Assembly (NCBI GenBank): GCA_905202145.1
Contig: CAJKQY010000001.1
Coordinates: forward strand, 19,782 to 83,781
Length of the DNA: 64,000 nt
Source of the DNA: an uncultured Collinsella sp.
Lineage (GTDB): Bacteria; Actinomycetota; Coriobacteriia; Coriobacteriales; Coriobacteriaceae
Reading direction: 5' to 3'
Position numbers and translations under genes: made by a program
In this document: positions 1 through 64,000 of the stretch, piece after piece
How the letters are laid out: every line of letters starts with the position of its first letter
Numbering within the stretch: position 1 is the stretch's first letter
Notes under the pieces: model-generated
The model's database searches: none
What the model was told of the DNA's origin: nothing
Seen by the model: only the letters and a program-made list of their open reading frames with translations

Positions 1-641
1 CGGTCCTTGCCGTCGTTTGTGGCGGTGCCTATTGGTTCGTGACGGCCGATCCCATGGGTGTCATGCCTGGCTTCTATGACCAGTTTGGTCAGGCCGCGCA
101 GACGACCTTCCCCACGCGTCAAAAGGGCGAGGCGACTGAGGACGATACCAAGCAGGACGATTCTGCCGAGGTGGTCCAGGAAGAAACCGTGCTGACCGAT
201 GATCAGCTCTATACCAGGCTCGACGGTCTGTATCAGACCATCGTGTCCTACGGTGACGAGGACCAGATCGGCGAGGTCATCGATTCCTTTAACAACGGCT
301 ATCTCCGATCGCCGCTGTCCACCCGTCAGGAGCTGTCGCAGAGTGCCTACGCCCTGCGCGACCAGATCAAAAAGACGCAAGATGAGCTCAACAACCTTAA
401 GTATCAGGACGATACGGTCTATGCGGATGACATCGCCCACTTAAAGCAGCTTGCCGAGTGGATGTTCGAGCGTGTCGACGTGATCTGTCAGAGCTGGGAC
501 ATCTCGCTGGCCATTCCCGATGGCGAGTCGATGAGTTCCCACCAAAGCGAGATCCTGGCGCCCATCGCGCAGGGCGGCAACAGCGCGCTGAACCAGTACG
601 ACGCCAACGTGGGCTCCTGGAAGCCGCAGCAGCGTTCCTAA
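1..641 (+). CDS. hypothetical acidic protein, 5'-partial; the window opens inside a hydrophobic TM-like segment (LAVVCGGAYWFV) followed by a D/E/Q-rich soluble domain
   Basis: Open frame continues to position 1 in the frame of the listed ORF 39..641; no recognisable catalytic motif. Confidence 0.5.
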   Translation, partial: VLAVVCGGAYWFVTADPMGVMPGFYDQFGQAAQTTFPTRQKGEATEDDTKQDDSAEVVQEETVLTDDQLYTRLDGLYQTIVSYGDEDQIGEVIDSFNNGYLRSPLSTRQELSQSAYALRDQIKKTQDELNNLKYQDDTVYADDIAHLKQLAEWMFERVDVICQSWDISLAIPDGESMSSHQSEILAPIAQGGNSALNQYDANVGSWKPQQRS

Positions 642-679
642 AATTAGTTCGCCATAGTCGGCATAACCTACGTGCGCAA

Positions 680-709
680 TTGATGTAAGCGCATGCTTAT
701 TGCTACAAT
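680..709 (+). promoter_or_regulatory. candidate sigma70-type promoter for ppiB (TTGATG -18- TACAAT) overlapping a short TGCGC..GCGCA inverted repeat
   Basis: Hexamers read directly from the sequence about 40 nt upstream of the ppiB ATG. Confidence 0.35.
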
Positions 710-748
710 TCGTACAAATATGCTTTAAACGCACGAGGAAGGAACCAC

Positions 749-1291
749 ATGTTTGGTTTTAAGAAAGAGCTCTACACGCCCGAGTATCAGCTTGCCGGCG
801 ACGAGTGCGCCGTTATCGAGACGTCGAAGGGTACCATCAAGGTCAAGTTTGACGGCGAGGGCGCTCCCATTCATGTCGCGAACTTCTGCGAGCTTTCCAC
901 GATGGGTTTCTATGATGGCCTTAAGTTCCATCGCTATGTGCCCGGCTTTGTCATTCAGGGTGGCGACCCCAATACCCGCGATATGTCCGGCGCCGACGTC
1001 GCTGCCGGTCTTGAGGGCCCCGACGGCATGCCCGGTACCGGTGGCCCCGGCTACTGCATCAAGGGCGAGTTTGCCACCAATCCGCGCAACAGCCATGTCG
1101 ATGGTGCCCTTGCCATGGCACGCTCCATGGATCCCGATTCCGCGGGTTCGCAGTTCTACTTCTGCCTGGGTGCCCAGCATAACCTCGATTCCGGTTACAC
1201 CGTCTTTGGTACCACGGTCGAGGGTCTCGATGTGATTTCGCAGCTGCGTGCCGGCGACGAGATCGTCCATGTCGAGATCGTTCACGAGTAA
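749..1291 (+). CDS. ppiB: peptidyl-prolyl cis-trans isomerase, cyclophilin type
   Basis: Cyclophilin signature HRYVPGFVIQGGDP and FFICL-like core; RBS AGGAAGGA upstream of the ATG. Confidence 0.85.
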   Translation: MFGFKKELYTPEYQLAGDECAVIETSKGTIKVKFDGEGAPIHVANFCELSTMGFYDGLKFHRYVPGFVIQGGDPNTRDMSGADVAAGLEGPDGMPGTGGPGYCIKGEFATNPRNSHVDGALAMARSMDPDSAGSQFYFCLGAQHNLDSGYTVFGTTVEGLDVISQLRAGDEIVHVEIVHE

Positions 1292-1302
1292 AGGGGACTT
1301 CC

Positions 1303-2607
1303 TTGAATAGCCAGCTGATCCAACAGGGCCGCGCCGCTTACCGCGCGGGTGATTTTTCCGCTGCAGCCCAGATGCTTGGGGCGGCAAAGACTCCCGATGA
1401 GATTATGGGCGAGGCCGATCACCTTCGTGGCAACGCCTTGATGCACCTGGGCATGTATGCCGAGGCCGCTGAGGCCTATGCCGCCGCCCTCAACGACGGC
1501 ACCTATGGCAAGCGCGGCGCGCTGCTCACCAACCGCGGCAAGGCACTCGCCGCCGTGGGCGACTACACGACGGCCGCTCAGGCGTTCTCTGCTGCTACGC
1601 AGGACGCTTCTTATGCCACGCCGTTCAAGGCCTATCTGGGCTTGGGTAACGCGCTGTTTCAGTCGGGCGACTATGCCAACGCGGGTACTGCCTTCCGTCA
1701 GGCTGCCATCGACGGCGCCAATCCGGCTCCTGCCGCCGCACTCGGCGAGCTCGGTCGTTGCTTCATTAAGCTCGGCCGTCCGGCGGATGCCGTGGAGACC
1801 TACCGCACGGCTATCGACTTTGCCGGTCCCCGCGACGACACGCGTGCGCTCAACGCCGGCATGGGTCAGGCACTTTCTGCCGCCGGCCGCCCCTCCGACG
1901 CACTCGACGCCTTTAACGCCGCTACTGCCGATGGCATCTACCAGCTCACCTCCGAGCAGGCCGATGAGCTTGCCCGCGTTCACGATTCGCTTGCCGCGCT
2001 ATCCGCCCAGACGGCTATGGCCACGGCTCCGGCGCCCGCGATGGACGCTCCTGCCGTCGATCCGCTCGATCCTACGGGCGCGACCGGTCAGTTTATGCCC
2101 GATCCCTCGGACACCGGTTTCTTTACGCTGTCCGAGTCCGAGATGGTCCAGCAGGACCGTCAGGATCGTAAGCAGGCCAAGGTCCGTCGTCGCCATCGCC
2201 ACACGGGTCTCAAAGTCTTCATTGTGCTGCTTCTGCTCATTTTGATCGCCGCGGGCGGTCTGGGCTTTGCTTACACGCGCGGCTTTGGCTTCCCGTCTCA
2301 GGAATCTGTGGTTACCGATCTGTTCCAGGCTGCCGGCGACGGTGACACCGCAAAGGCCGAGTCTTGCCTGGCCTCGAGCCTGTCCGAGGACGCTAAGTCG
2401 ATGATCATCTCCTCGATTCCGCAGGGTGCCACCGTGTCCGTCGAGGGCATGGATCAGTCCATGACCGAGACGACCGCTAAGGTGAAGGCATCGCTGTCCA
2501 AGGGCGGCGAGCAGGAGTACACCGTCAAATTCGTGCGCTCCGACAACCATATCGGCTGGGCCGTTTCCTCGCTCGATATGGATTTCTCGGCTGCTGACAA
2601 CCAGTAG
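1303..2607 (+). CDS. tetratricopeptide-repeat protein with C-terminal single TM helix and about 110-aa extracytoplasmic tail
   Basis: Repeated A/G/Y-rich TPR-like 34-mers, basic stretch RRRHRH then TM segment LKVFIVLLLLILIAAGGLGFAY; TTG start. Confidence 0.6.
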   Translation: MNSQLIQQGRAAYRAGDFSAAAQMLGAAKTPDEIMGEADHLRGNALMHLGMYAEAAEAYAAALNDGTYGKRGALLTNRGKALAAVGDYTTAAQAFSAATQDASYATPFKAYLGLGNALFQSGDYANAGTAFRQAAIDGANPAPAAALGELGRCFIKLGRPADAVETYRTAIDFAGPRDDTRALNAGMGQALSAAGRPSDALDAFNAATADGIYQLTSEQADELARVHDSLAALSAQTAMATAPAPAMDAPAVDPLDPTGATGQFMPDPSDTGFFTLSESEMVQQDRQDRKQAKVRRRHRHTGLKVFIVLLLLILIAAGGLGFAYTRGFGFPSQESVVTDLFQAAGDGDTAKAESCLASSLSEDAKSMIISSIPQGATVSVEGMDQSMTETTAKVKASLSKGGEQEYTVKFVRSDNHIGWAVSSLDMDFSAADNQ

Positions 2608-2629
2608 TGACCTTATGGGATTTAGCTTT

Positions 2630-2662
2630 GCCCGGCGCTTCACCGCAAGTGAGGTGCCGGGC
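2630..2662 (+). terminator. GC-rich hairpin after the TPR gene (GCCCGGCGCTTCACC gcaa GTGAGGTGCCGGGC), weak U-tract
   Basis: Perfect 14-15 bp inverted repeat read from the sequence. Confidence 0.4.
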
Positions 2663-2734
2663 TTGCGCTAGTATCATGAGCTAGTAGTTTTCCAGCAATC
2701 ATCCAACACATCAGGAGTTGCGTTGTTTTCTTTG

Positions 2735-3766
2735 ATGGATATGTTCTTCGGTAGCTATGCGGGCGATCTTGCCATCGACCTCGGCACCGCAAATACGCTT
2801 GTCTCCGTGCGCGGCAAGGGCATCGTCATTCGCGAGCCCTCTGTCGTCGCCATCGACAAGAACGACGAGCGCATCCTGGCGGTCGGTATCGAGGCAAAGC
2901 GCATGCTCGGCCGTACGCCCGGCAACATCGTGGCCGTTCGCCCCCTGAAGGACGGCGTCATCGCCGACTTCGATGTTACCGAGGCTATGCTTCGCTACTT
3001 TATCGACAAGGCGTCCGAGAAGCGCTATCCGTGGACCCCGCGTCCGCGCGTTGTCGTCTGCGTTCCCTCCGGCGTCACGTCGGTCGAGAAGCGTGCTGTC
3101 TTTGAGGCCACGATCCAGGCCGGCGCTCGCCAGGCCTACCTGATCGAGGAGCCCATGGCTGCCGCTATCGGCGCCGATCTGCCCGTCGAGGAACCCACCG
3201 GCTCCATGGTCATCGACATCGGCGGCGGTACCACCGAGGTCGCTGTTATCGCCATGGGCGGTATCGTCGTCTCGCAGTCCATCCGTATTGCCGGTGACGA
3301 GTTCGATCAGGCTATCCTCACGCACGTTCGTGATGCCTACAACCTGGCCATCGGCGAGCGTACGGCAGAGGACATCAAGATCAAGGTCGGCTCCGCCGTG
3401 CCGCTCAAGGACGAGCTCGACGTCGAGGTCAACGGCCGCGACGTGATTACCGGTCTGCCCAAGACCGTGCGCATCGAGAGCGAGGAGATTCGTCGCGCGC
3501 TCAACAAGCCGCTCGACGAGATGGCTAAGGCCGTCAAGGACGCACTCGATGCCACGCCGCCCGATCTTGCCTCGGACCTTATGTACTATGGCATATTGCT
3601 GACCGGTGGCGGCGCGCTGCTGCGCGGTCTCGACGTGCGCCTGCGCGATGAGACCGGCGTTTCGGTCAACGTCAGCCCCACGGCGCTCGATAACGTCGTT
3701 AACGGCTGTGCCCGCGTGCTCGAGGCCAATGCGTTTGATGGCGGCTTCGTCCAGACCAATGCTTAA
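2735..3766 (+). CDS. mreB: rod shape-determining protein MreB (actin-like ATPase)
   Basis: N-terminal DLAIDLGTANTLV phosphate-1 motif and overall MreB similarity; the start could be 2723, 2735 or 2741. Confidence 0.9.
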   Translation: MDMFFGSYAGDLAIDLGTANTLVSVRGKGIVIREPSVVAIDKNDERILAVGIEAKRMLGRTPGNIVAVRPLKDGVIADFDVTEAMLRYFIDKASEKRYPWTPRPRVVVCVPSGVTSVEKRAVFEATIQAGARQAYLIEEPMAAAIGADLPVEEPTGSMVIDIGGGTTEVAVIAMGGIVVSQSIRIAGDEFDQAILTHVRDAYNLAIGERTAEDIKIKVGSAVPLKDELDVEVNGRDVITGLPKTVRIESEEIRRALNKPLDEMAKAVKDALDATPPDLASDLMYYGILLTGGGALLRGLDVRLRDETGVSVNVSPTALDNVVNGCARVLEANAFDGGFVQTNA

Positions 3767-3787
3767 TTTCCAAAAGGTGGATTCCAT

Positions 3788-4786
3788 TTGGCACGATCTT
3801 CGGGTTTCTCCACAAATCTGAATACCAAGCGACAATCAACGGGTATGCGCCCGTTGATTGTTTTCAGCCTGATTTCGGTGTTGCTGCTCACGTTTTACAT
3901 CCGCGAGGGCGAGGCAGGACCGATTCATGCCGTGCGTTCGGGCGTAACGACGATTACCTCGCCGGTGCGCTTTGTGGGTTCGGCTGTGGCGGCTCCCTTC
4001 AATGCGATCGGCAACGTGTTCTCTAACCTTACGGCGTCGCAGGACACGCTTGATGAGCTTAAGAAGCAAAACGAGGAACTGACCTCTAAGGTTGCTGAGC
4101 TCTCCGAGGCTCAAAAGACCGCTGAGCGTCTGGAGGGGCTGGTCGGCCTGCAGTCGACCTACAACCTTAAATCGACCGCAGCTCGTATCGTCGGTGCCTC
4201 GGGCGATGCCTGGACCTCGACCGTCACGATCGATAAGGGTTCTGCCGACGGGCTTACCATCAACATGCCCGTAACGAGTTCGGCCGGTGTTATCGGCCAG
4301 ATTATCGAGGTATCGGCCAAAACGTCGACCGTGCGCCTGATTGGCGACGAGAACTCGGGCGTGTCCGCCATGGTGCAGGACACGCGCGCCCAGGGTATGC
4401 TGCAGGGTCAGGCTGACGGCACGCTGCGTCTTGAGTACGTGAGCGTCGACTCCGATGTTAAGGTTGGCGACATCATCGTGACCTCGGGCATTGGCGGTGT
4501 GTTCCCCAAGGGTCTACCGCTCGGCACCGTCTCGTCGGTTGAGAAATCGGCAAACGACGTGTACTACACCATTGTGGTGCGCGCTCAGACCACGGCCGAG
4601 AACAACGAGGAAGTGCTGGTCATCACCTCGCTGACCGACGAACAGTCGGCCTCGGATGAGGACGTGAGCACGGCCAACAGCACGCCGCAGGGAACGTCGC
4701 GCGATGCTGCGACCAAGACGAAGGACGAGAGCTCGGATGACAGTTCCGACACGTCCGAGACGACCGATTCCGGCTCGAGCGAATAG
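3788..4786 (+). CDS. mreC: rod shape-determining protein MreC
   Basis: TM anchor, coiled-coil (LDELKKQNEELTSKVAELSEAQ) and MreC beta domain (GDIIVTSGIGGVFPKGLPLG); S/D/T-rich C-tail; TTG start, alternative ATG at 3845. Confidence 0.85.
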   Translation: MARSSGFSTNLNTKRQSTGMRPLIVFSLISVLLLTFYIREGEAGPIHAVRSGVTTITSPVRFVGSAVAAPFNAIGNVFSNLTASQDTLDELKKQNEELTSKVAELSEAQKTAERLEGLVGLQSTYNLKSTAARIVGASGDAWTSTVTIDKGSADGLTINMPVTSSAGVIGQIIEVSAKTSTVRLIGDENSGVSAMVQDTRAQGMLQGQADGTLRLEYVSVDSDVKVGDIIVTSGIGGVFPKGLPLGTVSSVEKSANDVYYTIVVRAQTTAENNEEVLVITSLTDEQSASDEDVSTANSTPQGTSRDAATKTKDESSDDSSDTSETTDSGSSE

Positions 4787-4791
4787 GGGGC

Positions 4792-5364
4792 ATGTCCATG
4801 GATCTACACGAGCAGGGGATGAGCTCCCGCACGTTTGTGATCGCCGCCATTGTGTGCGTGCTGCTGCAGGCAGGCCTGGCACCGCAGATCTCCATTGCGG
4901 GCGGTCGCGTCAACTTCATGATTATCTTGGTGTGCCTAAGCGTGTTCTCGGGCGACCCGACCCGTGCCGTCGTGTGCGGTTTTTGCAGCGGGTTGTTCTA
5001 TGACCTGTCCGCTGCCGTGCCGGTGGGCGTTATGTCGCTCCTGCTGACCGTGGGTTCTTTTGCCCTGGTGCACAGCGCCGTCGGTCAGACGGGCGGTACC
5101 CCGAGTGCGCGCGGCGTCACCGTGGGCGCCTTTGCGCTCGTCATTAATGTGATCTACAGCATCATCTTGCTGTTTATGGGTTTGGAGACGAGCTTTGTCG
5201 TGGCGATCTTCGGCCATGCGCTGCCGTCCTCGATCCTGACGGGTCTGGTTGCCATTCCGTTTTTGATGTCCGGCGTCGTGCCGCAGTCCGGCTATGGATT
5301 CTCCGCACGTGGCGGACGCCAGACGGGTATGCGCTTTAAGCCCAAGACCCGCAAGCTCAAATAG
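4792..5364 (+). CDS. mreD: rod shape-determining protein MreD (polytopic membrane protein)
   Basis: Small multi-TM protein immediately after mreC in the mreBCD context. Confidence 0.7.
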   Translation: MSMDLHEQGMSSRTFVIAAIVCVLLQAGLAPQISIAGGRVNFMIILVCLSVFSGDPTRAVVCGFCSGLFYDLSAAVPVGVMSLLLTVGSFALVHSAVGQTGGTPSARGVTVGAFALVINVIYSIILLFMGLETSFVVAIFGHALPSSILTGLVAIPFLMSGVVPQSGYGFSARGGRQTGMRFKPKTRKLK

Positions 5365-5377
5365 GGGAGGCCCGTAG

Positions 5378-7447
5378 ATGTCTTCCCAGATGACGGTTAT
5401 TATCGCCGGTATCGTGCTGGTTGTGGCCATCGTGGTCGCGCTGGTCATCATGCGTCGTGGCAATTCCCGTTTTACCTACGATACACAGCATGGAACGGCC
5501 CCGCGCGCCACCGAGGGCGAAGGCAATACCGCGGCGACCGCCTTTAAGGGCCGCTTTTCCATCCTCACCACGGGTGTGGGCGCAATGTTTGCGGCACTTG
5601 CCGTCAAGCTGTGGGGCATGCAGATGGTCTCGTCGGACTATTACGAGAAGCAGGCCAATAGTAATCAGACTCGCACCGTTACCACACCCGCTGTGCGCGG
5701 TCGCATCCTCGACCGCAATGGCGTGGCGCTTGTCCAGAACCGTCCCTCACTTGCTGTCGTGGCCTACCGCGACCTTGCCGAGGATGAGGTTCTGGTTCGC
5801 CATCTTGCCAACGTGCTTGGAATGCCTTACGTGGCGGTCCTTCGCAATATTCAGGACAATACAGAGGGCGCCCAGAGCCTGCATACCATCGCGACGGACG
5901 TCCGTCGCTCCACGGTTGCCTATATTCAGGAGCATGCCGGCGAGTTCCCGGGCGTCAAGATTGCCGAGCGTACCGAGCGCCAGTATCCATATGGCGAGAC
6001 GGCATGTCATATCTTGGGCTATACCGGCACCATTACCTCCGAGCAGCTCGAGGCCCAGAATAAGAAAACCTCTGGCGATGATGATGCTTCTGCTGGCAAG
6101 ATTACGTACCAGTCGGGCGATATCGTGGGCCAGGCGGGCGTTGAGAGCTACTACGAAAACCTGCTGCAGGGTATTCGTGGCGAGCAGACCGTCAAGGTCG
6201 ATGCTTCGGGCAATGTGACCGGTCAGGCCGGCGCCGTGCCCGCGAAGGCCGGCTCCGACATTAAGCTCACGCTCGACCTTAAGATCCAGCAGGCCTGTGA
6301 GACGGCGCTGGCGAGCGCTATCGAGCTTGCCAAGACCACTGGCTACAGCAATGCCGGCAACGGCGCTGTGGTGTGTCTCGATCCCAACAATGGCGAGATC
6401 TTGGGCATGGCGAGCGAGCCCAAGTTCGATCCGTCCGTCTTTATCGGTGGCGTCTCAAACGACGTGTGGACCGAGCTCAATGATGACAAGGGTTCGCACC
6501 CGCTGCTCAACCGCGCCATTAGCGGACAGTACATGTCGGCCTCGACCATCAAGCCGCTCTCGGCGCTGGCCGGTCTTGAGTTTGGAACCTACACTTCAAC
6601 GCAGACAACCAACTGCACGGGCTATTGGACGGGCCTGGGCAAGGCTTGGGGCAAGCGCTGCTGGCTGACGTCTGGCCACGGCACCATGACGCTGCAGTCG
6701 GGTATCGCCAACTCGTGCGACCCTGTCTTCTACGACATGGGCAAGGCGTTCTTTTATGACGAGCAACATCCCGAGGGCCTGCAGGAGGTCTTTCGTCGCT
6801 GGGGTCTAGGCAAGACCTGCGGTATCGATCTGCCGAGTGAGGGCTCGGGCCGTATTCCCGATGCCGAGTGGAAAGAGTCGTACTTCACCGACGCCTCTGC
6901 CGAGGACCGCAAGTGGAATGCCGGCGATATGACCAACATTGCCATCGGCCAGGGCGACATCCTGGTGACGCCCCTGCAGATGGCGTGCGCCTATATGGGT
7001 CTTGCCAACGGCGGCAAACAGTACGTGCCTCACGTGTTTTTGTCTGCCGTATCGCGCGATGGTGACGGCGATGCCTATAAGTACAACGGAAAGGGCAAGA
7101 AGAAGCGCCTGGAGGCCAAGATCAACAGCGATTCGGATTTGGCTCTTGTTCGCAACGGCATGCACGACGTGATTTACACGGCATCGACGTCCCTAGCGGC
7201 TCACTTTGGCACCCTGACGCCGCAGGTATACGGCAAGTCGGGCACGGGCGAGAAAAGCGGCGAGGACGAATACGCGTGGTTCTGCGCCTATGCACCGGCC
7301 GATGACCCCAAGTATGTCATCGCTACTGTCCTGGAGCAGGGCGGCGGCGGCTCAGATACCGCGATGCATGTCGTGCGCGACGTGCTCGGCGTGATTTATG
7401 GCGAGCCCGATACCTCTTCGGCCTCGGGCGATTCTTCGGTTCGATAG
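5378..7447 (+). CDS. mrdA: penicillin-binding protein 2 (elongasome transpeptidase)
   Basis: PBP dimerisation domain plus transpeptidase motifs STIK (SxxK) and KSGT; N-terminal TM anchor. Confidence 0.85.
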   Translation: MSSQMTVIIAGIVLVVAIVVALVIMRRGNSRFTYDTQHGTAPRATEGEGNTAATAFKGRFSILTTGVGAMFAALAVKLWGMQMVSSDYYEKQANSNQTRTVTTPAVRGRILDRNGVALVQNRPSLAVVAYRDLAEDEVLVRHLANVLGMPYVAVLRNIQDNTEGAQSLHTIATDVRRSTVAYIQEHAGEFPGVKIAERTERQYPYGETACHILGYTGTITSEQLEAQNKKTSGDDDASAGKITYQSGDIVGQAGVESYYENLLQGIRGEQTVKVDASGNVTGQAGAVPAKAGSDIKLTLDLKIQQACETALASAIELAKTTGYSNAGNGAVVCLDPNNGEILGMASEPKFDPSVFIGGVSNDVWTELNDDKGSHPLLNRAISGQYMSASTIKPLSALAGLEFGTYTSTQTTNCTGYWTGLGKAWGKRCWLTSGHGTMTLQSGIANSCDPVFYDMGKAFFYDEQHPEGLQEVFRRWGLGKTCGIDLPSEGSGRIPDAEWKESYFTDASAEDRKWNAGDMTNIAIGQGDILVTPLQMACAYMGLANGGKQYVPHVFLSAVSRDGDGDAYKYNGKGKKKRLEAKINSDSDLALVRNGMHDVIYTASTSLAAHFGTLTPQVYGKSGTGEKSGEDEYAWFCAYAPADDPKYVIATVLEQGGGGSDTAMHVVRDVLGVIYGEPDTSSASGDSSVR

Positions 7448-7456
7448 GAGGTTGCG

Positions 7457-8683
7457 ATGGATTTTTCTCCGGCGGATCTGTTCCGTTCAACCAAGACCGG
7501 CTCTCGCAGCAGCCTGGACCGTGTCAACAAGCAACTTTCGGCCTCGCGCGGCACGTTTCGCCAAAAGGTGCATATCGGTGTGCTCGTGGCTACTGTGGCG
7601 CTTGTCGCCTACGGTGCCATCATTATCTGGTCGGCTTCGCAGTTTAAGGCCGATGCCTCGTTCTCACGCCATCTGCTGGGAATTGGCATCGGAGCGGTGC
7701 TGGCGGTGCTGGTCTGGCGTACCGACCTGCGCGGTATTTCCAATTTCTCGACGGCGTTGCTCGTCATTGACCTGATCGTGATTTTCTCGCCCAAGATTCC
7801 GGGTCTGTCCTATACGGGCGGTCTGGGCATGACGGGCTGGATCAAGATTCCCGGTATCGGCTTGACATTCCAGCCGGTTGAGCTTGCCAAGCTCATCACC
7901 ATCTTCTTTATTGCTACGCTTGGCTCGCAGTATAACGGTCGCATCGATACCGTTCGCGACTACGTCAAGCTCTGCGGCATGCTGTCCATTCCGTTTTTGG
8001 CCGTCGTTGCCATGGGCGACCTGGGCTCGGGCTTGGTCGTGCTGGTTTCGGGCGCCATCGTCATTTGTATGAGCGGTGCACGCCGCGAATGGGTGCTGTC
8101 GACCCTGGCCCTGCTCGTGGGCTTGGTGGCCCTCGTCCTGGCGCTCGATTCGGTCTTTGATTCGTTGCTCGGCCACGATGTGCTCATCAAGCAGTATCAG
8201 ATGAACCGTCTGACGGTCTTTATCGACCCCGATAATGCCGATTCGGACGATGCGTACAATCTGCAGCAGTCGTTGATCGCGGTCGGCTCGGGCGGTTTCT
8301 TTGGTAAGGGCCTGGGGCATGCGACGCAGTCGGCCGGCGGCTTCCTACCCGAGTTCCATACCGACTTCGTCTTCGCCTTTTTGTCCGAGACCTTTGGCTT
8401 CTGCGGCTCCTTTTTGCTGCTGTGCTTGTATGTACTGCTCATCTTCTCGACGATCCGCGTTGCCTTTAAGTGCGAGTCTCTGTTCCTACGCTTATCATGC
8501 GTAGGTATCGTCGGCATGTGGGCGTTCCAGACCTTCGAAAACATCGGCATGTGCATCGGCATGATGCCGATTACCGGTATTCCGCTACCGTTTATTAGCT
8601 TTGGTTCGTCTTCGATGATGATTCAGCTGCTGACGGTGGGTATCGTACAATCCATATGGCGGCATCGTTCGGGCGCCGCGTAA
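7457..8683 (+). CDS. rodA: peptidoglycan glycosyltransferase RodA (FtsW/RodA/SpoVE family)
   Basis: Ten-TM SEDS-family protein directly after PBP2. Confidence 0.85.
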   Translation: MDFSPADLFRSTKTGSRSSLDRVNKQLSASRGTFRQKVHIGVLVATVALVAYGAIIIWSASQFKADASFSRHLLGIGIGAVLAVLVWRTDLRGISNFSTALLVIDLIVIFSPKIPGLSYTGGLGMTGWIKIPGIGLTFQPVELAKLITIFFIATLGSQYNGRIDTVRDYVKLCGMLSIPFLAVVAMGDLGSGLVVLVSGAIVICMSGARREWVLSTLALLVGLVALVLALDSVFDSLLGHDVLIKQYQMNRLTVFIDPDNADSDDAYNLQQSLIAVGSGGFFGKGLGHATQSAGGFLPEFHTDFVFAFLSETFGFCGSFLLLCLYVLLIFSTIRVAFKCESLFLRLSCVGIVGMWAFQTFENIGMCIGMMPITGIPLPFISFGSSSMMIQLLTVGIVQSIWRHRSGAA

Positions 8684-8701
8684 CCGCTGGAGGGGTTTGC
8701 T

Positions 8702-9631
8702 ATGAAAATTCCCGTAGATAAGCTGACCCGCGCTTTTAAGATGGGCGCGTCCGTTAAGAAGGATTCCGATACGCCGGTGCGCGTCTCGGTCTATCTGGAT
8801 TCGTCCGCCTCGCGCTTTCTGGCCGAGACGGTGCGTGACGCCTTTGTGCCGCAGACGACCTCGGGTATTGTGCGCGTCGAGCGTCTGGGGGAGGAGCGAA
8901 TTGCTCCAAAGACCGATACCGATGTGGTGCTGGTGCTCTCGTGTGGTTCCGACCGCTTGGAGAGTGCCGTGCAGGAGCTCGTGATCGCCGGCGCGCCCGT
9001 GTGCGTGCTTGCCGAGTCTGCTGTGGAGGTGCCGTTTATCGAGGAGTCCACGCCCATGCTCGGCGTGGTAGCGGCAACCGATAAGACGTATCTGCTCGAG
9101 ACGCTTGCTCGCTGGATTCTCGATCGCACCGACAAGGAAACGGCTTTTGCGGCGAACTTTGCCTTCATGCGCATTGCGGCAGCCAATCGTATCATCACCT
9201 CGTGCGCGCTCACCAATATGGCGACCGGTGCGCTGGTGTTTTTGCCGGGCGCCGATTATCCCGTTATGGCGCTGGCGCAGGTGGGCATGCTCTTTGAGCT
9301 CGCTGCCGTCTTTGGACGCGGCATTAAGCCAGAGCGTGGCTACGAGGTCGCGGGCGTGCTTGCCGGCGGTCTTGTGATCCGCGCGGTCACCCGCGCGCTC
9401 GTCAAGCAGACGCCGCATATTGGGTTTGCCGTCAAGGCGCTCACTGCCGCCGCGGGCACCTATGGCATGGGCCGTGCGCTCGTTTCGCTCTACGAGCGCG
9501 ATGTCGACTACAGTCGTGCCAACGAGGTGGTCACTGCCACGTTCTCCCGCGTTCGCGATCTGGTGACCACGGTCGCGGGCGCTACCCGTCCTATGGCGTC
9601 CTACCAGGACGCATCCGATCTCGCAGCTTAG
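8702..9631 (+). CDS. conserved hypothetical protein; N-terminal alpha/beta region plus C-terminal hydrophobic/amphipathic helices (possibly DUF697-like)
   Basis: Clean ORF with an RBS 19 nt after the rodA stop; no catalytic motif recognised. Confidence 0.55.
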   Translation: MKIPVDKLTRAFKMGASVKKDSDTPVRVSVYLDSSASRFLAETVRDAFVPQTTSGIVRVERLGEERIAPKTDTDVVLVLSCGSDRLESAVQELVIAGAPVCVLAESAVEVPFIEESTPMLGVVAATDKTYLLETLARWILDRTDKETAFAANFAFMRIAAANRIITSCALTNMATGALVFLPGADYPVMALAQVGMLFELAAVFGRGIKPERGYEVAGVLAGGLVIRAVTRALVKQTPHIGFAVKALTAAAGTYGMGRALVSLYERDVDYSRANEVVTATFSRVRDLVTTVAGATRPMASYQDASDLAA

Positions 9632-9641
9632 GGGTTTTCCG

Positions 9642-11519
9642 TTGCGCGTTGCATACCAAGACTGTTTTCATTTAATTGAGCCGCTGCTCGCCAAGGTCGA
9701 GAAACCGAGCCGCTATATCGATCACGAGTGGGGCACGCTTTCCAAGGCCGATGCCGACTACCGTTGCTGCCTGATCTACCCGGATGTGTACGAGGTCGGT
9801 CTGCCCAACCAGGGCATCGCCATCCTCTACAACATCCTTAACCAGGCCGAGGGCATCTCCTGCGAGCGCGGCTATGTGCCGTGGCCCGATATGGGTGACG
9901 CCATGCGCGAGGCAGGCATTCCGCTGCTCTCGCTCGAGGGTGCAGCGCCGGTCGCTTCGTTTGATATCGTCGGCCTGCATGTGCCGCACGAGATGGCGGT
10001 GACGAACTTCCTCGAGGCACTCGACCTCGCTGGTATTCCGCTGTTAGCGGCTGACCGCACCGAGGACGACCCCATTATCATCGCCGGCGGCCCCTCGGTG
10101 TACAACCCCGAGCCGTACGCGGCCTTCTTCGATGCCATCCTCATCGGTGAGGGCGAGGAATCGCTGCTCGATACCTGCCAGCTGCATCGCCGCCTGCGTG
10201 ACGAAGGGGTCCCGCGCGCGCAGATTGTCGAGCAGCTTGCATCCATTGCCGGCAACTACGTGCCGTCGCTCTATGAGGTTCGTCACGACGAGCCCTGCTC
10301 GCCGCATGGCTACACCGTGCCGCGTGAGGGCAAGGATGCGCCGACCGTGGTCTACAAGCGCGTCGTCGAGGATTTCGGCGCCACGAATCCGCTGTCGCAG
10401 TCGTGCGTGCCCTATGCACAGCTGGTTCACGACCGCCTGTCTATCGAGATCCTGCGCGGCTGCGCCCGCGGCTGTCGTTTTTGTCAGGCCGGCATGACGT
10501 ATCGCCCGGTGCGCGAGCGCTCGGCCGACCAGATCGTCTCGTCGGTGATTCAGGGTCTGGAAAAGACCGGCTATGACGAGGTGTCGCTGACCTCGCTCTC
10601 CACGACCGACCACTCCTGCATTCGCGACGTGCTCGGCAGGCTCAACCGTCGCCTGGAGGATACGGGTATTCGCGTGTCTATTCCGTCGCAGCGCCTGGAT
10701 TCGTTTGGCGTGGATATGGCCGAGTCGGTCGCCGGCGAAAAGAAGGGCGGCCTGACGTTCGCGCCCGAGGCCGGCAGCCAGCGCATGCGCGACATCATTA
10801 ACAAGAACGTGACCGAGGAGGACCTGGACCGTGCGGCCAAGGCGGCCTTCGAGGCCGGCTGGAACCGCATGAAGCTCTACTTTATGATGGGCCTTCCCGG
10901 CGAGCGCGATGAGGACATCGTGGCCATCGCCAATCTGGCCGATCACGTGCTGGAGCTCGGTCGTTCCGTGGTGCCCAAGGCTCGTCGCGGCTCGATTTCG
11001 GTGTCCATCTCGGTTTCGGTCTTTATCCCCAAGGCCGCCACGCCGTTCCAGTGGTGCCCGCAGCTCGACTACGACGACGTCAAGCGTCGCCAGAAGCTGC
11101 TTATCACGAGTGTTCGCAACCGTGCCGTCCGCGTGCATTACCACGATGCCGAGACCTCGCTCATCGAGGCCGCGCTTTCCCGCGCCGGTCGTGACATGAC
11201 GCCCGTCATCATCGATGCTTGGCGTTCGGGCTCTCGCTTTGACGCCTGGGTAGAGCATTTCTCGCTCGAGAACTGGAAGGAGGCTGCTGCCAAAAACGGC
11301 ATCGACCTCAACGAGCTCGTACACCTGCCTTACGAGTTGGACTGGCGCCTGCCGTGGGAGCACGTGAGCCCCGGCTGCACGCGTGGCTTCCTCGAGCGCG
11401 AGTACCGTCGCTCGCTCGAGGGCGTCACGACTCCCGACTGCACCCGCACGTCGTGCACCGGCTGCGGGATCTGCCCCACGCTCCACGCCAAGAATGTATT
11501 GATGGGTGATCGCGCATGA
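9642..11519 (+). CDS. radical SAM protein, TIGR03960-like (B12-binding-like N-domain + CxxxCxxC radical SAM core)
   Basis: CARGCRFC cluster motif, N-terminal IIIAGGPSV B12-like domain; TTG start. Confidence 0.8.
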   Translation: MRVAYQDCFHLIEPLLAKVEKPSRYIDHEWGTLSKADADYRCCLIYPDVYEVGLPNQGIAILYNILNQAEGISCERGYVPWPDMGDAMREAGIPLLSLEGAAPVASFDIVGLHVPHEMAVTNFLEALDLAGIPLLAADRTEDDPIIIAGGPSVYNPEPYAAFFDAILIGEGEESLLDTCQLHRRLRDEGVPRAQIVEQLASIAGNYVPSLYEVRHDEPCSPHGYTVPREGKDAPTVVYKRVVEDFGATNPLSQSCVPYAQLVHDRLSIEILRGCARGCRFCQAGMTYRPVRERSADQIVSSVIQGLEKTGYDEVSLTSLSTTDHSCIRDVLGRLNRRLEDTGIRVSIPSQRLDSFGVDMAESVAGEKKGGLTFAPEAGSQRMRDIINKNVTEEDLDRAAKAAFEAGWNRMKLYFMMGLPGERDEDIVAIANLADHVLELGRSVVPKARRGSISVSISVSVFIPKAATPFQWCPQLDYDDVKRRQKLLITSVRNRAVRVHYHDAETSLIEAALSRAGRDMTPVIIDAWRSGSRFDAWVEHFSLENWKEAAAKNGIDLNELVHLPYELDWRLPWEHVSPGCTRGFLEREYRRSLEGVTTPDCTRTSCTGCGICPTLHAKNVLMGDRA

Positions 11520-12328
11520 GTGAGCGCCTGACCGACAACCCCTCGCTCTTTAGGCTTCGTGTTCGCTATGGCAAGCGCGATCGTCTTAAGTACCTGGGTC
11601 ATCTCGAAGTAATCCATACCATTGAGCGCATCGTGCGCCGTGCGGGACTTCCCTATGCCGTCACGCAGGGCTTCTCTCCGCACATGCGCGTTGGCTTCTC
11701 TTCGGCGCTACCGGTGGGCACGTCGTCGACCTGCGAGTGGTATGACCTGTTTATGACCGAGTTCGTGGCGCTCGACGAGGCGTTTGGGCGCCTGGCTGCG
11801 GCGTCTCCGGCCGATCTGGCGCCCATCGAGGCGGCGTACATCGACGTGCGCACGCCGGCGTTGACGGCGCAGCTCACGCGCCTGTCGTATCGCATCGACC
11901 TGCATCTGGACCCCGAGGCGCCCGTAAGCGCCGACGAGGTGCATCGTGCGATCGACACGCTGCGCGCGGGCCATGGCATCGACTACGCGCGCGGAAAAAA
12001 GAGCAAGCGCTTGGATTTGGATCACACACTCGTGGGCTATGAGCTCACGGCGGGGGAGCGCCCGGACCATTTGGTGCTCATGCTCGACACCCATGCCGAC
12101 AACGAGGGCTCCATGCGTCCGGAAATTTTGCTTTCTGCTGCTGATGTTTTGTTGCAGGGCTTGACCCCGGGCGTGGATGCACCTATTGTTTCCACCGGTA
12201 TGCAAGACCTCGTGACCATCTGCTCCTACGATGTCGAGCGTCAGAATCAAGCATGCGAGGACGACGAGGGCCGACTCGTCAGCCCCATACCTGTGCGAAC
12301 TTGTGGATTTGCTCCACATACTCGTTGA
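11516..12328 (+). CDS. radical SAM-associated protein, TIGR03936/DUF2344-like
   Basis: Conserved LRVRYGKRDRLKYLGHLEVIHTIERIVRRAGLP N-terminus; ATG overlaps the upstream stop by 4 nt. Confidence 0.75.
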   Translation: MSERLTDNPSLFRLRVRYGKRDRLKYLGHLEVIHTIERIVRRAGLPYAVTQGFSPHMRVGFSSALPVGTSSTCEWYDLFMTEFVALDEAFGRLAAASPADLAPIEAAYIDVRTPALTAQLTRLSYRIDLHLDPEAPVSADEVHRAIDTLRAGHGIDYARGKKSKRLDLDHTLVGYELTAGERPDHLVLMLDTHADNEGSMRPEILLSAADVLLQGLTPGVDAPIVSTGMQDLVTICSYDVERQNQACEDDEGRLVSPIPVRTCGFAPHTR

Positions 12329-12353
12329 CGGGGGTATTTTCGCCTGCTACTAT
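12325..12353 (+). promoter_or_regulatory. candidate promoter for rplU-rpmA (TTGACG -17- TACTAT)
   Basis: Hexamers with 17-nt spacer read from the sequence, 40 nt upstream of the rplU ATG. Confidence 0.5.
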
Positions 12354-12395
12354 ATTCGGCTGTTGCACTAACTGATGCATGAAGGGCAAGTAAAC

Positions 12396-12770
12396 ATGTA
12401 CGCAATCGTTAACACGGGCGGCAAGCAGTACAAGGTCGCCACCGACGATGTCATCACCGTCGAGAAGATCGAGGGCAATGAGGGCGACAAGGTCACCCTG
12501 CCGGTTATCTTCCTCAACGATGGTAAGAAGATCGTCACCGATCCCGACAAGCTGGCTAAGGCCAAGGTTACCGCTCAGATCGTTGAGCAGTTCAAGGGCG
12601 AGAAGCAGCTGGTCTTCAAGTTCCACAAGCGCAAGCGCTATCGTCGTCTGAAGGGTCACCGTCAGCAGCTCACCAAGCTGAAGATCGTGAAGGTTCAGGC
12701 TACCTCCCGCGCCAAGAAGGCTGTCAAGGCAGAGGCTGAGGCTGTTGCCGAGGCTCCCGTCGCCGAGTAG
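12396..12770 (+). CDS. rplU: 50S ribosomal protein L21 with Lys/Ala-rich C-terminal extension
   Basis: MYAIVNTGGKQYKV N-terminus; RBS GAAGGG. Confidence 0.9.
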   Translation: MYAIVNTGGKQYKVATDDVITVEKIEGNEGDKVTLPVIFLNDGKKIVTDPDKLAKAKVTAQIVEQFKGEKQLVFKFHKRKRYRRLKGHRQQLTKLKIVKVQATSRAKKAVKAEAEAVAEAPVAE

Positions 12771-12803
12771 ATTACACTCGTAACGAAAGAGTAGGTATAC
12801 ACA

Positions 12804-13061
12804 ATGGCACACAAAAAAGGACTCGGTTCCTCCCGTAATGGCCGTGACTCCCGCGGTCAGCGCCTTGGCACGAAGCGCTATGCCGGCCAGACGGTAACCA
12901 CGGGCACGATTCTCGTCCGTCAGCACGGCACGCACATCCACCCGGGTGAGAACGTTGGCCGTGGTAAGGACGACACGCTGTTCGCGCTGGTCGACGGTAC
13001 CGTTGAGTTCCACAAGGGTATCAAGCACAGGGTCAGCGTACGCCCGCTCGCGAACGCGTAA
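12804..13061 (+). CDS. rpmA: 50S ribosomal protein L27
   Basis: [16 protein letters not shown]...[11 protein letters not shown] signature. Confidence 0.92.
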
Positions 13062-13089
13062 TTCACCCTTCATAGAGCACATATGTGGG

Positions 13090-14613
<1,524 letters not shown>

Positions 14614-14616
14614 GCC

Positions 14617-15294
14617 ATGTCGCTGCGCGGTGGAATCGGTCTGCCCGAGCTTCCTCTAGAGGACGGGCAGGAGTTTAGGCTCGGCATTATGGGTGGCACC
14701 TTTGATCCCATCCATTACGGGCACCTGGTGACCGCCGAGCAGGCGCGTGAGTCGCTCGACTTGGACGCTGTGCTCTTTATGCCGGCGGGCTCTCCCGCCT
14801 TTAAGCTTGACAAGCCGGTGACGCCTGCCGAGGACCGTTATGCTATGACGGTCCTCGCCACCGCCGCGAACCCGGCCTTTTTGGCGAGTCGGTTCGAGAT
14901 CGACCGTCCGGGCGTAACCTACACGGCCGATACGCTTCATGCCCTTCGCGACTTTTACCCGTCGCAGGTAAAGCTCTACTTTATTACGGGCGCCGATGCG
15001 ATTATCGATATTGTGACCTGGCACAATGCTGATGAGATTGCCGAACTGGCAACCTTTATTGCTGCTACACGTCCCGGTTTTGACATCGATACGGCCCGGG
15101 CGCGGATTAAGGAATCGGGGTTGCCATTCGACGTGCGCTATATTCAGATTCCGGCGCTGGCGATTAGCTCGACCAACATTCGCAAGCGGGTTGCCCGCGG
15201 CATGAGCGTGCGCTATCTTACGAGCGAGTCCGTGCTCGGCTACATTCGCAAGCGCAGGCTATATGCCGATTTGGGCCAAGAGGATTTTGAGTGA
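14617..15294 (+). CDS. nadD: nicotinate-nucleotide adenylyltransferase
   Basis: GGTFDPIHYGH nucleotidyltransferase motif. Confidence 0.85.
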   Translation: MSLRGGIGLPELPLEDGQEFRLGIMGGTFDPIHYGHLVTAEQARESLDLDAVLFMPAGSPAFKLDKPVTPAEDRYAMTVLATAANPAFLASRFEIDRPGVTYTADTLHALRDFYPSQVKLYFITGADAIIDIVTWHNADEIAELATFIAATRPGFDIDTARARIKESGLPFDVRYIQIPALAISSTNIRKRVARGMSVRYLTSESVLGYIRKRRLYADLGQEDFE

Positions 15295-15306
15295 TGGGGG
15301 TCTACG

Positions 15307-15915
15307 TTGTCGGTAGAGGATCAGTTTGAGGGCGATGAGCGCGCGCTGCTCAAGCGCATTCAAGAGCTGCTCGATGTTCGCATGAAGGATAAGCGCAGGC
15401 GCTATGTGCATTCGCTGGGTGTTGCCGAGACCGCACTTCATCTGGCCGAGGTCTACGGCGTCGACCGCTTTGATGCCGCTGCCGCCGGCTTGATCCACGA
15501 CTGGGACAAGGTGCTTTCCGATGACGAGCTGGTCACGCGCGCTCTGCATTACGGCATTAAGATTGCCGGCTCTCCTTCTGCCGCGACGCCGCTTTTGCAT
15601 GGCCCTGTTGCCGCCTATGAGCTTCCGCAGCTTTTTCCCGAGCTGTCGCCGGCGGTCTTTCAGGCTGTCGACCGTCACACCGTGGGTGCCTGCGATATGA
15701 CGCCGCTCGATATGGTGGTCTTTGTGGCCGATGCCATCGAGCCCAACCGCCACGGCGACTATGCACGTGCGCTGCGCAAGATGGTGGGGGAGTCGACGCT
15801 CGACGAGTTGTTCTTCTCCTGTTTTGCGCAGGGTTTGGTCTATGTGATTCAGTCCGGGCGCTATCTTTATCCCACGGCTATTTCGATTTACAACCATTAC
15901 GCCCAGCTGCGCTAG
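15307..15915 (+). CDS. yqeK: HD-domain bis(5'-nucleosyl)-tetraphosphatase YqeK
   Basis: HSLGV...LIHDWDK HD motif; conserved nadD-yqeK-rsfS order. Confidence 0.8.
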   Translation: MSVEDQFEGDERALLKRIQELLDVRMKDKRRRYVHSLGVAETALHLAEVYGVDRFDAAAAGLIHDWDKVLSDDELVTRALHYGIKIAGSPSAATPLLHGPVAAYELPQLFPELSPAVFQAVDRHTVGACDMTPLDMVVFVADAIEPNRHGDYARALRKMVGESTLDELFFSCFAQGLVYVIQSGRYLYPTAISIYNHYAQLR

Positions 15916-15942
15916 CTCGGGCTGTCTAGAAAGAGGTATTCC

Positions 15943-16398
15943 ATGGCCGACGAGACCATGACCGACGAGCAGATTCTTGAAGGTGTGGAGCACAAGAGCT
16001 TCGTCGCCACGTCCGACCGCACTGCCGCCTCGCTGTCTGCGAGCGGTGTCGCCGCCGAGGATGTCGCCCGCGCCGCCGCGCAGGCCGCCTACGACAAGAA
16101 GGGCGAGGACGTTCAGGTGCTCGACCTGACCGAGCTTTCCGATGTGTGCGACTATTTTGTGCTTGCCACCGGTACCAACAACCGCCAGGTCGATTCTATC
16201 GTCGACGAGATCGAGGAGAAGGTCGCCGAGGCTTGCGGCGAGCATCCGTTCTCCATCGAGGGCCGCGAGCAGAAGACCTGGATGCTCATGGACTATGGTT
16301 CGGTTGTCGTCCACGTCTTCACTCCCGAAGCCCGCGACTTCTACCGCCTCGAGAAACTCTGGGGAGACGCCCCCCAGCTCCCCCTCAACCTCCTCTAG
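15943..16398 (+). CDS. rsfS: ribosome silencing factor RsfS (Iojap)
   Basis: Iojap-like core DYFVLATGTNNRQVDSI. Confidence 0.85.
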   Translation: MADETMTDEQILEGVEHKSFVATSDRTAASLSASGVAAEDVARAAAQAAYDKKGEDVQVLDLTELSDVCDYFVLATGTNNRQVDSIVDEIEEKVAEACGEHPFSIEGREQKTWMLMDYGSVVVHVFTPEARDFYRLEKLWGDAPQLPLNLL

Positions 16399-16440
16399 TA
16401 GCTCATTTGAGACGGGGTTTAGCTACCCTCACGCATATCG

Positions 16441-16482
16441 CCGGGCAGGTGCGGTTTTCCGCACCTGCCCGGCTTTCTTTTT
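16441..16482. terminator. bidirectional rho-independent terminator between rsfS(+) and dinB(-)
   Basis: CCGGGCAGGTGCGG tttt CCGCACCTGCCCGG followed by CTTTCTTTTT. Confidence 0.75.
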
Positions 16483-16494
16483 GCCCAAAGGCGG

Positions 16495-17748
16495 TTAATC
16501 GTTGAAGCGGGATTGGCGGCCGAAGGAAAGGGCGGTGTCGCCGAATTTGTCTCGGACGGCGTCGATGGCGACGGAGAGGTCGCGGCGGTCGCTGGATTGG
16601 GCTCCGCGGTCATCGATCTCGCAGAACAGGTCAGTCTGGATGCCGCCTTGGTGGTCGAAGTCGCTCATGCCGATGCCCGCTAAGCGAACATGCATGCCAT
16701 CCTGCCAGATGTTGTCGAGCAGTTCGAGTGCAACCGCCACGAAGATGTTCTCATCGTCGGTCGGATGAGGCAGCCGGCGCTGTGCCGAGCGACCGCTTCC
16801 ATACGAATACTTGAGCTTGAGCGTCACCGTGGCGCCCGTCAGCCCCTGACGGCGCAGACGGCGTCCCACTGACTCTCCCAACAGCGCAATCGCCGCCTCA
16901 ATATCCTCACGCTCAGTCAAATCTTTAGCAAAGGTGCGTTCATTGCTGACCGACTTGACCTCGCGCTCTTCATCAAGACTCGTGACTTCGGAGATTTCGA
17001 GTCCCAGCGCACGCTGGCGCATGCGTTCGCCGTTGACGCCAAAAATAGAGGCCAAGGTGGATTCCGGTGCACGTGATAGCTCGCCGAGGGTGTAGATGCG
17101 CATGCGGCGCAGTCGCTCCTCGGCCGAGCGCCCGATGCCGCTCATGGCAGATACCGGCAGCGCGGCCAAAAAGCGCTGCTCGGTTCCGGGGCGCACGATG
17201 GTCAGCCCAAACGGCTTATCCCGCTCGCTTGCGATCTTTGCGACCGTCTTGTTGCAGCCCACGCCAATGGAACAGGTCACTCCCAGCCCTGCCACGCGGT
17301 CGCTTATACGCCGCGCAACCAGCAGCGGGTCTTCGGGCGCAAAGCGACCCGGTGTGATATCGATAAAGGCTTCGTCGATGGATACGCGCTCAACACGCGG
17401 GGTCTCGTCGGCGAGAATCGCCATGACCTGCGCGCTCACCTCGCGGTATCGGTCAAAGTGCCCGTGTGTCCAAATGGCTTGCGGGCACAAGCGCCGTGCC
17501 TCGGCCGAGGCCATGGCAGAGTGCACGCCAAAGCGACGCGCCTCATACGAACACGTGGACACGACGCCACGCGAATCGGCGTCTCCGCCCACGATGAGCG
17601 GCTTTCCTCGCCATTCGGGATGATCGAGCATTTCCACGCTCGCAAAAAACGCATCAAGGTCCATGAGGCCAACCGCCGGACCCGTCCAGGGAGGCGGCGT
17701 GACGCCCATGGCATCCTCATAACCGTATGTATGTTCGCGTCTTTCCAT
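16495..17748 (-). CDS. dinB: DNA polymerase IV (Y-family translesion polymerase)
   Basis: LMDLDAFFASVE, SIDEAFIDIT catalytic motifs; the true start may be an internal Met. Confidence 0.85.
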   Translation of the reverse strand: MERREHTYGYEDAMGVTPPPWTGPAVGLMDLDAFFASVEMLDHPEWRGKPLIVGGDADSRGVVSTCSYEARRFGVHSAMASAEARRLCPQAIWTHGHFDRYREVSAQVMAILADETPRVERVSIDEAFIDITPGRFAPEDPLLVARRISDRVAGLGVTCSIGVGCNKTVAKIASERDKPFGLTIVRPGTEQRFLAALPVSAMSGIGRSAEERLRRMRIYTLGELSRAPESTLASIFGVNGERMRQRALGLEISEVTSLDEEREVKSVSNERTFAKDLTEREDIEAAIALLGESVGRRLRRQGLTGATVTLKLKYSYGSGRSAQRRLPHPTDDENIFVAVALELLDNIWQDGMHVRLAGIGMSDFDHQGGIQTDLFCEIDDRGAQSSDRRDLSVAIDAVRDKFGDTALSFGRQSRFND

Positions 17749-17864
17749 GTCATGAGTATACCGCGCAGCTCATGTGGGGTGCGTGTATGTGCTTGCAAAT
17801 CCCGAATTCTTGTCTAAGATATGGATTTGCCCTCGACTACACCGAAGAAGTTGGTCTCACGGAC

Positions 17865-17893
17865 TTCACCTGCCCGCGTCGATGGCGTATTAT
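17865..17893 (+). promoter_or_regulatory. candidate promoter for the rpsP operon (TTCACC -17- TATTAT)
   Basis: Hexamers with 17-nt spacer; followed by a short 5'UTR hairpin GCAGCCTAAAGCTGC. Confidence 0.45.
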
Positions 17894-17949
17894 GTTCAAC
17901 TGTTTGTTTGTAGTTGCAGCCTAAAGCTGCTTGGTTGGAGGAGTTTCCT

Positions 17950-18291
17950 TTGGCAGTCAAGATTCGCCTTGCTCGTCACGGCGCTAAGAAGCGTCCGTAC
18001 TACCGTGTCGTCGTCGCCGATTCCCGCGCCCCGCGTGACGGTCGTATCATCGAGGAGGTTGGCCGCTACAACCCGATGACCGCCCCCAAGACCATCAACC
18101 TCGACCTCGAGAAGATCGCCGACTGGCAGTCCAAGGGCGCTCAGCTCACCGACGCCGTCGCCGCTCTGGTCAAGGCCGCCAACGAGGGCGAGAAGACCGA
18201 GACCGTCGTCAAGAAGTCCAAGAAGCAGCTCGCCAAAGAGGCCGAGGCCGCTAAGGCTGCCGCTGAGGCCGCTGAGGGCGCCGAGGAGTAA
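17950..18291 (+). CDS. rpsP: 30S ribosomal protein S16 with Ala/Glu/Lys-rich C-terminal extension
   Basis: [31 protein letters not shown]; TTG start (upstream in-frame ATG at 17914 less likely). Confidence 0.88.
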
Positions 18292-18294
18292 ATC

Positions 18295-18579
18295 GTGCCT
18301 GAGGTTGACGCTGCACAGCTCGAGGGTGAGGCAATGCTCTCAGATCGCATCGCCGATCTCGTCGAATATCTCGTTGTTCAGATCGTCGACGACCCGGATT
18401 CCGTGAGCCTTGAGGTCATCGATGGTGACGACGCCTCTACGATTGAGGTTTCGGTCGCCGAGGATGACGTCGCTAAGGTCATCGGCCGTCGTGGCCGTAC
18501 CATCAAGGCCATTCGCACGCTCGCCCGTGCACTGGCCGCTCGCCTCGACACTGCTGTCGAGGTAGAGGTTCTGGGCTAG
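18295..18579 (+). CDS. KH-domain RNA-binding protein (YlqC-like)
   Basis: VIGRRGRTIKAIRTLARAL KH GXXG motif; conserved position between rpsP and rimM. Confidence 0.75.
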   Translation: MPEVDAAQLEGEAMLSDRIADLVEYLVVQIVDDPDSVSLEVIDGDDASTIEVSVAEDDVAKVIGRRGRTIKAIRTLARALAARLDTAVEVEVLG

Positions 18580-18583
18580 GACC

Positions 18584-19105
18584 TTGAGGTCCCAGTACAA
18601 AAACATCGCCCGTGTGGTCAAGCCGCACGGAAGGAAGGGGGAGGTCCTCGCGCAGCCGCTGCGGGGGCTTCCTTCTGTATTAGAGCCTGGTATGCGCGTC
18701 GCCCTGACGCCGCCGGCGCTCAAGCGCGACCGCTTTTGCACGGTCGTGTCTGTCACCGATACGGGCGATGGCGATCTGGTCTCGTTTGAGGGCATTGACG
18801 ACTTGACGGCCGCCGAGGGCATCACGGGTTGCTACGTGCTGGCAAATCGTGACGACTTTGAGCTCGATTCGCTCGACGCTGCCTATACCGACCTGATGGG
18901 TCGCGAGGTGGTCGACGAGCGCTTCGGTTCGCTCGGCACGATCGTCGAGATCATGTCGACGCCCGCTAACGATGTTTGGGTTGTTGAGGGTGATCGGTAC
19001 GGCGAGGTACTGATTCCCGTGATCGAGCAGGTCGTGCTCGATCTTCCCGACACAGGAACAATTTCCGTCCACGTTATGGACGGCCTGATCGATATGGACA
19101 AGTAG
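18584..19105 (+). CDS. rimM: 16S rRNA processing protein RimM
   Basis: PHGRKGEV N-terminal RimM motif plus PRC barrel region; TTG start. Confidence 0.8.
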   Translation: MRSQYKNIARVVKPHGRKGEVLAQPLRGLPSVLEPGMRVALTPPALKRDRFCTVVSVTDTGDGDLVSFEGIDDLTAAEGITGCYVLANRDDFELDSLDAAYTDLMGREVVDERFGSLGTIVEIMSTPANDVWVVEGDRYGEVLIPVIEQVVLDLPDTGTISVHVMDGLIDMDK

Positions 19106-19115
19106 GGAGGACAAC

Positions 19116-19874
19116 ATGCTGATCGAGACCCTTTCGGTCTTTCCCGAGATGTTTGAGCCCGTCATGTCCACATCGATCTTGGGCCGAGCCCGCAAGGCCG
19201 GCCTTTTTGATTTTAAGGCGTATAACCTGCGCGACTGGACGCACGACCGCCATCGCACCGTCGATGACGAGCCGTATGGCGGCGGGCAGGGCATGCTTAT
19301 GAAGGTCGAGCCTATCGCTGAGGCCATCGAGGCCATTAGTGCGGAGGGTCCCAAGCCGACGGTGGTGTTCTTCACCCCGTGCGGCGAGCCCTTTACGCAG
19401 CATGTGGCCGAGCGCCTGCTCAAAAGCGAGCGCCTGCTGTTTGTGTGCAGCCGTTACGAGGGCGTCGACGAGCGCGCGTATGCGTATGCCGACGAGCGCC
19501 TGTCGATCGGCGATTACGTGCTCACGGGCGGCGAGCTTCCCGCTATGGTCGTGGCCGATGCCGTCGTGCGCCTGATTCCCGGCGCCCTTGGTGACGAGAT
19601 GAGCAACGTCGACGAGTCGTTCTCGACCGCCGAGGACGGTGGCCTGCTCGAGTACGCGCAGTACACCCGCCCCGCCGAGTTCAACGGCGAGGGCGTGCCG
19701 CCGGTGCTTGTGAGCGGCGATCACGCCAAGGTCGATGCCTGGCGTCGCAAGAACGCCATCGACCGCACCTGCCGCTGGCGTCCCGATCTGATCGAGACGG
19801 CGCGGCTCACGCCCGAGGAGCGCGCTTACGCGCAGGAGATTTTGGACGCTTCGTATTCGCAGAGCGAGGAGTGA
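19116..19874 (+). CDS. trmD: tRNA (guanine37-N1)-methyltransferase
   Basis: SPOUT/TrmD motifs (DDEPYGGGQGM, LVCSRYEGVDER). Confidence 0.9.
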   Translation: MLIETLSVFPEMFEPVMSTSILGRARKAGLFDFKAYNLRDWTHDRHRTVDDEPYGGGQGMLMKVEPIAEAIEAISAEGPKPTVVFFTPCGEPFTQHVAERLLKSERLLFVCSRYEGVDERAYAYADERLSIGDYVLTGGELPAMVVADAVVRLIPGALGDEMSNVDESFSTAEDGGLLEYAQYTRPAEFNGEGVPPVLVSGDHAKVDAWRRKNAIDRTCRWRPDLIETARLTPEERAYAQEILDASYSQSEE

Positions 19875-20440
19875 GAATGGTTCCATCGCAGCATTCCGCG
19901 TTGAGGGGCGCTTTTGAGTGGATCGCGGTCATCGCGATCGCATTGGTCGCCACCTTCTTGATTCGCTCGTTTGTGGTCGAGCCCTTTGTGGTGCCCACCG
20001 GCTCCATGGAGTCCACGATCGAGATTGGCGACCAGATCCTGGCACAAAAGGTGAGCCTCGAGCTCGGTCAGCCCGTCAAGCAGGGCGATATCGTGGTGTT
20101 TCACAACCCCGATGGCACCTCCGAGCATGATGTTCTTGTCAAGCGTGTTATTGCCACGGCCGGCCAGACGGTCGACCTGCAGGATGGCAAGGTGGTCGTT
20201 GACGGCCAAGCGCTCGACGAGGACTATACGACGGGCATGAGCTGGCCACTTTCGGTCCAAGCGCCCGGCGCTCAGGTAAGCTATCCCTACACCGTTCCCG
20301 ACGGGTGCGTGTGGGTGATGGGCGACAACCGCGAAAACTCTGCCGACTCACGCTACTTTGGTCCCGTCGATCGCTCTGATTTGATCGCTGTGGCGCTTGT
20401 GCGCTACTGGCCGCTCAACCGCATCGGCGCTATCGACTAA
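19871..20440 (+). CDS. lepB: signal peptidase I
   Basis: Catalytic Ser box GSMEST, Lys box KRVIATAGQ, GDNRENSADSRYFG; GTG start overlaps the trmD stop. Confidence 0.85.
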   Translation: MRMVPSQHSALRGAFEWIAVIAIALVATFLIRSFVVEPFVVPTGSMESTIEIGDQILAQKVSLELGQPVKQGDIVVFHNPDGTSEHDVLVKRVIATAGQTVDLQDGKVVVDGQALDEDYTTGMSWPLSVQAPGAQVSYPYTVPDGCVWVMGDNRENSADSRYFGPVDRSDLIAVALVRYWPLNRIGAID

Positions 20441-20499
20441 AAACCGCTATAGTACAGTACCTAACCGTGTAATCGTTTCGACGAGGGGATATTAGAGGC

Positions 20500-21411
20500 A
20501 TGAACGCTTCATCGCTTTCCTTCCAAGACATCATCCTGCGCCTCCAGCAGTACTGGGGCGAGCAGGGCTGCGTCATTATGCAGCCCTATGACTCCGAGGT
20601 CGGTGCCGGTACCTTCCATACCGCGACCACGCTGCGCTCGCTCGGTCCCGCCGAGTGGCGCACCTGCTATGCGCAGCCCTGCCGCCGTCCCGCCGACGGC
20701 CGCTACGGCGAGAACCCCAACCGCATGCAGCACTACTATCAGTTCCAGGTGCTCATCAAGCCTTCTCCGGTCAACGCCCAGGAGCTCTACCTGGGGTCTC
20801 TTGCCGCTATCGGTCTGGACCCCAACGACCATGACGTCCGCTTTGTCGAGGACGACTGGGAGAGCCCGACGCTCGGCGCCTGGGGCCTTGGCTGGGAGGT
20901 CTGGCTCAATGGCATGGAGGTCACGCAGTTTACGTACTTCCAGCAGGTGGGCGGCATCGAGGTCGACCCCGTGCCCGTCGAGATCACCTACGGCCTGGAG
21001 CGTATCGCCATGTACGCCCAGGGCGTTAACTCGGTCTACGACCTGGTGTGGAGCTACCTGCCCGACGGCACGCCCATGACCTATGGCGACGTGTTCCTCG
21101 AGAACGAGCGCGAGTTCAGTGCCTATAACTTTGAGGTCGCCAACGTCGAGATGATGCGTCAGAAGTTTGACGACTACGAGGCCGAGTGCCACTCCTGTCT
21201 GGAGCGCAAGCTGCCGCTGCCGGCGTACGACTGCGTCATGAAGTGCAGCCACGCCTTCAACCTGCTCGATGCCCGTGGCGCGCTGTCCGCGGTCGAGCGT
21301 GCCAACTACATCCTGCGCGTCCGCGCCGTCGCCAAGGCGTGCTGCGAGGCCTACATGGCCGAGGTCGCCGGAGTCAACGAGAATGCCGACCAGGAAGGCG
21401 AGGTGGCGTAA
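20500..21411 (+). CDS. glyQ: glycine--tRNA ligase alpha subunit
   Basis: Highly conserved GlyQ sequence ([19 protein letters not shown]). Confidence 0.92.
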
Positions 21412-21414
21412 GCC

Positions 21415-23511
21415 ATGGCAGACGCTAAGGATTTCCTGTTTGAGATCGGTACGGAGGAAATGCCCTCTGCACCGCTGAACAATGCCGTCAAGCAGCTTGG
21501 CACCATGATCGCCAAGGGTCTCGACGAGGCCGGTCTGGCCCACGGCGAGGTCCGCGTGATCTCGAGCCCGCGTCGTTTGGCTGCACTCGTTGCCGACGTT
21601 GCCACCGCGACCGATGAGGTTCACGAGGTCAAGCGTGGCCCCGCGGCCAACATTGCCTTCGATGCCGACGGCAACGCCACCAAGGCCGCCCAGGGCTTTG
21701 CCCGCAAGTGCGGTGTGGCTGCCGAGGACCTGGTCCGTCGCGAGGACACTGACGGTCGCGAGTATGTGTTCGCCGAGAAGAACATCCCTTCCGCCCCGGC
21801 CACCCCGATCCTGACGGCCCTGTGCGAGAAGACTATCGCTGGCCTGCAGTGGCCCAACTACCGCTCTCAGCGCTGGGGTCACGAGCATGCGACCTTTGTT
21901 CGTCCGGTCCGCTGGATCTGCTGCCTTCTGGGCGAGGACGTTGTGCCCGTGTCGTTTGCCGACGTGACGAGCGGCAACACCACGCGTGGTCATCGCGTGC
22001 TTGGCCCCGGTGACCATGTGGTCGCCAGCCCCGCCGTCTACGAGCAGGTGCTCGAGGACGCCGGCGTGCTTTCTGCCGAGCGCCGTCGCGAGGCCATCCT
22101 TGCCGGTATCGCCGAGGTCGAGGCTGCCCGTCCCGGCTGCCATGTCGATACGCCCAAGAAGGTCTTTGAGGAGGTCATCAACCTCTGCGAGTGGCCGACG
22201 GTGCTCGTCGGTACCTTCGATGAGGAGTTCCTCAAGGTCCCGCACGAGATCATCTGCGAGTCCATGCTCACCAACCAGCGCTACTTCCCGATCTATGACG
22301 GCGAGGGCAAGCTCACGCGTGAGTTCGTGGTCGTCTCCAACAGCAAGCCCGAGAACGCCGAGCGCGTGATCGACGGCAACGAGCGCGTTGTGCGTGCCCG
22401 TCTGGACGATGCCAAGTTCTTCTACGAGGAGGACCTGAAGATCTCCCTCGACGAGTTCCGCGAGCGTCTGGCCAAGGTCGCCTTCCAGGAGAAGCTCGGT
22501 AGCGTGCTCGCCAAGTCCGAGCGCATTGAGCAGCTCGCGCTCGCTATTGCCCGCGAGGCTCATCTGGGCGCCCATCTTGCCGCTGACGCTGCTCGCGCCG
22601 CGCACCTTTGCAAGGCCGACCTGGTATCCAACGCCGTTGTCGAGTTCACGAGCCAGCAGGGCGTGATGGGCGGTTATTACGCGACCGCGATGGGGGAGAA
22701 CGACGAGGTCGCTCACGCCATTCGCGATCACTATCGTCCCCGCTTTGCCGGTGACGAGCTGCCCGAGGGCACCGCTGGCTGCATCGTGGCCTGCGCCGAC
22801 AAGCTCGATACCATCGCCGGTATCTTTGCCATCGGCGAGCCCCCGACCGGCTCTTCGGACCCCTACGCGCTGCGTCGTGCCGCTATCGGCATCATCAACA
22901 TCCTGCGCGACCGCCTGCCGATCGACCCCACGTCGCTCATCGATTTTGCGCTTGAGCTCTATAGCGAGCAAGGCATTGAGTTCGACGCCGCCGAGGTCGC
23001 CCAGCAGGTCCGTGACTTCTTCCACGGCCGCCTGGTGAGCATGGCCCGCGACGAAAAGATCCCGGCCGATACCGTTGCCGCCGTCTCCGCGGTGCACATC
23101 ATCGCCCCGTCCGTCTTCTTCGCCCGCTGCGCTGCGCTCGACGAGGCTCGCAAGAACGATGCCGAGACCTTCGACAACCTGGCTACCGCCTATGCCCGTG
23201 CCGCGCACATCTCCAAGCCCGAGCTGGGTACGGAGTACAACCGCAGCCTGATGGGCGAGGCCGAGCTCGCGCTCGCCGACGCCTCCGAGGCTGCTCAGGC
23301 CGCCGTCGATGCCGCCCTTGCTGGCGAGGATTACCCGGCCGCATTTGCCGCCCTTGCCGCCCTGCGCGCGCCCATCGACCGCTTCTTCGATGAGGTCATG
23401 GTCATGGACAAGGACGAGCAGCTCCGCGATAATCGCCTTAAGCTGCTCAACCGCTTCGAGGCCGTTTTCTCCGGCATTGCCAACATCGGTGAGCTTGCCC
23501 GCAAAAAGTAA
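21415..23511 (+). CDS. glyS: glycine--tRNA ligase beta subunit
   Basis: DFLFEIGTEEMP N-terminus; adjacent to glyQ. Confidence 0.9.
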   Translation: MADAKDFLFEIGTEEMPSAPLNNAVKQLGTMIAKGLDEAGLAHGEVRVISSPRRLAALVADVATATDEVHEVKRGPAANIAFDADGNATKAAQGFARKCGVAAEDLVRREDTDGREYVFAEKNIPSAPATPILTALCEKTIAGLQWPNYRSQRWGHEHATFVRPVRWICCLLGEDVVPVSFADVTSGNTTRGHRVLGPGDHVVASPAVYEQVLEDAGVLSAERRREAILAGIAEVEAARPGCHVDTPKKVFEEVINLCEWPTVLVGTFDEEFLKVPHEIICESMLTNQRYFPIYDGEGKLTREFVVVSNSKPENAERVIDGNERVVRARLDDAKFFYEEDLKISLDEFRERLAKVAFQEKLGSVLAKSERIEQLALAIAREAHLGAHLAADAARAAHLCKADLVSNAVVEFTSQQGVMGGYYATAMGENDEVAHAIRDHYRPRFAGDELPEGTAGCIVACADKLDTIAGIFAIGEPPTGSSDPYALRRAAIGIINILRDRLPIDPTSLIDFALELYSEQGIEFDAAEVAQQVRDFFHGRLVSMARDEKIPADTVAAVSAVHIIAPSVFFARCAALDEARKNDAETFDNLATAYARAAHISKPELGTEYNRSLMGEAELALADASEAAQAAVDAALAGEDYPAAFAALAALRAPIDRFFDEVMVMDKDEQLRDNRLKLLNRFEAVFSGIANIGELARKK

Positions 23512-23545
23512 GCCAGCCTGCGCGTAAGCGCAAAAGGAGCCCCGC

Positions 23546-24433
23546 ATGGATTGCCCGGTCACCGCTCGTCCCACCGTTATCGTTATCTCCGACTCGCTCG
23601 GCGATACCGCTTGTGAGGTGGTGCTTGCGGCGTCCGGGCAATTTGATGAAGGGGCTTTTCGCGTTTTACGTCTGCCCAAGGTGACTTCCGTGGAGCAGGT
23701 CAAGTCATTTGTGGGGCCGCGCGTCGATGCCGACCATCGCGATATTGCCGTGTTTCACACCATTGTCGATCCGGCGCTTCGCGCCCGTGTGCTCGATTAC
23801 CTGGGCATGCTGCATATTCGTTCAGTCGACCTGATTGGCCCGACGCTCGCCGTGCTGTCGTCGCTCATTGGCGTGCCGCCCAAGGGCGTTGCGGGCGTGA
23901 TTCACAAGACCGATGACCGTTACTTTCATCGCATCGAGGCCATGGAGTATTTTGTCGAGCATGATGACGGGCGCGGTTGCGACGATCTGTCGGATGCCGA
24001 TATCGTGCTGCTGGGTGTATCGCGCACGTCCAAGACGCCGCTGTCGATGTATTTGGCCTATCAGGGTTACAAGGTGGCCAACGTCCCTCTGGCGCACGGC
24101 ATGGAGCCGCCGAAGTCGATTTACGAGGTTGACCCAATGCGCCTCTTTGGCCTGATTTCGACCGTCGATGTGATTTCCGAAATTCGCGATAGCCGCTTGG
24201 GCGATGACTACGTTCGTGCCGTTGCCGGCTCCTATGCCGAGCCCGAGAGCGTGCGCAGCGAGCTTGAGGAAGCTCGTGCCCTCATGAAGCGCCTAAGCTG
24301 CTTTGTGGTGCGTACCGACGGCAAGGCCATCGAGGAAAGCGCTGCCGAGATCATTAGCCACTTGGAGGAAATCCAGGAAGCCCGTGCCCGCCGTGCCGCC
24401 CGCCGAGCCGCCCGCCGAGCCCAGCAAAGTTAA
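23546..24433 (+). CDS. pyruvate phosphate dikinase regulatory protein (PDRP, DUF299 kinase/pyrophosphorylase)
   Basis: P-loop GVSRTSKTPLSMYLA; adjacent to ppdK; Ala/Arg-repeat tail. Confidence 0.8.
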   Translation: MDCPVTARPTVIVISDSLGDTACEVVLAASGQFDEGAFRVLRLPKVTSVEQVKSFVGPRVDADHRDIAVFHTIVDPALRARVLDYLGMLHIRSVDLIGPTLAVLSSLIGVPPKGVAGVIHKTDDRYFHRIEAMEYFVEHDDGRGCDDLSDADIVLLGVSRTSKTPLSMYLAYQGYKVANVPLAHGMEPPKSIYEVDPMRLFGLISTVDVISEIRDSRLGDDYVRAVAGSYAEPESVRSELEEARALMKRLSCFVVRTDGKAIEESAAEIISHLEEIQEARARRAARRAARRAQQS

Positions 24434-24571
24434 CTCATTTCGGTAGCTAAAAATGCACCGTCTCTAAAAGACTACCTAAAAATAATGCATGATATTGGTA
24501 TAGCGATTTAGCACAGAACTTGCATTTGACCCGCAATTCTCTTGCATTGGTATCTTCATAAGGTAACCACC

Positions 24572-24609
24572 TTTACCTACCGTTTACCGCCACATTTACC
24601 ACGTTTACC
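24572..24609 (+). repeat. four direct TTTACC repeats (spacing 11/12/9 nt) upstream of ppdK, preceded by 2x TTGCAT
   Basis: Read directly: cTTTACCtaccgTTTACCgccacaTTTACCacgTTTACC. Confidence 0.6.
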
Positions 24610-24731
24610 AAACCCCGCGCTCTCTACGCAAGCCCGCTCAATGCCCGCCGTATAGTTCCCTCACGGCCCGTATCCGGCGGGTCGATTCGTTACCACGGTC
24701 GTGCGCGAGAGCGCATGGAAGGGGAAGTATC

Positions 24732-27482
<2,751 letters not shown>

Positions 27483-27520
27483 TGTTCTGGGTTTAGGCGC
27501 CTAACGTAGCCCCCTTCATG

Positions 27521-27552
27521 CCGCCCGTCTCATTCGTGAGACGGGCGGTTAT
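27521..27552 (+). terminator. rho-independent terminator after ppdK
   Basis: CCGCCCGTCTCA ttcg TGAGACGGGCGG followed by a T-rich stretch. Confidence 0.65.
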
Positions 27553-27691
27553 CATGTGCGGGTTTTGTCTTTTTGTCTGCGTAAAAAATTGTTCTTGCAG
27601 CAGAAACCCGCGCGTGTATACTCGAATACGTTTGTTCAACTACGTGCCGGCCAAGGTGGTACGGCACCTCTAGAAGAGTAAGGAATTGCAC

Positions 27692-28033
27692 ATGGATTAC
27701 ATCCGCGCAATCGAGCGTCAGCAGATCCGCGAGGACATTCCTCAGGTTCGCGTCGCCGACAACGTCAAGGTTCACTACCGCATTAAGGAAGGCGACCGCG
27801 AGCGCATCCAGGTCTTCCAGGGCGACGTCATCCGCATGGCCGGCGCCGGTGCCCGCGAGACCTTCACCGTCCGCAAGATGTCCTTCGGTGTCGGTGTTGA
27901 GCGTACCTTCCCGCTTCACAGCCCCAAGATCGCCAAGCTCGAGGTCGTCCGTCATGGTCGCGTCCGTCGTGCCAAGCTGTACTACCTCCGCGACAAGGTG
28001 GGCAAGGCTGCTCGCATCCCCGAGAAGCGCTAA
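27692..28033 (+). CDS. rplS: 50S ribosomal protein L19
   Basis: MDYIRAIE...[11 protein letters not shown]19 signature; RBS AAGGAA. Confidence 0.9.
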
Positions 28034-28069
28034 GAAGATCGCAGCGTCTGTCCACTCGTTTGGACACAA

Positions 28070-28098
28070 GGGTCACCTTCGGGTGGCCCTTCTTTTTA
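28070..28098 (+). terminator. rho-independent terminator after rplS
   Basis: GGGTCACC ttc GGGTGGCCC TTCTTTTTAT. Confidence 0.7.
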
Positions 28099-28126
28099 TC
28101 TGATTTGCATGCAAGGAGGGCCTGGT

Positions 28127-28915
28127 ATGGCCAACATGACGAGCTCGGTTTCGGCATCGCAGGTTGCCGGTGAGTTGGCGAGCGCAACGTTTGAGGAGAT
28201 CCCCGCCCTCGTGGAGCATTATCGCGAGGACCCGCGCCAGCAGGTGATCAAGGCTTGCGAGCGTGCTCTTAAACGCCATGCCAAAGAGCTTGCCGAGCGC
28301 GAGCGCGTCAATGACATGTACGAGCTTATGCATGAGCTTGGCGGCGATGGGGTGGTCGTTGGTGTCGACGAGGTGGGTCGCGGATCGGTGGCCGGTCCTT
28401 TGACGGTATGCGCCGTCTGCCTTCCTATGGAGCCGCGCGTCTGGGGCATCAATGATTCCAAAAAGCTCACGCCGGCGCGCCGCGAGTTGCTCTCAGTGAA
28501 GATTGCCGAGGTGGCGACGGCGATCGGTTTTTGCCATATCGCGCCTAAGGATATCGATGAGATGGGCATGGCCCGTGCTATCCGTACCGCCGTTGCGGGC
28601 GCCGTGGCCGATACGGGGCTCGAGCCCGATTGCGTGCTTATGGATGGCAACCCCTTGGGCGCCGTTCCTAACGAGCGCGATGTGGTGAAGGGCGATGCCA
28701 AGATCGCCTGCATCGCTGCGGCGTCCATCATGGCCAAGGTCACGCGTGACGAGATGATGGTCGAGTACGACGCCGAGTACCCCGAGTACCATCTGGCCGA
28801 GTCGAAGGGCTATGCGAGCCCCGAGCACATCGAGGCCATTCGCAAACATGGACTTTGTCCGTTGCACCGCGTGAGCTTTTGCGGAAACTTTCTGCAGACT
28901 GAGCGCCTTTTCTAG
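28127..28915 (+). CDS. rnhB: ribonuclease HII (with Bacillus-type N-terminal extension)
   Basis: VGVDEVGRGSVAGPL catalytic motif; RBS AAGGAGGG before the ATG at 28127. Confidence 0.85.
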   Translation: MANMTSSVSASQVAGELASATFEEIPALVEHYREDPRQQVIKACERALKRHAKELAERERVNDMYELMHELGGDGVVVGVDEVGRGSVAGPLTVCAVCLPMEPRVWGINDSKKLTPARRELLSVKIAEVATAIGFCHIAPKDIDEMGMARAIRTAVAGAVADTGLEPDCVLMDGNPLGAVPNERDVVKGDAKIACIAAASIMAKVTRDEMMVEYDAEYPEYHLAESKGYASPEHIEAIRKHGLCPLHRVSFCGNFLQTERLF

Positions 28916-29104
28916 GTCAATTGTGGAGACAGGGACTTCTGGAGTTTTGTAAACCAGCTGGTAGCGGGCCGTGTGCAACACCATTGTTGCGTACGGCCCG
29001 TTTTTTGACGGCATTTGGTCAGCTTTTGGTTTGCTTCCGGTACTTACCCGCATGAAAGGTGCCCTCATCATCGGGGCAATGCAGTGTGCGGGAAAGGAGA
29101 TCCC

Positions 29105-29590
29105 ATGAGTGCCGCAAGCAAAAAGAGCAAGACGCAGCAGCTCAAGGAGCGTTGGGAAAACGGCGAGCTCGACTCCGGGGCGATGACGCCCGAGTTTATC
29201 AAGGGACTCAGTCCCCGCGAGCTGGGCATGCTGGGCGAGCTGATCACCATCGACTACTTTAACGAGCGCGGCTACACCTTGCTGGAGCAGGGTTATCGTT
29301 GCACTGAGGGCGAGGCCGACCTGGTGCTGCTCGATGAGCTCGACGATGTCGTGGTGATGGCCGAGGTCAAGACCAGACGCGTTGCGCTGGATTGCAGCAC
29401 GCGGGTCTTTCCCGAGGAGGCCGTGGACGCCCAAAAGCAACGCCGCTACCGCCGCATCGCAAGTTGCTATCTCATGGAGCATTATCCGCTCAAGGCGATT
29501 CGCTTCGATGCTGTGGGTGTCACCATTCGCGGCGGGCATATCGCCGAGATCGAGCACCAGTACAACGCGTTCGATTGGCAGGTTTCGTGA
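29105..29590 (+). CDS. yraN: YraN/UPF0102 family endonuclease-like protein
   Basis: GEADLV...EVKTR PD-(D/E)xK-like core; RBS GGAGAT before the ATG. Confidence 0.75.
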   Translation: MSAASKKSKTQQLKERWENGELDSGAMTPEFIKGLSPRELGMLGELITIDYFNERGYTLLEQGYRCTEGEADLVLLDELDDVVVMAEVKTRRVALDCSTRVFPEEAVDAQKQRRYRRIASCYLMEHYPLKAIRFDAVGVTIRGGHIAEIEHQYNAFDWQVS

Positions 29591-31113
29591 TGGCGTTCGA
29601 GACGTTTGCCGTTCACGCGGCCTGCATCCGCGGTGTCGAGGCGATTCCCGTCACGGTCGAGGTCTCGCTTGCCGGCGGCGTTCCGGGCATCCAAATGCTC
29701 GGCATTCCGAGTATGGAGGTGATGGAGTCGCGCGGTCGTATTCGCTGCGCGATGCGCTCCGCCGGGTTCGAGATCCCGCGCTCGGGCATTACGGTCAATC
29801 TGGCGCCCGGCGATATTCGCAAGACCGGTAGCGGCTTTGATCTGCCCATCGCCATCGCGGTTCTGGCAGCCGATGGTCAGATCCCCCGCGACAACCTCGA
29901 TCGCTGCCTTATCGCCGGCGAGCTCGGCTTGGACGGTACGGTGCTTCCCGTCAAAGGCGAGGTGGCGTTCCAGCTGCTGGCTCGCGACATGGGGCTGTCT
30001 TTTATCGCCGGCAGGTCCGACCAGCATGTGCCACTCGCGGGCGTGGATTGCGGCTTTATCGATCATTTGTCTCAGCTTGCTCATGGTATGGGCGATGCCG
30101 CCCGGCACTACTTGGATTCCGAGGGCGTCGAGGCGACCTTTGAGCCAGAGCTCGACTATGCCGACGTGTTGGGGCAGGAGGTCGCCAAGCGCGGCATGGC
30201 GCTTGCGGCGGCAGGAGAACTCGGCTTGCTCATGATCGGGTCTCCGGGATCGGGCAAGACGATGCTCGCACGCCGTATGACCGGCATCCTGCCCGAGCTT
30301 TCCGTTGAGGATCAGCAGGAGGCACTGTGCATCCATTCGGTTTTGGGTGAGAACATTGATGGCTTGTTGGCGGGGCACCGCCCCTTCCGCAGTCCCCACC
30401 ACAGTATTTCGACCGCAGGCCTTATCGGCGGCGGGCGCCCGGTGCACCCGGGTGAGATCAGCCTTGCTCATGGCGGCGTGCTCTTTTTGGACGAGCTTGC
30501 CGAGTTTCCCACTGGCGTGCTGCAGACGCTGCGTCAGCCCATCGAGCGCGGCTACGTGAGGATCGTACGCGTCGACGGGGCTTTTACCTTCCCGTCGCGC
30601 TTTCAGCTGCTGGCTGCGAGCAATCCCTGCCCCTGCGGCTTTTTGGGCGATCGCGAGGTGCCGTGTCGCTGCTCGGCGGCGATGGTCGAGCGCTATCGGT
30701 CTAAACTGCGCGGTCCTTTGGCCGACCGTATCGACATGATGATCGATGTGACCCGTCCCGACCCTCAAGTGATTATCGAGGGTGCGGAGGGTATGTCGTC
30801 GGCCGAGTTACGTGACTACGTTGTGCGCGGTCGTGCCTTTCGCGCCTGGCGCGAGTCCCGTATGGACGATGCGGATGCCGAGGCCGAGGATGACGAGACG
30901 CGGTCCATTGACGGCGTCGTTTCGACCTTTGAGCTCGATGATGCTGCCGAGAAATGCGTACTCGGCCTATCCAAACGCACGCATCTCACGGGCCGCGGCA
31001 TCGTACGCCTGGTGCGTATCGCGCGTACAATCGCTGACGTCGCCGAGAGCGAGCAAGTGACGCGGGACCACGTGCTCGAGGCGGCGATGTACCAGGGAAG
31101 GAGGGACCAATGA
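29590..31113 (+). CDS. comM: YifB/ComM family Mg-chelatase-like AAA+ ATPase
   Basis: Lon-like N-domain, Walker A GSPGSGKTML, ChlI-like C-domain; ATG overlaps the yraN TGA (TGATG). Confidence 0.85.
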   Translation: MAFETFAVHAACIRGVEAIPVTVEVSLAGGVPGIQMLGIPSMEVMESRGRIRCAMRSAGFEIPRSGITVNLAPGDIRKTGSGFDLPIAIAVLAADGQIPRDNLDRCLIAGELGLDGTVLPVKGEVAFQLLARDMGLSFIAGRSDQHVPLAGVDCGFIDHLSQLAHGMGDAARHYLDSEGVEATFEPELDYADVLGQEVAKRGMALAAAGELGLLMIGSPGSGKTMLARRMTGILPELSVEDQQEALCIHSVLGENIDGLLAGHRPFRSPHHSISTAGLIGGGRPVHPGEISLAHGGVLFLDELAEFPTGVLQTLRQPIERGYVRIVRVDGAFTFPSRFQLLAASNPCPCGFLGDREVPCRCSAAMVERYRSKLRGPLADRIDMMIDVTRPDPQVIIEGAEGMSSAELRDYVVRGRAFRAWRESRMDDADAEAEDDETRSIDGVVSTFELDDAAEKCVLGLSKRTHLTGRGIVRLVRIARTIADVAESEQVTRDHVLEAAMYQGRRDQ

Positions 31114-32045
31114 TAGCTGAGGGGACCTTCGAGCTGCATCCAGGTGATGCGTTGTATCCCGAGACCGTTTTGGAGCTTTCTGATGTACCCCAGACGCTCT
31201 ATGTGCGCGGCAATCCCGAGGTGCTTTCGACACCCGCGCTCTCCATCATCGGCGCGCGCAAGGCTTCGCCGTATGGTCTTGCCGTGGCAGAGCTTGCGGC
31301 AAAGGTGGCAGTCGAGGCGGGAGTGACGGTTGTTTCGGGCGGCGCGGTCGGTTGTGACCAGGCCTCGGGTTGGGCTGCGGTCAACGCCGGCGGCAAACAC
31401 GTCGTGGTGCTGGGGACGGGCGCCGACGTGGTCTACCCGCGTTCGAGCGCGGGGCTTATTACTCGCACGCTCGATACGGGTGGCGCGGTCGTGTCGATCT
31501 CTCCGTGGGGCATGGGTCCGCGCAAGTTTGCCTTTCCGCGCCGCAATCGCGTGATCGCTGCCCTGTCGCAAGCCCTCTTTGTATCCGAGGCGGGTATGCC
31601 TTCTGGGACGTTTTCTACAGCCGAGGCTGCTATGGATTTGGGGCGCGAACTTCTTGCCGTGCCGGGGTCGATCCTATCGCCCGAGTCGCGTGGCACGAAT
31701 TACCTCATTGCGAACGGTGCCTGCTGCATCGTCGACGAGGAATCTATCGAGATGGCTATCTCACGCATCTACGGAACCCTGCGCTACTCGCGCCCCGATG
31801 CTCCCGGCATTGCCGACCTGGATCCAACGCAGCAGACCGTGATGCATGCGCTCATCGCCTCTCCGCTCAAGGTCGACGATATCGCGGCGCTCGTCTCACT
31901 CGATGCTGTCGGCGTACTCAAACTCTTGGGTTCGCTTGAACTCGAGGGCCTTATCGAGCGCATGATGGATGGAAGGTATGCGCCCTCCAAGTTTGCCCTT
32001 CACGCCCAGACACCCTTCGGTCACAATGGAAAACGTGTCAATTAG
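31110..32045 (+). CDS. dprA: DNA processing protein DprA/Smf
   Basis: Rossmann-like DprA core (GARKASPYG, VVSGGAVGCD); ATGA overlap with comM. Confidence 0.85.
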   Translation: MIAEGTFELHPGDALYPETVLELSDVPQTLYVRGNPEVLSTPALSIIGARKASPYGLAVAELAAKVAVEAGVTVVSGGAVGCDQASGWAAVNAGGKHVVVLGTGADVVYPRSSAGLITRTLDTGGAVVSISPWGMGPRKFAFPRRNRVIAALSQALFVSEAGMPSGTFSTAEAAMDLGRELLAVPGSILSPESRGTNYLIANGACCIVDEESIEMAISRIYGTLRYSRPDAPGIADLDPTQQTVMHALIASPLKVDDIAALVSLDAVGVLKLLGSLELEGLIERMMDGRYAPSKFALHAQTPFGHNGKRVN

Positions 32046-32053
32046 AAAGGTGT

Positions 32054-33397
32054 TTGCAGATGCAGTTCGATCAGGTGACAGTTATCGGTGGCGGTCTGGC
32101 GGGTTCGGAATGCGCGATCCAGCTGGCAGATCGCGGGTTTGCCGTAAAGCTGTGCGAGATGCGCCCCCAGGTGAGCTCCCCGGCCCACCATACTGATCAC
32201 CTGGCAGAGCTCGTCTGCTCCAATTCGTTTAAGTCGACCCGTCCGGATTCCGCGGCTGGTTTGCTGAAGGCCGAGCTTGAGCGCATGGGTTCAGTCCTGC
32301 TCGATTGCGCCCATCGCGCGGCTGTTCCCGCCGGTGGCGCCCTGGCGGTCGACCGCGTCAAGTTTTCCGAGCTTGTCGAGGCCGAGGTTGCCGCTCGTCC
32401 CAATATCGAGGTCGTGCACGGCGAGGTCACGCAGATTCCCGAGGGTCACGTGGTCATTGCCGCGGGCCCGCTGTGTTCACCGGCGCTGAGCGAAGAGGTT
32501 ATGAAGCTCGTCGGTGGCGATGCCCTGGCATTCTTTGATGCGGCGGCGCCGATCGTCGATGCCTCCACGCTCGATATGGACGTTTTGTTCTCGCAGTCGC
32601 GCTACGAGGAGCAGGGGAGCGGCGACTATCTCAACGCTCCGCTCAATAAGGAGGAGTACGAGGCCTTTATCGAGGCGCTTACCACGGCCGACCGCGTGGT
32701 GCTCAAAGACTTTGAGGGCGGCGATCTGTTCCAGGCCTGCCAGCCTGCCGAGGAAGTTGCGCGCACCGGCAAGGACGCCATTCGCTTTGGCGCCATGAAG
32801 CCCGTCGGCCTTACCGACCCGCGTACCGGACGTCGCCCCTGGGCGGCGATTCAGCTGCGTGCCGAGAACAAGGAGAAGACCGCCTATAACCTGGTGGGCT
32901 TCCAGACCAACTTGACCTTTGGCGAGCAGAAGCGCGTCTTCCATATGGTGCCGGGCCTGGAGAACGCTGAGTTCTTCCGCTACGGTGTCATGCACCGCAA
33001 TACCTTTGTCGACGCCCCGCATGTGCTCGATGGCACCTTTGCCGTGCCCGGTACCGGTGTGCGCCTGGCCGGTCAGATCACCGGCACCGAGGGGTACATG
33101 GAAGCCGTGGCGACAGGTCTGCTCGCGGCGCTTAACACTTATGCCGAGGCTATCGGTGCCGCGGGCGTCGAGTTGCCGCGTGTGGGCGCCCTGGGTGCGC
33201 TCGTGGGCTATGCGACCGATCCTGCCACCGTGGGCTATCAGCCTATGCATGTCAACTTTGGCCTGGTGCCGCCACTCGAGGATGGTAAGCGCCGCAGCAA
33301 ACGCGACCGCTATCAGGCCTATGCGGACCGTGCGCTCGAGGCCCTCGATGCCTACTTGGCCACGCGTTCCGACTTGTTTGGAGGCGACCGGTCATAG
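32054..33397 (+). CDS. trmFO: methylenetetrahydrofolate--tRNA-(uracil54-C5)-methyltransferase TrmFO
   Basis: FAD motif VTVIGGGLAGSE, conserved CSNSFKS; start 32054 or 32060. Confidence 0.88.
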   Translation: MQMQFDQVTVIGGGLAGSECAIQLADRGFAVKLCEMRPQVSSPAHHTDHLAELVCSNSFKSTRPDSAAGLLKAELERMGSVLLDCAHRAAVPAGGALAVDRVKFSELVEAEVAARPNIEVVHGEVTQIPEGHVVIAAGPLCSPALSEEVMKLVGGDALAFFDAAAPIVDASTLDMDVLFSQSRYEEQGSGDYLNAPLNKEEYEAFIEALTTADRVVLKDFEGGDLFQACQPAEEVARTGKDAIRFGAMKPVGLTDPRTGRRPWAAIQLRAENKEKTAYNLVGFQTNLTFGEQKRVFHMVPGLENAEFFRYGVMHRNTFVDAPHVLDGTFAVPGTGVRLAGQITGTEGYMEAVATGLLAALNTYAEAIGAAGVELPRVGALGALVGYATDPATVGYQPMHVNFGLVPPLEDGKRRSKRDRYQAYADRALEALDAYLATRSDLFGGDRS

Positions 33398-34314
33398 CCT
33401 TTGACCTGTACGACACCGTCGACTCTTTTATCGCCTATATCGCACGCGTCGAGGGGCTTTCTCCCAACACGGTGACGGCCTATGGCTCGAGGCTGGAGCG
33501 CTTTGCTGCCTGGTGCGAGCGCGAGGATATTGATGCTTTCGCAGCCGACGTGCGCACCATTCGTCGCTATCTTGCCGAGCTTTCGCGTGAGCAGGTGGCT
33601 CCCCGAACGCTTGCGGCGCACCTGTCGGCTATCCGATCTCTCTATCGCTGGATGGCTGCCGAGGGGATTGTCGAGGGCGATGCGGTCTCGGCGATCGCAT
33701 CGCCCAAGCTGCCGCGTGACCTGCCGGGCGTCCTTACGACCCAGCAGGTTGAGGCGCTGCTCAAGACGCCTGATACCTCGACGCCCGCGGGACTGCGCGA
33801 TGCGGCGATGCTTGAGTTGCTCTATGCCTCCGGCGCGCGAATCTCGGAGCTCGCGGCGCTCAACGTGGAGTCTATTGGTTGGTCCGAGCGAACGCTGCGA
33901 CTTTGGGGCAAGGGGAGCAAGGAGCGTATCGTCCCTCTGTATCGTCGTGCGCTCGAGGTGACGCATCTCTATATTGAGGAGGGGAGGCCGGAGTTGCTCG
34001 CTCAGGCAAAGCGCCGCGACCTCGCTACTGGGCCGCATCCGCTGCTTATATCGGCGCGTGGCAATCGCATGAGCGCCGCCATGCTCCGGCGGCGGTTCCA
34101 TACGCTGGCGACGCTCGCCGGCATTCCGGCCGACATCGCCCCGCATGCGATGCGCCATACCTTTGCGACCGACTTGCTCGAGGGCGGTGCGGACTTGCGC
34201 TCGGTTCAAGAGCTGCTGGGCCATGCGAGCCTATCCACGACGCAGATCTACACGCATCTCACGCCCGACCGGCTAAAGCGGGCTGTGGCTCAAGCCCACC
34301 CCCGCGGCGAGTAG
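33394..34314 (+). CDS. xerC: tyrosine recombinase XerC/XerD-type; start codon uncertain
   Basis: RHRY catalytic residues (R..KGSKER, HAMRHTFAT, HASLSTTQIYTH); conserved N-terminal core-binding sequence lies upstream of the first canonical in-frame start (GTG 33472). Confidence 0.8.
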   Translation: MAFDLYDTVDSFIAYIARVEGLSPNTVTAYGSRLERFAAWCEREDIDAFAADVRTIRRYLAELSREQVAPRTLAAHLSAIRSLYRWMAAEGIVEGDAVSAIASPKLPRDLPGVLTTQQVEALLKTPDTSTPAGLRDAAMLELLYASGARISELAALNVESIGWSERTLRLWGKGSKERIVPLYRRALEVTHLYIEEGRPELLAQAKRRDLATGPHPLLISARGNRMSAAMLRRRFHTLATLAGIPADIAPHAMRHTFATDLLEGGADLRSVQELLGHASLSTTQIYTHLTPDRLKRAVAQAHPRGE

Positions 34315-34532
34315 GAGAAGAACCTCCTGCGCCTCGCTCAGGTGTGTGGTTTTGATTGCGGGTTGGCAGGAAGATGCATTCCTGCTATCATTCATCGGGT
34401 TGCTTCACGGCAACATGTATTTATCACGCACGCGCGGCTACTTCATACCGTGGTGCCCGGGCTTTGGTAGCACATGTCCGGGTTGGTTTTGGAGGATGAC
34501 CCCGCGCGGAGGCAAACCACAGGAGGTTTAAC

Positions 34533-35261
34533 ATGGCTACCAAGATTAATATCCGCACCCTGCTCGAGGCCGGCTGCCACTTCGGTCACCAGACCCGTCG
34601 CTGGAACCCCAAGATGAAGCCGTTCATCTTCGGTGAGCGCAACGGCATCTACATCCTCGACCTCAAGCAGACTATCCTCGACGCCGACCAGGCCTACACC
34701 TTCGTCAAGAACGTCGCCAAGGGTGGCAACGTGCTGTTCGTCGGCACCAAGAAGCAGGCTCAGGAGGCCGTCAAGAACGCTGCTGAGCGCGCCAACATGC
34801 CTTACATCAACCAGCGTTGGCTCGGCGGTATGCTGACCAACTTCGTCACCATCCGCTCCCGCATCAACCGCATGGAGGAGCTCGAGGCCATGGTCGAGGA
34901 CGGCCGCATGGCTGTTCTGCCCAAGAAGGAGCAGGCTGTTCTCGGCAAGGAGCTCACTAAGCTCCAGACCAACCTCGGTGGCGCCCGCGACATGAAGGGT
35001 CTGCCCCAGGCTCTCTTCGTCATCGACACCAAGCGCGAGGAGAACGCCATCAAGGAGGCCCAGCGCCTGAACATCCCCGTCGTCGCCCTGATCGACACCA
35101 ACTCCGATCCCGACGAGGTCGAGTACGGCATCCCCTGCAACGATGACGCTATCTCCGCTGTCACCCTTATGTGCGAGCTCATGGCTGACGCCTGCCTCGC
35201 TGGCTCCGGCAAGGAGCAGGTCTCCGAGGCCGAGATGGCCGCTGAGCCCAAGGCCGAGTAA
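34533..35261 (+). CDS. rpsB: 30S ribosomal protein S2
   Basis: [19 protein letters not shown] signature. Confidence 0.93.
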
Positions 35262-35306
35262 ATCAGTCTTAGTTAATTCTTTTTCATCTCTTTGAAAGGA
35301 ACCACA

Positions 35307-36176
35307 ATGGCCCAGATTACCGCCGCTATGGTCAAGCAGCTCCGCGAGATGACCGACTCCCCGATGATGGAGTGCAAGAAGGCTCTCGTCGAGGCTGACG
35401 GCGACATGGACGCCGCTGTCGACGTTCTGCGTAAGAACGGCCTTGCCAAGGCTGCCAAGAAGGCTGGCCGTGAGACCAACGAGGGCGCTGTCGCCGCGTT
35501 CGTCTCCGAGGATGGCAAGACCGGCGCTCTGCTCGAGCTCTCCTGCGAGACCGACTTCGTTGGCTCTAACGCCAAGTTCACCGGCTTTGCTTCCAAGGTC
35601 GCTGAGGTTGTCGCTACCACCGAGCCTGCTGACGTCGACGCTCTGCTCGAGAAGCCGATGGGCGAGGAGACCGTTTCCTCCGAGCTCACCGAGATGATTC
35701 ACATCATGGGCGAGAACATGAAGATCTCCCGCTTCGCTGCCCGCAAGGCTGAGAACGGCGCGCTCGCTTCTTACATCCACATGGGTGGTAAGATCGGCGT
35801 CCTCGTCGAGTTCGCCTTCGAGAAGGCCGAGACCGCTCAGGCTGAATCCTTCAAGACCTTCGCTCACGACGTTGCCCTTCAGGTTGCCGCCGTCGCCCCG
35901 ATCTGCGCTACCCGCGATCAGGTTCCGGCCGAGACCGTCGAGCACGAGAAGCAGATCTACATGGCTCAGGCTGCCGAGTCCGGTAAGCCCGAGGCTATCC
36001 AGGAGAAGATGGCTGTCGGCCGTCTGGAGAAGTTCTACAAGCAGTCCGTGCTCACCGAGCAGGAGTTCATCAAGGACAGCTCCCTCACCATCAAGAAGTA
36101 CGCTGAGCAGGTCTCCAAGGAGCTCGGCGACACCATTACCGTCGTTGCCTTTGACCGTCTGGTCCGTGGCGAGTAA
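35307..36176 (+). CDS. tsf: elongation factor Ts
   Basis: MAQITAAMVKQLREMT...MMECKKAL UBA-like N-terminus. Confidence 0.92.
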   Translation: MAQITAAMVKQLREMTDSPMMECKKALVEADGDMDAAVDVLRKNGLAKAAKKAGRETNEGAVAAFVSEDGKTGALLELSCETDFVGSNAKFTGFASKVAEVVATTEPADVDALLEKPMGEETVSSELTEMIHIMGENMKISRFAARKAENGALASYIHMGGKIGVLVEFAFEKAETAQAESFKTFAHDVALQVAAVAPICATRDQVPAETVEHEKQIYMAQAAESGKPEAIQEKMAVGRLEKFYKQSVLTEQEFIKDSSLTIKKYAEQVSKELGDTITVVAFDRLVRGE

Positions 36177-36199
36177 ATAAGCTCTTGTAGCTGGTAATG

Positions 36200-36235
36200 A
36201 GCAGGCTGTGGGTTTTACTCACAGCCTGCTTTTTC
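36200..36235 (+). terminator. rho-independent terminator after tsf
   Basis: AGCAGGCTGTG ggtttta CACAGCCTGCT TTTTC. Confidence 0.75.
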
Positions 36236-36293
36236 ATGGCTCTTATCAGAGCCTTTGATATCATATTGAGAGTCTAATTAAAGGAGGATCGCT

Positions 36294-37016
36294 TTGTCCG
36301 ACATCCGATATAAACGCGTGCTTCTTAAGCTTTCCGGCGAAGCGCTGATGGGCGACGGCCAATATGGCATCGACCCCAAGGTTACCGACCATCTTGCTAA
36401 GCAGGTCAAGGAGCTGCTCGCCGTTGGCCATGAGGTCGGCGTCGTTGTCGGCGGCGGCAATATTTTCCGTGGCATGGCAGGCGCTGCCGGTGGCATGGAG
36501 CGTGCTCAGGCCGACTACATGGGCATGCTGGCAACCGTTATGAACGCGCTCGCCCTGCAGGATGCCTTCGAGCATAACGATGTTCCCTGCCGCGTGATGA
36601 GCGCTATCCAGATGAACGAGATCTGCGAGCCCTATATTCGCCGTCGCGCCATCAACCACCTGTCCAAGGGCAACGTCGTTATTTTTGCCGCCGGTTCGGG
36701 CAATCCGTACTTTACGACCGACACCGCCGCGGCTCTTCGTGCGTGCGAGATCGGCGCCGAGATTCTGATTAAAGCCACCAAGGTTGACGGCATCTACGAT
36801 AAGGATCCCGTCAAGTGCGCCGATGCCGTCCGTTTTGACAAGATTACCTATCACGAGGTTCTCGTCCGCGGTCTGCAGGTTATGGATTCCACGGCTACGG
36901 CACTGTGCCAGGATAACCGTATGCCTATTTTGGTCCTCAACATCGATGGCGAGGACACCGTCAAGCGCGCGCTTTCGGGTGAGCCCGTCGGCACGCTCGT
37001 CTATCAGGAGGATTAA
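36294..37016 (+). CDS. pyrH: UMP kinase
   Basis: [12 protein letters not shown]...[10 protein letters not shown] motifs; TTG start after RBS AAGGAGG. Confidence 0.92.
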
Positions 37017-37018
37017 GC

Positions 37019-37555
37019 ATGGCAGAGAACATCACCGCCCATATGGACAAGTCGCTCGAGTCCCTCAAGCATAACTTCTCCAAGGTCCGTACCGGCCGCG
37101 CCAATGCCAACATTCTGTCCGACATCACCGTCGATTATTACGGTGTTCCCACGCCGGTCACGCAGGTTGCCGCCGTCAAGACCCCCGAGGCCCACATGCT
37201 GCTCATCGAGCCGTGGGACAAGGCACTCATCAATGCTATCGTCAAGGCCATCGGCGCTTCCGATCTGGGTATTACCCCCAACTCCGATGGCACCGTCGTT
37301 CGTCTTCCGTTCCCAGCTCCCACTGAGGAGCGCCGTCGCGAGCTCGTCAAGGAGTGCCGCGAGTACGCCGAGCAGGCCAAGGTGTCTATCCGTAACATCC
37401 GTCGCGACTTCAACAACAAGCTCGAGCGCGATGAGGAGCTCACCGAGGACGATGTCCGTCGCGAGCAGGCCAAGGTCCAGAAGCACACTGATGAGTATGT
37501 CGCCAAGGTCGAGGAGCTTCTGAAGGAAAAAGAAGCCGAGGTCATGGAGATCTAA
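37019..37555 (+). CDS. frr: ribosome recycling factor
   Basis: Conserved Frr sequence (VRTGRANANIL). Confidence 0.92.
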   Translation: MAENITAHMDKSLESLKHNFSKVRTGRANANILSDITVDYYGVPTPVTQVAAVKTPEAHMLLIEPWDKALINAIVKAIGASDLGITPNSDGTVVRLPFPAPTEERRRELVKECREYAEQAKVSIRNIRRDFNNKLERDEELTEDDVRREQAKVQKHTDEYVAKVEELLKEKEAEVMEI

Positions 37556-37556
37556 G

Positions 37557-38351
37557 GTGCAATACGACGAGCATAAACTGGTCGAGTACTTTGCCGACGC
37601 CCCTGCGGGCGTCGGTTTTTCCGACCTTGACCTCAATAACATTCCGCACCATATCTCGTGCATCATGGACGGTAACGGTCGTTGGGCCACGTCGCGCGGT
37701 CTTGCACGCACCGAGGGCCACAAGGCGGGTATCGTCTCCCTGCGCGAGATCATTACCGCATGCGTGCGCCTGGGCGTCGACGTGCTTTCGGCCTATGCGT
37801 TTTCCACCGAAAACTGGAATCGTCCGCAGCACGAGGTCAACGTCTTGATGCATTTGTTTGCCAAGACGTTTATCGATGAGTTGCCGCTGCTTAAGCGCGA
37901 AAACGTTCGCGTTGTCTTTTTGGGCGATATTTCCGCACTGCCTAAGAAGACCCGCGATGTCTTTGAGCGAGGTCTTGCCGAGTGCGCCAATCACACCGGC
38001 ATGACGCTGGCGCTTGCCGTCAACTACGGCGCGCGTGCCGAGATTACCCGCGCTGTCCGTCAGATCGCACTCGACGCTGCCGCCGGTAAGATCGATCCTG
38101 GCGCAATTGATGACGACATGGTGGCTTCCCACCTCTATACCGCCGGTCTTCCCGATCCTGAGCTTGTGATTCGCACCTCTGGTGAGCTGCGCCTTTCGAA
38201 CTATCTGCTGTGGCAGGTAGCTTATTCCGAGTTCTACGTCACCGATACCTATTGGCCCGACTTTGATCGTTGGGGCCTTGTCGACGCCATTTTGGCCTAT
38301 CAGGGCCGTGACCGTAGGTTTGGTGGACTGAGCAAGACCGAGGAGGCTTAA
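37557..38351 (+). CDS. uppS: undecaprenyl diphosphate synthase
   Basis: HISCIMDGNGRWA, FSTENWNRP motifs; GTG start. Confidence 0.9.
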   Translation: MQYDEHKLVEYFADAPAGVGFSDLDLNNIPHHISCIMDGNGRWATSRGLARTEGHKAGIVSLREIITACVRLGVDVLSAYAFSTENWNRPQHEVNVLMHLFAKTFIDELPLLKRENVRVVFLGDISALPKKTRDVFERGLAECANHTGMTLALAVNYGARAEITRAVRQIALDAAAGKIDPGAIDDDMVASHLYTAGLPDPELVIRTSGELRLSNYLLWQVAYSEFYVTDTYWPDFDRWGLVDAILAYQGRDRRFGGLSKTEEA

Positions 38352-38353
38352 TC

Positions 38354-39253
38354 GTGTCCGATCGTCCCAAGGCATCTGCTCCCAAGACGCCTGCGCGTAA
38401 AGCTGCCACTGCGGGAGCGCCTGCAGCGAAGGGCGGCACCGGTTCGTGGCTGGCGGGCTTTATTACCCGTGCCGCCGCCGGTATCGTCTACGCCGTTGTC
38501 TTTATCCTGTGCCTGGTTTTGGGTATCGTGCCCACTGCCATCTTTGTTTCCGTCATGAGTGGTCTGTGCTGTTATGAGTTTTTCCGTATGACGAGGCTCG
38601 ATGGCAAGATGGCTAACGAGCGCATGGGTATCGCTGCCGCCGTACTCTTTCCGCTGTCGGCGTTGGGCGATTCGATGTTGCTGAATGCCCTGCTTTTTGC
38701 CCTGATGCTCGCTGTGGGCATTTGGTATGTCTGGTCGCCGCGTACCCGCATCTCTGATGTGGCCGTGACGCTCATGGGTCCCATCTACACTGGCTTTATG
38801 CTGTCGGCTATCGTGCTGCTGCGCGATGCCGTGCCCGGTTTTGCCGGCGCCCTGCTTTCGGTGGGCGTTTGCGCGTCCCTTTGGGTCTCCGATTCGTTTG
38901 CCTACATCGTGGGTAGCCGTATCGGCAAGCACAAGATGGTTCCCAAGATCTCTCCCAAAAAGAGCTGGGAGGGGTTTGTCGGCGGCATCCTGGGCTCGGT
39001 TTTGATTTGGCTCATCCTGTGGGCGACGCACTTCTACAAGCTCACCCTGCCCTATGCGCTGCTGTGCGGCGTGGTCGTGTCCGTCCTGGGCGTTATCGGC
39101 GACCTTATCGAGTCGCGCATCAAGCGTGGCGTGGGCGTCAAGGATTCCGGCAACCTTATCCCGGGCCATGGCGGCATGCTCGACCGTAGCGACTCGCTTA
39201 TCTTTGGCTGCATTACCGCTCAGCTGCTTTTGATGATCGGAGGCGTGCTGTAA
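38354..39253 (+). CDS. cdsA: phosphatidate cytidylyltransferase
   Basis: CDS signature KRGVGVKDSGNLIPGHGGMLDRSDS; multi-TM; GTG start. Confidence 0.85.
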   Translation: MSDRPKASAPKTPARKAATAGAPAAKGGTGSWLAGFITRAAAGIVYAVVFILCLVLGIVPTAIFVSVMSGLCCYEFFRMTRLDGKMANERMGIAAAVLFPLSALGDSMLLNALLFALMLAVGIWYVWSPRTRISDVAVTLMGPIYTGFMLSAIVLLRDAVPGFAGALLSVGVCASLWVSDSFAYIVGSRIGKHKMVPKISPKKSWEGFVGGILGSVLIWLILWATHFYKLTLPYALLCGVVVSVLGVIGDLIESRIKRGVGVKDSGNLIPGHGGMLDRSDSLIFGCITAQLLLMIGGVL

Positions 39254-40440
39254 TGTCCTTCCAGACGACGTATGGCCCCGATGGACGCCTTCGCGTTGCC
39301 ATCCTGGGTTGTACGGGCTCCATCGGCACCCAGGCACTCGATGTGTGCCGTCAGCATGCCGATCGCCTGCAGGTGACGGCGCTGTCCGTTAACTCTAGTA
39401 CCTCCGAGCTCGTTGCCGCTGCCCGCGAGTTCTCGGTTCCGGCGGTTGCCGTGGCCGATGTCGCTCATGGCGATGACGCCGTGCTGCAGGAGTTGCCCGA
39501 GGGAACGAAGCTCGGCGTTGGCGCGCAGGCGGTTTGCGAGCTCGCGCGTCGCGACGATGTCGACTGCGTGCTCGTTGCTATTGTGGGCGCCGCCGGTCTC
39601 GAGGCGAGCCATGCGGCCTTGACCTCAAATAAGCGCCTTGCTCTTGCCAACAAGGAGTCCCTCGTCGTCGGTGGCGACTTGCTTATGCCGTTGGCACAAC
39701 CGGGCCAGCTTATTCCAGTCGACTCTGAGCACTCCGCCATCTACCAGTGCTATCTGGGGGAGGACCCGCGCGAGGCTCATTGTATTTGGCTCACCTGCTC
39801 GGGCGGTCCGTTCTTTGGCCGCACGCGCGACGAGCTCAATCGCGTGACGCGTGCCGATGCCCTCGCACATCCCACGTGGGCCATGGGTGCTAAGATCACC
39901 ATCGACTCCGCCACCCTCATGAATAAGGGCCTGGAGCGCATTGAGGCCATGCATCTGTTTAACTGCGACCTCGATTTCATTAACGTGGTCGTGCAGCGTC
40001 AGTCCAAGATTCACTCTATGGTCGAGTTTGCCGACGGCTCCGTGATGGCGCATCTCGGTGCTTCCGACATGCGTATTCCCATCCAGTTCGCGTTCTCGTA
40101 TCCCGAGCGTTGGGATACCCCGGCGCCTCGTATCGATTTCCGCGAGCTGGGGCAGCTCACGTTTGATGCTGCCGACATGGATACCTTCCGCTGTCTGGCA
40201 CTGGCCGAGCGTGCCGGCAAGACGGGTGGCACCATGCCGTGCGTGCTCAATGCCGCCAACGAGGTCGCCGTCGATGCCTTCCTGCACGATGGCTGCAGCT
40301 TTACCGATATCGATCGCATTGTGGAATCCTGCATGGATGCCCACGATATGCAGGCGGTCGATTCGTTTGAGCAGCTTCGCGACATCGATGCGTGGGCGCG
40401 TGAAAAGGCTGCGCAGGTACTCGCCGCAACCCGTTCCTAA
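39253..40440 (+). CDS. dxr: 1-deoxy-D-xylulose 5-phosphate reductoisomerase
   Basis: NADPH motif ILGCTGSIGTQALDV and overall conservation; ATG overlaps the cdsA stop. Confidence 0.92.
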   Translation: MSFQTTYGPDGRLRVAILGCTGSIGTQALDVCRQHADRLQVTALSVNSSTSELVAAAREFSVPAVAVADVAHGDDAVLQELPEGTKLGVGAQAVCELARRDDVDCVLVAIVGAAGLEASHAALTSNKRLALANKESLVVGGDLLMPLAQPGQLIPVDSEHSAIYQCYLGEDPREAHCIWLTCSGGPFFGRTRDELNRVTRADALAHPTWAMGAKITIDSATLMNKGLERIEAMHLFNCDLDFINVVVQRQSKIHSMVEFADGSVMAHLGASDMRIPIQFAFSYPERWDTPAPRIDFRELGQLTFDAADMDTFRCLALAERAGKTGGTMPCVLNAANEVAVDAFLHDGCSFTDIDRIVESCMDAHDMQAVDSFEQLRDIDAWAREKAAQVLAATRS

Positions 40441-40465
40441 CCCATACGGATTGCTTTTTCGTTTT

Positions 40466-41827
40466 ATGGATACTGTTCTGAGCGTTCTCTCATCGGTCTT
40501 TTGGGGCCTGCTGATGCTTTCCGTTCTCGTGTTTTTGCATGAGGGCGGCCACTTTTTGGCGGCGCGTGCCTGCGGCGTCCGTGTGACCGAGTTCTTTTTG
40601 GGCCTGCCGTGCCGCTTTGACATCCATTACACGTCACGTCGCATTGGAACCAAGTTTGGCGTGACCCCGCTGCTGCTGGGTGGCTACGCTGCCATCTGCG
40701 GTATGGATCCGACCGACGTCTCGTGCGCTGATCGCGTGCTCGCGGCTATCTATCGTCATGGTCGCGTGACCGTGGCCGACCTTGCCGCCGAGCTCGAGCT
40801 ATCCGAGGAGGATGTGCTCGAGGCATGCGCCTTGCTCTTGGGTTGGGGCTCTATCGCGCCTTGGTATGAGGAAGGGGAGAAGCCCTCGCCGAGCTACTAT
40901 CCCACCGAGTATCAGACGCTGCCACGAGATGCGGCGGGTTACACCACCTTTGACGGCCGCCGTTTCGATCGAGAGCATGCGACTACCGAGGGCGATGTGT
41001 GGGAGCTGCCGTGCGGCGAAGCCGAGTTCCTTGCGCAAGAGCGTTCGCATACCTATCTGGGCCAGGGTTTTCTCAAGCGCGCCTTTATGCTGCTCGCGGG
41101 CATTCTCGTCAATATCCTGACGGGCTTTTTGCTGCTTATGAGCATCTACTCTATTGCGGGTGTCACCGTGCCGATGGATACCAACGTGATCGGTCAGGTT
41201 GACGAGGGGTCTATTGCCGCCAAGGCGGGTATCGAGGGCGGCGACGCGATCCTTTCGGTTGACGGAGTATCGTGCTCTACCTGGATGGACGTTTACGATG
41301 CCATCGGCAAGGCCGCCGGTAAGGACGATATCGCCATTGAGTATGAGCGCGACGGCAAGCAGCATTCGACCACGGTTGCGCTCAAAGAGGACGAGCGCCT
41401 AGGTGTGTATGCCTCTACGCAGGTGGTCCGTTTGGATTCCATCACGTCAGCTCGCCTGTCGTTCTCCTATGTCGTGCAGACGGCTGAGGGCGTGATGCGC
41501 CTGCTCCAGCCGCAGCATACGATGGAGATTCTCGATCAGTCCTCTTCGATCGTAGGTATTAGCGTTATGTCCTCACAGGCTGCTGCCGCCGGCCCTGCCA
41601 CGTTCCTTTCGTTTGCCGCCCTCATTTCGTTCTCGCTTGGCTTTATGAACCTGCTGCCCATCCCACCGCTCGATGGCGGCAAGCTGGTCATCGAGATCAT
41701 TCAAAAGATTGCGGGCCGCGAGCTTCCGCTCAAGGTCCAGACGATTGTGAGCTATGTGGGCATCGCGCTCTTTGCGCTGCTGTTTGTCTATATGCTTCGT
41801 TCCGACGTCCTTCGATTTATCCTGTAG
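40466..41827 (+). CDS. rseP: RIP zinc metalloprotease RseP (site-2 protease) with enlarged TM1-TM2 cytoplasmic insertion
   Basis: HEGGH zinc motif in TM1, PDZ domain (GIEGGDAILSVDGV), LDG motif NLLPIPPLDGGK. Confidence 0.85.
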   Translation: MDTVLSVLSSVFWGLLMLSVLVFLHEGGHFLAARACGVRVTEFFLGLPCRFDIHYTSRRIGTKFGVTPLLLGGYAAICGMDPTDVSCADRVLAAIYRHGRVTVADLAAELELSEEDVLEACALLLGWGSIAPWYEEGEKPSPSYYPTEYQTLPRDAAGYTTFDGRRFDREHATTEGDVWELPCGEAEFLAQERSHTYLGQGFLKRAFMLLAGILVNILTGFLLLMSIYSIAGVTVPMDTNVIGQVDEGSIAAKAGIEGGDAILSVDGVSCSTWMDVYDAIGKAAGKDDIAIEYERDGKQHSTTVALKEDERLGVYASTQVVRLDSITSARLSFSYVVQTAEGVMRLLQPQHTMEILDQSSSIVGISVMSSQAAAAGPATFLSFAALISFSLGFMNLLPIPPLDGGKLVIEIIQKIAGRELPLKVQTIVSYVGIALFALLFVYMLRSDVLRFIL

Positions 41828-41831
41828 GGGA

Positions 41832-42923
41832 GTGTTTGGATTGTCTTTATCCCATCCTTTGCCTCGCGAGTTGACGCGCCCCGTGCATGTGGGCGGTGTG
41901 CAGATCGGTGGCGGCGCGCCGGTGGTGGTCCAATCCATGACCTGCACCGATACCGCTGACGCCCAGGCAACGCTTGCGCAAGTGTGCGCGTTGGCGCAGG
42001 CTGGCTGCGATATCGTGCGTGTGAGCGTGCCCACCGAGGCCGCGCTTGAGGGTTTCCGCACCATCTGTGCCGAGTCTCCGGTGCCGATCGTCGCCGATAT
42101 TCACTTTAACCATAAGCTCGCCATCGGCGCCGTCGAGGCTGGTGCCGCCAAGCTTCGCATCAATCCCGGCAATATCGGCGATTGGGCTAAGGTCGATGCC
42201 GTGATCGATGCCGCGGGTGCCGCTGGGTGCGCGATTCGTATCGGCGTCAATGCCGGTTCGCTCGAGCAGGATATCGCCGAGCGCGACGACCTCACGCAGC
42301 CCGAAAAGCTCGTGATGTCGAGCGAGCGCTTCGTCAAGCACTTTGAGGACCGTGGTTTTACGAACATTGTGCTTTCGGCCAAGGCCCATAGCGTGCAAAC
42401 GACGCTTGATACCTATCGAGCCCTGTCGCGTGAGATTCCCCACGTTCCGCTTCACCTGGGCGTGACGGAGGCGGGGACCAAGCTCCAGGGCACCATCAAG
42501 AGCTCTGTAGGCTTGGGTATCTTGCTTTCCGAAGGCATTGGCGACACCATGCGTGTGTCGCTCACAGCCGATCCGGTTGAGGAGCCGCCGGTTGCCTGGG
42601 GTATTCTGCAGTCGTTGGGCCTGCGTCGCCGTGGCCCCGAGATTGTCTCATGCCCCACGTGCGCACGCTGCCAGGTTAACCTTATTCCCATTGCCGAGGA
42701 GGTTACCGAGCGGCTTAAGAACTACTCCGCGTCGCTTTCGATCGCTGTGATGGGATGTGCCGTTAATGGCCCCGGCGAGGCTTCTGATGCCGATCTGGGC
42801 GTTGCTTGCGGACGTGGTCAGGCCTTGCTCTTTTCGCATGGCCAGATCATTGGTAAAGTAGCTGAGGACCAAATTGTCGACGCGCTTATGGCAGAGGTCG
42901 ACAAGCTTATTGAGGAGAAATAA
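41832..42923 (+). CDS. ispG: 4-hydroxy-3-methylbut-2-enyl diphosphate synthase (flavodoxin)
   Basis: TIM-barrel GcpE motifs and C-terminal 4Fe-4S cysteines (CPTCARC...GCAVNGPGE); GTG/TTG start. Confidence 0.9.
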   Translation: MFGLSLSHPLPRELTRPVHVGGVQIGGGAPVVVQSMTCTDTADAQATLAQVCALAQAGCDIVRVSVPTEAALEGFRTICAESPVPIVADIHFNHKLAIGAVEAGAAKLRINPGNIGDWAKVDAVIDAAGAAGCAIRIGVNAGSLEQDIAERDDLTQPEKLVMSSERFVKHFEDRGFTNIVLSAKAHSVQTTLDTYRALSREIPHVPLHLGVTEAGTKLQGTIKSSVGLGILLSEGIGDTMRVSLTADPVEEPPVAWGILQSLGLRRRGPEIVSCPTCARCQVNLIPIAEEVTERLKNYSASLSIAVMGCAVNGPGEASDADLGVACGRGQALLFSHGQIIGKVAEDQIVDALMAEVDKLIEEK

Positions 42924-44645
42924 ATGACCCGAGCAATGTATATGTCTAAGCTCTATGCGCCGACGCTTAAAGAGGATCCGGCGGACGCTGAGCTCGCCAG
43001 CCACCGCCTGCTGCTCCGTGCCGGCATGATCCGCAAAGAGGCTGCCGGCCTGTATTCCTATCTGCCGCTCGCATGGCGCTCGATCCGCAAGATTGAGAAT
43101 ATCGTGCGCGACGAGATGGACGCTGCCGGTGCCCAGGAGCTTATGATGCCTATCATGGTCGACGCCGAGTTGTGGCGTGAGTCCGGCCGCATCGACGCCT
43201 ATGGCAAGGAGCTTGTGCGCTTTGACGACCGTCACGGTCGCGAGTTCGTCCTGGGCCCCACGCACGAGGAGACCGTCACGGCCCTGGTGCGCAATGAGCT
43301 GCGCTCCTACAAACAGCTGCCCGTCAACCTGTACCACATTCAGGACAAGTTCCGCGACGAGTTCCGCCCCCGCTTTGGCCTGATGCGCGGTCGCGAGTTC
43401 ATCATGAAGGACGCCTACAGCTTCTCCGCCACGCAGGAGAGCCTGCAGGAGGAGTATGACAAGATGAAGCAGGCCTACGCTAACATTTGCGAGCGCTGCT
43501 ATATCAAGGCCCTGCCCGTTGTTGCCGACTCCGGTGAGATCGGTGGCGATACCTCCGTCGAGTACATGGCTTTGGCCGACGCCGGCGAGGCTTCGCTCGT
43601 CTACTGCGACGATTGCGGCTTTGCTGCCGATGACGAGGCGGCAAGCACCAAGGTCGTCGTGACCGAGGGTCCTGGCGACGGTACGCTCACCAAGGTTGAG
43701 ACTCCGGGCATGGGCACCATCGAGGCCGTTGCCAAGTTCTTCGGCTTCCCCGAGAACGGCACGCGCAAGTCGCTGGCGCTCATCGACGCCGAGGGCAAGC
43801 CGGTTGTGGCCATTGTCCCAGGCGACCACGAGCTCAATGACTGCAAGGCCGAGCACGTCTTCGGCAAGGGCTATCGTATGATGACCGACGAGGAGCTCCA
43901 GGCGAACGGTCTGCATAAGGGCTTTATCGGACCTGTCAACCTGCCCGAGGGCATCCGTCTGGTGTGCGACGAGAGCCTGCGCGATTCCAAGCAGTGGGCC
44001 TGCGGTGCCAACGAGGTCGATTATCACTTTACCGGTGCCTGCCCCGAGCGCGACTTTACCGTCGATGAGTGGGCCGATCTGGTCACCGTTGTCGCCGGCG
44101 ACCCCTGCCCGCACTGCGGCAAGCCGCTCTCCGCTGCCCGCGGCATCGAGGTTTCCCAGGTCTTCCAGCTGGGCACCAAGTACTCCGAGGCCATGGGGGC
44201 CACCTTTATGGACGAGGACGGCAAGGAGAAGCCGCTTATCATGGGTTGCTACGGCGTGGGCGTGTCTCGCTCGCTCGCTGCCGTCGTGGAGCAGCACAAC
44301 GACGAGCACGGCATTGTCTGGCCGGTCTCCGTCGCTCCGTACGAGGTCGCGGTGATTCCGCTCGACCCCAAGAAGGAGGAGTGCGCTTCCGTCTGCGAGC
44401 AGATCGTTGATGGCCTGTGCGCCGAGGGTATCGAGGTTGTCGTCGACGATCGCGATGAGCGTCCCGGCTTTAAGTTTGCCGACAATGACCTTATGGGCTT
44501 CCCGTATCAGGTGGTGCTCGGCAAGCGTGGCCTTAAGAACGGCACCGTCGAGCTCAAGGACCGTGCCACGGGCGAGCGCGAGGACGTGGCGATCGACGAG
44601 GTCGTCGCCAAGGTCGCCGAGCTTGTGAAGGCTGCGCGCCGTTAA
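42924..44645 (+). CDS. proS: proline--tRNA ligase (bacterial type with editing domain)
   Basis: Class II aaRS motifs and INS editing domain; the start may be one of several N-terminal Met (42924-42942). Confidence 0.9.
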   Translation: MTRAMYMSKLYAPTLKEDPADAELASHRLLLRAGMIRKEAAGLYSYLPLAWRSIRKIENIVRDEMDAAGAQELMMPIMVDAELWRESGRIDAYGKELVRFDDRHGREFVLGPTHEETVTALVRNELRSYKQLPVNLYHIQDKFRDEFRPRFGLMRGREFIMKDAYSFSATQESLQEEYDKMKQAYANICERCYIKALPVVADSGEIGGDTSVEYMALADAGEASLVYCDDCGFAADDEAASTKVVVTEGPGDGTLTKVETPGMGTIEAVAKFFGFPENGTRKSLALIDAEGKPVVAIVPGDHELNDCKAEHVFGKGYRMMTDEELQANGLHKGFIGPVNLPEGIRLVCDESLRDSKQWACGANEVDYHFTGACPERDFTVDEWADLVTVVAGDPCPHCGKPLSAARGIEVSQVFQLGTKYSEAMGATFMDEDGKEKPLIMGCYGVGVSRSLAAVVEQHNDEHGIVWPVSVAPYEVAVIPLDPKKEECASVCEQIVDGLCAEGIEVVVDDRDERPGFKFADNDLMGFPYQVVLGKRGLKNGTVELKDRATGEREDVAIDEVVAKVAELVKAARR

Positions 44646-44674
44646 TCGGCGATTTCGCTTGTAGTTCGATATAC

Positions 44675-44728
44675 GGGACGGTTCCGCATTTCTCCAGATA
44701 GGGGAGATGCGGGGCCGTCCTTTTATCT
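44675..44728 (+). terminator. long rho-independent terminator after proS
   Basis: GGGACGGTTCCGCATTTCTCC...GGGGAGATGCGGGGCCGTCC then TTTTATCTT. Confidence 0.7.
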
Positions 44729-44751
44729 TGTCGGCGTGCTCAATCGCTAAA

Positions 44752-44792
44752 AGGAAAAACCCCACAGCCCATGCGAGCTGCGGGGTTTTTCC
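44752..44792. terminator. bidirectional terminator (A-run, CCCCACAGC..GCTGCGGGG, T-run) serving the minus-strand kinase gene and proS
   Basis: Hairpin flanked by AAAAA on one side and TTTTT on the other. Confidence 0.7.
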
Positions 44793-44827
44793 TTTGTGCC
44801 TCCGATGCGAAATGAATCGCTCAGATA

Positions 44828-45592
44828 TTACTGATAATCGACGACGTCGATCCAGTTCTTCAGGAACTCATCGTTTACGTTGCGCTTACGAGCGAGCTCG
44901 GAAGCGGCGACGATGCTCGTCCACTGACGCACGACCTGCATGGGCATGTCGGCGCGGTCGCAGTAGAGCTCCAGGTAGGCCTCGCCCTGATCCTTGCTGT
45001 TGAGGGCAAAGAGCAGGTAGGTGGTGGCAACGTCGGCAGCAGGGGAGCCTTGGGTGGCGTGTGCCCAGTCGCAGACGTACAGCTGGCCGTCGTCGCCGAC
45101 GATGACGTTGGAGGGGTTGAAGTCGCCGTGGCAGACCTTGAACTCCTTGGTCATGCCGTCCAGACGCTCCTGAAGGTTGTAGCGCGTGGTGGCATTGAGC
45201 TGATCGAGGCTGTCGATCATGCGGGCGAACTTGTCGCGCTGACGGTTGAGCAGCGGGGAGGTGTAGCCGTGGATCTCGATCTGGAGGTCGACGAACATCT
45301 CGAGGTACTCACCAAAGCGCTGGGGCTCGGCAGTCATCTTGTCGGCAAGGGTGGTGCCCGGAACCTTCTCGGTCACGAGCGCCCAGCCGTTGGCGTTCTC
45401 GAGCTGAGAAACCTCGAGAGCCTTGGGGCTGCGGATGCCGCACTCATTGATGCGGGCAAGATTCAAAGCCTCGTTGAACACGTCAGAGACAGGCTTGGTC
45501 TCGTTAAAGACCTTGACGATCTTGTCGCCCAGGTCGTAAACGACCTTGTTGCCACGGCGGACGAGCTCGGTCTTGGAATCGGGTAGCAGCAT
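44828..45592 (-). CDS. aminoglycoside-phosphotransferase-fold (APH/choline-kinase-like) small-molecule kinase, substrate unknown
   Basis: Brenner motif HGDFNPSNVIV and downstream D..W region; monocistronic between two terminators. Confidence 0.65.
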   Translation of the reverse strand: MLLPDSKTELVRRGNKVVYDLGDKIVKVFNETKPVSDVFNEALNLARINECGIRSPKALEVSQLENANGWALVTEKVPGTTLADKMTAEPQRFGEYLEMFVDLQIEIHGYTSPLLNRQRDKFARMIDSLDQLNATTRYNLQERLDGMTKEFKVCHGDFNPSNVIVGDDGQLYVCDWAHATQGSPAADVATTYLLFALNSKDQGEAYLELYCDRADMPMQVVRQWTSIVAASELARKRNVNDEFLKNWIDVVDYQ

Positions 45593-45625
45593 GGTTGCAT
45601 CCTTTCAACGATGCGATAGAAGCGA

Positions 45626-45662
45626 CGGCGGGGGTGTGTGAAACACCCGTGCACCCCCGCCG
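45626..45662. terminator. 11-bp perfect stem hairpin downstream of adhE (CGGCGGGGGTG...CACCCCCGCCG); weak U-tract
   Basis: Inverted repeat read from the sequence. Confidence 0.45.
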
Positions 45663-45680
45663 TTAAAAACCGTGCTAAAA

Positions 45681-48329
45681 CTAGCAGACGGCGTAGTCCT
45701 GGGGCTCGCGGCCGTAGTAGGCGTCCAGGTAGAGCTCCTTGATCTCGCTCATGAGCGGGTAGCGCGGGTTAGCGCCGGTGCACTGGTCGTTGAATGCCTG
45801 CTCGGTCATCTCGTCGAGGGTGTCGAGGAAGTACTGCTCGTCAACGCCGTACTCAGCGATGGTGTGCTTGACACCGATGAAGTCGCAGAGCTCGGTGAGC
45901 TTGGCGATGAAGTTCTCGAAGACCTCACGGTCGTCCTTGCCGTCGATGCCGCAGTAACGAGCCATCTCGGCATAGTTGTGCAGCGCGTTGGGGTAAGGAT
46001 ACTGAGAGAAGGTTCCCATCTTGACAGGAGCCTCGGCGGCGTTGTAACGCATGACGCGGGTCAGGATGACTGCGTTTGCGAGGCCGTGGGGCAGATGGTG
46101 GAAAGCGCCGAGCTTGTGGGCCATGGAGTGGTTGAGGCCCAGGAAGGCGTTACCGAATGCCATACCGGCCATGCAGGATGCGTTGTGCATCTCCTCGCGG
46201 GCATGCGGGTCCTTAGCGCCGTTCGTGAAGCTGGAGGGCAGGTTCTCAAAGACGAGCTTGGCGGCGCGCTCGGAGAGGCCCTTGGTGTAGTCGGAAGCCA
46301 TGATGGAGACGTAGGACTCGATGGCGTGGGTCATGACGTCGATGCCAGAGGCAGCGGTGAGGCCCTTCGGGGCGGTCATGCAGTTGTCGGCGTCGACGAT
46401 AGCCATGTTGGGGAGCAGCGCGTAGTCGGCGAGCGGCCACTTGATGCCGGTCTCCTTGTCGGTGATGATGGCGAACGGCGTGCACTCGGAGCCAGTGCCC
46501 GAAGAGGTCGGGACGGCGACGAAGTAAGCCTTCTTGCCCATCTCGGGGAAGGTGAAGATACGCTTGCGGATGTCCATGAAGTCCATGGCCATGTCCTCGA
46601 AGTTCGCCTCGGGGTGCTCGTACATCATCCACATGATCTTGCCGGCGTCCATTGCGGAACCGCCGCCGACGGCGATGATGACATCCGGCTCGAAGAGCGT
46701 CATCTGCTTGGCGCCGCGACGTGCGCACTGCAGGGAGGGATCGGGCTCAACGTCGTAGAAGCAGTCGTGAGCGATGCCCATCTCATCGAGCTTGGCCTCG
46801 ATGGCACGCGTGTTGCCATTCTTGAAGAGGAACTGGTCGGTAACGATGAAGGCGCGCTTCTTGCCCATTACGGTGCCGAGCTCGTCGAGTGCGACGGGCG
46901 TGCAGCCCTTCTTGAAGTAGACCTTCTCGGGTGCGCGGAACCACAGCATGTTCTCGCGGCGCTCTGCCACGGTCTTGACGTTGATCAAGTGCTTCACCCC
47001 AACGTTCTCGGAGACGGAGTTGCCACCCCAGGAGCCGCAGCCCAGGGTTAGAGACGGCTTCATGCCGAAGTTGTAGAGGTCACCGATGCCGCCGTGCGAG
47101 GACGGGGTGTTGATGACGATGCGGCAGGCCTTCATGACGTGCTGGAACTTAGCGATCTTCTCGCTCTGTGCCGGATGCACGTAGAGAGAGGCGGTGTGGC
47201 CCGGGCCACCTGCGAGGACGAGGTGCTCTGCCTTGTCAACGGCCTCCTGGAAGTCCTTGGCGTGATACATAGCGAGGACCGGGGAGAGCTTCTCGTGGGA
47301 GAACTCTTCCTTCTCGGGATCGGTGGAGGTGACCTCGGCGATCAGGATCTTGGTCTTGGCGGGAACCTCGATGCCGGCGAGCTCGGCGATCTTGGCGGCA
47401 GCCATGCCGGGGATGCGGTGATCGAGAGCGCCGTTCTTGAACATGGCGGCACGCAGGGCCTCCATCTCGGCACCCTGCTTGACGAAGTAGCAGCCGCGCT
47501 TCTGGAACTCGGCCTTGACCTGGTCATAGATGGTGTCGATGACGGTGACGGACTGCTCGGAAGCGCAGATCATGCCGTTGTCGAACGTCTTGGAGTGGAT
47601 GATGGAGTTGACGGCGAGCTTGATGTCCGCGGTATCGTCGATGATGACCGGGGTGTTGCCGGCGCCGACGCCGAGTGCGGGCTTACCGGAGGAGTAAGCA
47701 GCCTTAACCATGCCCGGGCCACCGGTTGCGAGAATGATGTCGACGTCGCGCATGACCATGTTGGTCAGCTCGATGGACGGCTTGTCGACCCAGCCGATGA
47801 TGCCCTCAGGAGCACCGGCCTTGACAGCTGCGTCGAGAACGAGCTTGGCGGCGGCGATGGTGCACTTGGCGGCTGCCGGGTGCGGGGAGATGATGATGGC
47901 GTTACGGGTCTTCAGGCAGATGAGCGTCTTGAAGATGGCCGTGGAGGTCGGGTTGGTGGTCGGGATGACAGCGCCAACGATACCGATCGGCTCGGCGACC
48001 TTGGTGATGCCGTAAGCGTCGTCGCGCTCGATGACACCGCAGGTCTTGGTGTTCTTGTAAGCGTTGTAGATGTACTCAGCGGCGTAGTGGTTCTTGATGA
48101 CCTTGTCCTCGAGAACGCCACGGCCGGTCTCCTCGATGGCGAGCTTGGCCAAAGGAATACGAGCCTTGTTGGCGGCCATAGCAGCCTCGTAGAAGATCTT
48201 GTCTACCTGCTCCTGAGTGTACTCAGCGAATTTAGCCTGGGCCTCACGCATAGATTTGAGTTTGGCCTCAAGCGCCTCCACGTTGTCCACGATGGCGGGA
48301 GTAGTGTTTTCCGGTGACTTTTTCACCAT
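45681..48329 (-). CDS. adhE: bifunctional acetaldehyde-CoA/alcohol dehydrogenase
   Basis: 882-aa ALDH + Fe-ADH fusion with conserved AdhE N-terminus (AQAKFAEYTQEQVDKIF). Confidence 0.93.
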   Translation of the reverse strand: MVKKSPENTTPAIVDNVEALEAKLKSMREAQAKFAEYTQEQVDKIFYEAAMAANKARIPLAKLAIEETGRGVLEDKVIKNHYAAEYIYNAYKNTKTCGVIERDDAYGITKVAEPIGIVGAVIPTTNPTSTAIFKTLICLKTRNAIIISPHPAAAKCTIAAAKLVLDAAVKAGAPEGIIGWVDKPSIELTNMVMRDVDIILATGGPGMVKAAYSSGKPALGVGAGNTPVIIDDTADIKLAVNSIIHSKTFDNGMICASEQSVTVIDTIYDQVKAEFQKRGCYFVKQGAEMEALRAAMFKNGALDHRIPGMAAAKIAELAGIEVPAKTKILIAEVTSTDPEKEEFSHEKLSPVLAMYHAKDFQEAVDKAEHLVLAGGPGHTASLYVHPAQSEKIAKFQHVMKACRIVINTPSSHGGIGDLYNFGMKPSLTLGCGSWGGNSVSENVGVKHLINVKTVAERRENMLWFRAPEKVYFKKGCTPVALDELGTVMGKKRAFIVTDQFLFKNGNTRAIEAKLDEMGIAHDCFYDVEPDPSLQCARRGAKQMTLFEPDVIIAVGGGSAMDAGKIMWMMYEHPEANFEDMAMDFMDIRKRIFTFPEMGKKAYFVAVPTSSGTGSECTPFAIITDKETGIKWPLADYALLPNMAIVDADNCMTAPKGLTAASGIDVMTHAIESYVSIMASDYTKGLSERAAKLVFENLPSSFTNGAKDPHAREEMHNASCMAGMAFGNAFLGLNHSMAHKLGAFHHLPHGLANAVILTRVMRYNAAEAPVKMGTFSQYPYPNALHNYAEMARYCGIDGKDDREVFENFIAKLTELCDFIGVKHTIAEYGVDEQYFLDTLDEMTEQAFNDQCTGANPRYPLMSEIKELYLDAYYGREPQDYAVC

Positions 48330-48471
48330 TTGTGTCTCCTTGCGATCGGAGATTTACCCTACGCCTTGCATGATAGCAAGAAATTATTCGGCGAACGGTA
48401 AGATTCCCGTAAAAGGCACACTAAAACGCTTCAACTAAATGAACCGTTTCAACTAATGCTGCATCGCCCCG

Positions 48472-48498
48472 CTCATTGGGGACAGACTTACATGAGTG
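48472..48498. repeat. left arm of 27-bp perfect inverted repeat (CTCATTGGGGACAGACTTACATGAGTG); part of a cluster of direct CTCATT(T)GGGACAGAC copies (also 48503..48520 and partial 48558..48568)
   Basis: Exact reverse complement present at 49114..49140. Confidence 0.9.
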
Positions 48499-48650
48499 CT
48501 TTCACTCATTTGGGACAGACATCGTTTTGCCATTTTGTCGTTCTGGACCTGTTTTTGCCGCTCATTGGATATAAATAGGTTACAGGCTCAGCATTTCGCG
48601 TTCCTTCTCTCCTTTTAGGTGTTGCCTGTTCAGTTTTGAAAGGAGAGAAT

Positions 48651-49235
48651 ATGCCTCGATGCGCCCGCGCCGTTTCGCTCACCGGCTACTACCACGTTTT
48701 TGACCGTGGCAACTCCAAGCAGATTATTTTTGAAGATGACTCCGACCGCTATCGTTTCTTATCGGACATCGCGGACAGGTTTGCACGCCATGAAGTGGCG
48801 GTGTTGGCTTGGTGCCTTATGGATAACCACTTCCATTTGATGGTTGATGACCCATATGACAACCTTTCAAAGGCAATGCAGTGCGCATTGACGGCATATG
48901 CTAAGTATTTCAATGGGAAAACGGGAAGAACGGGGCATCTGTTTGATAATCGCTATTCGCGGGTCGCGGTTGAGTCGGACACGCAGGCGGTGCAGCTGCT
49001 CGACTATATTCATCTCAATCCCGTGAAAGGCGCGCTCGACTCGCTCGAGGCGTACCGTTGGTCAAGCTATAAGGCATACCAGCTGGGCTACGATCCCTTT
49101 GACATCTGCAAACACTCATGTAAGTCTGTCCCCAATGAGTGCAAAAAGGCGCCCTCCGCATGGGAGGACGCCTTTGGTAAGTTCTATGTGAACGCGAGGT
49201 CTTTGACCCGGAGAGTCCGAGGTACTTGTTGGTAA
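48651..49235 (+). CDS. IS200-like / REP-associated tyrosine transposase (Y1_Tnp, HUH)
   Basis: HUH motif HFHLMV and catalytic Tyr region YIHLNPVKG; strong RBS AAAGGAGAG before the ATG at 48651. Confidence 0.75.
   Translation: MPRCARAVSLTGYYHVFDRGNSKQIIFEDDSDRYRFLSDIADRFARHEVAVLAWCLMDNHFHLMVDDPYDNLSKAMQCALTAYAKYFNGKTGRTGHLFDNRYSRVAVESDTQAVQLLDYIHLNPVKGALDSLEAYRWSSYKAYQLGYDPFDICKHSCKSVPNECKKAPSAWEDAFGKFYVNARSLTRRVRGTCW
49114..49140. repeat. right arm of 27-bp perfect inverted repeat, located inside the 3' end of the transposase CDS
   Basis: CACTCATGTAAGTCTGTCCCCAATGAG = reverse complement of 48472..48498. Confidence 0.9.
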
Positions 49236-49243
49236 GACCTTAT

Positions 49244-49432
49244 TTAGGAGCGCGCAACCTTGCCGGACTTGAGGCAGGTGGAGCAAACGTTCATCTTGCG
49301 ACGGTGACCATCGACGACGACGTAGACGCGCTGGATGTTGGGGCGGAACTTACGGTTGGTGACGCGGTGAGAGTGGCTGATGGAGCGACCGGCAACGGGG
49401 TGCTTACCGCAAACTTCGCAAACTTTGGACAT
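49244..49432 (-). CDS. rpmB: 50S ribosomal protein L28
   Basis: MSKVCEVCGKHPVAGRSISHSHRVTNRKFRPNIQ signature; RBS AAGGAGGG. Confidence 0.9.
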   Translation of the reverse strand: MSKVCEVCGKHPVAGRSISHSHRVTNRKFRPNIQRVYVVVDGHRRKMNVCSTCLKSGKVARS

Positions 49433-49872
49433 AACTGACCCTCCTTGGGCGACAAACGAACATGTCGCGTTAACAAACAAGCCTGAACTATAGCACAGAA
49501 GCATGTCTCTGTGCGCAATCTACACAGAGATATTTCTCTTTTGGCGATAGTGCCCACGCCACGGCCCTGGACGTAGATCCGATTTGCGTGCAGCAGAGGG
49601 GATTATGCCAGCTCGCAGCAAGGTTTTCAAGCGCGTCCCACAAATATATATAGGTTTATGGAGCGATTGGCTCCGTTTACGGATTGACTTGTATTTATGC
49701 TCGCAATTGAGCCCGAGGTTAGCTACACTATGCCTTGACCATTAAAGGGGTACGAGATACCCACATGGAATTACATAGCTGCCAATGAGTAGTACTTCCT
49801 GTGGGTGTCTGGTTCCGCTTTGAGCGGTCGGGCATCTATTTTTTTGACTGTGTCAGCAGTCAAGACATGTGA

Positions 49873-51401
<1,529 letters not shown>

Positions 51402-51418
<17 letters not shown>

Positions 51419-52691
51419 GAATGCCCACGTCGTCGACCCGTCCGTCGAGCTTGACGGTGTCGTTGACGTCCTGATTGACGGCGACAAGATCGCCGAGGTC
51501 GGCGAGAACCTCGCCGCTGAGGGAGCCGAGGTCCGCGACCTTTCCGGTAAGTACCTCGTCCCTGGCCTGGTGGACATGCACGTCCACCTGCGCGAGCCCG
51601 GCTACGAGGTCAAAGAGGACATCGAGAGCGGCACCCGCGCAGCTGCCAAGGGCGGCTTCACCGGCGTGTGCGCCATGCCCAACACCGACCCTGTTACCGA
51701 TAACGGTACCGTCGTTGAGTTCGTTAAGTCCCGCGCTGCCGAGGTCGGCCACTGCCGTGTCTATCCTTCTGGCGCCATGACCCGCGGTCTTAAGGGCGAG
51801 GCTATGTCCGAGATGGGCGATATGGTCGCCCACGGCGCCGTCGCCTTCACCGACGACGGTCGCGGCGTGCAGGGGGCTGGTATGCTCCGTCGCTGCATGG
51901 ACTACGGCAAGATGTTCGGCAAGGTCTTTATGAGCCATTGCCAGGACGAGGACCTGGTCGGTCACGGCCAGATCAACGAGGGCAAGGTCTCTACCCGTCT
52001 GGCCCTCGAGGGCTGGCCGGCGGCTGGCGAGGAGCTGCAGATTGCTCGCGATATCGAGATCGCCAAGCTGACCGGTGCCAAGCTGCACATCCAGCACATC
52101 TCCACCGCCCATGGCCTGGAGCTCGTGCGTGCCGGTAAGGCAGCTGGCGTGCAGGTCACTTGCGAGGCCACCCCGCACCACATGTTCCTGACCGAGAACG
52201 ACCTGGACGAGACCTACAACACCTCGCTCAAGGTCAACCCGCCGCTGCGTACCGATGAAGACGCCGAGGCTATCCGTCAGGGCGTCATCGACGGCACCGT
52301 AGACGTCATCGTCACCGACCACGCTCCCCACACCCCGTGGGAGAAGGCTCGCGAGTTCGAGCTTGCGCCCTTCGGCATGATCGGCCTCGAGACCTCGCTG
52401 GCGCTCGTGCTTACCGAGCTGGTCAACACCGGCAAGATGGGCATGGGTCGCATGGTCGAGCTTATGGCCATCAAGCCGCGTGAGATCCTGGGTCTGGACC
52501 AGGTTCAGGTCAAGGCTGGCTCCGTTGCCGACCTGACCGTGTTCGATCCCACCGCCACCTGGACGGTCGGCGAGGACGGCTACGAGTCGCGCGCCGAGAA
52601 CTCCGGTTTTGCCGGCCGCACGCTCACCGGTCGTGCCACCGATGTGTTTGTCGGCGGTAAGCAGACGCTTGCCGACGGCTGCATCTGCTAG
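51402..52691 (+). CDS. pyrC: dihydroorotase
   Basis: DMHVHLREPG metal-binding motif; ATG after GGAGG, overlaps the pyrB 3' end. Confidence 0.9.
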
Positions 52692-52783
52692 CATAGCCTT
52701 ATCGCTTTTGTGCGCGGCGCCCTTGCGGTGCCGCGCTTTCTGTTCGCCTGAACCATGCAACCGCATGGGGGATTGGAGCGTCT

Positions 52784-53575
52784 ATGCCCACACCTTCCAC
52801 TGCACGCATGCACGACTTCGAGGTCGTCTCGAACCAGGAGATCGCCGACGGCATCTTCTCGCTCGTTATCTCGGCTCCCAAGCTTGCAAGTGCGCTCAAG
52901 CCCGGTCAGTTCGTGAATATCGCCGTGCCGGGCGATGCTTCCTCGCTGCTTCGCGTGCCCCTGAGCTTCTATCGCGCCGACGCCGAGGCCGGCACCGTCG
53001 AGCTGTGGTACGCCGTCGTGGGCGATGATACCCGCCGTCTGTCGCAGATGGCCCCTGGCTCCACCTCCAACTTGCTGGGCCCTGGCGGCCGCGGCTGGTT
53101 CGTGCCCGAGGGTACCAGGAAGGCACTGCTCGTCGCCGGCGGCATTGGCGTTCCGCCCGTGCTCTGCCTGGCTGGCATGCTTGCCGAGCAGGGCGTGGAC
53201 GTTGACGTATGCCTGGGCTTTGGCACCGCGTCCAAGGCCGTGGGCGTCGATGAGTTCCGCGCGCTGGGAGCCACGGTCAACGTGTGCACCGACGACGGCT
53301 CGTTGGGCACGCATGGCTTCTGCACCGATCCTGCCGCCGAGCTGCTCGGCGAGGGCGGTTACGATTACGTCGCCAGCTGTGGCCCCGCCGTCATGATGAA
53401 GAAAGTCGCCGAGGCTGCCGCCGAGGCCGGCGCGTACTGCGAGGTATCGCTCGAGCGCATGATGAGCTGCGGCTTTGGTGCCTGCAACACCTGCAATGTC
53501 GAGACGGTCGACGGTATGAAGGGTGCTTGCATGTGCGGCCCCGTGTTCGATGCTTCCAAGGTGGTGGTCTTCTAG
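52784..53575 (+). CDS. pyrK: dihydroorotate dehydrogenase electron-transfer subunit (FAD/2Fe-2S)
   Basis: C-terminal CGFGACNTC...CMCGP cluster motif. Confidence 0.88.
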   Translation: MPTPSTARMHDFEVVSNQEIADGIFSLVISAPKLASALKPGQFVNIAVPGDASSLLRVPLSFYRADAEAGTVELWYAVVGDDTRRLSQMAPGSTSNLLGPGGRGWFVPEGTRKALLVAGGIGVPPVLCLAGMLAEQGVDVDVCLGFGTASKAVGVDEFRALGATVNVCTDDGSLGTHGFCTDPAAELLGEGGYDYVASCGPAVMMKKVAEAAAEAGAYCEVSLERMMSCGFGACNTCNVETVDGMKGACMCGPVFDASKVVVF

Positions 53576-54498
53576 TGGGTACCGTGAACATGGCCGTCGA
53601 TTTCGGCGGCGTCAAGATGCAGAACCCCATCAACACCGCAGCCGGTACCTTTGGCTACGGTTGGCAGTTCCAGAACTTCTTCGATGTCTCCCAGCTGGGT
53701 GCCATCACCACCAAGGGTTGCGCTGCCGAGCCCTGGCCCGGCAATCCCGCACCCCGCATGGCCGAGATCCCCGGCGGCATGATCAATTCCGTGGGCCTGC
53801 AGAATCCCGGTGTGGCCGCTTTCGCCCGCGAGTCCGGTCCGTGGCTCGAGCAGCTCTCCAAGGACGGTTGCCAGGTCATTTGCCAGGTTGCCGGTCATTC
53901 TGTGGACGAGTTTGTCCGTGCGCTCGAGATGTATGTCGAGCTGTGCCCCTGGGCTGCCGGCTATGAGATCAACGTGAGCTGCCCCAACATTGCCGCCGGC
54001 GGTGCCGCCATGGGCTCCACGCCCGAGGGCGCCTCTGGCGTCATGGCCGCCTGCCGCAAGGTGACCGACAAGCCGCTGTTTGTGAAGATGGCCCCGGTCA
54101 ACGTCGCCGAGATCGCCAAGGCCCTCGAGGCCGCAGGCGCCGACGGCCTTTCGGTCATCAACTCCATCCAGGGTATGGCCATCGACGTTCACACCCGCAA
54201 GTCGCGTGTGGCCAAGCCCAAGGGCGGCCTTTCGGGCCCGCTGTGCCACCACATCGCCGTGCGTATGGTCTGGGAAGTCGCTCAGGCTGTCGATATCCCC
54301 ATCAACGGCGTCGGCGGCGTCATGACCGGTGAGGACGCGGCCGAGTTTATCCTGGCTGGCGCCACCTGCGTATCGGTCGGTATGGCCAACTTCGTCGATC
54401 CGTGCGCTTCGCTCAAGATCGCGCGCGAGCTCGAGGCCTGGGCCGAGTCCCAGGGCGTGAAGGACATTAACGAGCTGGTAGGTGCTTTCGAATGCTAG
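53575..54498 (+). CDS. pyrD: dihydroorotate dehydrogenase 1B catalytic subunit
   Basis: Class 1 DHODH motifs (NTAAGTFGYG, EINVSCPN, GGV.TGEDA); GTG start overlaps the pyrK TAG (alternative ATG 53590). Confidence 0.88.
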   Translation: MGTVNMAVDFGGVKMQNPINTAAGTFGYGWQFQNFFDVSQLGAITTKGCAAEPWPGNPAPRMAEIPGGMINSVGLQNPGVAAFARESGPWLEQLSKDGCQVICQVAGHSVDEFVRALEMYVELCPWAAGYEINVSCPNIAAGGAAMGSTPEGASGVMAACRKVTDKPLFVKMAPVNVAEIAKALEAAGADGLSVINSIQGMAIDVHTRKSRVAKPKGGLSGPLCHHIAVRMVWEVAQAVDIPINGVGGVMTGEDAAEFILAGATCVSVGMANFVDPCASLKIARELEAWAESQGVKDINELVGAFEC

Positions 54499-55208
54499 AG
54501 ACCGATGCCCGCGACCGCGTTATCGTCGCCCTCGACTGCGACCGTGAGCGTGCGCTTGAGCTCGCCCATGAACTTTCGGGCCATGCCGCTTGGCTTAAAG
54601 TGGGCATGACGCTCTATTACGCCGAGGGTCCCGAGATCGTCAAGACGTTCAAGGAGCTGGGCTTTAAGGTCTTCCTTGACCTTAAGTTCCATGACATTCC
54701 GCATCAGGTGCGCGGTGCCGCTCGCTCGGCCTCGCTTGCCGGTGCCGACCTGCTTTCGGTTCACGGCTTGGGTTCGGGTGCTATGCTCGCCGCCTGCCGT
54801 GAGGGTGCCGAGGAGGCACGCGAGGATCGAGCCAAGCTCGTCGCCATCACCGTGCTTACGAGCATGAATCAGGATGCGCTGACCGAGATCGGCGTCGAGT
54901 CGCCCGTTGCCGAGGAGGCCGCCCGTCTGGCAAAGCTCGCCCAGGCCAACGGTATCGACGGTATCGTGTGCTCGCCGATGGAGGCTCATGACATGCGTGA
55001 GCTGCTGGGTCCCGATGCGCTGATTGTGACCCCGGGCGTGCGTCCGGTTGGTGCTGCGCTGGGCGATCAGTCCCGCGTTGCCACGCCTTCCCAGGCTATT
55101 GAGCGCGGTGCGACCCATATCGTGGTGGGCCGCCCCATTACCGGCGCCGACGATCCGGTTGCCGCGTTTGACGCCATCGTTGCTGAGCTGGTCGAAAACG
55201 TCGCGTAA
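54492..55208 (+). CDS. pyrF: orotidine 5'-phosphate decarboxylase
   Basis: VIVALDCD...FLDLKFHDIP OMPDC motifs; overlaps pyrD by 7 nt. Confidence 0.9.
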   Translation: MLETDARDRVIVALDCDRERALELAHELSGHAAWLKVGMTLYYAEGPEIVKTFKELGFKVFLDLKFHDIPHQVRGAARSASLAGADLLSVHGLGSGAMLAACREGAEEAREDRAKLVAITVLTSMNQDALTEIGVESPVAEEAARLAKLAQANGIDGIVCSPMEAHDMRELLGPDALIVTPGVRPVGAALGDQSRVATPSQAIERGATHIVVGRPITGADDPVAAFDAIVAELVENVA

Positions 55209-55394
55209 AAGATTCCCTTAAGTCACCACTTTTTGGTTTCAATAGCACAAATTAGCCCCTGTGCCTGCGAAAACTTTCCCATCCTTTGTGTGGAATCGCA
55301 GGTCGGGGGCTCATCTTTTAGCGCGATATATTGCACTTTTTACGGGTATCGTCTAACCTATGGAGCCGCGATTGGGCATTTTGTACGTTTTACG

Positions 55395-55403
55395 TGCTAA
55401 AAT
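55395..55403 (+). promoter_or_regulatory. extended -10 element (TGcTAAAAT) upstream of the mIHF-gmk-rpoZ-thiI cluster
   Basis: Read from the sequence 45 nt upstream of the mIHF ATG; no good -35. Confidence 0.35.
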
Positions 55404-55447
55404 GCCAAATATTGAATCAGATATAACCCAACTACTTGGAGGTACGA

Positions 55448-55756
55448 ATGGCACTCCCTCAGCTTACCGATGAGCAGCGCAAGCAGGCTCTTGAGAAGGC
55501 TGCCGCCGCGCGTCACGCTCGCGCAGAGCTCCGTGAGCAGATCAAGAAGGGCGAGAAGTCCCTCGAGTCCGTGCTCAACTCCGATGACCCCATTGCTTCT
55601 CGCATGAAGGTTTCCACCCTCATCGAGTCTCTCCCCGGTTATGGCAAGGCTAAGGCCGCCAAGATCATGGAGGAGCTCGGCATCTCCGCTACCCGTCGCG
55701 TCCAGGGCCTTGGTGTCCGTCAGCGCGAGCAGCTCCTCGAGCAGCTGACCAAATAA
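55448..55756 (+). CDS. mihF: actinobacterial-type integration host factor (mIHF/sIHF)
   Basis: LPQLTDEQRKQALEKAAAAR...LPGYGKAKAAKIMEELGI helix-hairpin-helix-like fold; directly upstream of gmk as in Actinobacteria. Confidence 0.75.
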   Translation: MALPQLTDEQRKQALEKAAAARHARAELREQIKKGEKSLESVLNSDDPIASRMKVSTLIESLPGYGKAKAAKIMEELGISATRRVQGLGVRQREQLLEQLTK

Positions 55757-56326
55757 GTGAGCGCTCAGGATTCAAAGCTCTTTGTGATTTCTGGACCGTC
55801 AGGCGCGGGCAAGGGCACGCTCGTCACTCGTGTGCGCGAGCGTCGCTCTAACCTGGGCCTGACGGTTTCGGCTACCACGCGAGCCCCACGCAAAGGTGAG
55901 GTCGACGGCGTCAATTACTTTTTCCTGACGCGCGAGGAGTTCGACCGCCGCGTGGCAAACGGTGAGTTTGTTGAGTGGGCCGAGGTCCACGGTAACTGCT
56001 ACGGCACGTTGGTGAGCGAGGTTCAGTCCAAGCTCGCCTCTGGTTCGTCTCTCATCTTGGAGATCGATGTCCAGGGTGCCCTGCAGGTCAAGGAGCGTTT
56101 TCCCGAGGCCGTGCTGATCTTTATCAAGCCACCCTCGCTCGAGGTGCTCCGCGAGCGTCTGGTCGGTCGCGGTACCGAGACGCCCGAGACGATCGAGCTG
56201 CGTATGGCAAACGCCGCCCATGAGCTTGCCCTTGCCGACCGCTACGACGAAGTCGTGGTGAATGACGATCTCGACCGCGCGACCGATGAACTCGTTCGCG
56301 TTCTCGATATGCATGAAAGGATCTGA
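55757..56326 (+). CDS. gmk: guanylate kinase
   Basis: P-loop SGPSGAGKGT; GTG start. Confidence 0.9.
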   Translation: MSAQDSKLFVISGPSGAGKGTLVTRVRERRSNLGLTVSATTRAPRKGEVDGVNYFFLTREEFDRRVANGEFVEWAEVHGNCYGTLVSEVQSKLASGSSLILEIDVQGALQVKERFPEAVLIFIKPPSLEVLRERLVGRGTETPETIELRMANAAHELALADRYDEVVVNDDLDRATDELVRVLDMHERI

Positions 56327-56331
56327 GGTCC

Positions 56332-56613
56332 GTGTCCGTTGTAAAGCCTTGCATTGACGATCTTCTGGAGAAGACCGATCACAACCGTTTCCTGCTCGCT
56401 TCGCTTGCCTCCAAGCGTGCCTGCGACATTAATAGCATGCTGCGTGGTCAGCATAACCGCGTGCTTGCCGTTCAGGATGTCGACGACATCACCATCGCGC
56501 TCTCCGGCGCCGATACCATCTCGATGGCTATGGACGAGATTGTCGACGGCGATATCTCCTACGATGAGGCCCGTTACGAGAAGGCGCTCGGCCATAAGGT
56601 TGTTGAAGCCTAA
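56332..56613 (+). CDS. rpoZ: DNA-directed RNA polymerase subunit omega
   Basis: LLEKTDHNRFLLASLASKRA omega signature; GTG start. Confidence 0.8.
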   Translation: MSVVKPCIDDLLEKTDHNRFLLASLASKRACDINSMLRGQHNRVLAVQDVDDITIALSGADTISMAMDEIVDGDISYDEARYEKALGHKVVEA

Positions 56614-57858
56614 ATGGCAGCTCGCGTCTGCCTGGTCCACTATCACGAGGTTGGACTGAAGGGCAAGAACCGCGCACATTTTGAGCATATCCTCATGGAT
56701 AACATTAAGGTGGCTTTGGCCGCCTTTTCCGTGAACGCCGTGTCTCGAATTTCCGGTTATATCCTCGTGACCTTTAACGAGCATCAGGCCGATGAGGCGG
56801 CGCGTGTCATCCGCACCGTCCCCGGCGTTGCCCGTGTGTCCCTGGCGTACCACACCAACCGCGACCCGCAGGAGTACTGCGCCGCCGCCGTCAAGGCGCT
56901 GCGCGAGTTTGGCCCCTTTGATTCGTTTAAGGTGCACGCCAAGCGCTCCAATACCGACTATGAGCTCACCTCGATTGATATCAATCGTCAGGTGGGCGAG
57001 GTGCTGTGCGAGGCCTTCCCCGATAAAAAGGTTCAAATGCACGACCCTGATGCGATGGTGCAAGTACTGGTGGTACAGGGTAGCGTTTACGTGTACGCGC
57101 GCTCCGAGCGCGGCGTGGGCGGTCTGCCGGTGGGTTCTGCCGGCAAGGTCGTGACGCTTCTGTCGTCGGGCATCGATTCTCCGGTGGCGACCTGGATGCT
57201 CGCGCGTCGCGGCGCGGTGTGCGTGCCGGTACATTTCTCCGGTCGTCCGCAAACGCCCGATACGAGCGAGTATTTGGTGCAGGACATCATCCGCACGCTT
57301 GAGCCGGGTGTCCAGATCGGCCGCCTGTACGTGGTGCCGTTTGGCGATTGCCAGCGTGAGATTTCCGTCGCCTGCCCCAGCAATCTGCGCGTGATCATGT
57401 ATCGCCGCATCATGTATTCGGTTGCCGAGCGCATTGCACATATCGAGGGCGCCAAGGCCATCGTGACCGGCGAGTCGCTCGGTCAGGTTGCCTCCCAGAC
57501 GCTCGAGAACATCATGGCCGTCAACGAGGCCGTGAAGATTCCCGTGTTCCGTCCGCTCATCGGGTCTGACAAGCAGGAGATCATTGCGCGCGCTCAGGAG
57601 ATCGGCACGTTCGATATTTCCACCGAGGCGGCGCCCGACTGCTGCACGCTGTTTATGCCGCGCCGTCCCGAGACGCACGCCAAGCTCGATGCCGTGCACG
57701 AGGCCTGGGAACTGTTCGACCACGAGGAGATGGTCGAGCGCCTGCTTAAGCAGACCGAGTACATCGACTTCTCCAGCAACACGTATAAGGCCCCTAAGAC
57801 CTTAAAACGCAAACATTCGGAGCTTGCTCCGCGTGAGATTTACCAAGATCACGAGTAA
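56614..57858 (+). CDS. thiI: tRNA 4-thiouridine synthase ThiI (THUMP + PP-loop)
   Basis: PP-loop LLSSGIDSPVA; THUMP domain N-terminus. Confidence 0.85.
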   Translation: MAARVCLVHYHEVGLKGKNRAHFEHILMDNIKVALAAFSVNAVSRISGYILVTFNEHQADEAARVIRTVPGVARVSLAYHTNRDPQEYCAAAVKALREFGPFDSFKVHAKRSNTDYELTSIDINRQVGEVLCEAFPDKKVQMHDPDAMVQVLVVQGSVYVYARSERGVGGLPVGSAGKVVTLLSSGIDSPVATWMLARRGAVCVPVHFSGRPQTPDTSEYLVQDIIRTLEPGVQIGRLYVVPFGDCQREISVACPSNLRVIMYRRIMYSVAERIAHIEGAKAIVTGESLGQVASQTLENIMAVNEAVKIPVFRPLIGSDKQEIIARAQEIGTFDISTEAAPDCCTLFMPRRPETHAKLDAVHEAWELFDHEEMVERLLKQTEYIDFSSNTYKAPKTLKRKHSELAPREIYQDHE

Positions 57859-57868
57859 TTGCCTGCAT

Positions 57869-57903
57869 AGACCGACGATGCGCCTGTATCGTCGGTCTTT
57901 TGC
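57869..57903 (+). terminator. rho-independent terminator after thiI
   Basis: AGACCGACGAT gcgcctgt ATCGTCGGTCT TTTGCTAT. Confidence 0.7.
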
Positions 57904-58072
57904 TATCTGGGCAAATGATGCCAAGATGTTCATTCGCTGACGTGTGGCTGAATAAATGGACATGTTCGCGTAAGGTTTTGGTCAGCTTTTGGTTTGACCG
58001 CGATAATCAGTGTGGACGTGCGGAGGTTGCGGTGTTCGTTTCCTGACACGATGGTGTTGGGAGGTGTTTGCT

Positions 58073-58783
58073 ATGGCGCAGCGCGAGCAACACGAACGGG
58101 TTAAACGCATGGACCGCTGGGCAGAAAAGCTACTCAGGCATAAAACGGTGGTAGTGGCGATTCTGGTTGTCATTGCCGCCGCGAGTGGCTTGGCGATGGC
58201 AAGCTTTGGTGGTAGTCCCAGTGGCGTGTCGTTTGAGCGTAGTGATGAGGCGGGCGCCTCGGATGTGCACGGGGCCGGGGATGCGTCTCCTGATGATGCC
58301 GATAAATCTTCGTCAAAGGCTTCTGCCGAAACAGAGGTGTACGTCGATGTTGATGGAGCCGTTGCGAGGCCTGGCGTGTACCGGCTCAAAGATGGAGCGC
58401 GGGTGTCCCAAGCGATCGATGCCGCCGGAGGGCTTACGGCCGAGGCGGATGTGACAGGGCTTAACCGTGCGTCCAAGATCACGGATGGTCAAAAGATATA
58501 TGTGCCGACGGTAGGGGAGCAACAAGCGGCTGCGGCGGTCGGCGGGGCCGAAAGTAGTGCTGCCACGACCCCTGGCGCGGGGTCTTCGTCGGGGCTCGTG
58601 AACATCAATACGGCAAGTGCGGCGGAGCTGCAGACGCTTTCGGGCATTGGCCCTTCTATGGCTCAGTCGATTATCGATGAACGGACAAAGAACGGTGCTT
58701 TTGCCTCAGTCGATGACCTGATGCGCGTATCGGGAATCGGCGAGAAGAAGCTCGCCAAAATCAAAGATTGCATCTGCGTATGA
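58073..58783 (+). CDS. comEA: competence protein ComEA (membrane-anchored, tandem helix-hairpin-helix DNA-binding)
   Basis: TM anchor then C-terminal HhH motif LQTLSGIGPSMAQSII...LMRVSGIGEKKL. Confidence 0.8.
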   Translation: MAQREQHERVKRMDRWAEKLLRHKTVVVAILVVIAAASGLAMASFGGSPSGVSFERSDEAGASDVHGAGDASPDDADKSSSKASAETEVYVDVDGAVARPGVYRLKDGARVSQAIDAAGGLTAEADVTGLNRASKITDGQKIYVPTVGEQQAAAAVGGAESSAATTPGAGSSSGLVNINTASAAELQTLSGIGPSMAQSIIDERTKNGAFASVDDLMRVSGIGEKKLAKIKDCICV

Positions 58784-61086
58784 GTACGCTCGAGCGCGAG
58801 CATGTGATGCCCCCGCGGCCCTTCATGCCATGGACGATGGCCTTGTGTGCCGGCCTGTGCGTTAGCTGTGTCTTGGTGCTCAACGTGGCCGCCGATTCGA
58901 TACTGGGGGAGCAGACATCGGCGGTCGGACCGCTTGTGGTTATTTCGGTTGCGGCGTCGCTGTGCATGGTGCTTGCTCGATCTTGTGAGCGACTTGTCCT
59001 GTGGAAACGTTGGCTATATGCCGCAGCTATCGGTTTGCTGGCGGGCTCGATTGTTTCGGCGTGGTGGGCTGTGGGTGCGCTAAGTGCCACGAAGGCGCTC
59101 GACGGTCGAGCGGCAAGCAGTCTCGAGTTTGTCGTGCAGGGTGATCCGTCCATAAACGATGGGACGTATTCCTACACCTGCGAAACATGCGTGGACGGCA
59201 GGCGCTTGGGTGAGGTTCGTCTGTCGTGCGACCGCGAGCTTGGTGCCGGGTCTCATGTGCGTGTTATCGGCCGCGTTTCGCGCTTTGAGAACGATGCGTA
59301 TGGGCGCTCGCGCGTGCTCCGAGGCGAGGTGCGCAAGGTTAAAGCCGTTCGGATTGTGTCGGTCGATGAGGGCTCTCCGGGGCCGCTGCTTCGGCTGCGA
59401 AATGGGCTGCTTGCGTCCATCGCGCCTGCGACCGACCCGGCGCGTGCTCTCATAGCCGGTGTCGTCTGCGGTCGTTCGGCCGAGCTGCGCGCCCAGCCGG
59501 CGGGCGACTGGTTTTCGGTGACGGGAACGGCGCATCTTATCGCCGTCTCGGGCAGCCATTTGGCTATCGTTGGCTATTTAATCGAGGGCGTTCTGCAAAA
59601 AACTCGCTGTTCACGTGGGTTGCAACGGATACTGTTGGCGCTAACGCTTGTAGCGTATGCCTCCTTTACGGGCGCGTCTTCCTCGGCCGTGCGCGCGTGT
59701 TGCATGGTGTTCGCGACGCTTGTCGTAAACGGCGCGGGGCGTCGCCGACATGGCACATCGGCACTCTTCGTAACCATGTCCATCTTTGTGCTGCTCCGCC
59801 CAATGGTGCTGTTCGATATGGGTTTTCAACTCTCGTGTGCCAGCGTCTTTGTCATCCTGTGCTTTTGCCCGTACGCCACCTACGCTTTGGGAGAGCTGGG
59901 TGTGCCGACGGGTATTGCCAGCATGCTTTCCGTCACACTGTGCTCGCAGTTGGCGACGCTGCCTATCACCATTCCTGCCTTTGGTGCGTTCTCGCTCATT
60001 GCTCCGTTGGCGAATGCGGTCATCGGTCCGGTGGTGAGTCTACTGCTCGCTGTGTCGATCGTGCTGGTCCCCTTTTCGCTCGTGGCGCCGTTGCAGGTTT
60101 GGGCGCTCGTTGTGCCCATGATTGCCGCGCGTTGCGCACTGTTCTTCGAACAGCTCTTTGCCGCCGTTCCGGGTGCATCCGTGAGCGTGCCGCCCGATAG
60201 CATGTGGATTTACCTTGTGCCGTGTTTTCTGGGGATCCTTCTAGTCTGGTGGCCGCGCCCGCAGGCACGGCCTATGGCTGCTGGGCTTGTCTGCTTGGCG
60301 CTCCTGGCGGGGATTCCGTACATCTACTGGGATCGCTTCGCTCCGCCTTCGGTAACGGTGCTCGATGTGGGCCAGGCCGATGCGATTCTGATTCGTCAGG
60401 GTAGCGCCGTGGTACTCGTCGACAGTGGGCTCGATGAGCGCGTGGTGTCGGCGTTGGTTCGCAATAACGTCCACCATATCGACGCCGTTTTCGTGACACA
60501 TTGGGACGAAGACCATTGGGGTGGTCTTCCTGATGTGCTCGATCAGTTTTCGGTTGGAACCATTGCGGTCGCGGCTAATGCGCTGGAGGATGCGCCCGCT
60601 GAGGTCCTAAATCGCCCGGGCGTAACGTACCGGCAGGTGGCTCGCGGGGACGCGATCGATATCGGCGCATTTCGGGCTCGTGTGATGTGGCCGTTTGACA
60701 CGGTGGATGGCGAGGGCAATGAAGACTCGCTTGTCTTGCTGCTCAGTTATGTCCAAGGAGGCCAGAGTCTCCGCATGCTACTCACCGGTGATGCCGAGCT
60801 CGATCAGGAACGCGAGTTTGTACAGGAGGTGGGGGGTATCGATGTGCTCAAGCTGGGACATCACGGCTCAAAGGTTTCTGTCGACCTAGACCTGCTGGAA
60901 ACGCTTAAGCCCGAGCTCTCTATCGCGAGTGCGGGCGAGGGCAACCGCTACGGCCATCCATCTGACGCCTGCATCGATGCCGTTAAGGAAGCGGGCGGTG
61001 CGTTCGCATGCACCATCGAACACGGTGATATCACCGTCACGCCGACCGCGAAGGGCTTTGCGATGCGATGCCAGCGGCCGTGGTGA
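58780..61086 (+). CDS. comEC: DNA internalisation competence protein ComEC/Rec2 with metallo-beta-lactamase domain
   Basis: Polytopic competence domain plus MBL motif VTHWDEDHWGG; start uncertain (58768/58780/58807). Confidence 0.8.
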   Translation: MSTLEREHVMPPRPFMPWTMALCAGLCVSCVLVLNVAADSILGEQTSAVGPLVVISVAASLCMVLARSCERLVLWKRWLYAAAIGLLAGSIVSAWWAVGALSATKALDGRAASSLEFVVQGDPSINDGTYSYTCETCVDGRRLGEVRLSCDRELGAGSHVRVIGRVSRFENDAYGRSRVLRGEVRKVKAVRIVSVDEGSPGPLLRLRNGLLASIAPATDPARALIAGVVCGRSAELRAQPAGDWFSVTGTAHLIAVSGSHLAIVGYLIEGVLQKTRCSRGLQRILLALTLVAYASFTGASSSAVRACCMVFATLVVNGAGRRRHGTSALFVTMSIFVLLRPMVLFDMGFQLSCASVFVILCFCPYATYALGELGVPTGIASMLSVTLCSQLATLPITIPAFGAFSLIAPLANAVIGPVVSLLLAVSIVLVPFSLVAPLQVWALVVPMIAARCALFFEQLFAAVPGASVSVPPDSMWIYLVPCFLGILLVWWPRPQARPMAAGLVCLALLAGIPYIYWDRFAPPSVTVLDVGQADAILIRQGSAVVLVDSGLDERVVSALVRNNVHHIDAVFVTHWDEDHWGGLPDVLDQFSVGTIAVAANALEDAPAEVLNRPGVTYRQVARGDAIDIGAFRARVMWPFDTVDGEGNEDSLVLLLSYVQGGQSLRMLLTGDAELDQEREFVQEVGGIDVLKLGHHGSKVSVDLDLLETLKPELSIASAGEGNRYGHPSDACIDAVKEAGGAFACTIEHGDITVTPTAKGFAMRCQRPW

Positions 61087-61161
61087 CATCGTTGGCGCGC
61101 GGTGGGACCCTGGGCTAAAATGGCACGGTACGAATTCGAGACTCTGCGAGAGGGGAGCGCA

Positions 61162-62124
61162 ATGTCCGAAACCGGTCTGCTGCCGGCATATCTGATCGTC
61201 GGTTCCGATGGGGTCAAGCGCGACCACGCCGTCTCGCGTATGAAAGCTCGCTTGGAAAAGTCGGGTATGGTTGAGTTCAACCTTGATGAACGCGACATGA
61301 CGAAAGATCCCGATATCGAGTCGATCATCGGCTCACTCAATACCTTTCCCATGGGTAGCGAGTTTCGCCTGGTGATCCTCGACGGCTGCTCAAAACTTGC
61401 CAAGGCGGTCTCGGAACCGCTCGTGGAGTACCTCGCAAGTCCCAGCCCGACGACGGTCTGTCTCATTATCGCCGACTCACTTGCCAAGAATACGCGCCTG
61501 TATAAGGCAATCGCCAAGATCGATAAGAAGGCTATCGTCGATTGCTCGGGCACCAAGCGCTGGGAACTGCCGCGCCGCGTTCAGCAGATGGCGACGCAGC
61601 ACGGTAAGTCTATCTCGACGGCTGCCGCCGAGGAGCTTGTCTCGCGTTCGGGCGAAAACACGCGCATGCTCGATAACGACCTGGTAAAGCTCGCCCAGAT
61701 GGTCGAGGCGCCCCAGATTGAGCTTGCCGACGTGGAGCGTTGGATCGTGCGCACGGCCGAGGTTCAGCCCTGGGACTTTCTCAACGCCGTCTCGGCTCGC
61801 GATATGCGGCGTTCGCTCGAGCTCTTTAAGCTTCTGCCCTCCAAGAGCTACGTGTGGACCTACACGCTGCTGTGCGGTCGCATCCGTGAGCTGATTGTTG
61901 CTAAGGCGCTCGACTCTCGTGGGCAGGGGCGTGAGCTCGCCGCGACGCTCAAGCTTCAGGCCTGGCAGGTCAAGAATCACCTTACCTGGGCGCGTCGTTT
62001 TTCGATGACCGAGCTCGTTGCCGCGCTCGAGGGTGCCGTCGATGTGGAGCTCGCGCTCAAGGGTTCGGCCGATTCTCAGACCGCGCTTTTGCTCTGGATT
62101 ACGAACATCTTGAGAAAATCGTGA
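61162..62124 (+). CDS. holA: DNA polymerase III delta subunit
   Basis: Size, AAA+-like clamp-loader fold features and conserved comEC-holA-rpsT-lepA order. Confidence 0.65.
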   Translation: MSETGLLPAYLIVGSDGVKRDHAVSRMKARLEKSGMVEFNLDERDMTKDPDIESIIGSLNTFPMGSEFRLVILDGCSKLAKAVSEPLVEYLASPSPTTVCLIIADSLAKNTRLYKAIAKIDKKAIVDCSGTKRWELPRRVQQMATQHGKSISTAAAEELVSRSGENTRMLDNDLVKLAQMVEAPQIELADVERWIVRTAEVQPWDFLNAVSARDMRRSLELFKLLPSKSYVWTYTLLCGRIRELIVAKALDSRGQGRELAATLKLQAWQVKNHLTWARRFSMTELVAALEGAVDVELALKGSADSQTALLLWITNILRKS

Positions 62125-62257
62125 TGATACCTGCCTATTTGACAAATTCGTTCTATCCCTTTGAGGGGGAGCGTGCTATAGTAGGCGCTTGCATGACCTC
62201 ACCGTGTCTCAGAGGTGTCATACATTTTTTGCAAGGAACTCGAAAGGAACTCCAGAA

Positions 62258-62524
62258 GTGGCAAACATCAAGTCTCAGAAGAAGCGTATCCGCACCAATG
62301 AGGCAGCTCGCATGCGTAACAAGGCTGTCAAGTCCGAGCTCAAGACGCTGACCAAGCACGTCCAGTCCGCCGTCGCCGAGGGCGACGCCGAGAAGGCCCA
62401 GGCTGCCCTCAAGACCGTCACCAAGCGTCTCGACATGGCTGCCGCTAAGCATGTCATTCACAAGAACCAGGCTTCCAACCGCAAGTCCGGTCTTGCCAAG
62501 CTCGTGAACAGCATCAACGCTTAA
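62258..62524 (+). CDS. rpsT: 30S ribosomal protein S20
   Basis: [22 protein letters not shown] signature; GTG start. Confidence 0.9.
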
Positions 62525-62563
62525 GTTGTAAATTTCACACCACACAGATTACGCGCATAAATG

Positions 62564-62596
62564 GAGCCTGTTTTATGGAACAGGCTCCATTTTTTG
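62564..62596 (+). terminator. rho-independent terminator after rpsT
   Basis: GGAGCCTGTT ttatgg AACAGGCTCC ATTTTTTG. Confidence 0.8.
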
Positions 62597-62620
62597 TACC
62601 GCTCGGGTAAGATAGTCCGC

Positions 62621-64000
62621 ATGAATACTTCAATTGACATTTCCCACATCCGCAACTTCTCGATCGTTGCGCATATTGACCATGGCAAGTCCACGATCAG
62701 TGACCGCATCCTCGAGCTCACCCATACCGTCGATGAGCGCGACATGGAGTCGCAGCTGCTTGACACGATGGACATCGAGCGCGAGCGCGGCATCACGATC
62801 AAGTCCAATGCCGTCCGCGTTTCCTATGACGCCGACGACGGCGAGACGTATCAGTTCAACCTGATCGATACGCCGGGCCACGTGGACTTCACCTATGAGG
62901 TCTCGCGTTCGCTGGCCGCATGCGAGGGCGCGGTGCTCGTCGTGGACGCCACTCAGGGCGTCGAGGCGCAGACCGTTTCCAACGCGACGCTCGCCATGAA
63001 CGCCAACTTGGACATTGTTCCGGCCATCAACAAGATCGACCTTCCCTCGGCTCACCCCGACGAGGTTAAGACCGAGATCGAAGACGACCTGGCCATTCCC
63101 GCCGACGATGCCGTGTGCGTGTCGGGCAAGACCGGCGAGGGTATCCACGATTTGCTGGAGTCCATCGTCTTTTTGATCTCGCCTCCCAAGGGCGATGCAA
63201 ATGGCCCTCTCAAGGCACTGATTCTGGATTCGTACTTCGATGAGTACCGCGGCGTCGTCGCCACGGTGCGCGTCTTTGACGGTTCCATCAAAAAGGGTGA
63301 TACCCTGCGCATGATGCAGGCCAAGGGCGACTTCTTGGTCGACGGCGTGGGCGTCAAGCGCCCTGCCGAGACGCCGGTCGATGCTCTGACTGTTGGCGAG
63401 GTCGGCTATGTGGTCACGGGTCTGAAGGACCCCGAGGCTGTGCGCGTGGGCGATACCCTTACGTTGGCTTCGAACCCCTGCCCCGAGCCGCTGCCGGGCT
63501 ACCGTGAGGCCAAGCCCATGGTCTACACAGGCCTGTTCCCCATCGACAACAAGGACTATGAGAACCTGCGCGACGCGCTCGATAAGCTGCACGTCAACGA
63601 TCCGTCGTTGGTGTGGGAGCCCGAGACGTCGGTGGCGCTGGGCTTTGGCTTCCGCGTGGGCTTCCTGGGCCTGCTGCACATGGAGGTCGTCAAGGAGCGC
63701 CTGGAGCGCGAGTTCAATCTGGACCTGATCGCCACGAGCCCCTCGGTCGACTACCACGTGTACAAGACTGACGGCGAGATGATCGATGTCCGCAGCCCGC
63801 AGGATCTTCCCGAGGCCACGCGCATCGAGCGTATCGAAGAGCCCTACCTCAAGGCAAAGATCATCTGCCCGCCCGAGTATACGGGTGCCGTCATGCAGCT
63901 CGCTATCGAGCACCGTGGCGTCACGACCGATATGATCCACCTGACGAGCAAATCGGTCGAGATGCGCTTTGATATGCCGCTTGCCGAGCTCATCTTGGAC
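62621..64000 (+). CDS. lepA: elongation factor 4 (LepA), 3'-partial at window end
   Basis: G1 AHIDHGKST, G3 DTPGH, NKID; the reading frame is open to the window end. Confidence 0.92.
   Translation, partial: MNTSIDISHIRNFSIVAHIDHGKSTISDRILELTHTVDERDMESQLLDTMDIERERGITIKSNAVRVSYDADDGETYQFNLIDTPGHVDFTYEVSRSLAACEGAVLVVDATQGVEAQTVSNATLAMNANLDIVPAINKIDLPSAHPDEVKTEIEDDLAIPADDAVCVSGKTGEGIHDLLESIVFLISPPKGDANGPLKALILDSYFDEYRGVVATVRVFDGSIKKGDTLRMMQAKGDFLVDGVGVKRPAETPVDALTVGEVGYVVTGLKDPEAVRVGDTLTLASNPCPEPLPGYREAKPMVYTGLFPIDNKDYENLRDALDKLHVNDPSLVWEPETSVALGFGFRVGFLGLLHMEVVKERLEREFNLDLIATSPSVDYHVYKTDGEMIDVRSPQDLPEATRIERIEEPYLKAKIICPPEYTGAVMQLAIEHRGVTTDMIHLTSKSVEMRFDMPLAELILD

Follow-up and report, generated by a model that had tools for sequence, protein, structure and literature searches.

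The window analysed here, a 64,000-nt stretch of contig CAJKQY010000001.1 from an uncultured Collinsella sp., contains a plus-strand open reading frame (ORF) at 48651-49235, located between adhE and rpmB. The ORF encodes 194 aa and is preceded by the Shine-Dalgarno sequence AAGGAG (48640-48645). It is divergent from adhE, whose transcription points away from the element, and convergent with rpmB (Table 1). The initial annotation had placed both neighbouring genes on the minus strand, which is correct, and had described them as convergent; since both lie on the minus strand, they are co-directional. The low GC content that it had noticed was confirmed: the variable gap (48457-49143) has 50.2% GC versus 60.7% for the window, GC3 is 64% in the ORF core versus 86% in adhE and 81% in pyrR, and the main stretch of the window under 53% GC is 48001-50000.

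The left boundary of the variable gap (48456/48457) is common to all alleles. The window, an intact allele (L002), an allele of another type (P0111; locus L130) and an element-free locus (L001) diverge directly after ...GTTTCAAC(T/A)A. The right boundary is formed by the rpmB terminator, a host feature conserved in L001, L002 and L130, the minus-strand T-run of which is seen as AAAAA at 49143-49147 on the plus strand. A simple terminator scan missed this hairpin, though it is visible in the sequence. No consensus promoter for the ORF was found by a simple promoter scan; the TATAAAT box that follows the degenerate repeat is a possible -10 element. The leader stem-loop (RNA fold of -21.3 kcal/mol, z = -3.2) also occurs in L002, and locus L126 (P0098 type) has an analogous pairing of different sequence. 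This structure is likely to act as a translational brake. In IS200, a leader hairpin likewise covers the ribosome-binding site.

Table 1. Features identified in the adhE-rpmB region of the window.
Feature	Position	Strand	Basis and details
adhE, 882 aa, conserved left neighbour	45681..48329	-	ORF; annotated adhE in a 98% identical C. aerofaciens record
AT-rich imperfect hairpin AAACGCTTCA...TGAACCGTTT, closing the conserved block upstream of adhE	48423..48456		alignments
Variable gap content, probably a decayed TIRtron (truncated Y1 gene and leftover repeats), 687 bp, 50.2% GC	48457..49143	+	
Left terminal inverted repeat, two direct 16-mer copies	48472..48520	+	48472-48487 CTCATTGGGGACAGAC; 48505-48520 CTCATTTGGGACAGAC
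Degenerate third partial repeat CCGCTCATTGG	48558..48568	+	direct repeat; TATAAAT box at 48570-48576 next to it
5' leader stem-loop (TTCTCTCCTTT / AAAGGAGAGAA), 3' arm = ribosome-binding site	48605..48649	+	11-nt perfect inverted repeat
Y1 HUH catalytic core, complete, codons 1-152	48651..49106	+	H60-F-H62, Y119-IHL-NP, R136-W-S-S
Deletion junction TGC, 3-nt microhomology	49107..49109	+	megablast: window 49109 = L002 4459; window 49107 = L002 4828
Fortuitous tail, 41-42 codons (Cys-153 codon shared with the junction)	49107..49235	+	family alignment
Right terminal inverted repeat, outer unit, sole survivor	49113..49141	-	16-mer at 49124-49139, minus strand
rpmB intrinsic terminator, 13-bp G+C-rich hairpin (49145-49157 / 49163-49175)	49142..49175	-	inverted repeat
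rpmB, ribosomal protein L28, 62 aa, conserved right neighbour	49244..49432	-	convergent with ORF 48651-49235

The ORF product, initially described as similar to Y1 HUH transposases, indeed matched the Pfam family Y1_Tnp (PF01797; E = 5.8e-8, 33.3 bits, cut-off 23) over residues 13-121. It contains the motifs HFHLMV (H60 and H62, 48828-48836) and YIHLNPVKG (Y119, 49005-49007). H60-F-H62 and Y119, both present in the window ORF, are invariant among the 13 family members aligned, as are, within the family, Y119-IHL-N123-P124 (the class 2 signature Y---NP) and the serine motif R136-W-S-S. Compared with the motif NP(L/V)(R/K)xG of Nunvar 2010, the NPVKGA of the window ORF has its G one position early; NPVKAG of the homologues P0082 and P0098 agrees with this motif. 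Of the two profile comparisons suggested earlier, the one with Y1_Tnp was thus positive, whereas the NCBIfam RAYT equivalog (REP_Tyr_transpos) gave 57 bits with the window protein, under its 80-bit cut-off.

When the full-length protein was compared with the PDB as a single sequence, only noise was returned, so that a profile of the family and a modelled structure had to be used. The best PDB sequence match of the family profile was 4ER8, TnpA_REP of E. coli (E = 0.001). An AlphaFold model (pLDDT 84.8) was used of a full-length relative that is 96% identical to the window protein over residues 1-153. With this model, Foldseek placed 4ER8 first (E = 9e-6), followed by the IS608 and ISDra2 TnpA structures (about 1e-3). 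The ORF product belongs to the REP-associated (class 2, Y---NP) branch of the Y1 HUH proteins and is not a DDE insertion sequence, as had been proposed from the letters of the DNA; the family profile and the predicted structure both rank 4ER8 above IS608/ISDra2 TnpA. In the searches made, neither a DDE insertion sequence nor a fragment of a prophage or plasmid nor a defence gene found support; the sole matches in the plasmid database were to a mislabelled piece of Collinsella chromosome.

An intact element of about 1.04 kb is present in the same adhE-rpmB gap in other Collinsella. Its gene encodes 258 aa, with an N-terminal Y1 domain and a C-terminal helix-turn-helix (HTH), and in L002 it has 49-nt terminal inverted repeats (94%) on both sides, each composed of two units carrying CTCATT-GGGGACAG-AC. 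The window copy lacks 368 bp of this structure, comprising codons 154-258, which include the HTH domain, as well as the stop codon, a spacer and the inner right repeat; codons 1-152 retain 93.6% nucleotide identity to the full-length alleles. The remaining 3' part of the ORF crosses the outer unit of the right repeat and the rpmB terminator into the 3' region of rpmB, and its frame and length vary in sister alleles (P0003, 180 aa; P0001, 196 aa). These last 41-42 codons are not genuine coding sequence of the family. The HTH is weakly recognized by Pfam in the homologues (HTH_23, E = 2.7e-4; HTH_7, E = 0.0098; both under the Pfam cut-offs) and is deleted in the window copy; the family profile also matches the winged-helix regulator PH1932 (E = 0.004), and the model of the full-length relative shows helices at 192-250.

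With the C-terminal third of the protein and half of the right repeat gone, this is not the functional copy with cognate repeats that the initial annotation had envisaged. The ORF should be annotated as a truncated TIRYT/RAYT-like Y1 gene rather than an active insertion sequence. Loss of the HTH domain and of the native stop codon, together with the unconserved, frame-shifting tail, would fit an explanation in which the window gene is a pseudogene heading for loss and the repeats are inert fossils. Further decay is seen in loci L018, L067, L075 and L080, which have the same 3' junction as the window and a further deletion, about 400 bp long, in which the HUH motif is lost. Truncated clusters of the window type are also small in the public protein collection (351, 85 and 75 members, versus 9882 for the full-length cluster).

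The inverted repeat arms at the locus (48472-48504 and 49107-49139) are 33 nt long and 94% identical, with 27 nt of them perfect, a length that chance falls far short of explaining within 1.2 kb. The repeat recorded initially is therefore real, although it does not bracket the gene, since its right arm lies inside the ORF from codon 153. The left arm of the window (48472-48520) corresponds to L002 3822-3870, i.e. to a complete 49-nt left arm, and a hairpin, ATGAGTG-CTTT-CACTCAT (48492-48509), lies between its 16-mers. The right arm of L002 (4812-4860) has two units. L002 thus contains two inverted units per side; in the window, the left side has two full units followed by a degenerate third, and the right side has one. 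The 16-mer CTCATTGGGGACAGAC occurs three times at the locus (two exact copies and one with a single mismatch), and no other match with up to two mismatches was found in the 64 kb (expectation 0.55 at three mismatches). The sequence GGGGACAG at 48478-48485, also present on the minus strand within 49124-49139, fits the consensus GGGGWSAS.

The distribution of the repeats was analyzed in a genomic sample consisting of 8-kb pieces and one annotated record of 900 kb. The repeat unit is CTCATTGGGGACAGAC within an imperfect palindrome of about 27 nt, with an 8-bp stem and a G-rich loop of 13 nt. It starts with (C/T)A-CTCATT and finishes with AATGAG-T(G/A), and the GTAG tag is absent. About 96 of the 120 matches of the 16-mer scan lie away from the locus, without the gene, and collapse to approximately 12 orthologous intergenic sites conserved between species. 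The dispersal that the initial annotation had proposed to look for was thus found outside the locus in Collinsella genomes, in the form of single units, inverted doublets (REPIN-like long hairpins) and arrays. Dispersed units are often situated just downstream of terminators; an annotated example is the intergenic region downstream of rplX, and the 900-kb C. aerofaciens record has the unit at four places.

In four divergent relatives of the protein, P0111 (53% identical), P0075 (59%), P0098 (56%) and P0119 (48%), inverted arrays of a type-specific hairpin unit lie on both sides. The stems of these cognate units differ and the loop is G-rich, with GGGG(A/T)C in P0111, P0075 and P0098, and TGGGAC/TGGGGC in P0119. 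The repeat of the P0111 allele (L130) contains GGGGTCAG, which matches GGGGWSAS, and the P0111-type unit is dispersed independently (86 of 120 metagenome stretches, at least eight flank contexts). A strain without the gene in the gap retains both repeat families, at four and seven places per 900 kb, so the repeats persist without this gene. Since the repeat sites are conserved between species and the copy number is low, recent mobility is unsupported, and the conservation of the sites would also suit inert fossils. The L126 flanks found no place in the single annotated record of Collinsella, and this locus may belong to another genus.

Rfam searches at the gathering score gave no match in the window, the element-free relative or 12 repeat-bearing loci, so the repeats are not a catalogued RNA family; a permissive scan yielded only sub-threshold look-alikes of microRNA hairpins. 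The "Collinsella-1" motif, considered as a candidate identity, did not match. When the window was aligned to all repeat-bearing loci in search of filled and empty sites, overlap was found at the adhE-rpmB locus only.

The 16-mer scan recovered 26 Y1-bearing loci, every one of them in the adhE-rpmB gap, and no second gene locus was found in the genomes and metagenome contigs examined. The intact 258-aa ORF is kept in 19 of 19 non-deleted copies, dN/dS is 0.089, and within type A (the type of the window) the nucleotide identity of the gene (93.6%) is close to that of adhE (92.3%). Many Collinsella species-level genomes have the gene in this gap, and the "horizontally acquired island" of the initial annotation is thus too simple a description. 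Examination of the adhE-rpmB junction in relatives, which that annotation had recommended, did reveal a close relative without the element: the nearest by adhE (99.0% identity; 99.9% to the decayed locus L075). The 185-bp filler of the element-free strain resembles neither the window nor any of the loci retrieved.

An autonomous, still mobile insertion sequence of the IS200/IS605 type, recently inserted between adhE and rpmB, would account for the Y1_Tnp match, the GC content below that of the flanks and the close relative with no element at the junction, as well as for the leader hairpin that sequesters the ribosome-binding site, a feature generally known from IS200. This explanation is already contradicted, and we regard it as highly improbable. 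The gene occupies one gap only in 26 gene-bearing loci and the metagenome contigs, in single copy. It is associated with terminal inverted repeats and not with distinct left-end and right-end subterminal hairpins, tnpB is absent, and the right end of the window copy is deleted. Moreover, the protein shows Y---NP, the signature of class 2, and has an HTH domain in addition (PMC6006769), and its best structural relative is TnpA_REP, not IS608 TnpA. The IS200/IS605-like unit offered initially as an alternative identity is therefore not retained.

Four contents of the gap with common boundaries (48456/48457 and 49142) could be distinguished: type A, P0111 type, P0075 type and the unrelated 185-bp filler. 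The content switches between close relatives, as adhE of L130 (P0111 type, 53% protein identity) is 98.2-98.4% identical to that of type-A carriers, and adhE of L001 (filler) is 99.9% identical to that of L075 (decayed type A). The common boundaries, these switches and the low GC3 of all alleles (55-65%) raise the possibility, to which we give roughly one chance in three, that the gap is a recombination cassette site whose cargo, the gene, is swapped by homologous recombination or by site-specific insertion beside the rpmB terminator and would not be a long-resident domesticated gene. Against this, gene and flanks diverge at a similar rate within type A, neither an integrase nor an att-like duplication nor a second copy was seen, and RAYT-type genes reportedly diverge more quickly than the genes beside them, in co-evolution with their repeats (PMC2817692). 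Cassette exchange complements the TIRtron explanation presented below and does not replace it.

Selection was also assessed in the truncated clade, where codons 1-152 show a dN/dS of 0.05-0.11 at dS 0.13-0.21, with 12-18 synonymous and 3-5 non-synonymous changes, compared with a neutral expectation of about 3.5 non-synonymous changes per synonymous change. These values speak against a dead remnant, as do the complete catalytic core and the fact that TnpA_REP of E. coli (165 aa) has no HTH domain. Taking into account the deletions and the lack of the element in the closest adhE relative, we consider a pseudogene with fossil repeats a serious possibility, with odds slightly short of even. The dN/dS of the truncated alleles is based on low counts, and full-length alleles could have contributed variation by recombination; the truncated allele L136 groups with full-length alleles.

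The explanation that we favour, with a probability of about 80%, is that the region is a partly decayed TIRtron, i.e. a single-copy, chromosomally fixed gene for a TIR-associated tyrosine transposase (TIRYT) with flanking cognate repeats, related to the REP-associated enzymes RAYT/TnpA_REP. Its N-terminal HUH/Tyr domain is predicted to be a single-strand DNA nuclease-ligase. By analogy with TnpA_REP and IS608 TnpA, the protein would recognize the folded single-stranded repeat, e.g. on the lagging-strand template, and would cut and rejoin it via a 5'-phosphotyrosine link, with a metal held by the HUH histidines. Repeats could thereby be created, duplicated or rearranged in trans, the gene itself being immobile. 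We know of no biochemical or transposition evidence for any TIRYT, and action on the repeats is for this reason proposed by analogy. In the window copy, the 368-bp deletion with its 3-nt microhomology took away the HTH domain together with the stop codon and the inner unit of the right repeat, and the ORF now continues by chance through the outer repeat and the rpmB terminator. Without the HTH domain this copy may be inactive.

A bolder version, which we hold to be unlikely, is that the gap is a fixed docking site at which at least three divergent nuclease/repeat types (53-59% protein identity, hairpin stems that differ and a common GGGG(A/T)C loop) replace one another between strains with 98-99.9% identity in the flanking genes. 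Each type would maintain its own small dispersed repeat family, and the HTH-less 153-residue core, under purifying selection, would be an active stand-alone nuclease. If this were true, Collinsella would be a tractable Gram-positive gut model for the co-evolution and turnover of REP-like repeats and their enzymes.

The function of REP/RAYT and TIRtron systems is still debated and, to our knowledge, work on them has been almost confined to Proteobacteria and a few other Gram-negative phyla. The present analysis documents a clear TIRtron-type system in an abundant actinobacterium of the human gut. In Collinsella the repeat family is small enough to be counted, there are several types of cognate gene and repeat, and loss-of-function alleles occur naturally, which provides a comparative data set for asking whether repeat conservation depends on an intact cognate gene. 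For REPIN/RAYT systems, unit number and conservation have been shown to fall with loss of the gene. For the annotation of the window the practical gain is modest, and the finding is real yet fairly ordinary, as the TIRtron kind is already known.

Among the known systems, TnpA proteins of the IS200/IS605 family (IS608, ISDra2, IS200) share with the Collinsella protein the Y1 HUH fold and catalytic residues and, probably, the recognition of DNA hairpins. A leader hairpin over the ribosome-binding site, as described for IS200, is a further similarity. In contrast to this family, which has no terminal inverted repeats (PMC3333891), the Collinsella element has 49-nt terminal inverted repeats; it is not multicopy, has no tnpB, and its protein contains the class 2 motif Y---NP and an additional HTH.

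REPtrons, which combine RAYT or TnpA_REP with REP, BIME or REPIN sequences (Nunvar 2010, PMC2817692; Bertels & Rainey 2011, PMC3116915; Ton-Hoang 2012, PMC3333891; structure 4ER8) are more similar. In both cases a single-copy, largely vertically inherited HUH/Tyr gene lies in a conserved extragenic gap and is flanked by inverted short palindromes that are also dispersed intergenically, including inverted doublets; gene and repeats co-vary between types, and 4ER8 tops the sequence-profile and structural matches of the Collinsella family. However, the Collinsella repeats have no GTAG (or CGTC) tag, occupy about 12 sites instead of hundreds (typically more than 100 copies) and carry a conserved G-rich motif in the loop of the single unit, while the protein has an extra HTH domain and scores 57 bits with REP_Tyr_transpos (cut-off 80). 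By copy number alone, the nearest systems are the Group 1/4 RAYTs of low abundance, with flanking 16-mers present some 12-14 times (Bertels 2017, PMC5581495).

The TIRYT/TIRtron class has, in its majority type, GGGGWSAS repeats, some of which are also scattered as families of single units, dimers and clusters, and a C-terminal HTH of the Bac_DnaA_C, HTH_23 or HTH_28 kind (Di Nocera, De Gregorio & Rocco 2013, BMC Genomics 14:522, PMC3733652). Twenty of 26 TIRYTs fall into TnpA-Y1 subclass 2.1, all with an HTH, and no REP-like sequences have been reported near subclass 2.1 genes (Quentin et al. 2018, PMC6006769), whereas the Collinsella flanking units are small dispersed hairpins. Other differences are the host, as no Coriobacteriia were found in PMC3733652, PMC6006769 or supplements to them, the missing HTH domain and inner right repeat of the window copy, and the alternation of several divergent gene/repeat pairs in one Collinsella gap. 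The earlier statement that such elements are poorly catalogued is accordingly fair for Coriobacteriia but not for the kind itself, which is known as TIRYT/TIRtron (PMC3733652). The similarities include the RAYT-like Y1 gene, a low copy number per genome, terminal inverted repeats with GGGGWSAS (GGGGACAG, or GGGGTCAG in the P0111 allele) that are partly self-complementary and recur elsewhere as a dispersed family of moderately small size, in single units, dimers and clusters, and a protein longer than RAYTs with Y---NP, a serine motif after the Tyr and a C-terminal HTH. Judged by the shared gene, GGGGWSAS-type repeats and C-terminal HTH, the Collinsella element matches the TIRYT/TIRtron class and would fall into TnpA-Y1 subclass 2.1, an assignment based on these shared features.

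The window DNA is Collinsella aerofaciens-like, with flanks sharing 95-98% identity with C. aerofaciens TSDC17.2-1.1. Within the 914-bp spacer between adhE and rpmB, a single ORF encoding a 194-aa protein was identified; the initial annotation described these neighbours as convergent, but they are transcribed from the same strand. The prediction that the ORF product is a Y1 HUH protein was confirmed by a Pfam match to Y1_Tnp (E 5.8e-8; 33.3 bits, curated cut-off 23) and by the presence of the motifs H60-F-H62 and Y119-IHL-NP. The spacer content (48457-49143) constitutes the main low-GC stretch of the window (50.2% vs 60.7% for the window), in agreement with the earlier estimate of about 50%, and the GC3 of the ORF is 64% vs 81-86% in the neighbouring genes. 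Only one other window stretch, 62101-62700, falls below 53% GC (50.8%). The arms of the inverted repeat span 33 nt at 94% identity, with 27 nt perfect. The repeat noted previously is real, but it does not bracket the gene: its right arm falls within the coding sequence and begins precisely at codon 153.

Features of the adhE-rpmB locus of the window and divergent homologues with their repeat units
Feature	Window position	Strand	Protein identity	Location	Repeat units
adhE	45681-48329	minus		left neighbour	
Inverted-repeat arms	48472-48504 / 49107-49139				
Leader stem	48605-48615 / 48639-48649				
Y1 ORF	48651-49235	plus			
rpmB terminator hairpin	49145-49175				
rpmB	49244-49432	minus		right neighbour	
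P0111			53%	same adhE-rpmB gap (L130)	TGGTGCA-TTGGGGTCAGGTTACTT-TGCACCA, three left, two to three right, inverted
P0075			59%	same adhE-rpmB gap (L142)	106-nt arms of GGGGAC units
P0098			56%	between MatE gene and cobA/ftsH (L126)	TAGTCATT-GGGGACGTTCATA-AATGACTA
P0119			48%	adjoins secG (L145)	GTCAAAA-TGGGACGGGTTTG-TTTTGAC

A protein search with the window ORF retrieved 1314 relatives. The commonest close relative, P0024 (258 aa; cluster of 9882 sequences), matches at 96% identity, but no further than the first 79% of the query; four metagenome contigs have its gene in that spacer. In the intact allele L002, the gene (4001-4777) is located between 49-nt terminal inverted repeats (94%), each composed of two 16-mers (CTCATTKGGGACAGAC) at a distance of 33 nt that enclose a small hairpin. 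Megablast alignment placed window positions 49109 and 49107 at L002 positions 4459 and 4828, respectively, i.e. the window copy carries a 368-bp deletion with a 3-nt microhomology (TGC), which took codons 154-258 with the stop codon and, from the right repeat, its inner unit. The last 41-42 codons of the ORF continue across the outer unit and the hairpin of the rpmB terminator into the rpmB 3′ region and bear no relation to the family; this tail varies in frame and length in sister alleles (196 aa in P0001, 180 aa in P0003). The same deletion junction is found in L018, L067, L075 and L080, where a second deletion of ~400 bp (window 48505 to 48903/48919) has removed the HUH motif, and the lineage is therefore decaying stepwise.

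Alignment of 13 family members, down to 41% identity, revealed an N-terminal Y1 core in which the HUH, Y---NP and R-W-S-S motifs do not vary, and a conserved C-terminal helix-turn-helix (HTH) domain, which gave weak Pfam matches to HTH_23 and HTH_7. The best solved sequence for the family profile was E. coli TnpA_REP (4ER8; E 0.001), while its C-terminus matched the winged-helix regulator PH1932 (E 0.004). In the AlphaFold model of the full-length protein (pLDDT 84.8), residues 13-126 form a beta-alpha core, which a helical linker connects to a bundle of helices at 192-250. In Foldseek, 4ER8 was again the top match (E 9e-6), followed by the TnpA structures of IS608, ISDra2 and IS200 at about 1e-3.

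All 19 non-deleted copies among the matches listed from species-representative genomes retain the intact 258-aa ORF, with a dN/dS of 0.089. For codons 1-152 of the truncated clade (window, L135 and L137) there are 12-18 synonymous vs 3-5 non-synonymous differences, small counts that give a dN/dS of 0.05-0.11. Either the core retains a use without the HTH, a domain that E. coli TnpA_REP also lacks, or the variation was brought in by recombination with full-length alleles, with which the truncated allele L136 groups. In the database proteins P0102 and P0103, the first ~87 residues of the Y1 protein are fused to a cupin-domain protein. The break coincides with the ...AKYF position at which 5′-deleted alleles (P0047) begin, and the fusions are explained either by chimaeric assembly or by a breakpoint that recurs near TTCAATGGG.

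The ribosome-binding site of the Y1 gene is paired with an upstream anti-sequence in a perfect 11-bp stem (RNA fold of 48605-48649: -21.3 kcal/mol, z = -3.2). This hairpin is kept in L002, and an analogous pairing of different sequence is present in L126, the locus of P0098, which suggests that it holds translation of the gene low. Translation of IS200 is kept low by comparable repression.

Scanning one genome per species with the 16-mer yielded at least 120 stretches, nearly all from Collinsella. The adhE-rpmB locus accounts for 26 of the 120 listed, and the remainder lack any Y1 gene, in keeping with the dispersal of the repeat envisaged in the initial annotation. Outside the locus, this type-A unit is a ~27-nt imperfect palindrome, (C)ACTCATT-GGGGACAGACTTA-AATGAGT(G), occurring singly, as inverted doublets 42-75 bp apart or in direct arrays, often directly beyond a terminator-like hairpin; an annotated example lies in the intergenic region after rplX. 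As single-stranded DNA the unit adopts a hairpin with an 8-bp stem and a 13-nt loop, and a doublet folds into a long hairpin (-39.8 kcal/mol). The 98 non-locus sites among the matches listed reduce to about 12 orthologous chromosomal sites, with four places in a 900-kb C. aerofaciens record and none elsewhere in the 64-kb window; a genuine repeat family therefore exists, but it is small and its positions are conserved.

At one orthologous site (L030, L033, L059, L065, L078, L088, L093 and L110) a constant left flank and doublet lead into three or more distinct right flanks, depending on the Collinsella genome. Doublets thus border on variable DNA and may be markers of rearrangement. Downstream of rplX in NZ_OY725717.1 (L141, 1431-1940), the ribosomal protein operon is interrupted; next comes a 510-bp repeat-bearing spacer and then a gene for a Gfo/Idh/MocA oxidoreductase. 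Another type of repeat, (T)AGTCRTTGGGGACGTTCTTAAACGACT(A), whose core has 47 matches across 875 kb, shares intergenic clusters with type-A units, the two being interleaved, in L010, L016, L031, L052, L083, L113 and others. It matches the units flanking the P0098-type gene, suggesting that the two form mixed arrays like enterobacterial mosaic REP clusters.

The divergent homologues P0111, P0075, P0098 and P0119 share a common architecture, each with its own units, whose stems differ by compensating changes and whose loops remain G-rich. The P0111-type unit is also dispersed: its full 31-nt form was found in 86 of the 120 metagenome stretches listed (60%-GC DNA), in at least eight different flank contexts, and none of these 86 contains adhE, rpmB or a Y1 gene. 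In a 28%-GC uncultured Clostridia MAG (L019, 5952-6857; contig CALXRH010000005.1), a Y1+HTH gene whose product is 31% identical to the Collinsella protein has on both sides a 46-nt perfect palindrome containing the exact Collinsella 16-mer CTCATTGGGGACAGAC; the DNA motif is strikingly conserved across phyla.

The adhE-rpmB gap is occupied by type A, the P0111 type, the P0075 type or, in TSDC17.2-1.1, an unrelated 185-bp filler, all bounded on the left by ...GTTTCAAC(T/A)A (window 48456) and on the right by the rpmB terminator A-tract (window 49142). The adhE genes of L130 and type-A carriers are 98.2-98.4% identical, and those of the filler strain and a decayed type-A strain 99.9%; gap content turns over much faster than the flanks. 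The filler (L001, 4128-4312; NZ_OY725717.1) has no match in the window, any fetched locus or Rfam, and this gap is not simply an empty site. The filler strain keeps both repeat families (four type-A and seven P0111-type places per 900 kb). The record, listed in a plasmid collection as the 900-kb C. aerofaciens "plasmid 6", bears adhE, rpmB, the pyr operon and ribosomal protein operons, and is clearly part of the chromosome despite being entered as a plasmid.

If the enzyme works as TnpA_REP and IS608 TnpA do (PMC3333891), it would recognise the single-stranded unit in its folded form, cut and rejoin it via a phosphotyrosine intermediate with metal bound by the HUH motif, and act in trans on dispersed units, its own gene staying in the gap. 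The observation behind the initial annotation was real and its general idea right, but what lies in the window is a truncated representative of a known class, occupying a fixed site in the chromosome, rather than a functional mobile island.

The initial annotation proposed a REP-associated or IS200/IS605-like unit. Classical RAYT/REP membership was rejected: the window ORF scores 57 bits against the NCBIfam REP-associated tyrosine transposase model (cut-off 80 bits), and the element lacks the GTAG tag, differs in copy number and has an extra domain. IS200/IS605 membership was likewise rejected, since the element differs in copy number, possesses terminal inverted repeats and carries the class 2 motif. 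Among published classes the TIRtron fits: a gene for a TIR-associated tyrosine transposase (TIRYT) between inverted repeats sharing GGGGWSAS, some of which are self-complementary and make up moderately abundant families comprising singles, dimers and clusters (Di Nocera et al. 2013, PMC3733652). Window GGGGACAG and L130 GGGGTCAG fit this consensus. Of 26 TIRYTs, 20 belong to TnpA-Y1 subclass 2.1, all with a C-terminal HTH (Bac_DnaA_C, HTH_23 or HTH_28) and the class 2 signature Y---NP plus a serine motif after the tyrosine (Quentin et al. 2018, PMC6006769), and the protein features of the Collinsella family agree with these. Neither paper, nor the supplementary data searched, mentions Collinsella or Coriobacteriia; Quentin et al. 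(PMC6006769) found only IS200-type genes in the Actinobacteridae of their sample and no REP-like sequences near subclass 2.1 genes. Both the Collinsella host and the clearly dispersed hairpin units are therefore modest additions to a kind of element that is already known.

Follow-up and report, generated by a model that had tools for sequence, protein, structure and literature searches.

Why should one arm of a perfect 27-bp inverted repeat lie inside the coding sequence of a transposase? This is the question raised by a locus in the 64-kb stretch of Collinsella DNA analysed here (the window). The 27-mer CTCATTGGGGACAGACTTACATGAGTG is found on the forward strand at 48472-48498, and its exact reverse complement occupies 49113-49139. 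An earlier note on this DNA, which placed the right arm one base further along (49114..49140), was correct that the repeat is perfect and that its right arm falls inside the transposase open reading frame (ORF), a frame of 194 codons at 48651-49235. The arm ends 96 nt before the final base of the stop codon. No such 27-mer match occurred in 100 dinucleotide-preserving shuffles of the window (0/100), and no third copy of the 27-mer was found within the 64 kb with 3 mismatches allowed. Complementarity between the arms reaches 33 nt at 94%, and the left arm is followed by a degenerate third half-copy, CTCATTTGGGACAGAC, at 48505-48520.

The arms are very probably the outer, REP-like units that bracket a chromosomally fixed, single-slot gene of the RAYT (REP-associated tyrosine transposase) type, a Y1/HUH gene that has been deleted at its 3' end. 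The features of the locus are as follows, with positions counted along the window and a slash marking the join at a deletion.

45681..48329, minus strand: adhE (bifunctional aldehyde/alcohol dehydrogenase), the left neighbour, from Pfam assignments in syntenic loci.
48470..48498, plus strand: left outer REP-like unit, made of stem CGCTCAT, loop TGGGGACAGACTTAC and stem ATGAGTG; it includes the left arm, 48472-48498.
48503..48520, plus strand: left inner degenerate REP unit, CACTCATTTGGGACAGAC, conserved in 25/25 aligned strains.
48570..48576, plus strand: TATAAAT, a -10-like region that follows the left repeat and precedes the start codon, conserved in all aligned strains; from its sequence, a possible promoter element.
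48651..49109, plus strand: native part of the RAYT-like Y1 transposase gene, codons 1-153, with the HUH motif (H60, H62) and the presumed catalytic Tyr119.
49109..49110, plus strand: junction of a 371-bp deletion, ..GACATCTGC/AAACACTCATG.., from DNA alignment against three full-length loci (L001-L003) and 25 strains.
49110..49235, plus strand: non-native read-through tail of the ORF, 41 codons and a stop, running through the REP unit and then antisense through the rpmB terminator and 3' flank.
49113..49141, plus strand: right outer REP-like unit, CACTCAT GTAAGTCTGTCCCCA ATGAGTG, of which 49113-49139 is the exact reverse complement of the left arm.
49145..49175, minus strand: rpmB intrinsic terminator, a 13-bp stem followed by UUUUU, which abuts the right repeat and marks the outer boundary of the element.
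49244..49432, minus strand: rpmB (ribosomal protein L28), the right neighbour, with PF00830 assigned in syntenic loci.

The gene is a Y1/HUH transposase of the RAYT type, of the domesticated kind, from gut Collinsella. The window ORF matches the Pfam family Y1_Tnp (PF01797) with E = 5.8e-8, above the gathering score, and H60, H62 and Y119 are invariant across the homologues. With the NCBIfam model REP_Tyr_transpos (NF047646), the window protein scores 57 bits, and its relatives P0024, P0111, P0098 and a homologue from Clostridia score 55.4, 53.1, 54.1 and 63.2 bits, all below the 80-bit equivalog cut-off. Since these matches are significant but fall short of the cut-off, the proteins appear to belong to a divergent RAYT subfamily. 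Members of the family match the RAYT model with E values of about 1e-14 to 1e-17, compared with 1e-2 to 1e-4 for the IS200 model, which is below the IS200 cut-off.

A sequence search with P0024 against PDB chains returned only chance hits, and a search by fold was needed. The full-length protein as modelled by AlphaFold (mean pLDDT 84.8) has as its top Foldseek match in the PDB the E. coli RAYT 4ER8 (E = 6.8e-6, TM-score 0.63 on the target), a REP-associated tyrosine transposase bound to a REP hairpin. The TnpA proteins of IS608 and ISDra2 rank after it. The C-terminal 60-70 residues are helical in the model, and the Pfam matches to this region, HTH_23, MarR_2 and HTH_7, are all sub-threshold but share one consistent position. 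On these two grounds, the C-terminal domain of the full-length protein is probably an HTH. The window protein keeps the catalytic core and has lost this helical, HTH-like domain.

In Collinsella, the gene occupies a slot with the order adhE - gene - rpmB - pyrR - pyrB, which is also the gene order around P0024, the commonest full-length form (9882 member sequences). A protein search with the window ORF recovered more than 1300 relatives, the closest of which are 95-98% identical to the window protein over only 79% of the query. Identity stops at residue 153 (..YDPFDIC), exactly at the start of the right arm. The alignment proposed in the earlier note thus confirmed that conservation ends before the C-terminus, although at residue 153 and not near 165. 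Full-length relatives in the adhE-rpmB slot have 256-258 residues and are 96-97% identical to the window protein up to residue 153, and all full-length relatives, from 96% down to 41% identity, have in common the C-terminal region that the window protein lacks.

Comparison of the window with three full-length loci revealed a single clean gap of 371 bp in the window, at 49109/49110, and the same gap is seen against 19 full-length strains. Lost in the deletion were the last 105 codons, the stop codon and, of the right repeat block, the inner half. Wherever the locus is intact, the two blocks lie outside coding sequence, as inverted repeats of 49 nt with 94% complementarity. A check of where the ORFs of other copies end, also suggested in the earlier note, showed that full-length alleles have their own stop codon about 55 nt before the right repeat, which thus lies downstream of the gene. 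Because homology ends at residue 153 and the alignment places a deletion there, the 41 codons that follow are non-native, among them those for the arm-encoded residues KHSCKSVPNEC, which are absent from full-length homologues. Judged from these alignments, the chimeric C-terminus is the product of a 371-bp internal deletion in an older resident gene and not of an insertion. The 194-aa “transposase” annotation thus describes a 3'-truncated allele carrying 41 junk codons, and the inverted repeat is non-coding.

The suggestion that the element ends on the right at the repeat was borne out: the rpmB terminator starts 3-6 nt beyond it. The terminator RNA folds with -23.6 kcal/mol (z = -4.7) and is clear by folding, although a simple consensus terminator scan missed it.

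The nature of the repeat itself became apparent from its distribution. In a genome scan that took one genome per species, the 16-nt core CTCATTKGGGACAGAC was found in at least 120 genome blocks of 8 kb, and among the matches listed almost all are from Collinsella, including C. aerofaciens isolates. About 20 of the blocks listed are the transposase locus. The other listed blocks hold units without the gene, in many different flanks, either single, in tandem or, often, as inverted doublets of 58-91 bp, one of which forms a near-perfect hairpin (-46.6 kcal/mol, z = -11.6). The dispersed doublets carry TTAAATGAG where the units that flank the gene carry TTACATGAG. The units are extragenic, with a median longest stop-free cover of 93 codons versus 389 at random positions in the same loci (p = 6e-58). 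All of the roughly 30 gene-bearing loci recovered with the window-type repeat sit in the adhE-rpmB slot, and a 56%-identical paralogue type (P0098) occupies another.

Each unit is a stem-loop of about 29 nt, with a 7-bp stem and a 15-nt loop starting TGGGGACAG. Across repeat families the start of the loop is kept and the stems carry compensatory changes (CACTCAT/ATGAGTG, TAGTCGT/ACGACTA, ACCACAA/TTGTGGT, GGTGCAT/TGCACC and CGGCACT/ACTGCCG), and the architecture of the left outer unit of the window, with its covarying stems, is also present at other loci. Folding of either arm by itself as DNA was weak, with z-scores (-1 to -1.7) short of significance, so it is the covariation of the stems that supports the small stem-loop. 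The left inner unit together with 48492-48498 forms a further hairpin, ATGAGTG-CTTT-CACTCAT, of 7 bp with a 4-nt loop. Genes for more distant relatives have their own variants of the repeat on either side, TGGTGCATTGGGGTCAGGTTACTTTGCACCA for P0111 (53% identical) and TAGTCATTGGGGACGTTC.. for P0098 (56%).

The dispersal of the core over extragenic sites, singly, in tandem and as REPIN-like doublets, points to a REP/RAYT system and away from an insertion sequence (IS) with terminal repeats. The Collinsella system fits the known REP/RAYT kind and is seen here as a 3'-deleted allele. Its repeat may be far less abundant than those of E. coli or Pseudomonas, to judge from the window, where the 64 kb hold no extra copy.

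Several related repeats were noted in passing. A low-GC Clostridia MAG (L018:5960-6850) encodes a 31%-identical homologue with long hairpins on both sides, CTCATTGGGGACAGACCCTTT-cgcg-AAAGGGTCTGTCCCCAATGAG, that contain the identical 16-nt core; the core is thus conserved across phyla where the protein has strongly diverged. A further hairpin family in Collinsella contigs, CCACCACAATGGGGACAGGCACCTTTGTGGTGG, has the loop start TGGGGACAG and a different stem (L073:2464-2479 and 2834-2849; L036:3848-4233; L020:620-635). Outside Collinsella, the core was matched in a contig labelled Sodaliphilus sp. (L108), which has typical Collinsella-type units and may be mis-binned, and in a Desulfobacteraceae MAG (L010), where the single match, to the T variant (GTCTGTCCCAAATGAG), may be due to chance.

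The window-type junction, here called Δ1, is a recurrent feature of the locus. It is found in the alleles P0001-P0004, as shorter remnants in three species-representative genomes (L017, L074 and L079), and in 39 metagenome contigs from the human gut. About 30 of these 39 contigs are doubly deleted and retain only codons 85-153, many with stop codons, and only two, L145 and L165, resemble the window in retaining codons 1-153. On the right, a second deletion that is independent of the first, Δ2 (..ATGCTC/GAAA..CACTCATG), is present in P0005, P0025 and L066, and a left-hand deletion (..CATGAGT/ATTTCAATGGG) is common to Δ1 and Δ2 remnants. Each of the three types of junction is no more than a few bases from the inner foot of an outer repeat unit. 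The left deletion and Δ2 have the microhomologies AGT and ATGC..GA, which fits an origin by slippage.

In a tree, the Δ1 alleles are polyphyletic and fall into at least three lineages. In the first 459 coding nucleotides, the Δ1 allele of L165 is 99.1-99.3% identical to the full-length genes of L041 and L083 and differs by 3.5-8% from other Δ1 alleles. A single origin of Δ1 was considered and rejected, since both the tree and the nearest-neighbour distances exclude one clade. The junction was probably made more than once. Given this recurrence, equating a shared deletion junction with shared ancestry can mislead.

In two loci (L041:1180-1290 and L147:1000-1125), a fragment of codons ~141-153 lies downstream of a full-length gene and its right repeats. 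This fragment, of 25 nt in L041 and 41 nt in L147, has the Δ1 junction at its end, with another outer unit beyond. If gene and fragment recombined as direct repeats, Δ1 would be regenerated exactly. Site-specific cleavage was also considered as the origin of the junctions and is unnecessary given these relic repeats.

Is the truncated gene dead? Its 153-residue core could be a working enzyme under selection, a shorter RAYT and not a pseudogene, comparable in size to the 165-aa E. coli enzyme, which has no HTH domain. Such a reading, drawn from sequence comparison, is possible but on balance doubtful. The HUH motif and Tyr119 are kept, and all six Δ1 alleles with an intact 5' end have 153 open codons. 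Within a small Δ1 group made up of the window, L145 and L134, most differences are synonymous (14 synonymous and 3 non-synonymous between the window and L134), and dN/dS among deleted alleles is 0.04-0.08, which could mean that the truncated protein is still selected. However, if deleted alleles are regenerated recurrently from full-length genes, a low dN/dS is equally expected without any selection on the truncated protein. The decay of most junction contigs into shorter remnants also speaks against a working core, as does the conservation of the C-terminal domain among full-length relatives down to 41% identity.

It is improbable that the main role of the arms is in RNA, where they would pair over the length of the transposase message and, as a long-range stem, sequester or stabilise it. 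Both arms, if transcribed, do pair as the earlier note had supposed, in the MFE and centroid structures of 48460-49150 (z = -3.7), and they flank the message in full-length alleles too. However, such pairing is trivially expected of a perfect 27-bp complement folded in silico and carries no information on transcription. The only conserved -10-like element, 48570-48576, is downstream of the left arm, which would perhaps place that arm outside the mRNA, and a consensus promoter scan found no promoter upstream of the transposase gene. The repeat matched no Rfam family in the window, nor in eight other loci that carry it. As the identical unit is common, as single copies, tandems and doublets, at extragenic sites that have no gene, no function in the mRNA is needed to explain it.

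It is very unlikely that the locus represents an autonomous IS with 27-bp terminal inverted repeats that inserted between adhE and rpmB, its ORF running into the flank to give a chimeric C-terminus. The right arm is indeed next to host DNA (the rpmB terminator), and the last ~30 codons are host flank, so that the fortuitous read-through proposed earlier is real. Its supposed creation on insertion is contradicted by the 371-bp gap in the alignment, and full-length alleles in the same slot end at their own stop codon, ahead of the repeat. Moreover, among the loci recovered the gene with the window-type repeat is found only between adhE and rpmB, a 53%-identical relative in the same slot points to long residence, the repeat unit is dispersed without the gene, and Y1 transposons of the IS200/IS605 type use no terminal inverted repeats.

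A dual role of the right arm, as a structural repeat that also encodes a functional part of the transposase (..KHSCKSVPNECKK..), can be dismissed with near certainty: P0001 and P0002 keep the stretch in frame throughout, and P0003 and P0004 do so up to ..ECKK, but it is absent from all full-length homologues, where the repeat is non-coding, its DNA is read in another frame, THVSLSPMSAKRRPP, in the alleles P0005, P0025 and P0011, the tails downstream are frame-shifted (P0003, P0004 and L136) or carry a 6-nt insertion (L134 and L145), and the conservation of the DNA is explained by a REP unit that stands at many non-coding sites.

The preferred reading, of outer REP-like units around a resident RAYT-type gene deleted at its 3' end, can be set out as a series of steps. 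The REP-like unit would fold on single-stranded DNA and serve as the recognition site of the enzyme, by analogy with E. coli TnpA(REP) and IS608 TnpA. In intact alleles, a 258-aa gene lies between two non-coding repeat blocks of about 50 nt. The 371-bp deletion joined codon 153 to the outer right unit, and the truncated ORF continues across the repeat, then antisense through the rpmB terminator, until it meets a stop by chance. The junction could be regenerated by recombination of the gene with a relic fragment of 25-41 nt that already carries it.

Among known systems, E. coli TnpA(REP)/YafM with its REP/BIME sequences (RAYT Group 2; 4ER8) provides the best structural match and the best NCBIfam model. 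In both, the gene sits at a fixed extragenic slot with inverted copies of a hairpin repeat, and the repeat is also scattered over extragenic sites. However, the Collinsella protein has only about 19% identity to its E. coli counterpart, is below the curated family cut-off, comes from an actinobacterial host and carries an extra C-terminal helical, HTH-like domain of about 100 aa, whereas E. coli TnpA(REP) has no HTH domain. The repeats differ as well: the E. coli REP has a GC-rich stem preceded by GTAG, and the Collinsella unit has a short 7-bp stem and a large, conserved 15-nt loop (TGGGGACAG..).

The same HUH/Y1 fold is found in IS608 and ISDra2 of the IS200/IS605 group. Elements of this group have no inverted terminal repeats, are multi-copy and move as a unit, and their hairpin-forming ends, with subterminal hairpins on the same strand, act as single-stranded DNA. 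The Collinsella gene, in contrast, is confined to a single slot among the loci recovered, its repeats are inverted and dispersed without the gene, and it matches the RAYT HMM far better than the IS200 HMM. The fixed slot, the inverted flanking repeats and the dispersed extragenic copies with their doublets thus favour the REP/RAYT picture over IS200/IS605. There is also a resemblance to the formation of MITEs by internal deletion, since the locus presents a graded series in which both outer units are kept and the start-to-start spacing of the core repeats falls from ~990-1080 bp at full length to ~650 bp in the window and 229-243 bp in L017 and L079. Unlike MITEs, the shortened forms stay at the adhE-rpmB slot, and no moved form was seen.

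The REPIN-RAYT systems of Pseudomonas fluorescens, reportedly described by Bertels and Rainey in 2011, resemble that of Collinsella in their inverted REP doublets, which form long hairpins (58-91 bp here), and in having the RAYT in a conserved slot. The P. fluorescens systems were treated further by Bertels et al. 2017 (PMC5581495), and loss or decay of the RAYT in some strains, a feature of the Collinsella locus too, has been described for other RAYTs (bioRxiv 10.1101/2021.07.10.451892; likewise PMC5581495). Abundant REPs have been reported only with Group 2 and Group 3 RAYTs, with examples from Escherichia and Pseudomonas (PMC5581495), whereas the present system is in Collinsella.

A bolder proposal may tentatively be made, although we think it less likely to be right than wrong: that this is a RAYT-REPIN system outside Proteobacteria, made of an HTH-added RAYT and a large-loop repeat, whose locus repeatedly collapses to a doublet with Δ1 regenerated, and whose core is perhaps active. 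To our knowledge, work on REP/RAYT systems has been confined almost entirely to Proteobacteria, and a literature search found no paper describing REP or RAYT in Collinsella. The Collinsella example, from an actinobacterium abundant in the human gut, offers a tractable setting in which the proposed co-dependence of RAYT and REPIN can be tested on natural variation, with hundreds of sequenced strains that carry full-length, truncated or remnant alleles at one locus.

Some further variation around the locus was observed. In L129:2126-3624, and also in L130 and L133, the adhE-rpmB slot, with flanks 94-99% identical to those of the window, holds the 53%-identical transposase P0111 (297 aa) and several tandem copies of the TGGTGCATTGGGGTCAGGTTACTTTGCACCA repeat family. 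It looks as though the whole gene-plus-repeat cassette had been replaced between close relatives. Strains also differ in how many repeat units stand at the right end of the locus, with one or two extra tandem units in L024, L076 and L052. In two metagenome contigs (L167:10075-10231 and L156:2514-2620), the right arm or its outer flank is broken or replaced by unrelated sequence (..CATATAAGTCTG/CTTATAGGACAAAATG.. and ..GAGTGCCCTTGGGAAGCG..), which suggests further rearrangement or insertion at the repeat.

Between adhE and the left arm, the window has a direct repeat, AAACGCTTCAACTAA / AACCGTTTCAACTAA, at 48420-48456, where other strains have AAACGCTTCAATAAACTGAAGCGTTT, a 10-bp hairpin; it is possibly an element of the adhE upstream region with a role in regulation or termination. 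Finally, the two arms of the rpmB terminator stem differ between strains (window 49148-49172 versus L027 and L019) in a partly compensatory way, as in GGCGCCCTCC..GGAGGGCGCC versus GGAACCCTCC..GGAGGGCTCC.
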